NCBI GenBank assembly: GCA_050012475.1
Contig: JBEKHC010000085.1
Span: 1-22,197 of the forward strand
Reading direction: 5' to 3'
Origin: Candidatus Velthaea sp.
Lineage (GTDB): Bacteria > Vulcanimicrobiota > Vulcanimicrobiia > Vulcanimicrobiales > Vulcanimicrobiaceae
DNA length: 22,197 nucleotides
The notes under the pieces are model-generated. The model saw only the letters and a program-made list of their open reading frames with translations, was not told the DNA's origin and did not search any database. Shown one piece after another: positions 1 to 22,197 of this stretch; positions within the stretch are counted from its first letter, which is position 1, and the number at the start of each line of letters is the position of its first letter. The position numbers and the translations under genes are program-made.

Positions 1-281
1 TCTGGGTTACTTCGGCGCGCATCGTCGCCGCAGCGAAAAAATAAAGGGATTGAAAACCGACAGGAAGCCGCGAACAAGCAGGTGCACTCTGGGATACTGG
101 GCCCACACTAGCACACAAGCGGTAGTTCGTCCACGGCTCCCGGTCACCGGCGCTGAAACCCACATGCGGCGGGACGTATTTCCTAACTTACTGCTTCACC
201 TCAAACGAACGCTCGCCGTCCGAACGGCAGCGGCCCAACATCGATCACGACGCACGACGTGCGAACCGAAAGGGGGACACC

Positions 282-3159
282 ATGGCCGTCGAGCCCGCCG
301 CTCGTGAAGGAACGTCGGCTTTCGAAACGATGGCCGAGCCGGCCCTCAATCCCGAACTGCGCGCGGCGCTGGAAGCGGCATTTCCGGCGCAGGCACTCAA
401 ATTCGACGAGATCTATCGCGCCGTCTATGGACGCGACGGATCGTACTTCGCAAGCATTGCTGCGCATCGGATCGCGTTTGAACGTTCCGATCACGCTGCG
501 GGCCGGGGGGAGCTCGCTGTGCGGACAAACGGTGGGAACCGGCGTCATCGCCGATCAACGGTTCGCGTTCCGCGGCAGCGAACTGCGCGACGGCGGCAGC
601 AAAGTGTGGTTCGAGCCCGGCCTGACGGTTCTCGGGCTCAATACGGTTCTCAAGCCGGCCGGCAAGAAGGTCGGTCCCGATCCGGCGTCGAGCCAGGTCG
701 CGATGATGGGCGGCGTGCTCGCGAACAATGCCAGCGGGATGCAAGCCGGCACGAAGTACAACGCCTACGAAACGCTGGCCTCGATCGACTTCGTGCTGCC
801 CAACGGCAACCGCTACGACACCGCGCGGCCGGACGACCGCGCGCGTTTCGTGCGCGACGAGGCGGCGACGTACGCCGGGCTTGCCGCGCTGCGCGACGAG
901 GTTCGCGCGAACGCCGAACTGTGCGCGCGCATCCGGCGCAAATACGCGATCAAGAACGTCTCGGGTTATGCGATGAATTCGTTCCTCGATCACGACGAGC
1001 CGATCGATATCCTCGCCCACCTGCTGATCGGATCGGAAGGGACGCTGGCCTACATCGCGTCGGCCGAACTCTTCACCGTGCCCATCGCTGCCGACCAATC
1101 GAGTTCGCTGCTGTTCTTCTTCGACGTCGTCCAAGCGGCGGCGTCCGTGCCCGCGCTCGTCGAGAGCGGCGCCGCGGCGATTGAATTGATGGATATCGCG
1201 TCGCTGCGGTCGGTCATCGGGCGCCCCGGCGTCCCCGAGATCGTCGCGACGCTGCCCGACGGTGCTGCAGCGTTGCTCATCGACTACCAAGCCGCCGATC
1301 GAGCCGCATTAACGGCACAACAAGAGCACGCCGAGGCGGTCATCGCGACGCTTCCGCTGCTGGCGCACCTGCCGTTCAGCACCTCGAACAAGGAACGTGC
1401 GCTGCTCTGGACCGTGCGCAGCGGCATCTTTGCCAGCGTCGGCGGCGCCCGCACACCCGGGACGACCGTCATTCTCGAAGACGTCGCGGTTCCCGTCGAA
1501 AGTTTGGACAAGCTCATCTTAGGTCTGCAAGAGCTGTTCGCAAAATACGGGTACGACGGCGCGGTGTTCGGCCACGCGAGCGTCGGCAACATCCACTTCC
1601 TGGTGACCGACGATATGGGCGACGCCGCGCGCGTGAGCCACTTCGGCTCGTTCATGAACGAAGTCGTCGAACTCGTGCTGCGCTACGACGGTTCGCTCAA
1701 GGCCGAGCACGGGACCGGCCGCGCGATGGCGCCCTTCATCCGCGCGGAATGGGGCGCCGACGCCTATCGCGTGATGAAGGAGCTCAAGGCGCTCATCGAT
1801 CCCGGCAACCTCATGAATCCGGGCGTGCTCATCAACGACGACCCCAACGTACATCTCGCCCACATCAAAGGCATGCCGCTGCTCGGCGACCCGGTCGCCG
1901 ATCGCTGCATCGAGTGCGGCTTCTGCGAATGGGTCTGTCCAACGCGCTATTCGACGTTGACGCCGCGCCAGCGCATCCAAGCACACCGCGTGCGGCTCTC
2001 GCTGGACAATGCGGGCCAGCAGAGCCGGGCGCGCACGATCGCCCAGCAGTACGAATACGAAGGCCGCGAATCATGCGTCGCCGACGGCATGTGCCAGACG
2101 GTCTGCCCGGTGGGCATCAGCACGGCGTACATCACCGATTACGATCGCGCCCAAGCCGCATCCCCGGGCGCGGAGAAACTCATGGAAGCCGCCGCCCGCA
2201 ATTTTCTGCTGTTCGAAAACGCGGTGCGCGTTGCGCTCGACGGCGGCAGCGCCGTTCAAAAGATCGCCGGCAACGCCGCGATGCCCCGGCTCACCGAAAT
2301 GCTCGCCAGGCTGCTGCCCGCCTTTCCGCAGTGGTCGCGCAGCATCGGCCGCGCCCCCGCGCGTCCGCATACGCCGCCCCGCACGGCAGAAATCGTCTAC
2401 TTTCCGGCCTGCGTGACGCGCATGATGGGCTCGTCGGCACTGGGCAAGGACAATGTCATGGAAACCGTGCTGCGGGTAGCGCACCGCGCCGGCGTGCAGA
2501 TGTACTTGCCCAAGAGTGCGCGCGGGCTGTGCTGTTCGCAGCTCTTCGCCCATCAGGGATTCTCTGGGGCACAGCAGGTGATGGCGAACCGCATCGTCGA
2601 GGCGATGTATACCTGGAGCGCCGGCGGCCGGGTGCCGATCATGTGCGACATCACGTCGTGCGCGCGCACGCTGCTGGCCGAACTGGAGACGGAGATGTGG
2701 GGCGACCGGCCGCGGCTCCTCACCGAAGCCAATGCCGCCAAATACAAGCAGCTCAAGATCGTCGACATCGCCGAGTGGCTGCACGACGATGTGCTGCCGC
2801 GACTGGAGGTCAGTCGGCCGAAGAACTCGGTCCTGATGCATCCGACGTGCGCGTGTCATCAGCTGGGGCTCGAAGAGAAGATCGAGGCGATCGGCAATGC
2901 GTGCGCGCGCGAAAGCACGACGCCGTTTAGCGCCGGCTGCTGCGGTGCCGGCGGCGATCGCGGGTTCCGTTATCCCGAAGGAGCCGCATCGGCGCTGCGC
3001 GATGAACGCGCGGAGCTCGCCGGCCGCACGTTCGACGGGGCGTATTCGTTTGCGAAAAGCTGCGAGATCGTGCTAAGCGATCACCTGCCGCACGCGTTCG
3101 AGTCGATCGTGTATCTCGTCGACGAAACGACGTCCGCCAAGCGCACCGGCCCCGCCTAG
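282..3159 (+). pseudogene. FAD-binding/(4Fe-4S) oxidoreductase (Dld-II-type D-lactate dehydrogenase, GlcD/GlcF-like fusion), frameshifted near 450
   Basis: ATG at 282 follows the purine-rich AAGGGGGGA and reads MAVEP…RAVYGRDGSYF (homologous to the family's D-A-S-x-[FY] motif). The family sequence resumes in another frame at 451 (QALLRIG…RAGGSSLCGQ, GPDPAS, GH..GN.H, GSLKAEHGTG, CIECGFCEWVCP, CVADGMCQTVCP, Cys-rich CCG domains) to TAG at 3159. Could also be an assembly error. Confidence 0.8.
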
Positions 3160-3260
3160 ACGCGCGGCACGAATCGACGCCCGAACGTCCTATGCGGCTC
3201 TGGTACGCTGAACGATCCATGTGGCCGTCGCGCGGGCGTTGCCCCGTCCCTACGGAACGA

Positions 3261-3977
3261 TCACCTTGTCGCTGAAGAGCCGTCGCTGCTCTTTGCCGGT
3301 TCGACACGCACGACGATCACGTGCAGGTGGCGGGGGCCATGCGCACCGCGCACGATCGTGAGTTCGATGTCGGCGGTGCGCGACGGCCCCGTTACGAAGT
3401 TGACGGTGCGCGGCATGAACGCTGAGCCCGGCTGCGCGCGCCGCAGTTTCGCGAACGCGTCCTCGTAGGAGCCGAGCACGTCGGAGGCAGCGAGCACGAC
3501 GACGTGCGTGTCGGGCATGAAGTTGAGCGTGGCCGGGCGGTCGGCGCTTGAAACGAGGACCAGCGTGCCGGTCTCGGCCACAGCGGCAAAGCACGGCGTG
3601 ACGCTGACAAGGTCGTCGGACTCGGCGCGCCCGCGCCCGATCTCGAGCGCCGACTCGTCGTGCCAAGGAATCCGGTCGAGCGCCGGATCGGGCGACATGC
3701 GCAGCCGCGTCGGCAGATCGTGTTCGGTCAGATACGCGAGCAACGCGGCCGGGACGTCATTGTACGACGTCACGTGAGCGAAGGTCGTGCCGACGTCTTC
3801 GGCAAGCCGCTCGAACAGCGCGAGACGGCCGGTTTCCGGTCCGTTCGCCCGCGCCGGGATGAGGTTTGGCGCGTGCGCGGCGACCCGCGCTTCGAGCCGC
3901 TCAACCTCTTCGGCCGAGAGCGGACCGCGGCCCAGACCGGCGCGGATGCGCGCGAAGATCGCTTCGCCGGCGCTCAT
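3261..3977 (-). CDS. lutC: lactate utilization protein C (LUD domain; LutC/YkgG/LldG)
   Basis: Start re-placed at ATG 3977, which overlaps the lutB stop (TGATG). Motifs AETGTLV, FMPDTHVVV, TGPSRTADIE, GAHGP. Confidence 0.9.
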   Translation of the reverse strand: MSAGEAIFARIRAGLGRGPLSAEEVERLEARVAAHAPNLIPARANGPETGRLALFERLAEDVGTTFAHVTSYNDVPAALLAYLTEHDLPTRLRMSPDPALDRIPWHDESALEIGRGRAESDDLVSVTPCFAAVAETGTLVLVSSADRPATLNFMPDTHVVVLAASDVLGSYEDAFAKLRRAQPGSAFMPRTVNFVTGPSRTADIELTIVRGAHGPRHLHVIVVRVEPAKSSDGSSATR

Positions 3978-5407
3978 CACGCGCGCCAGCGGCGCACGCC
4001 CGCCTGCCATTGTTCGCTGAACGTGCGCCCCTCGGGCGCCGGCAAGTCGCGCGCCGCGGTCCAGCCGCCCGCAAGCGGCAACCGCGCGAAGCGGCCCTTG
4101 GGTCCGGCGAGTTTGGCCAAAGCGGCGACGGCGACCCGCGTCGCCAAACGGTACAGCCGCGGACGCCGCGCGAACCAAGCCCAGAAGCGAATGCCGGCCC
4201 GCTGCGGCGCAGGCGTCAGCTCGCGCTCGAACGACTGCTCGCGCCAGTAGCGCATGATGTTCGGCAGCGGGATGCGCACCGGGCAGACGTCCTCGCATTT
4301 GCCGCAGAATGACGAAGCGCCGGGCAGGTCCGCTGCTTCCTCCAAGCCGATGAAGTGCGGATCGATTGCAGCGCCGATCGGGCCGGGATACACCCAGCCG
4401 TAGGCGTGACCGCCGACGGAGCGATAGACCGGGCAGTCATTGAGGCATGCGCCGCAGCGAATGCAGCGCAGCGCGTCCTGCAGCTGCGTGCCGAGCATCG
4501 CCGAACGGCCGTTGTCGACCACCACGACGTGGAACGCGCTGGGACCGTCGAGATCGTCCGGACGTTTGGGGCCGGTCGAGAACGTCGTGTAACACGTGAC
4601 CTCTTGACCGGTTGCCGAGCGCGCCAAAAGCCGCAGCAGCGTGCACGCGTCTTCGAGCGTCGGCAACACTTTTTCGATCGACGCGATGACGATGTGCATT
4701 TGCGGCAGCATCTGCGTGAGATCGCCGTTGCCTTCGTTGGTCGCGATGATCGTCGTCCCGGTTTCCGCAATGAGGAAGTTCGCGCCGGTGATCCCGACGT
4801 CGGCTTCGAGATATTTGCGGCGGATGATCGCGCGCGCTTCGCCCACCAGCGCTTGGGCGTCTGTCAACCGTTCGGTCTTACCGTACTGCCCGTGATTGGC
4901 GACGAAGAGATCGGCAATCTGTTCTTTGCTGAGGTGAACCGCCGGCACGACGATGTGGCTGGGGGGCTGATCGGCAAGCTGGATCACGTATTCACCCAGA
5001 TCGGTCTCGATCGGCTGCACGCCGTTGGCTTCCAAGAACGGGTTGAGCGCGATCTCTTCGGCGACCATCGACTTCCCTTTGGTCGCGGTCTTGGCCTCGA
5101 CACTGCGGCACAGCGCGAGGATCGTTTCGCGCGCCTCGCGCGCCGTCGCGCACCAATGCACGTGGCCGCCTTGCGCGACGACTTCGCGCTCGAATCGGGC
5201 GAGATAGAAATCGAGATTGGCGAGCGTGTGATTTTTGATCTCGACCGCGCGATCGCGCAACGCGTCGAACTCGGGCAACCGCGCCACGGCCGCGGCGCGC
5301 GCTGCGCTGAAGCCGCCCGTTTCCATCCGGCGCAGTGCGCCCTGCAGGATTGGATCGGCCATCGCCGACCGGGCGTTGGCTTTGAACGCGTGACTGGTGA
5401 TTTTCAT
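3977..5407 (-). CDS. lutB: L-lactate oxidation iron-sulfur protein (LutB/YkgF/LldF)
   Basis: KGKSM..EEI, ETDLGEY, PPSHIV.PA.H, NEGNGDL, RSATGQ, CIRCGACLNDCPVY, YPGPIG, CGKCEDVCPV. Confidence 0.95.
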   Translation of the reverse strand: MKITSHAFKANARSAMADPILQGALRRMETGGFSAARAAAVARLPEFDALRDRAVEIKNHTLANLDFYLARFEREVVAQGGHVHWCATAREARETILALCRSVEAKTATKGKSMVAEEIALNPFLEANGVQPIETDLGEYVIQLADQPPSHIVVPAVHLSKEQIADLFVANHGQYGKTERLTDAQALVGEARAIIRRKYLEADVGITGANFLIAETGTTIIATNEGNGDLTQMLPQMHIVIASIEKVLPTLEDACTLLRLLARSATGQEVTCYTTFSTGPKRPDDLDGPSAFHVVVVDNGRSAMLGTQLQDALRCIRCGACLNDCPVYRSVGGHAYGWVYPGPIGAAIDPHFIGLEEAADLPGASSFCGKCEDVCPVRIPLPNIMRYWREQSFERELTPAPQRAGIRFWAWFARRPRLYRLATRVAVAALAKLAGPKGRFARLPLAGGWTAARDLPAPEGRTFSEQWQAGVRRWRA

Positions 5408-5420
5408 GCGACGGGCGCCT

Positions 5421-6188
5421 TCACGGCCGCGTCGCGCCGATGCCCGGAGCCGCGGTCAGTCCCGCTAATACCTCCGCGACGTGGCGCACCCTCACCGCCG
5501 AACCGTCGCGCTGCAGTTTCCCGGCAATGTTGAGCAGACAGCCCATGTCGCTCGAAAGCAGCGTGCCGGCACCGGTCGCGACGACGCTGCCGGCCTTCTT
5601 GCGCACGATGTCGGCGGAAATGTCGGAATACTTCACGCAAAACGTTCCGCCGAACCCGCAGCAAACATCCGCATTGGGCAATTCCGTCCGCTGCAAGCCC
5701 GCAACGGAGTCCAGCAGCCGGCGCGGCTGGGCGTGCACGTTCATTTCGCGCAACGCCGAACAGCTGTCGTGATAGGTGACCGCGCCGTCGAACCGCGCAT
5801 CGACGCGCTCGACGCCCAGCACGTCGGTAAGAAACGAAACGAGCTCGTAGGTGCGGCCGGCCAGGTCCGTCGCCGCCTCGCGGAAACTGGGATCGCCGGC
5901 GAACAACGCGGGATAATGGACTTTGAGCATTCCGCCGCACGAACCCGACGGCACCACGACATAATCGAATTCACGGAACGCGGCGATGACCGCGCGTGCG
6001 ATCGCGAGGGCGTCTTGGCGGTCGCCGGAATTGTACGCGGGTTGACCGCAGCAGGTCTGCGCCGCCGGAACCGTCACCCGGCAACCGGCGTCTTCAAGCA
6101 GCTTGACGGCCGCAAAGCCGACGCTGGGGCGAAACAGATCGACCAGACAGGTAACGAACAGGCCGACTTCGAGGCGCGCTGTCTTCAT
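5421..6188 (-). CDS. lutA: lactate utilization protein A, (Fe-S)-binding CCG-domain protein (LutA/YkgE/LldE)
   Basis: LFVTCLVD, QTCCGQPAYNSG, YHDSC, CCGFGGTF, DMGCL. Start placed at ATG 6188, which has a GGAGG RBS just upstream. Confidence 0.93.
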   Translation of the reverse strand: MKTARLEVGLFVTCLVDLFRPSVGFAAVKLLEDAGCRVTVPAAQTCCGQPAYNSGDRQDALAIARAVIAAFREFDYVVVPSGSCGGMLKVHYPALFAGDPSFREAATDLAGRTYELVSFLTDVLGVERVDARFDGAVTYHDSCSALREMNVHAQPRRLLDSVAGLQRTELPNADVCCGFGGTFCVKYSDISADIVRKKAGSVVATGAGTLLSSDMGCLLNIAGKLQRDGSAVRVRHVAEVLAGLTAAPGIGATRP

Positions 6189-6287
6189 CGTACCTCCGTG
6201 CGGAGCAGCCGAGCCGACCCTCATAGGTGCGCGCGAAGTCCGAGCGCTCCTTCAAGGGGTTTTCGACCGGCGTCGAAGTAGCGCTGG

Positions 6288-6788
6288 GTGACGAACCGGT
6301 GGCGTATCGTCCCTGGGCCCGGCCAGGAATCGGTTTGGGACTATCCGCGACCGCCGCGTATCGAGCGCGTCGCTGTTTTGTTGTGCGTCGAACACGGCGG
6401 CCGCGAGATCGCGCGCAGCTCCGGCGGCTGGCGGGTGCTCGAAACGAGTCACCCCCCGGTCTACTATTTGCCGCCCGAGTCGATCGCCGCCGCGGCCTTG
6501 CGCCCCAATGACCGGACGTCGTTTTGCGAATTCAAAGGCGTCGCCCGCTATTGGGATCTCGTCGAGGGCGACCGCGTCGTCGTGGCCGACGCCGGCTGGT
6601 CGTATCCGTCGCCGGCGCCGGCCTTCCGAGCGCTGACGAATCATATTGCGTTGTACGCCGCACGTCTGGACGCGTGCTACGTCGGCAGCGAGCGCGTCAC
6701 GGCGCAAGCCGGTGATTTTTACGGCGGCTGGATCACGGCAAATATCGTGGGGCCTTTCAAAGGAGCGGTCGGGACATGGGGCTGGTAG
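6288..6788 (+). CDS. DUF427 domain protein
   Basis: ESVWDYPRPP, VLETSHPPVYY.P, CEFKG.A.Y, WSY..P, FYGGWIT…GPFKG are characteristic of DUF427 proteins. GTG start. Confidence 0.88.
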   Translation: MTNRWRIVPGPGQESVWDYPRPPRIERVAVLLCVEHGGREIARSSGGWRVLETSHPPVYYLPPESIAAAALRPNDRTSFCEFKGVARYWDLVEGDRVVVADAGWSYPSPAPAFRALTNHIALYAARLDACYVGSERVTAQAGDFYGGWITANIVGPFKGAVGTWGW

Positions 6789-8170
6789 ACGCAGCGCACG
6801 CCGGCTCGTCGACGTTCCACGGAGCCGACTCGGTGCGGGTGCCCAACGAGTGGAGGGTGCTGTTCTGGAGCCTGGCGTGCATCGCCGCCGCCGCGCCGCT
6901 GCTGGCTTATCTTTTTCCGAGCTTCGCGGCGGGCAAGGAGATCTCGCTTTTGGTGATCGGCGCGCTGCTCTTCGTAACGTTCGCGCGCGGACGGCTGATC
7001 GGCGGGAGCCTGCGCGTTCACCCCGGGCAATTCGGTGACGTGTACGCGATCGCGCTGGAATGCTCGCGCGCGCTGCGCATGCCCGTCCCCAACGTGTTCG
7101 TGCGCGACGACCCGCTGGTGCCGATCGTCGCGGTCGGGATCGGCGAACCGTACTCGCTGATCGTCTCCGCGCGCTGGATCGAGCATTTCACGCCGCAAGA
7201 ACTGCGCTTTCTCATCGGCCGCGAACTCGCGCACATCGATGCCGGGCACACCCGCGTCACCTCACTGCTGAGCGTCAGCGGTCGAGAGAATGCGCTCGTG
7301 AGCGTGTTGTTCGGAGCATGGCTGCGTCGCATCGAATACACTGCCGATCGCGCCGGGCTGCTCTGCTGCGCGTCGCTCGACGACGCGCTGTCGGCGATCT
7401 CCGTATCGACGTTCCAGCTCGTCGGGCGGACGATCGATCCGGCGGCCTTCGCCGAGCAGCAGCATGAGATCGATGCCGAGCGCGGTCTGCGCATCGGCGA
7501 ATGGGTTTCGTCCAATCCGTACGCCGGCAAACGCATCGCCGCGCTGCGCAGCTTCGCCCGCGATCCGTCATACCTCCAGTGGTCGGCGCGCTTCGCGCAA
7601 TTTCGCGTCACGCCGTTCGTTGCGCCGCCGCTCCCCGCCGGCGCTGTGGCGCGCCGCGCTTACGCCAATTTCCCGCGGCGCCTGGCGGCTTTCCTGATCG
7701 ATGCGATCGTCATCGAAGCGCTGCTGCCCCGCCTGCCGCTGCAGATCGCCAGTGAAACCGCCGCCGACCCAACGCTGCCCAAATGGCTGCTCGACGCGGT
7801 GCGCCACCATCCGCACCTGTTTGCGGCGGTCGACAGCAGCGGCGGCTGGGGCGTGCTCGTCGCGATGCTGTACTACGTGCTGCTCGTTGGGCTGGCCGGC
7901 CAAACGTTCGGCATGATGATCGTCGATCTGCGCGTGATGACCGAGCGTTTCGGGCGGGTCGGGCTCGGGCGGGCGCTCGCGCGTTTCGGCTGCCTGGTCG
8001 GATCGATGGTCTGTGTCATCGGCATCATCAAGATCTTCAGCCGAATTCAACCGTTCGAAAAATGGTCCGGGACGCGGCTCATCGCCGGAACGGCCTACAT
8101 CCGCAGCCGGGATCGGCTTACGGGGCAGCCGCTCGAGGCGGTGCCGCCGTTGACGTCGCTGTCGCCGTAG
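6776..8170 (+). CDS. membrane protein with an M48 (HtpX/Ste24)-like domain, degenerate zinc motif, fused to a C-terminal RDD domain
   Basis: N-terminal TM helices; ELRFLIGRELAH, EYTADRAG, NPY..KRI; then RDD-type YANFPRRLAAFLID…GQTFGM.I..LRV…RALAR. Start uncertain (ATG 6776 or a nearby GTG). Confidence 0.8.
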   Translation: MGLVDAAHAGSSTFHGADSVRVPNEWRVLFWSLACIAAAAPLLAYLFPSFAAGKEISLLVIGALLFVTFARGRLIGGSLRVHPGQFGDVYAIALECSRALRMPVPNVFVRDDPLVPIVAVGIGEPYSLIVSARWIEHFTPQELRFLIGRELAHIDAGHTRVTSLLSVSGRENALVSVLFGAWLRRIEYTADRAGLLCCASLDDALSAISVSTFQLVGRTIDPAAFAEQQHEIDAERGLRIGEWVSSNPYAGKRIAALRSFARDPSYLQWSARFAQFRVTPFVAPPLPAGAVARRAYANFPRRLAAFLIDAIVIEALLPRLPLQIASETAADPTLPKWLLDAVRHHPHLFAAVDSSGGWGVLVAMLYYVLLVGLAGQTFGMMIVDLRVMTERFGRVGLGRALARFGCLVGSMVCVIGIIKIFSRIQPFEKWSGTRLIAGTAYIRSRDRLTGQPLEAVPPLTSLSP

Positions 8171-9134
8171 CCGCGCGCGCCGGCGATGGTCGCGGCATCG
8201 GGTGCCCGCTGCCGATCATTTTGCCGCGCCGCTGCGCGTAGATTTTCGTGAATTCGGCGCCGAAGAAGAGCGTCAAAGCAGAGTAATAGATCCACAGCAG
8301 CAGCACCAAGAGCGAACCCGCGGCGCCATACGCCGACGCGGTTCCGCTCTTGGCCAGATACAGACCGATGAGCGCTTGTCCGATCACGAACAGCAGCGCG
8401 GTGATCGCCGAACCGATCCAAACATCGGACCAATCGATTTTGGCATCGGGAAGAATCTTATAGATGCAAGCAAAGACGAGCGTCATGACGGCCATCGAAA
8501 CGAGATAGTTCACGTAGGTGAACACGGTGGCCGCGCCCGGGAACGGCAGTACGTGAATGAAATACGTCGACACGACGGCGAGCACCGCCCCGATCCCGAA
8601 GGTCAGCAGAATCAAGAAACCCATCACCAGCACCATGCCCAGCGAGGCGATGCGCTGGCGCACCGTCAGCCAAACGCTCTGGCGAACGCTTTGCTTGCCC
8701 GGCTCGACGTGCCAGACCGTATTGAGCGAGTCTTGCAGCGACGCAAACACACCCGATGCGCCCAAAATGAACGTGACCCACCCGATGATCTGCGCGATGA
8801 TGCCCTGGTGCGGCTTGGAGAAATTCGCCGCGACCAGATCGCGCACGGCGTCGGCGGCTTGGGCACCGGCGCGCGCGCGAATCTGATCCAGCAGTTGCGC
8901 TTCGACGTTGCCGTGCGGATGATCCAACCCGCCGCTCAGCGCCAAGCCCGTTCCGGCAATCGCGATCACGATGATCAGCAGCGGCGCGATCGAAAAGACC
9001 GTGGAAAACGAGAGCGCAGCGGCCATTCGCGGCGCCTTGTCTTCGCTCCAAGCATTGAACGTATCGCGAATTAACGCGATATCGATGCGTGCCGGCCGCG
9101 AATCACCCTTGACCGTCGGCAGCTTCGTCCTCAA
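8118..9134 (-). CDS. YihY/virulence factor BrkB family membrane protein
   Basis: AAALSFSTVFSIAPLL, LQDSLNTVW, IYKILPD, YGAAGSLLVLLLWIYYS…FFGAEF. TTG start uncertain. Confidence 0.92.
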   Translation of the reverse strand: MRTKLPTVKGDSRPARIDIALIRDTFNAWSEDKAPRMAAALSFSTVFSIAPLLIIVIAIAGTGLALSGGLDHPHGNVEAQLLDQIRARAGAQAADAVRDLVAANFSKPHQGIIAQIIGWVTFILGASGVFASLQDSLNTVWHVEPGKQSVRQSVWLTVRQRIASLGMVLVMGFLILLTFGIGAVLAVVSTYFIHVLPFPGAATVFTYVNYLVSMAVMTLVFACIYKILPDAKIDWSDVWIGSAITALLFVIGQALIGLYLAKSGTASAYGAAGSLLVLLLWIYYSALTLFFGAEFTKIYAQRRGKMIGSGHPMPRPSPARAATATATSTAAPPRAAAP

Positions 9135-9152
9135 GCGACCGGAGCTCCGTCG

Positions 9153-9320
9153 TTACCCGTCGTCGAGATCTTCGTCTTCTTCGTCGTCTTCGTCGTCGTC
9201 GTCATCGCCTGGGTCGATATCGGGGTCGAGGGCCAGGGTGTGCTGCACTTCCTCGCGCTCGACCGGCGTGCTCGAGCGCTCTTCGGTCAGGTCGTCTTCG
9301 TAGAGTGTCGTGCGTTCCAT
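9153..9320 (-). CDS. 55-aa hyperacidic hypothetical protein
   Basis: MERTTLYEDD…GDDDDDEDDEEDEDLDDG with 27 of 55 residues D/E. A TACGCT (-10-like) hexamer lies 7 nt before the ATG, and the ORF ends 18 nt before the yihY ORF. Confidence 0.65.
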   Translation of the reverse strand: MERTTLYEDDLTEERSSTPVEREEVQHTLALDPDIDPGDDDDDEDDEEDEDLDDG

Positions 9321-9386
9321 GGGCGACAGCGTACCCGACGGGGGCCCCCGGGAAACCGAGCCAACCCAAAGCGGGTTGGCACCGGC

Positions 9387-10361
9387 GTGAGAGCGATCCA
9401 AATCCAACGTCACGGCGGCCCCGACGTGTTGGAACTCGTCGACATCCCGGTTCCCCAGCCGGGCCCCGGCGAGGTTCGCGTCAAGCAGACCGTCGCGGGG
9501 TTGAACTACATCGACGTCTATTTGCGCATGGGCATCTACCAGCGCGAGCTGCCCTTCGTTCTTGGACGCGAGGGTGCGGGGACGGTCGACGCGTTGGGCG
9601 CGGGCGTCACGGAATTCGCGCTGGGCGAGCGGATCGCGTATTTAGATGCGGCGCACCTGGGCGGTTACGCCGAATATGCGGTGGTCGCGGCCGCCGAGGC
9701 GGTGCCGGTGCCCGCCGGTGTCGACGACCGCACCGCGTGCGCCGCGATGCTGCAAGGGTTCACGGCGCAGTATCTCGTTTCCAGTACGTACCCGGTCGCA
9801 TCCGGCGAGACGATCCTCGTCCAGGCCGCGGCGGGCGGTGTCGGGCTGCTCTTGACGCAGCTGGCCAAGCTCGCCGGCGCGACGGTCATCGCCACGGCCG
9901 GCGGCCCGGAAAAAGTCGCCCTCGCGCAAGCTGCCGGCGCCGATCACGTCATCGACTATCGGGCGACCGATTTTGCTCCCGAGGTCGAGCGGCTCACGGC
10001 CGGGCGCGGCGTCGCCGTGGCATACGATTCCGTCGGCCGCGATACGTGGGAACGCAGCCTCGCCCTCTTGGCCAAACGCGGCTATCTGGTGTGCTACGGC
10101 GCTTCGAGCGGACCCGTGCCGCCTATCGATCCGCAACGCTTGTCGGCGGCCGGTTCGATCTACCTCACCCGTCCGACCCTGGGCGACTACAAGCGCACGC
10201 GCGACGAACTGCTGAGCCGCATGAACGAACTCTTCGGGCTCATCGCCGAAGGCAAACTCAACGTTCGCATCGGTGCCACCTATCCGCTGGCCGCCGCTGC
10301 GGACGCGCACCGCGATCTCGAAGCGCGCTTGACCACCGGTAAGGTCCTACTGCTGGTCTAG
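9387..10361 (+). CDS. qor: NADPH:quinone oxidoreductase (zeta-crystallin/MDR family)
   Basis: Start placed at GTG 9387 (MRAIQIQRHGGPDVL). GLNYID.Y.R.G.Y, LG.EGAG, AAAGGVG, YDSVG, YGASSG, GSIYLTRP, TTGKVLL. Confidence 0.92.
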   Translation: MRAIQIQRHGGPDVLELVDIPVPQPGPGEVRVKQTVAGLNYIDVYLRMGIYQRELPFVLGREGAGTVDALGAGVTEFALGERIAYLDAAHLGGYAEYAVVAAAEAVPVPAGVDDRTACAAMLQGFTAQYLVSSTYPVASGETILVQAAAGGVGLLLTQLAKLAGATVIATAGGPEKVALAQAAGADHVIDYRATDFAPEVERLTAGRGVAVAYDSVGRDTWERSLALLAKRGYLVCYGASSGPVPPIDPQRLSAAGSIYLTRPTLGDYKRTRDELLSRMNELFGLIAEGKLNVRIGATYPLAAAADAHRDLEARLTTGKVLLLV

Positions 10362-10457
10362 ATGCTCTGATTTCGTCCTGGTGAGGAACATCGCGGCGAA
10401 GTTTGCTTCAGCAAATGAGCCGCGTAGCGACAATGTCCAGGTCAAGATCAGAGCATC
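10361..10457. repeat. intergenic palindromic (REP/MITE-like) hairpin element, copy 1
   Basis: Terminal inverted repeats GATGCTCTGAT (10361-10371) and ATCAGAGCATC (10447-10457). The 39-nt core at 10393-10431 is identical to 14769-14807. Confidence 0.85.
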
Positions 10458-10467
10458 CCTGAGAGGG

Positions 10468-11871
10468 TTAGTCGTTTGCGGCTAGGAGGTTCGCCGCGTT
10501 GAGATCGAGCCGGTCGGAGCGAATGACGATTGCGTCGGGGTGCGCGGCGCGGATTGCCTCGCCGAAGATGCCGGCGTTGCCGACGAGCACCAGAAACGGA
10601 TCGGCGTCGATGTGCGCTGCGGCGAAGCCTTGTACGTCGGCCGGCGTGACCGCCGCGATGCGCGCCGCGTAGCCGTCGAGATCGGCGAGCGGAACGTCAT
10701 AGAGCGCGAGCTCGCCCAGCGTTCCGGCGATACCGTCGAGCGTTTCGATGCCGCGATAAAACGAACCCAGAACGGTCTCTTTGCGCGGTGCAAGCTCGGC
10801 CGGATCGACCGGCGCTTGGGCCAGGCCAGCGAGCGTCGCGCGCACCACGCCGACGGCTTCGACAACCTTGCTGTGATCGACGAGCGTCGACGCGACAAAC
10901 ATTCCCGGATCGCGGCGCGTCACCAGCTGCGCGCCGGCGCCGTATGAAAGCCCGCGCTTGACGCGAATCTCCTGGTTGAGCCGGCCGGAGTATCCGGACA
11001 GCACCGCCGTCGCGACCGTGCCCGCATAATACTGCGGCGAACTGCGGGCGATCGCCACCGAACCGGCGATGATCGCGGTGCGGCCGGCATCGGGTTTGTC
11101 GATCACGAGGACGCGCGCCACCGGCGGTGCTGCCGGCTGCGAAACGTGAAGTGATAAGGCTTCGGACGGTGCGGTCCAATCGCCGAAGACCTCCTCGACG
11201 AGCTCGAACGCATCCTCGGCGACGATGTCGCCGCCGATGACGAGCACCGCATTATCCGGGCGATACCAGCGGCGGTGAAACGCCGCGATTTTGTCGCGGG
11301 TGAGCGTCGCGAGCGTTTCGGCGGTGCCCGCCAGCGGATGGCCATACGGGGACGCACCGTAGGCGACGCGGCTGGCGACGAGCCGGGCCAGCGAACTCGG
11401 ATTGCTGTACGTAAGCCCGAGGTCGCCGATCGATTTGGTCCGCACGCGTTCGACTTCGGCGGCGGCGAACGCCGGACGTTGCAGATCGCGAAAGATGGCA
11501 AACGCGTCGCGAAACACCGGCGTCGTCGCGCTGACGCTGACGACGGACGCGTCGTAGCCGGAATTGGCGTCGAGCCGGGCGCCCAGCGCGTCGACCTGCT
11601 CGGCGATTTCGAGCGCGGAAGCATGGATCGTGCCGGTCGTCAACAGCGAGGCGGTCAGCGCGCACAAACCAGCCTGGGCGTCCGTCTCACTCGCACCCCC
11701 GCCGCGCACGATCAGCTGCGCGGCGATCAGCGGCACCCCGAGCGCCTTGGGGCCCGAGCGCTGCGCGAAGGCAATCACCCGCAGGCCGTTGGGCAGCGTG
11801 CGTTCGCTGGGCGTGGGCAGCGTGGCGCTGCGCGGAGCGCTCGGAGCGGGCGGCGTCGTACCGGCGATCAT
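10468..11871 (-). CDS. M16B (pitrilysin family) peptidase, non-catalytic partner subunit
   Basis: TLPNGLRV, GL..LTASLL..GT with no HXXEH, WYRPDNAVLVIGGD, RLNQEIRVKRGLSYG. Its start overlaps the upstream gene's stop (ATGA). Confidence 0.9.
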   Translation of the reverse strand: MIAGTTPPAPSAPRSATLPTPSERTLPNGLRVIAFAQRSGPKALGVPLIAAQLIVRGGGASETDAQAGLCALTASLLTTGTIHASALEIAEQVDALGARLDANSGYDASVVSVSATTPVFRDAFAIFRDLQRPAFAAAEVERVRTKSIGDLGLTYSNPSSLARLVASRVAYGASPYGHPLAGTAETLATLTRDKIAAFHRRWYRPDNAVLVIGGDIVAEDAFELVEEVFGDWTAPSEALSLHVSQPAAPPVARVLVIDKPDAGRTAIIAGSVAIARSSPQYYAGTVATAVLSGYSGRLNQEIRVKRGLSYGAGAQLVTRRDPGMFVASTLVDHSKVVEAVGVVRATLAGLAQAPVDPAELAPRKETVLGSFYRGIETLDGIAGTLGELALYDVPLADLDGYAARIAAVTPADVQGFAAAHIDADPFLVLVGNAGIFGEAIRAAHPDAIVIRSDRLDLNAANLLAAND

Positions 11872-13163
11872 TGCGGCAGATATTCGACAACGGTGCGGTT
11901 GTCGGCGTGTAAATACGTTGTCGCGACCCGCTGCACGTCCTCGGCGGTCACCGCCAAATAGCGCACGAGGTCGGTATTCACCGCGCCGGGATCGTTGCGC
12001 TCGATCGCCGCGCGCACGAGCGAAAGCGCGATCCCGTTGTACGTTTGACGGCCGCGCACGAACGAGCTGGCGATCTGAGTTTTTGCGCGCTGCAACTCTT
12101 GCAGACTGACCGGCTCGCCGCGCAGGCGCGCGATCTCCGCATCGAGCGCTTTGCGCGCGTCGGCAACGTCGCTGCCGCGGCTGAGGACGACCGAGAACTC
12201 GAACAAGCCCGGGTGTTCGCGCAAATCGGCTCGCGCGTACGCGCTCGTCGCGAGCTGTTTGCCGTAGACGAGCGAATGGTACAACCGGGAACTCTTGCCT
12301 GCCCCCAAGATGGTCTCGGCCAGATCGAGTGCGGCGCCGTCGGGGGTGTTGGCGGCCGGAATATGATACGCGTAGTCGACGGCGGGCAGCGGAACGTTTG
12401 CGGCTCGATAGTCGATCGTGCGTTCGGCCGTTTGCGGCGGTTCGACGAGCGTGACGCGCGGAACGTTGCCGGCGGGCTTGGGAATCGCTCCGAAGTAACG
12501 CTCGATCCAGTCCTGCGCCTGAGCGGGCTCGAAATCGCCGACCACGACGAGTACCGCATTGTCGGGCCGATAATACGTGGCATGAAACCGCACGACGTCG
12601 TCGAGCGTCGCGGCATTCAGGTTACCGGGATCGCCGATCACGCCGCGCTTGTAGGGATGCACCGTGTACGCTTCGCGGTTGACGAGTTCGTCGAGCATGC
12701 CGTACGGCTCGGCCAGAATGCGCTGATCGTATTCGCCGATCACCACCTCGCGCTCGGTGATGAAATTCGATTGCGTGATGCGCAGCGCAGCCAGGCGATC
12801 CGCCTCCGCCCACAACAGCGTCTCGAGGTGATTTGACGGAACGACCTCGTAGTAGTTCGTGATGTCTTCGGCGGTGAAGGCGTTGTTGTATCCGCCGACG
12901 TCTTCGGTCAGCCGGTCCATCGTCTCGGGCGGCGTGTTCGCCGTCCCCTTGAACATCAAGTGTTCGAAAAGGTGCGCAAAACCCGACCGGCCCGGCGGAT
13001 CATCTTTCCCGCCGACGCGATAGCCGACATTGATCGCCACCGACGGCACACGATGATCCTCGACGAGCAGCACGCGTAACCCGTTCGCCAGCGTGCGGTC
13101 GGTATAATCGACGGGCGCGAGCGCAATCGATGCGCGCGCCGGGGACGGAACGGTTCGGGTCAT
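11868..13163 (-). CDS. M16B zinc peptidase, catalytic subunit
   Basis: TLANGLRV, G+SGFAHLFEHLMFKGT (inverted HXXEH), NAFT..D.T.Y, WAEADRL, YYRPDNA. Start placed at ATG 13163 rather than the ORF-track start. Confidence 0.92.
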   Translation of the reverse strand: MTRTVPSPARASIALAPVDYTDRTLANGLRVLLVEDHRVPSVAINVGYRVGGKDDPPGRSGFAHLFEHLMFKGTANTPPETMDRLTEDVGGYNNAFTAEDITNYYEVVPSNHLETLLWAEADRLAALRITQSNFITEREVVIGEYDQRILAEPYGMLDELVNREAYTVHPYKRGVIGDPGNLNAATLDDVVRFHATYYRPDNAVLVVVGDFEPAQAQDWIERYFGAIPKPAGNVPRVTLVEPPQTAERTIDYRAANVPLPAVDYAYHIPAANTPDGAALDLAETILGAGKSSRLYHSLVYGKQLATSAYARADLREHPGLFEFSVVLSRGSDVADARKALDAEIARLRGEPVSLQELQRAKTQIASSFVRGRQTYNGIALSLVRAAIERNDPGAVNTDLVRYLAVTAEDVQRVATTYLHADNRTVVEYLPQ

Positions 13164-13198
13164 TTCCACGCAATCAAAAAACGCAACGAGGGTGCTCC

Positions 13199-13661
13199 TT
13201 ACTCGATTGCGCTCGAGCCGGTCGATATCTTTCCGGTTCGCGGTCCGAAGTCGAAGCCGACGCTCGCCATCAACCGACCCCTCGGTGTCGGCTGCGCGGC
13301 GGTCGCGACGGGCAATTCGAGCAAAGCTCGTCGCTCGAAGCGAAGATTCTTTGAAACGTGACAATTCGTTTCATCAAACGCCGACGTGTTTGCGCTTATA
13401 CTCGTCGTGCAATCCGTTGCGTGCCTGCATTGCTCCGTTTTAACATCGGCCGGCACCGGCGTAAATTCGATAAACCAAAGGTTGCCGGCGGAGAATTTTG
13501 TCACGTCCGCCGGCGTAATCTGCCGTCGGGGCGAGCGTGATGCGTCGGAGATCCGCTGCCCCGCCGTTGGCAACTCCGTTGCGCGGCAGTGCGAGCGTGA
13601 TTCGTCTTCGATTTCGTTCGGCGAACCAGCGGTTGCCAGGCGGACTGGCGATGCTGGTCAT
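13199..13661 (-). pseudogene. decayed remnant of a virginiamycin B lyase (Vgb)-like beta-propeller repeat gene
   Basis: TAAGGAG RBS upstream of ATG 13661. Fragments across frames (SIASPPGNRWFAE, LPTAG/SGSP, ITL/PDG, ITPADVTKFSAGNLWFIEF) resemble the Vgb repeat ITxGPDGNLWFTE…RITPxG. Confidence 0.45.
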
Positions 13662-13676
13662 CCCGGTTGCTCCTTA

Positions 13677-13706
13677 TATGATCTGGTTGGCTATGATCTG
13701 GTTGGC
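13677..13706. repeat. perfect 15-nt tandem duplication
   Basis: TATGATCTGGTTGGC occurs twice (13677-13691 and 13692-13706). Confidence 0.9.
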
Positions 13707-13788
13707 GCGCACTTCGGGAGGTACGGGTTGCCGTCCGGGACCCGCTGCGATGTCGAACGGTCCGGCCGGCGGCGTGGCGCGGCTGACC

Positions 13789-13820
13789 TAGACATCGAAC
13801 ATACGTTCGAGTTATACTAT
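13789..13820 (+). promoter_or_regulatory. sigma70-type promoter with a LexA (SOS) box upstream of imuA
   Basis: TAGACA (13789-13794), then TCGAACATACGTTCGA (13795-13810), then TATACT (13813-13818) or TACTAT (13815-13820). ATG at 13827 has no SD sequence. Confidence 0.85.
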
Positions 13821-13826
13821 GCTCCC

Positions 13827-14597
13827 ATGACCTTGCCTTCCGCGTTTACCGAACTCCGCGAGCGGTTCGATCAGCGCTTTCGCGATACGTCGCAGGCCGC
13901 GTTCACGCTGGCCGACGAGGCGGTCTTGCGGACCGGAATGCTCGAATTCGACCGCATTTTGGGCGGCGGGCTGCCGCGCGGGACGATTGCGACGCTCGAA
14001 GGGGCGCCGAGCTCGGGCCGGCTGGCGATTGCGGCCCGGCTGCTGGCCGTCGCGACCTCGGCCGGCCTGGGTGCAGTCGTCGGCACCCCGACGTTCCCAC
14101 CGGCCCTGTCGGCCGCCGGGGTTCGGCTCGAGCGGCTCCTGATCGTCTCCACGTCGGAACCCGTCGGCGCGGCTCGCGCCGCCGACATCCTTTTACGCTC
14201 CGGAGCCTTTTCCGTCGTTGTGATCCCGGCATTGCCCAGCGGTCGTGGAACGGGCTCGGCGACCTGGACGCGGCTGGCGAGTTTGGCCCATCGCGCGAAT
14301 GCCGTCCTGATTGCGGTGGGATTTCAAGCATCGAGCGAACTGCGGTACTTCGCCTCGGTGCGGCTCGAAACGGCAATCGAGCGGGTGCGCTGGAACGGGC
14401 CGCCCGGACACTTCGGAACCCTCGCCGGTTACGACGTGCGCGCGACGGTGCGCAAGCACAAACGCGCCGTGCCGGGCGCCAGCGCGCTCATCACCTGCAC
14501 GACATTCGAGGCTCACGCTCCGCTCGTTGCGCTGCGCGAACACCTGCTTGCGACAGCATCCGCGCCGGCGCGCACGCGCGCGTCGACCGCCGTATAA
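13827..14597 (+). CDS. imuA: ImuA-like RecA-family accessory protein of SOS mutagenesis
   Basis: TG..EFDRILGGGLPRG, degenerate Walker A (GAPSSGRL), AGV.LERLLIV, AADILLRSGAF..VV. It follows an SOS box and precedes imuB. Start re-placed from 13386 to 13827. Confidence 0.82.
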   Translation: MTLPSAFTELRERFDQRFRDTSQAAFTLADEAVLRTGMLEFDRILGGGLPRGTIATLEGAPSSGRLAIAARLLAVATSAGLGAVVGTPTFPPALSAAGVRLERLLIVSTSEPVGAARAADILLRSGAFSVVVIPALPSGRGTGSATWTRLASLAHRANAVLIAVGFQASSELRYFASVRLETAIERVRWNGPPGHFGTLAGYDVRATVRKHKRAVPGASALITCTTFEAHAPLVALREHLLATASAPARTRASTAV

Positions 14598-14598
14598 C

Positions 14599-14626
14599 GA
14601 CCCGTCGAGCCAAGGCCCGACGGGTC
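14599..14626 (+). terminator. GC-rich hairpin immediately after the imuA stop (possible terminator, no U-tract)
   Basis: GACCCGTCG (14599-14607) pairs with CGACGGGTC (14618-14626). Confidence 0.4.
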
Positions 14627-14645
14627 ATTGCAGCGGCCAAAACTC

Positions 14646-14838
14646 AGGGATCGTCTGGTTTCGTCCTGGCGAGGAGCCTAGCGGCGAAGTTTGCTTTCAG
14701 CAAATGAGCCGCGTAGCGACGAAGTCCCGGCGAAGGGATCGTCTGGTTTCGTCCTGGCGAGGAGCCTAGCGGCGAAGTTTGCTTCAGCAAATGAGCCGCG
14801 TAGCGACGAAGTCCAGGGCGAAACCAGACGATCCCTTC
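14646..14838. repeat. tandem pair of the palindromic hairpin element (copy 2 lacks its right arm; copy 3 is complete)
   Basis: 88-nt period (14647 vs 14735). Copy 3 has a perfect 20-bp inverted repeat, GAAGGGATCGTCTGGTTTCG (14732-14751) and CGAAACCAGACGATCCCTTC (14819-14838). Confidence 0.9.
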
Positions 14839-15326
14839 AGATGAGTCCGATGAATTTGCTGGTAATTCGACCGCTTGCCGATTCCGGGCGATCGAGCAAT
14901 TCGGTCGCGAACCGGATGAGCGATCGGAATTTCGACGTGATCGATTTCATTCGCGATGCCTCCAGAACAGACGAGACGCGACCAAAATCCGCATCTCGTC
15001 CAGCTATTATATAGCAACTGCTGCTAACGTCAATTGTATCGCCGAACTCTTGATACATTCAAGCCAAATCTTATAGAACGAGGAGTGGAAGACTTGTCTA
15101 GTGAGGTTGAGCCGACCATCGCCGTTTCGAAGCCAAACCAGACCCTTGGCCTGCCTGCCTAGGACAAAAGACTTGTTTAGACGAGCTTCGATCGCCCTCG
15201 GACGGCATCAATAGTTATCAAATCATTATGAAAGACGGCCGATCCGGACCAATGGTTTAATCTGCCTGGAATGTTTACAAAAGCGGCGCTGGGGCCGGGC
15301 TTGAAACGGCGCGGGCGACAATTCGC

Positions 15327-15355
15327 TTGCAAGCGAACATGTGTTCGATTATAAT
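15327..15355 (+). promoter_or_regulatory. sigma70-type promoter with a LexA (SOS) box upstream of imuB
   Basis: TTGCAA (15327-15332), a 17-nt spacer containing CGAACATGTGTTCG (15334-15347), then TATAAT (15350-15355). ATG follows 8 nt later with no SD sequence. Confidence 0.9.
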
Positions 15356-15363
15356 GGGCTCCC

Positions 15364-16854
15364 ATGCCCATCATCTGCGTTCTGGCTCCGGCTTTTCGAC
15401 TGCACGTCGCCCGCTTGAGCGATCCGGACGTGCCGACGGCCGGCCCGGTCCTCGTCGCCGATAAACCCGAGCGCGGCCGCGTCATCGAGTGCTCCGCTGC
15501 CGCCTCGGCTCTGGGCGTCCGGCCGGGGATGACGCTCGTTCAAGCCCAAGCCGCCGCTCGGGATGCCCGCGTCGTCATCGACGACCCGCGGCACGACGCC
15601 GGCATCTGGCAGGCGATGCTCGAGGCGCTCGACGCAGCTTCGCCGCTGATCGATGATGCCGGCTTGGGCTGCGCGTATCTGGAGATGCACGGGATCGAGG
15701 GCGGCACGGCCGGCTGGCTGGCCGCCGTTCGCGGGGCGCTGAGCGGCTTCGATTTGCCGCTGCGCTTGGGTCTCGCCGCCAATCCGTTCGTGGCGCGCGC
15801 CGCGGCGCTCGTTGGCGATGGAACCAGTCTCGACGACGGCATGGCGGCGGATTTTCTGGCACCGCTGCCGCTCGAAACGCTCGAGCTCGACACCGCCACA
15901 ATCGAACGGCTCGCGATCTTGGGCATCCGCACGCTGGGCGAACTCGCCGCGCTGCCGCACGGTCCGTTCGTGCGGCGGTTCGGGCCGGAGGGTGCGGTTT
16001 GGCACGACCGTGCCCGCGGGATCGATCCGCGTCCGCTGCGCCCGCGCGCCCGCGCCATGCGCATCGACCGCACCCTTTATGGCGAAGGCAGCGCGTCGAG
16101 CGAAGATCAGGTGCTCTTCGCGTTGCGCACGCTCGTGGGCCGAGTGGTCGACGACTTGGAAGTCGCGGGCAAACGCTGCGGCGCGCTCGTGCTGGGGTTG
16201 GAGTGCGAAGACGGCGACGTCCATGAGATCACGACCCGCGTCGCCCAGCCGACCGCGCAGCCAACCACGCTCTTCGAATTATTGCGGGCGCGCTTGGAAG
16301 GTGTCGTGCTCCGTTCGGCCGTCGTCGGCTTGCGGCTTGCGGCTGGGCACTTGGAAAACGGCGGCGTTCAAATCGCGTTGTTTGCCGCGGGCGATCCCGA
16401 CCCCGACGCGCTGGGCATCGCCATCGCGCGGCTCGACGCGGCGCTGGGCGAAGATCACGCGTTGCGAGCGCGGGTGGTCGAGGGTCCACGCATCGAATCG
16501 CGCTATGCCCTCGAACCCTTTACGCTCGACACCCCGGCGAACACCGCCTGGTCCGCCGGTGACGCGTCCGTTTCGGCTCTACCGGGGACGGCCGCCGTCC
16601 AATTGCGCCTGATCGATTCGACTCCCGTCGATGTGCTGCTGCGCGCCGGAATGCCGCGCTTCATCGGTTCGCCGCCGCAAGCGATCATCGACGTCGCCGG
16701 ACCCTGGCGCGTCGATGAAAGCTGGTGGACACCGGCCACCGGCGGCGGCACACCGCTGATGCGCGATGAATACGACGTGCTGCTCGAAGACGGGGCGCTC
16801 GTGCGCCTCGTCCGCGAAGGCGAACGCTGGAGCGTGCGCGGGATGTACGACTGA
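15364..16854 (+). CDS. imuB: ImuB, catalytically inactive Y-family DNA polymerase homolog
   Basis: S..A.ALGVRPGMTL.QAQA, FLAPLPL..L, L..LGIRTLGELAALP…RFG, ARG.D, a clamp-motif-like QIALF, and a C-terminal GPW.V…WW…G.YD domain. It lacks the N-terminal catalytic D-M-D-x-F motif. Confidence 0.9.
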   Translation: MPIICVLAPAFRLHVARLSDPDVPTAGPVLVADKPERGRVIECSAAASALGVRPGMTLVQAQAAARDARVVIDDPRHDAGIWQAMLEALDAASPLIDDAGLGCAYLEMHGIEGGTAGWLAAVRGALSGFDLPLRLGLAANPFVARAAALVGDGTSLDDGMAADFLAPLPLETLELDTATIERLAILGIRTLGELAALPHGPFVRRFGPEGAVWHDRARGIDPRPLRPRARAMRIDRTLYGEGSASSEDQVLFALRTLVGRVVDDLEVAGKRCGALVLGLECEDGDVHEITTRVAQPTAQPTTLFELLRARLEGVVLRSAVVGLRLAAGHLENGGVQIALFAAGDPDPDALGIAIARLDAALGEDHALRARVVEGPRIESRYALEPFTLDTPANTAWSAGDASVSALPGTAAVQLRLIDSTPVDVLLRAGMPRFIGSPPQAIIDVAGPWRVDESWWTPATGGGTPLMRDEYDVLLEDGALVRLVREGERWSVRGMYD

Positions 16855-16887
16855 GGATTCGGGGCTTAACTGAGGATTCGGGGCTTA
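16850..16887. repeat. perfect 19-nt tandem duplication spanning the imuB/carbonic anhydrase stop-codon junction
   Basis: ACTGAGGATTCGGGGCTTA occurs at 16850-16868 and 16869-16887. Confidence 0.9.
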
Positions 16888-17415
16888 GACGAAGTCTGAG
16901 CCCCGCACCTCGTTGAGGCGCCCAGTGGCGACGTCGAAGATGAACCCGCTCACGCGGTCGCGATGCAGCAGGTGTGGATCGGCTTTGATGCGCGCGATGC
17001 CGGCCCGCACGTCGGTGGCCAGATCGTCGAACGCATTGAGCGCATAGGGCGGTTTGAATCCCGTCTCGGCGGCGATTTGCGCGCGCAGCGCGTCGTCGGT
17101 AAACGTCAGCATGCCGCAATCGGTATGATGAATCAGGATGATCTCATTGGTGCCCAGCAGCCGCTGCGAGATGACCAGCGAGCGAATCGCGTCGTCGGTG
17201 ACGACACCGCCGGCATTCCGAATGACGTGCGACTCGCCTTCGTGTAAACCCAAAATACGATACACGTCCAAACGCGCATCCATGCACGCCACGATCGCCG
17301 TGTGTTTGGCCGGCGGCAGTGGGAGCGGCCCCCGGAACGTGCGCGCGTAGGCGTCGTTGTTGCGCAGGTATTCGTCGGTGACCGTGGCCGGGGTCGCGAT
17401 ATCCGTAACACTCAT
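16885..17415 (-). CDS. beta-class carbonic anhydrase (short Rv1284/Cab-like, clade D type)
   Basis: Zinc ligands ACMDARL and HHTDCG, plus HVIRNAGG.VT.D.IRSL.ISQ.LLGT.EI and G..FDV.TG.L. ATG 17415 is preceded by GAGGAG. Confidence 0.93.
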   Translation of the reverse strand: MSVTDIATPATVTDEYLRNNDAYARTFRGPLPLPPAKHTAIVACMDARLDVYRILGLHEGESHVIRNAGGVVTDDAIRSLVISQRLLGTNEIILIHHTDCGMLTFTDDALRAQIAAETGFKPPYALNAFDDLATDVRAGIARIKADPHLLHRDRVSGFIFDVATGRLNEVRGSDFV

Positions 17416-17448
17416 CGAAGACACTCCTCAAAAGCAGAACGACAGAGC

Positions 17449-17483
17449 AAAAAAAAGTCCCCCTCACCATCGGCGAGGGGGAC
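17449..17483 (-). terminator. intrinsic terminator (probable attenuator) ~35 nt upstream of the carbonic anhydrase start
   Basis: Minus strand reads GUCCCCCUCGCC-GAU-GGUGAGGGGGAC-UUUUUUUU: a 12-bp stem with one G-U pair that forms only on this strand, followed by 8 U. Confidence 0.9.
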
Positions 17484-17521
17484 GACGCATTCACGAAACG
17501 CTGCGCGAAAAAGCCGCTGCC

Positions 17522-17584
17522 TCAACCGATCCGATCCGGCGGCCGACAACAGACCAACGAGCAATGCCCGCGCAGCGATTTCAC
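17522..17584 (-). CDS. putative Cys-containing attenuator leader peptide MKSLRGHCSLVCCRPPDRIG
   Basis: GTG 17584 to TGA 17522, 20 codons, with Cys codons TGC and TGT-TGT. Its stop codon lies within the antiterminator arm. The start codon is uncertain and the SD signal (GGTAGG) is weak. Confidence 0.65.
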   Translation of the reverse strand: MKSLRGHCSLVCCRPPDRIG

Positions 17585-17643
17585 GCTACCTACCGACACC
17601 GTCCGCGCAGCACTGGATGCAGCGGCGGCCGGTCTGCCGTTCG

Positions 17644-19212
17644 TTAGACGGCTAACCGGTCGACGTGACCGTCAAGGCGCCACGCCGCGATCCCGATGAG
17701 CGAGCCGCTCTCGATGATCGCAAGCAGTACGCCCGCGACCAGCCCGGCGAGCGACGCATCGAAGATCGATGCGACGACCACGGCCAGCACGAACGGCGGA
17801 ACCAGCAGCGTCGCCGTCATCCCCAAGCGCAGAACCGTCACCGGCCCGCGCAAATCCACTGGACCCGGAAACAGCGCGAACGTCGCAAAACCCACCGCGC
17901 CCAGCAAACCGACGAGCACGGGCATCCCCACCCCAAAGAAGATCGTGCCGGCCGCCGATCCGCCGCTCAAGGCGAACGTCAGCGCGATGAGTTCGAGCGC
18001 CGCGATCAACGGCCACACCCGCGCCAGCACGAGCGCACAGAGCCGCTCGAACAACGGCGCCCGGGCCAACCAAAACAAGGGCCGCCGAATTTCGCCGGTG
18101 ATCGAGTTCGTCGCCGTGATGCCGATGATGCCGATGACGAGCACCACGTTGACGATGATCCCGCCAAGCGTCGTGAAGAACGCTTCGCCGTCCGCTTTCG
18201 CGATCCGCGCGGCGCTGAACCCGGCCACGCAGCAGAGCACGGCAGCGCCCACGATATATTCACGCTTCGTGCGGCGGCCGAACTCGACCATGGCTTTCCA
18301 GATGAAGATGAATACGCCGGGCGGCGCGGGCAGCGAAAATTGGCGGCCGCGCACGACCGACACGGGTGCGGTGCCTTTCTCGCGCCGCTTGTGCCAGCGC
18401 TCGAGCCGATCGATCCGCGCAACCGAAAGCGCGTACAATTCCGGATACGCATCGCGACCCGCCGACGCCAGCACGACGATCGCCGCGGCGGTCAGCGCAA
18501 GCACGGGGATCAGCCATTGCGGATGCGGCGACAGCAGCACGCGTCCCGGGTGCCAAGCCGGCACGGCGGTCAGGATGAAATGCGCAAGCTGCGGCGGCAA
18601 CGGCAGCGGCGAACCCGCAACGAAGTCGCGCACGGCCGGCGCGATCGCGAGCACGACCAGCGGCGAGAAGATTATCCCACACGCCAAGCTGCCCAGCCGG
18701 GGCAGCATCCGCCGCGGCACGACGACCACGGCCGATGCCGTGACGGTCGCCGAACCCAAGATCAAATCGATGATGACCGTGGCCGCACCCAACTGCCGCG
18801 GCCCGAACAGAAAGATGAAATACGTGAACGAGAACAGCAAACGCACGCCGCGCGCCAGCGCTTCGCGCGCCTGCAAGTACGCGATCGCCAACGGCGCCGG
18901 CACCGGCGAGCCGATGATGAACCGCGCTTCCGCCCGGCTGCGAAAAATCCCGACCGCTCCCAGCCCGCTGGCCAGCGAGAACGCCAGCGTCGCCAGCAAA
19001 ATGCAGACGAAATAATCCGCCCGCGCAAGATCGCTCGTCCCGCCGTGCGTCGCGCCCGGTCCGCGCGCAATGCTTCGGCTCCAAAAGAAAAACCCGAGCA
19101 CCCCGAGATACCCGATCCAAACGGCGATCCGGCCCGGCGAGCGCAGCCCGCGCCGAACGTCGTTGACGATCCCGCGCCGGTCGGCGTAGGCCAGGGTCAA
19201 GAGCGCGTTCAC
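17644..19212 (-). CDS. putative ABC exporter permease (multi-TM membrane protein)
   Basis: Many hydrophobic segments, F…EARFIIGSPVP. Its GTG start overlaps the ATPase stop (GTGA). Confidence 0.8.
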   Translation of the reverse strand: MNALLTLAYADRRGIVNDVRRGLRSPGRIAVWIGYLGVLGFFFWSRSIARGPGATHGGTSDLARADYFVCILLATLAFSLASGLGAVGIFRSRAEARFIIGSPVPAPLAIAYLQAREALARGVRLLFSFTYFIFLFGPRQLGAATVIIDLILGSATVTASAVVVVPRRMLPRLGSLACGIIFSPLVVLAIAPAVRDFVAGSPLPLPPQLAHFILTAVPAWHPGRVLLSPHPQWLIPVLALTAAAIVVLASAGRDAYPELYALSVARIDRLERWHKRREKGTAPVSVVRGRQFSLPAPPGVFIFIWKAMVEFGRRTKREYIVGAAVLCCVAGFSAARIAKADGEAFFTTLGGIIVNVVLVIGIIGITATNSITGEIRRPLFWLARAPLFERLCALVLARVWPLIAALELIALTFALSGGSAAGTIFFGVGMPVLVGLLGAVGFATFALFPGPVDLRGPVTVLRLGMTATLLVPPFVLAVVVASIFDASLAGLVAGVLLAIIESGSLIGIAAWRLDGHVDRLAV

Positions 19213-19922
19213 GCGTGCGTGATCGCGAGAAAAACGTCTTCGAGCGTCCCGCTGCCCATGGCGTGCAGCTCATCGATCGTGCCGCTCGCCACGACGAGGC
19301 CGGCATTGAGAATGACGACCCGATCGCACAACGCCTCGGCAGCCTCGAGCTGATGCGTGCTCAACATGATCGAGGTCCCCGTCGCGCGCAAATCGCGCAA
19401 CACCTCGCGCAAGCCGCGCTGGCCTAGCGGATCGAGACCGATCATCGGTTCGTCGAGCAAGAGCACCGGCGTATTCGCGAGGACCGTCGCCGCGACCAGG
19501 GTTTTCTGGCGCATCCCTTTGGAAAGATCGCTGCCCAGCGTATCGCGTACGCCGTCCATGTTGAACCGTTCGAGCAGTGTCTGCCCGCGCGCTTCCCAGC
19601 CCGCGGGCAGGCGCGCCAGCCGGGCGACGAACACCAAGTGTTCCCACACCGTTAAGAGCGGGTACACGTCGGGCGTTTCCGGGATGAGCGAAACGATGCG
19701 GCCGCGGTCGCGGCCGAGCAGTTCGCCCGCGTAGCTCAGCGTGCCCGAGTCGGGACGCAGCAAGCCGCACAGAATGCCGAACGCCGTCGATTTACCCGCC
19801 CCGTTGGGACCGATCAGTCCGACGATCTCGCCGGCATCCACCGTGAACGACACGTCGACGAGCGCGGTTGTCCGGTTGTACCGCTTGGCAAGGTGCTCGA
19901 CGACGAGGGCAGGCTGACGCAT
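19209..19922 (-). CDS. ABC transporter ATP-binding protein
   Basis: Walker A GPNGAGKS, signature LSKGMRQK, Walker B LLLDEP, H-loop STH. Confidence 0.95.
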   Translation of the reverse strand: MRQPALVVEHLAKRYNRTTALVDVSFTVDAGEIVGLIGPNGAGKSTAFGILCGLLRPDSGTLSYAGELLGRDRGRIVSLIPETPDVYPLLTVWEHLVFVARLARLPAGWEARGQTLLERFNMDGVRDTLGSDLSKGMRQKTLVAATVLANTPVLLLDEPMIGLDPLGQRGLREVLRDLRATGTSIMLSTHQLEAAEALCDRVVILNAGLVVASGTIDELHAMGSGTLEDVFLAITHA

Positions 19923-19999
19923 CAAGAAACGGTTCGGAACCGGCGGTGGCGTTCTCTTCCCGGCATGTGTGGACGACGCTAAGAAAAGAATAATTCGAC

Positions 20000-20782
20000 G
20001 TGCTGTTTGCCCAAATCACCGATACGCATATCACCCGCGACGGCCCCGAAGCAGGCTATCTCGCCGCAACGATCGCTTGGATCAACGCGTTGCGGCCGCT
20101 GCCCGCTGCCGTCCTCGTCAGCGGCGATACGGTCGACGACGGCGGGCTCGCGCAGTACGCGGTGCTGCGCGACCTGCTCGCACGCTGCGCTGCGCCGGTG
20201 TACGTCGTCCCCGGCAATCATGACCGGCGCGAAGCGTTGCGCGCGGTCCTGCCCGGCGCGTATTTTCCCGGCACCCCGGGCGAACGGCTCGATTTCAGCG
20301 TCGACATCGGTCCCCTGCGCATCGTCGGACTCGACACGTCCGAACAGCGCCGAACGGGCGGCATTCTGCGCGCAGCGCCGCTCGACTGGCTCGACCACTG
20401 CTTAGACGCCGCTGCCGCGCGGCCGACGCTGATCTTCATGCATCATCCGCCGTTTCGAACCGGCGTCAACGCTGCCGACCTGTTCGGCTTTGTCGGCCTG
20501 GCCCGCTTTCGCGCGATCGTTGCCCGCCGGCCGGCGGTGCGCCGCATCATCGCCGGCCACATCCATTGCGAGCGCCGGGCCGAACTCGGCCAAGCCTTGG
20601 CGACCACGAGCATCAGCAGCATCCCCCAGCGGGTGCCCGAACTGTTCGAGGGCGGCCGTCTGTTGGGCTTGCGCCGCGAAGCGCCCGGGTTCGCAACCCA
20701 CGAATGGCGAACGGACGGTTTCGCCTCGATGACGTTCGTCAACGCCGGAGACGGCCGATTCGTCGCCCGCCCGGCCGGGTAG
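20000..20782 (+). CDS. calcineurin-like metallophosphoesterase (CpdA/GpdQ-like phosphodiesterase)
   Basis: QITDTH, SGD, PGNHD, MHHPP and AGHIH metal-binding motifs. Confidence 0.9.
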   Translation: MLFAQITDTHITRDGPEAGYLAATIAWINALRPLPAAVLVSGDTVDDGGLAQYAVLRDLLARCAAPVYVVPGNHDRREALRAVLPGAYFPGTPGERLDFSVDIGPLRIVGLDTSEQRRTGGILRAAPLDWLDHCLDAAAARPTLIFMHHPPFRTGVNAADLFGFVGLARFRAIVARRPAVRRIIAGHIHCERRAELGQALATTSISSIPQRVPELFEGGRLLGLRREAPGFATHEWRTDGFASMTFVNAGDGRFVARPAG

Positions 20783-20792
20783 AGCCGGAAGT

Positions 20793-21365
20793 ATGCCGAT
20801 CACCGCCGTTGACCCGCGTTCCGCGCTCGTCGTCATCGACATGCAGAAAGGGATCGTCGCGCTGCCGACGGTGCATTCGGCGGCGGCGGTCGTCGAAAAC
20901 GTCGTGCGTTTGGTGAACGCATTTCGCGCCACCGGACTGCCCGTCGTCCTCGTGCATGTCGGCTGGTCGCCGGATCTCGGCGACCAGCTCAAGACGCGCA
21001 CCCAAGCGCCAGCGCCCAGCCGGCCGATGCCCGCTGATTTCAGCGACTATATCGAAGCACTGAACGCCGACCCCAAGCGCGACATTCTCATTCTCAAACA
21101 CCAGTGGGGCGCGTTCTACGGCACGGAGCTCGACCTGCAATTGCGCCGGCGCGCCGTCACCAACATCGTCATGTGCGGGATCTCGACGAGCATCGGCGTC
21201 GAATCGACCGCGCGCGATGCGTTCGAGCGCGGCTATAATCTGACGTTCGCCGCCGACGCGATGACCGATCTCAATGCGGACGCTCACGACCGTGCGCTCA
21301 CGATCATCTTTCCACGCATCGGCGAGATCGGAACCACCGCCGAGATCCTCGCCCGGCTCGCCTGA
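20793..21365 (+). CDS. isochorismatase/cysteine hydrolase family protein (YecD-like)
   Basis: ALVVIDMQKGI, K.QWGAFYGT.LDLQLRRR, GISTSIGVESTAR.A.E.GY, IFPRIG. Confidence 0.9.
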   Translation: MPITAVDPRSALVVIDMQKGIVALPTVHSAAAVVENVVRLVNAFRATGLPVVLVHVGWSPDLGDQLKTRTQAPAPSRPMPADFSDYIEALNADPKRDILILKHQWGAFYGTELDLQLRRRAVTNIVMCGISTSIGVESTARDAFERGYNLTFAADAMTDLNADAHDRALTIIFPRIGEIGTTAEILARLA

Positions 21366-21393
21366 ACCCGACGGCCGGCGAAGCCGCGTTCTC

Positions 21394-22149
21394 TTAATCG
21401 CGGCGCGCGGAGAAACGCAGCCGCACGTAGTCGGCTGTCCAACGTCCTTGCCCGTCGCGCAGCACCGGAGCGAGCAGCGCCGTGACCGCATCGAGAATCG
21501 CGCCGCGCTCGTCGGGCGGGGCAACGGCCGTAAACGGATTGCCGAACGTATCGAGCCAGGCCCGAAGACCGGTGGGCAGCTGCGTCGGACGCGCGAACAG
21601 CGCGATTGTTTCGAGCGCAAAGCCGTTGGCTTGGAGCCGGTCGGCGTATTCTTCGACGGTCGGGAAATACCACGGCGAGGCCACGGCGAGACCGCGCGCT
21701 TGTAAGGTTGCGGCGAGTGCCGTGCGGATCGCGGCCACGTTGCCGTGACCGCCGAATTCGCCCACCAACCGGCCGCCGGGCCGCAGCGCTCGACGGATCC
21801 TCTGCAGCACGCGGTCGGGGGCCCCGATCCAATGCAGCGCGGCGTTGGAAAACGCGGCGTCGAACTCGTTTTCGAAAACGATCTCTCGCGCATCCATCAG
21901 GCGCGCGTCGAGCCCGCACTCGCGCGCGGCAGCGGCCAGTTCGGGCGATCGATCGATCCCTACCACCGTTGCGCCCGAATGCGCGATTTTGAGACTCAGC
22001 GCGCCGTCGCCGCAACCCACATCGAGGATACGTTCGCCCGCGCGCGGCGCCAACAAGGTGACGACGGGCTGTCCGAGGTCGGCGACGAAGCGCGCGTTTT
22101 CCGCATAACGGCGGGCATCCCACGTTTGGGCGTCGGCGGAGTCGGGCAT
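21394..22149 (-). CDS. class I SAM-dependent methyltransferase (Tam-like)
   Basis: W.A..Y, ILDVGCGDG, FDAAFSNAALHW, ALRPGGR…EFGG.GN, W.ADYVRLRF. GAGGGAG RBS. Confidence 0.92.
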   Translation of the reverse strand: MPDSADAQTWDARRYAENARFVADLGQPVVTLLAPRAGERILDVGCGDGALSLKIAHSGATVVGIDRSPELAAAARECGLDARLMDAREIVFENEFDAAFSNAALHWIGAPDRVLQRIRRALRPGGRLVGEFGGHGNVAAIRTALAATLQARGLAVASPWYFPTVEEYADRLQANGFALETIALFARPTQLPTGLRAWLDTFGNPFTAVAPPDERGAILDAVTALLAPVLRDGQGRWTADYVRLRFSARRD

Positions 22150-22197
22150 TGCTTTTCTCCCTCGAGCACGGCAACCGATGGCTTGCGTTTCGACGCG

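What the first reader, a model, noticed from the sequence alone, without database searches (positions are those of the whole stretch)
16885..17600. Cysteine-sensing leader-peptide attenuator controlling a clade-D beta-carbonic anhydrase: candidate sulfur-scavenging (COS hydrolase) system
Seen in sequence (minus strand): (1) a 20-codon uORF at 17584-17522, MKSLRGHCSLVCCRPPDRIG, with three Cys codons, two of them tandem TGT, uncommon in GC-rich coding DNA; (2) a strong intrinsic terminator at 17483-17449, only ~35 nt before the CA start; (3) an alternative fold in which AUCGGUUGAGG (17530-17520, containing the uORF stop) pairs with CCUCGCCGAU (17478-17469, terminator left arm plus loop), enclosing nested helices GCGGC/GUCGU and UUCGCG/CGUGAA. 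A ribosome reaching the stop would mask the antiterminator, whereas one stalled at the Cys-Cys codons 7-8 codons earlier would leave it free. Established: this is the geometry of classical ribosome-mediated attenuation. Cys-rich uORFs regulate sulfur genes in mycobacteria, clade D beta-CAs include COS and CS2 hydrolases that release H2S, and M. tuberculosis Rv1284 lies next to cysD/cysNC. Inference: the enzyme is induced by cysteine starvation and supplies sulfide, possibly from trace-gas COS, rather than only hydrating CO2. I do not recall a described attenuator on a CA gene.
Basis: partly seen in the sequence, partly recalled or inferred. Interest (0 to 1): 0.9.

Follow-up and report, generated by a model that had tools for sequence, protein, structure and literature searches.

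The report
Cysteine-sensing switch on carbonic anhydrase
A tiny cysteine-coding reading frame and a transcription stop signal sit in front of a carbonic-anhydrase-type gene, so this bacterium most likely makes the enzyme when it runs short of cysteine, which points to a job in winning sulfur, perhaps from the gas carbonyl sulfide, and not only in handling CO2.

Summary
Observation confirmed. The uORF, terminator and antiterminator are at the stated places. The leader recurs before the same enzyme in 11 related loci. Upstream genes differ, tandem Cys codons stay in frame in 9 of 12 loci, and the antiterminator is kept as RNA in different reading frames. In this genome 16 of 198 leader-like terminators carry a CC/CxC uORF (controls 0-3), mostly before sulfur genes. 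Actinomycete orthologs carry an unrelated Cys-ending leader that elsewhere heads ssuA, tauE and tauD. A published Rhodococcus dataset shows the syntenic ortholog 24-fold up on DBT versus sulfate. Cysteine-sensing attenuation: about 0.85. Against: no promoter found for this copy, weak covariation, this copy's antiterminator no better than shuffles, no expression data. COS hydrolysis is inference (about 0.5): sequence cannot separate COS hydrolases from CO2 hydratases, and ambient COS gives too little sulfur for growth. The scan noted this arrangement before in an acidobacterium, and the Cys leader regulon elsewhere in this genome. New variant of a known kind.

The parts
17522..17584 (-). Leader uORF, 20 codons from GTG; alternative in-frame starts GTG 17599 and TTG 17557
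   Evidence: equivalent uORFs in 11 orthologous loci
17546..17551 (-). Tandem TGT TGT control codons, 8-9 codons before the stop
   Evidence: tandem in 9 of 12 leader loci; 22 TGT and 6 TGC in all
17520..17530 (-). Antiterminator 5' strand, contains the uORF stop
   Evidence: kept at nucleotide level in two reading frames relative to the Cys codons
17482..17517 (-). Nested helices enclosed by the antiterminator (17517-17513/17486-17482; 17509-17504/17495-17490)
   Evidence: prediction only
17449..17483 (-). Intrinsic terminator: 12-pair stem 17483-17457 plus T8; its 5' arm and loop (17478-17469) are the antiterminator's partner
17424..17429 (-). Shine-Dalgarno-like hexamer of the CA gene
16885..17415 (-). 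Rv1284-like cab-type (clade D) beta-carbonic anhydrase, 176 aa; Zn ligands C44, H97, C100, dyad D46/R48; monocistronic here (next gene converges)
17603..17628 (-). Hairpin without a T tract between the ABC permease stop and the uORF, kept in the same-genus ortholog; role unknown (3' end of the ABC transcript, or part of a promoter)
17644..19925 (-). Upstream ABC exporter pair (ATPase and PF16962 permease); context only, shared with one ortholog; possible source of read-through transcription

Best explanation
A classical ribosome-read transcription attenuator that senses charged tRNA-Cys. With cysteine plentiful, the ribosome runs to the uORF stop, covers the antiterminator strand, the terminator folds and the CA gene is not transcribed. 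With cysteine scarce, the ribosome stalls on TGT TGT, the strand 17530-17520 is free and pairs with the terminator's 5' arm before its 3' arm is made, and polymerase reads into the CA gene. The gene thus belongs to this genome's sulfur-starvation regulon. The most likely use of a clade D beta-CA in that regulon is hydrolysis of COS (or CS2) to H2S for cysteine synthase, mainly from local soil or intracellular COS, with ambient air a minor source. Shown: the parts, their conservation, the regulon context. Inferred: translation of the uORF, the switch itself (about 0.85), a role in sulfur economy (about 0.8), COS as substrate (about 0.5).
For: Leader with Cys codon(s) and terminator in 7 of 17 same-family genomes that hold this CA and in 5 of 8 close metagenome loci, behind different upstream genes. 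Masked folding: terminator 5' arm paired upstream with probability 0.75 on stall and 0.18 at stop; higher on stall in 12 of 12 loci, marginally in two. Duplex better than shuffles in 8 of 11 orthologs (at most 42 of 1000). Genome scan: 16 of 198 for Cys, 0-3 for nine other residues; 9 of the other 15 head sulfur-type genes. An unrelated Cys-ending leader precedes the CA in 19 of 165 loci with enough upstream DNA and elsewhere heads ssuA x4, tauE x3, tauD and cysteine dioxygenase (9 of 14 non-CA loci). cysD lies downstream in 18 of 178 loci. Syntenic Rhodococcus ortholog log2FC 4.59 and 3.80 on DBT versus sulfate (PMC13689224 Table S2). The genome holds two other beta-CAs and cysteine synthases. 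Known COS activity maps to beta-D CAs (PMC13098186, PMC10880591, passages).
Against: No promoter found for this copy, while 13 of the other 15 Cys leaders show a sigma-70 pattern. This copy's antiterminator: 378 of 1000 shuffles as good. Antiterminator covariation not above control (75 of 500). At full-length equilibrium the terminator wins in every state, so the switch must be kinetic. 10 of 17 family orthologs lack the leader. Arg-Cys-Arg also ends Thr leaders, so single-Cys leaders are weaker evidence. Rv1284 is described as having high CO2 activity and no COS-diagnostic residue is known (PMC12035519). Ambient COS yields roughly 900-7,000 S atoms per day per 10,000 sites against an assumed quota of 6-28 million. 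In the Rhodococcus data the cysteine synthases were not induced, so that contrast is not plain cysteine starvation, and no leader was seen there.
Confidence: 0.55

Rival explanations
1. The Cys switch is real, but the enzyme is an ordinary CO2 hydratase serving the sulfur-starvation response: supplying or removing bicarbonate for a SulP-type sulfate transporter, or buffering acid from desulfonation.
For: The genome's only SulP match sits behind a Cys leader too. Rv1284 is described as highly active on CO2 (PMC12035519, passage). Authors of the Rhodococcus and Gordonia studies propose pH control. The genome has a RuBisCO large subunit.
Against: Two other beta-CAs exist in the genome. The CA was not found next to a SulP family gene among the recurring neighbour clusters scanned (42 representatives). 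The protein has the Leu pair (L33, L87) of the poor CO2 hydratase CafC, although PMC12035519 says these residues do not decide activity.
Confidence: 0.25
2. The leader reads cysteine shortage as a proxy for thiol or oxidative stress, and the CA acts with an OsmC-like thiol peroxidase in redox or sulfide handling, not in sulfur uptake.
For: An OsmC-like gene follows the CA on the same strand in 6 close leader-bearing loci; another OsmC-like gene has its own Cys leader (L252). Mycobacterial Cys leaders include mshA (bioRxiv 834739, Discussion).
Against: No OsmC gene beside the CA in this genome or its same-genus relative. The second cysteine of Rv1284, recalled as its redox switch, is Gly70 here.
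Confidence: 0.1
3. In this genome the leader is decayed or constitutive: the hairpin ends a read-through transcript of the ABC operon and the uORF is not translated.
For: No promoter and only a weak SD for the uORF; antiterminator not above chance in this copy; decayed leaders exist among relatives (L125, L126).
Against: Tandem Cys, an in-frame GTG, antiterminator and terminator are all kept in the same-genus ortholog despite divergence, with a frame-keeping 3-nt length difference. No room for a promoter in the 33 nt after the T tract.
Confidence: 0.07
4. The leader is a nascent-peptide sensor for a metal or small molecule (Zn, Cu, sulfide, bicarbonate) through a Cys-Arg motif, not a tRNA-Cys gauge.
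For: Cys-Arg recurs, and three orthologs have Arg-Cys-Arg in place of Cys-Cys-Arg; the enzyme needs Zn.
Against: Nothing else in the peptide is conserved; four orthologs have Pro or Leu after the Cys pair; the same leader type heads sulfur genes, not metal genes.
Confidence: 0.03

Closest known systems
Mycobacterial polycysteine leaderless sORF attenuators (Ms5788A, 'Cys ribulon'; bioRxiv 10.1101/834739, abstract, section 9 and Discussion read; tables are images and supplements closed)
   Same: Short uORF with at least two consecutive Cys codons controlling downstream genes; many loci per genome; sulfur genes.
   Different: Ms5788A acts by freeing a sequestered ribosome-binding site; here there is an intrinsic terminator with an antiterminator. 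No sequence match to the NCBIfam leader models. 'Carbonic anhydrase' occurs 0 times in that paper's held text.
Classical amino-acid transcription attenuators (trpL, hisL, thrL, ilvB type)
   Same: Control codons, stop codon inside the antiterminator strand, terminator with U tract, same spacing logic.
   Different: Senses cysteine; PMC1262725 (passages) found actinobacterial Cys leaders without terminators. The target is not an amino-acid biosynthesis enzyme.
M. tuberculosis Rv1284 (1YLK), cab-type beta-CA
   Same: Best solved match, E 9e-67 over residues 10-170; same Zn ligands. Mycobacterial orthologs lie upstream of cysD/cysNC.
   Different: Leu for Met at position 33, Gly for Cys at 70; no Cys leader recognised before the mycobacterial orthologs scanned.
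COS hydrolases (T. thioparus 3VQJ; fungal ThCOSase, GtCOSase) and CS2 hydrolase (3TEN)
   Same: Same clade D fold and ligands; E 8e-38 and 1e-22; cab-type His63 and Ile82 match ThCOSase His55 and Ile73 by way of the CafC alignment.
   Different: About 35 residues shorter than 3VQJ across the region of its tunnel loop; fungal COSases lack that loop too. Activity untested.
Actinobacterial cis_reg_atten leader peptides (NF042934)
   Same: Short Cys-ending leaders; three CA orthologs (L038, L067, L078) carry look-alikes.
   Different: The window's leader does not match; L038 and L078 score below the curated cut-off; L067 was not scanned.

Membership tests
Classical ribosome-mediated transcription attenuator | Short uORF with control codons for one amino acid | tested here: met
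   tandem Cys in 9 of 12 loci
Classical ribosome-mediated transcription attenuator | Intrinsic terminator between uORF and gene | tested here: met
Classical ribosome-mediated transcription attenuator | Mutually exclusive antiterminator, exposed on stall and covered at stop | tested here: met
   (0.75 versus 0.18); conserved pairing 97.9%; but covariation and this copy's duplex not above controls
Classical ribosome-mediated transcription attenuator | Promoter upstream of the uORF and a translatable start | tested here: inconclusive
   none found in the window; sigma-70 pattern in L116, L117, L119 and a shared AGGWATC-N14-GAA pattern in seven others
Classical ribosome-mediated transcription attenuator | Read-through depends on the amino acid and on uORF translation | not testable with these tools
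   needs reporters or Term-seq/Ribo-seq
Mycobacterial Cys ribulon (Ms5788A type) | At least two consecutive Cys codons upstream of an operon | tested here: met
Mycobacterial Cys ribulon (Ms5788A type) | Leaderless start at the transcription start | tested here: inconclusive
   no -10 box at the leaderless distance in the window
Mycobacterial Cys ribulon (Ms5788A type) | Homology to the described leader families (NCBIfam) | tested here: not met
   0 families for the window leader and five orthologs
Known riboswitch or T-box | Match to an Rfam model at gathering score | tested here: not met
Clade D (cab-type) beta-carbonic anhydrase | CxDxR and HxxC Zn-binding motifs | tested here: met
   C44, D46, R48, H97, C100
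Clade D (cab-type) beta-carbonic anhydrase | Closer to Rv1284, CafC, Cab and COSase than to plant-type CAs | tested here: met
   by search scores. The tree (quick method) held no named references.
COS hydrolase | High COS activity with low CO2 hydration | not testable with these tools
   PMC12035519 finds no sequence or tunnel feature that decides this
COS hydrolase | Tunnel-narrowing loop of T. thioparus COSase | tested here: not met
   the loop is also absent from fungal COSases, so it is not required

The most novel reading that the evidence does not exclude
Rv1284-type beta-carbonic anhydrases of soil bacteria are sulfur-scavenging COS hydrolases. They have been placed under cysteine-starvation control several times independently (this terminator-type leader, the actinomycete FWPxRR leader, cis_reg_atten-like leaders, cysD operons). 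Bacterial COS uptake in soil would then be a regulated response to sulfur shortage, and slow-growing trace-gas users could draw maintenance sulfur from air.
Probability: 0.4. Interest if true: 0.88.

Novelty: new variant of a known kind. Interest (0 to 1): 0.7.

Why it matters
Papers on COS-degrading heterotrophic bacteria state that the physiological role of the activity is unknown (PMC10880591, introduction passage). A cysteine-gated switch on the gene gives a concrete, testable answer: the enzyme is made for sulfur. It would also reinterpret a well-studied CA clade, predict that soil COS uptake, which is used as a photosynthesis tracer, depends on microbial sulfur status, and add a terminator-type cysteine attenuator to the known translational ones. 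The actinomycete leader makes the test possible in cultured, tractable strains.

Tried and rejected
Riboswitch or T-box: no Rfam match at gathering score in the window leader or 10 loci. Known leader families: no NCBIfam match. Promoter search: no sigma-70 site; my guesses of an ECF-type and a sigma-H-type pattern show no spacer peak upstream of 4037 predicted genes, whereas TTGAC..TAnnnT does. A sigma-H gene is present, but its pattern is not seen in this copy. Thiocyanate hydrolase as an internal COS source: the one PF02979 match scores as nitrile hydratase. The inositol-monophosphatase neighbour I first took for CysQ scores best as HisN and is not counted as a sulfur gene. Expression: no RNA holder was listed. 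First neighbour scan picked wrong frames in many GC-rich loci and was replaced. The tree finished only in quick mode and lacks COSase, CS2 hydrolase and Rv1284 rows. Literature: ten searches listed no paper on a leader-peptide attenuator of a CA gene; the library lacks most subscription papers, among them Ogawa 2013 and 2016. PMC8557817, PMC7711268 and bioRxiv 2026.07.28.741166 gave nothing relevant in term searches. The clade of the Gordonia CA could not be fixed. No structure or complex prediction was run; solved homologues made it unnecessary.

Full report
Observation. The protein is a cab-type beta-CA whose best solved match is Rv1284 (E 9e-67), followed by fungal CafC, COS hydrolase (8e-38) and CS2 hydrolase (1e-22). 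A CC uORF at that distance from the terminator arises in 77 of 5000 shuffles. No Rfam or NCBIfam leader model matches. The genome is 5.36 Mb, 64% GC, with RuBisCO. No call names its lineage; my guess from gene content is Candidatus Eremiobacterota.

Conservation. 17 of 348 same-family genomes hold this CA at E <= 1e-59. Seven of the 17, this one included, have a Cys uORF plus terminator (L001, L002, L111, L114, L116, L117, L119); ten do not. Two of those ten, L003 and L004, come from unpublished genomes G024 and G032; they show a terminator-like hairpin but no clear Cys uORF, and only this count rests on them. Of 8 close metagenome loci, 5 have the full leader, one is cut off, and two look decayed. 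Across the 12 leaders the Cys pair is tandem in 9; the codons are 22 TGT and 6 TGC, against 17% TGT genome-wide. Upstream genes differ, and in L114 and L117 the upstream gene diverges, so the terminator is not simply the end of the ABC operon. The antiterminator sequence is kept while its reading frame relative to the Cys codons changes, as expected if the codons matter as codons and the 3' part as RNA. These loci are kin and not independent.

Switch. With the 3' arm of the terminator not yet made, the 5' arm pairs upstream with probability 0.75 when a ribosome is modelled on the Cys codons, 0.18 when it is at the stop, and 0.22 with no ribosome; stall exceeds stop in 12 of 12 loci, only slightly in L116 and L119. 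At full length the terminator dominates in all states in this copy, so the choice must be made during transcription. The duplex beats shuffles in 8 of 11 orthologs but not in this copy (378 of 1000). On 9 aligned loci the antiterminator is 97.9% paired with one compensated pair, not above control (75 of 500); the terminator has three compensated pairs (16 of 500).

Gap. I found no promoter for this copy. 13 of the 15 other Cys leaders show TTGAC and TAnnnT shortly before their start (read by eye), as do L116, L117 (and loosely L119); seven close orthologs share AGGWATC-N14-GAA, which resembles the sigma-H consensus as I recall it, and a sigma-H gene is present. The window has neither. A TAGCGT hexamer at 17588-17583 overlaps the GTG; if it is the -10 box, the uORF would start at TTG 17557. 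Read-through from the ABC operon is also possible.

Regulon. A scan of this genome found 198 terminators standing before a gene and away from the upstream gene; 16 carry a CC or CxC uORF, against 0-3 for nine other residues. Nine of the other 15 head sulfur-type genes: sulfite reductase, cysH, cysE and one ssuA above curated cut-offs, and tauC-, tauA-, ssuA-, metN- and metQ-like genes below them; six have no clear sulfur label, one of them probably false. Looser Cys leaders precede sfnG, sfnB, a cystine-binding protein, the only SulP match and cysK. This independently repeats earlier scan notes on this genome.

Enzyme clade. Among 165 CA loci with enough upstream DNA, 19 (17 named actinomycete genomes, 2 metagenome contigs) carry an unrelated leader, L-x-x-F-W-P-x-R-R ... 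F-D-x-x-C, with the Cys in 18; three more carry cis_reg_atten-like leaders. A profile of that leader gave 28 matches in 5 genomes. Of 19 loci examined (one weak locus dropped, eight not fetched), 5 head the CA and 14 head other genes: ssuA x4, tauE x3, tauD-like, cysteine dioxygenase, PF03601, an LLM monooxygenase, a regulator, and two unassigned. cysD follows the CA in 18 of 178 loci, mostly mycobacteria. In R. qingshengii IGTS8 the CA peg997 (164 codons, between hisN and a divergent prfB, the same order as L067, L077 and L102) has log2FC 4.59, 3.80, 1.50 and -0.18 over four phases on DBT versus sulfate; the other four CAs and the cysteine synthases are unchanged in early log (PMC13689224, passages and Table S2 rows). 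Orthology rests on synteny and size; I did not see its sequence. A Gordonia CA of unknown clade rose about 5 log2 in a like contrast (PMC11852219, table row and supplement row).

Substrate. Known COS activity maps to beta-D CAs, and a fungal COSase supports growth on COS (PMC13098186, PMC10880591, PMC8209446; passages). PMC12035519 (parts 2 and 3 of 5, and passages) reports that neither tunnel shape nor gate residues separate COSases from CO2 hydratases, and calls Rv1284 highly active on CO2. The window's enzyme therefore cannot be assigned by sequence. With published kinetics and 500 pptv COS, 10,000 sites give about 900-7,000 S atoms per day, and each subunit repays its own five S atoms in 7-55 days; my assumed cell quota is 6-28 million atoms. 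Ambient COS can at best serve maintenance; richer local sources are needed for growth. No thiocyanate hydrolase was found with the one family searched. Rivals are bicarbonate or pH support for sulfate transport, and redox work with OsmC, which follows the CA in 6 close loci.

Verdict. A real cysteine-type transcription attenuator on a clade D CA is likely (about 0.85). It works like trpL-type attenuators and shares its signal with the mycobacterial Cys ribulon, without homology to those leaders. COS scavenging is the best single explanation of why (about 0.5), unproven. Ten literature searches listed no attenuator on a CA gene; supplements of the bioRxiv Cys-ribulon paper were closed and may hold data on the mycobacterial ortholog. 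The scan has noted the same arrangement in an acidobacterium, which I did not check.

Noticed in passing
L031, L040-L042, L047, L048, L052, L056-L058, L063, L072, L076, L079, L083, L093, L094, L150, L192; L218-L236: A conserved actinomycete leader peptide (FWPxRR...FDxxC), 4-7 matches per genome in Pseudonocardia and Streptomyces, heads CA, ssuA, tauE, tauD and cysteine dioxygenase genes; no NCBIfam model matched the 8 scanned. Possibly an undescribed single-Cys sulfur leader family with a conserved peptide.
   Followed up: partly
G000:C39:12700-85700, C18:24100-27100, C61:4867-4982 and 9400-9700: Large set of Cys-leader attenuators before sulfur genes, most on one contig.
   Followed up: yes
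G000:C20:9950-10045 (L265): An 8-codon uORF with a single Cys, resembling the start of the L119 leader, precedes cysK, followed by a short hairpin and T run.
   Followed up: no
L243-L263: The RNA model also finds Cys, Cys/Met and Thr leaders in 29 of 150 other family genomes, before PAPS reductase, Cys/Met PLP enzymes, SulP, NlpA, OsmC, PALP enzymes and homoserine dehydrogenase: leader attenuation is common in this family.
   Followed up: partly
L111, L114, L122-L124, L127, L129 upstream of the uORF: Shared AGGWATC-N14-GAA pattern 9-13 nt before the start codon, like a sigma-H promoter (consensus recalled); a sigma-H gene above cut-off exists in 3 of 5 genomes tested.
   Followed up: partly
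L111, L122, L123, L124, L127, L129: OsmC-like gene directly downstream of the CA on the same strand.
   Followed up: partly
window 16850-16887: Exact 19-nt tandem duplication spanning the gap between the converging CA and ImuB-like stops, with no hairpin.
   Followed up: no
window 14646-14838: Two near-perfect tandem copies of an 87-88-nt unit with inverted ends between the imuA-like and imuB-like genes; looks like a miniature mobile or REP-type element.
   Followed up: no
window 13830-16854: imuA-like and imuB-like (Y-family) genes; no dnaE2 was seen beside them in the ORF list.
   Followed up: no
L112, L113: The CA lacks the leader and lies behind the terminator of a gene whose C-terminus looks like a PQQ-dependent dehydrogenase (recalled, not scanned).
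   Followed up: no
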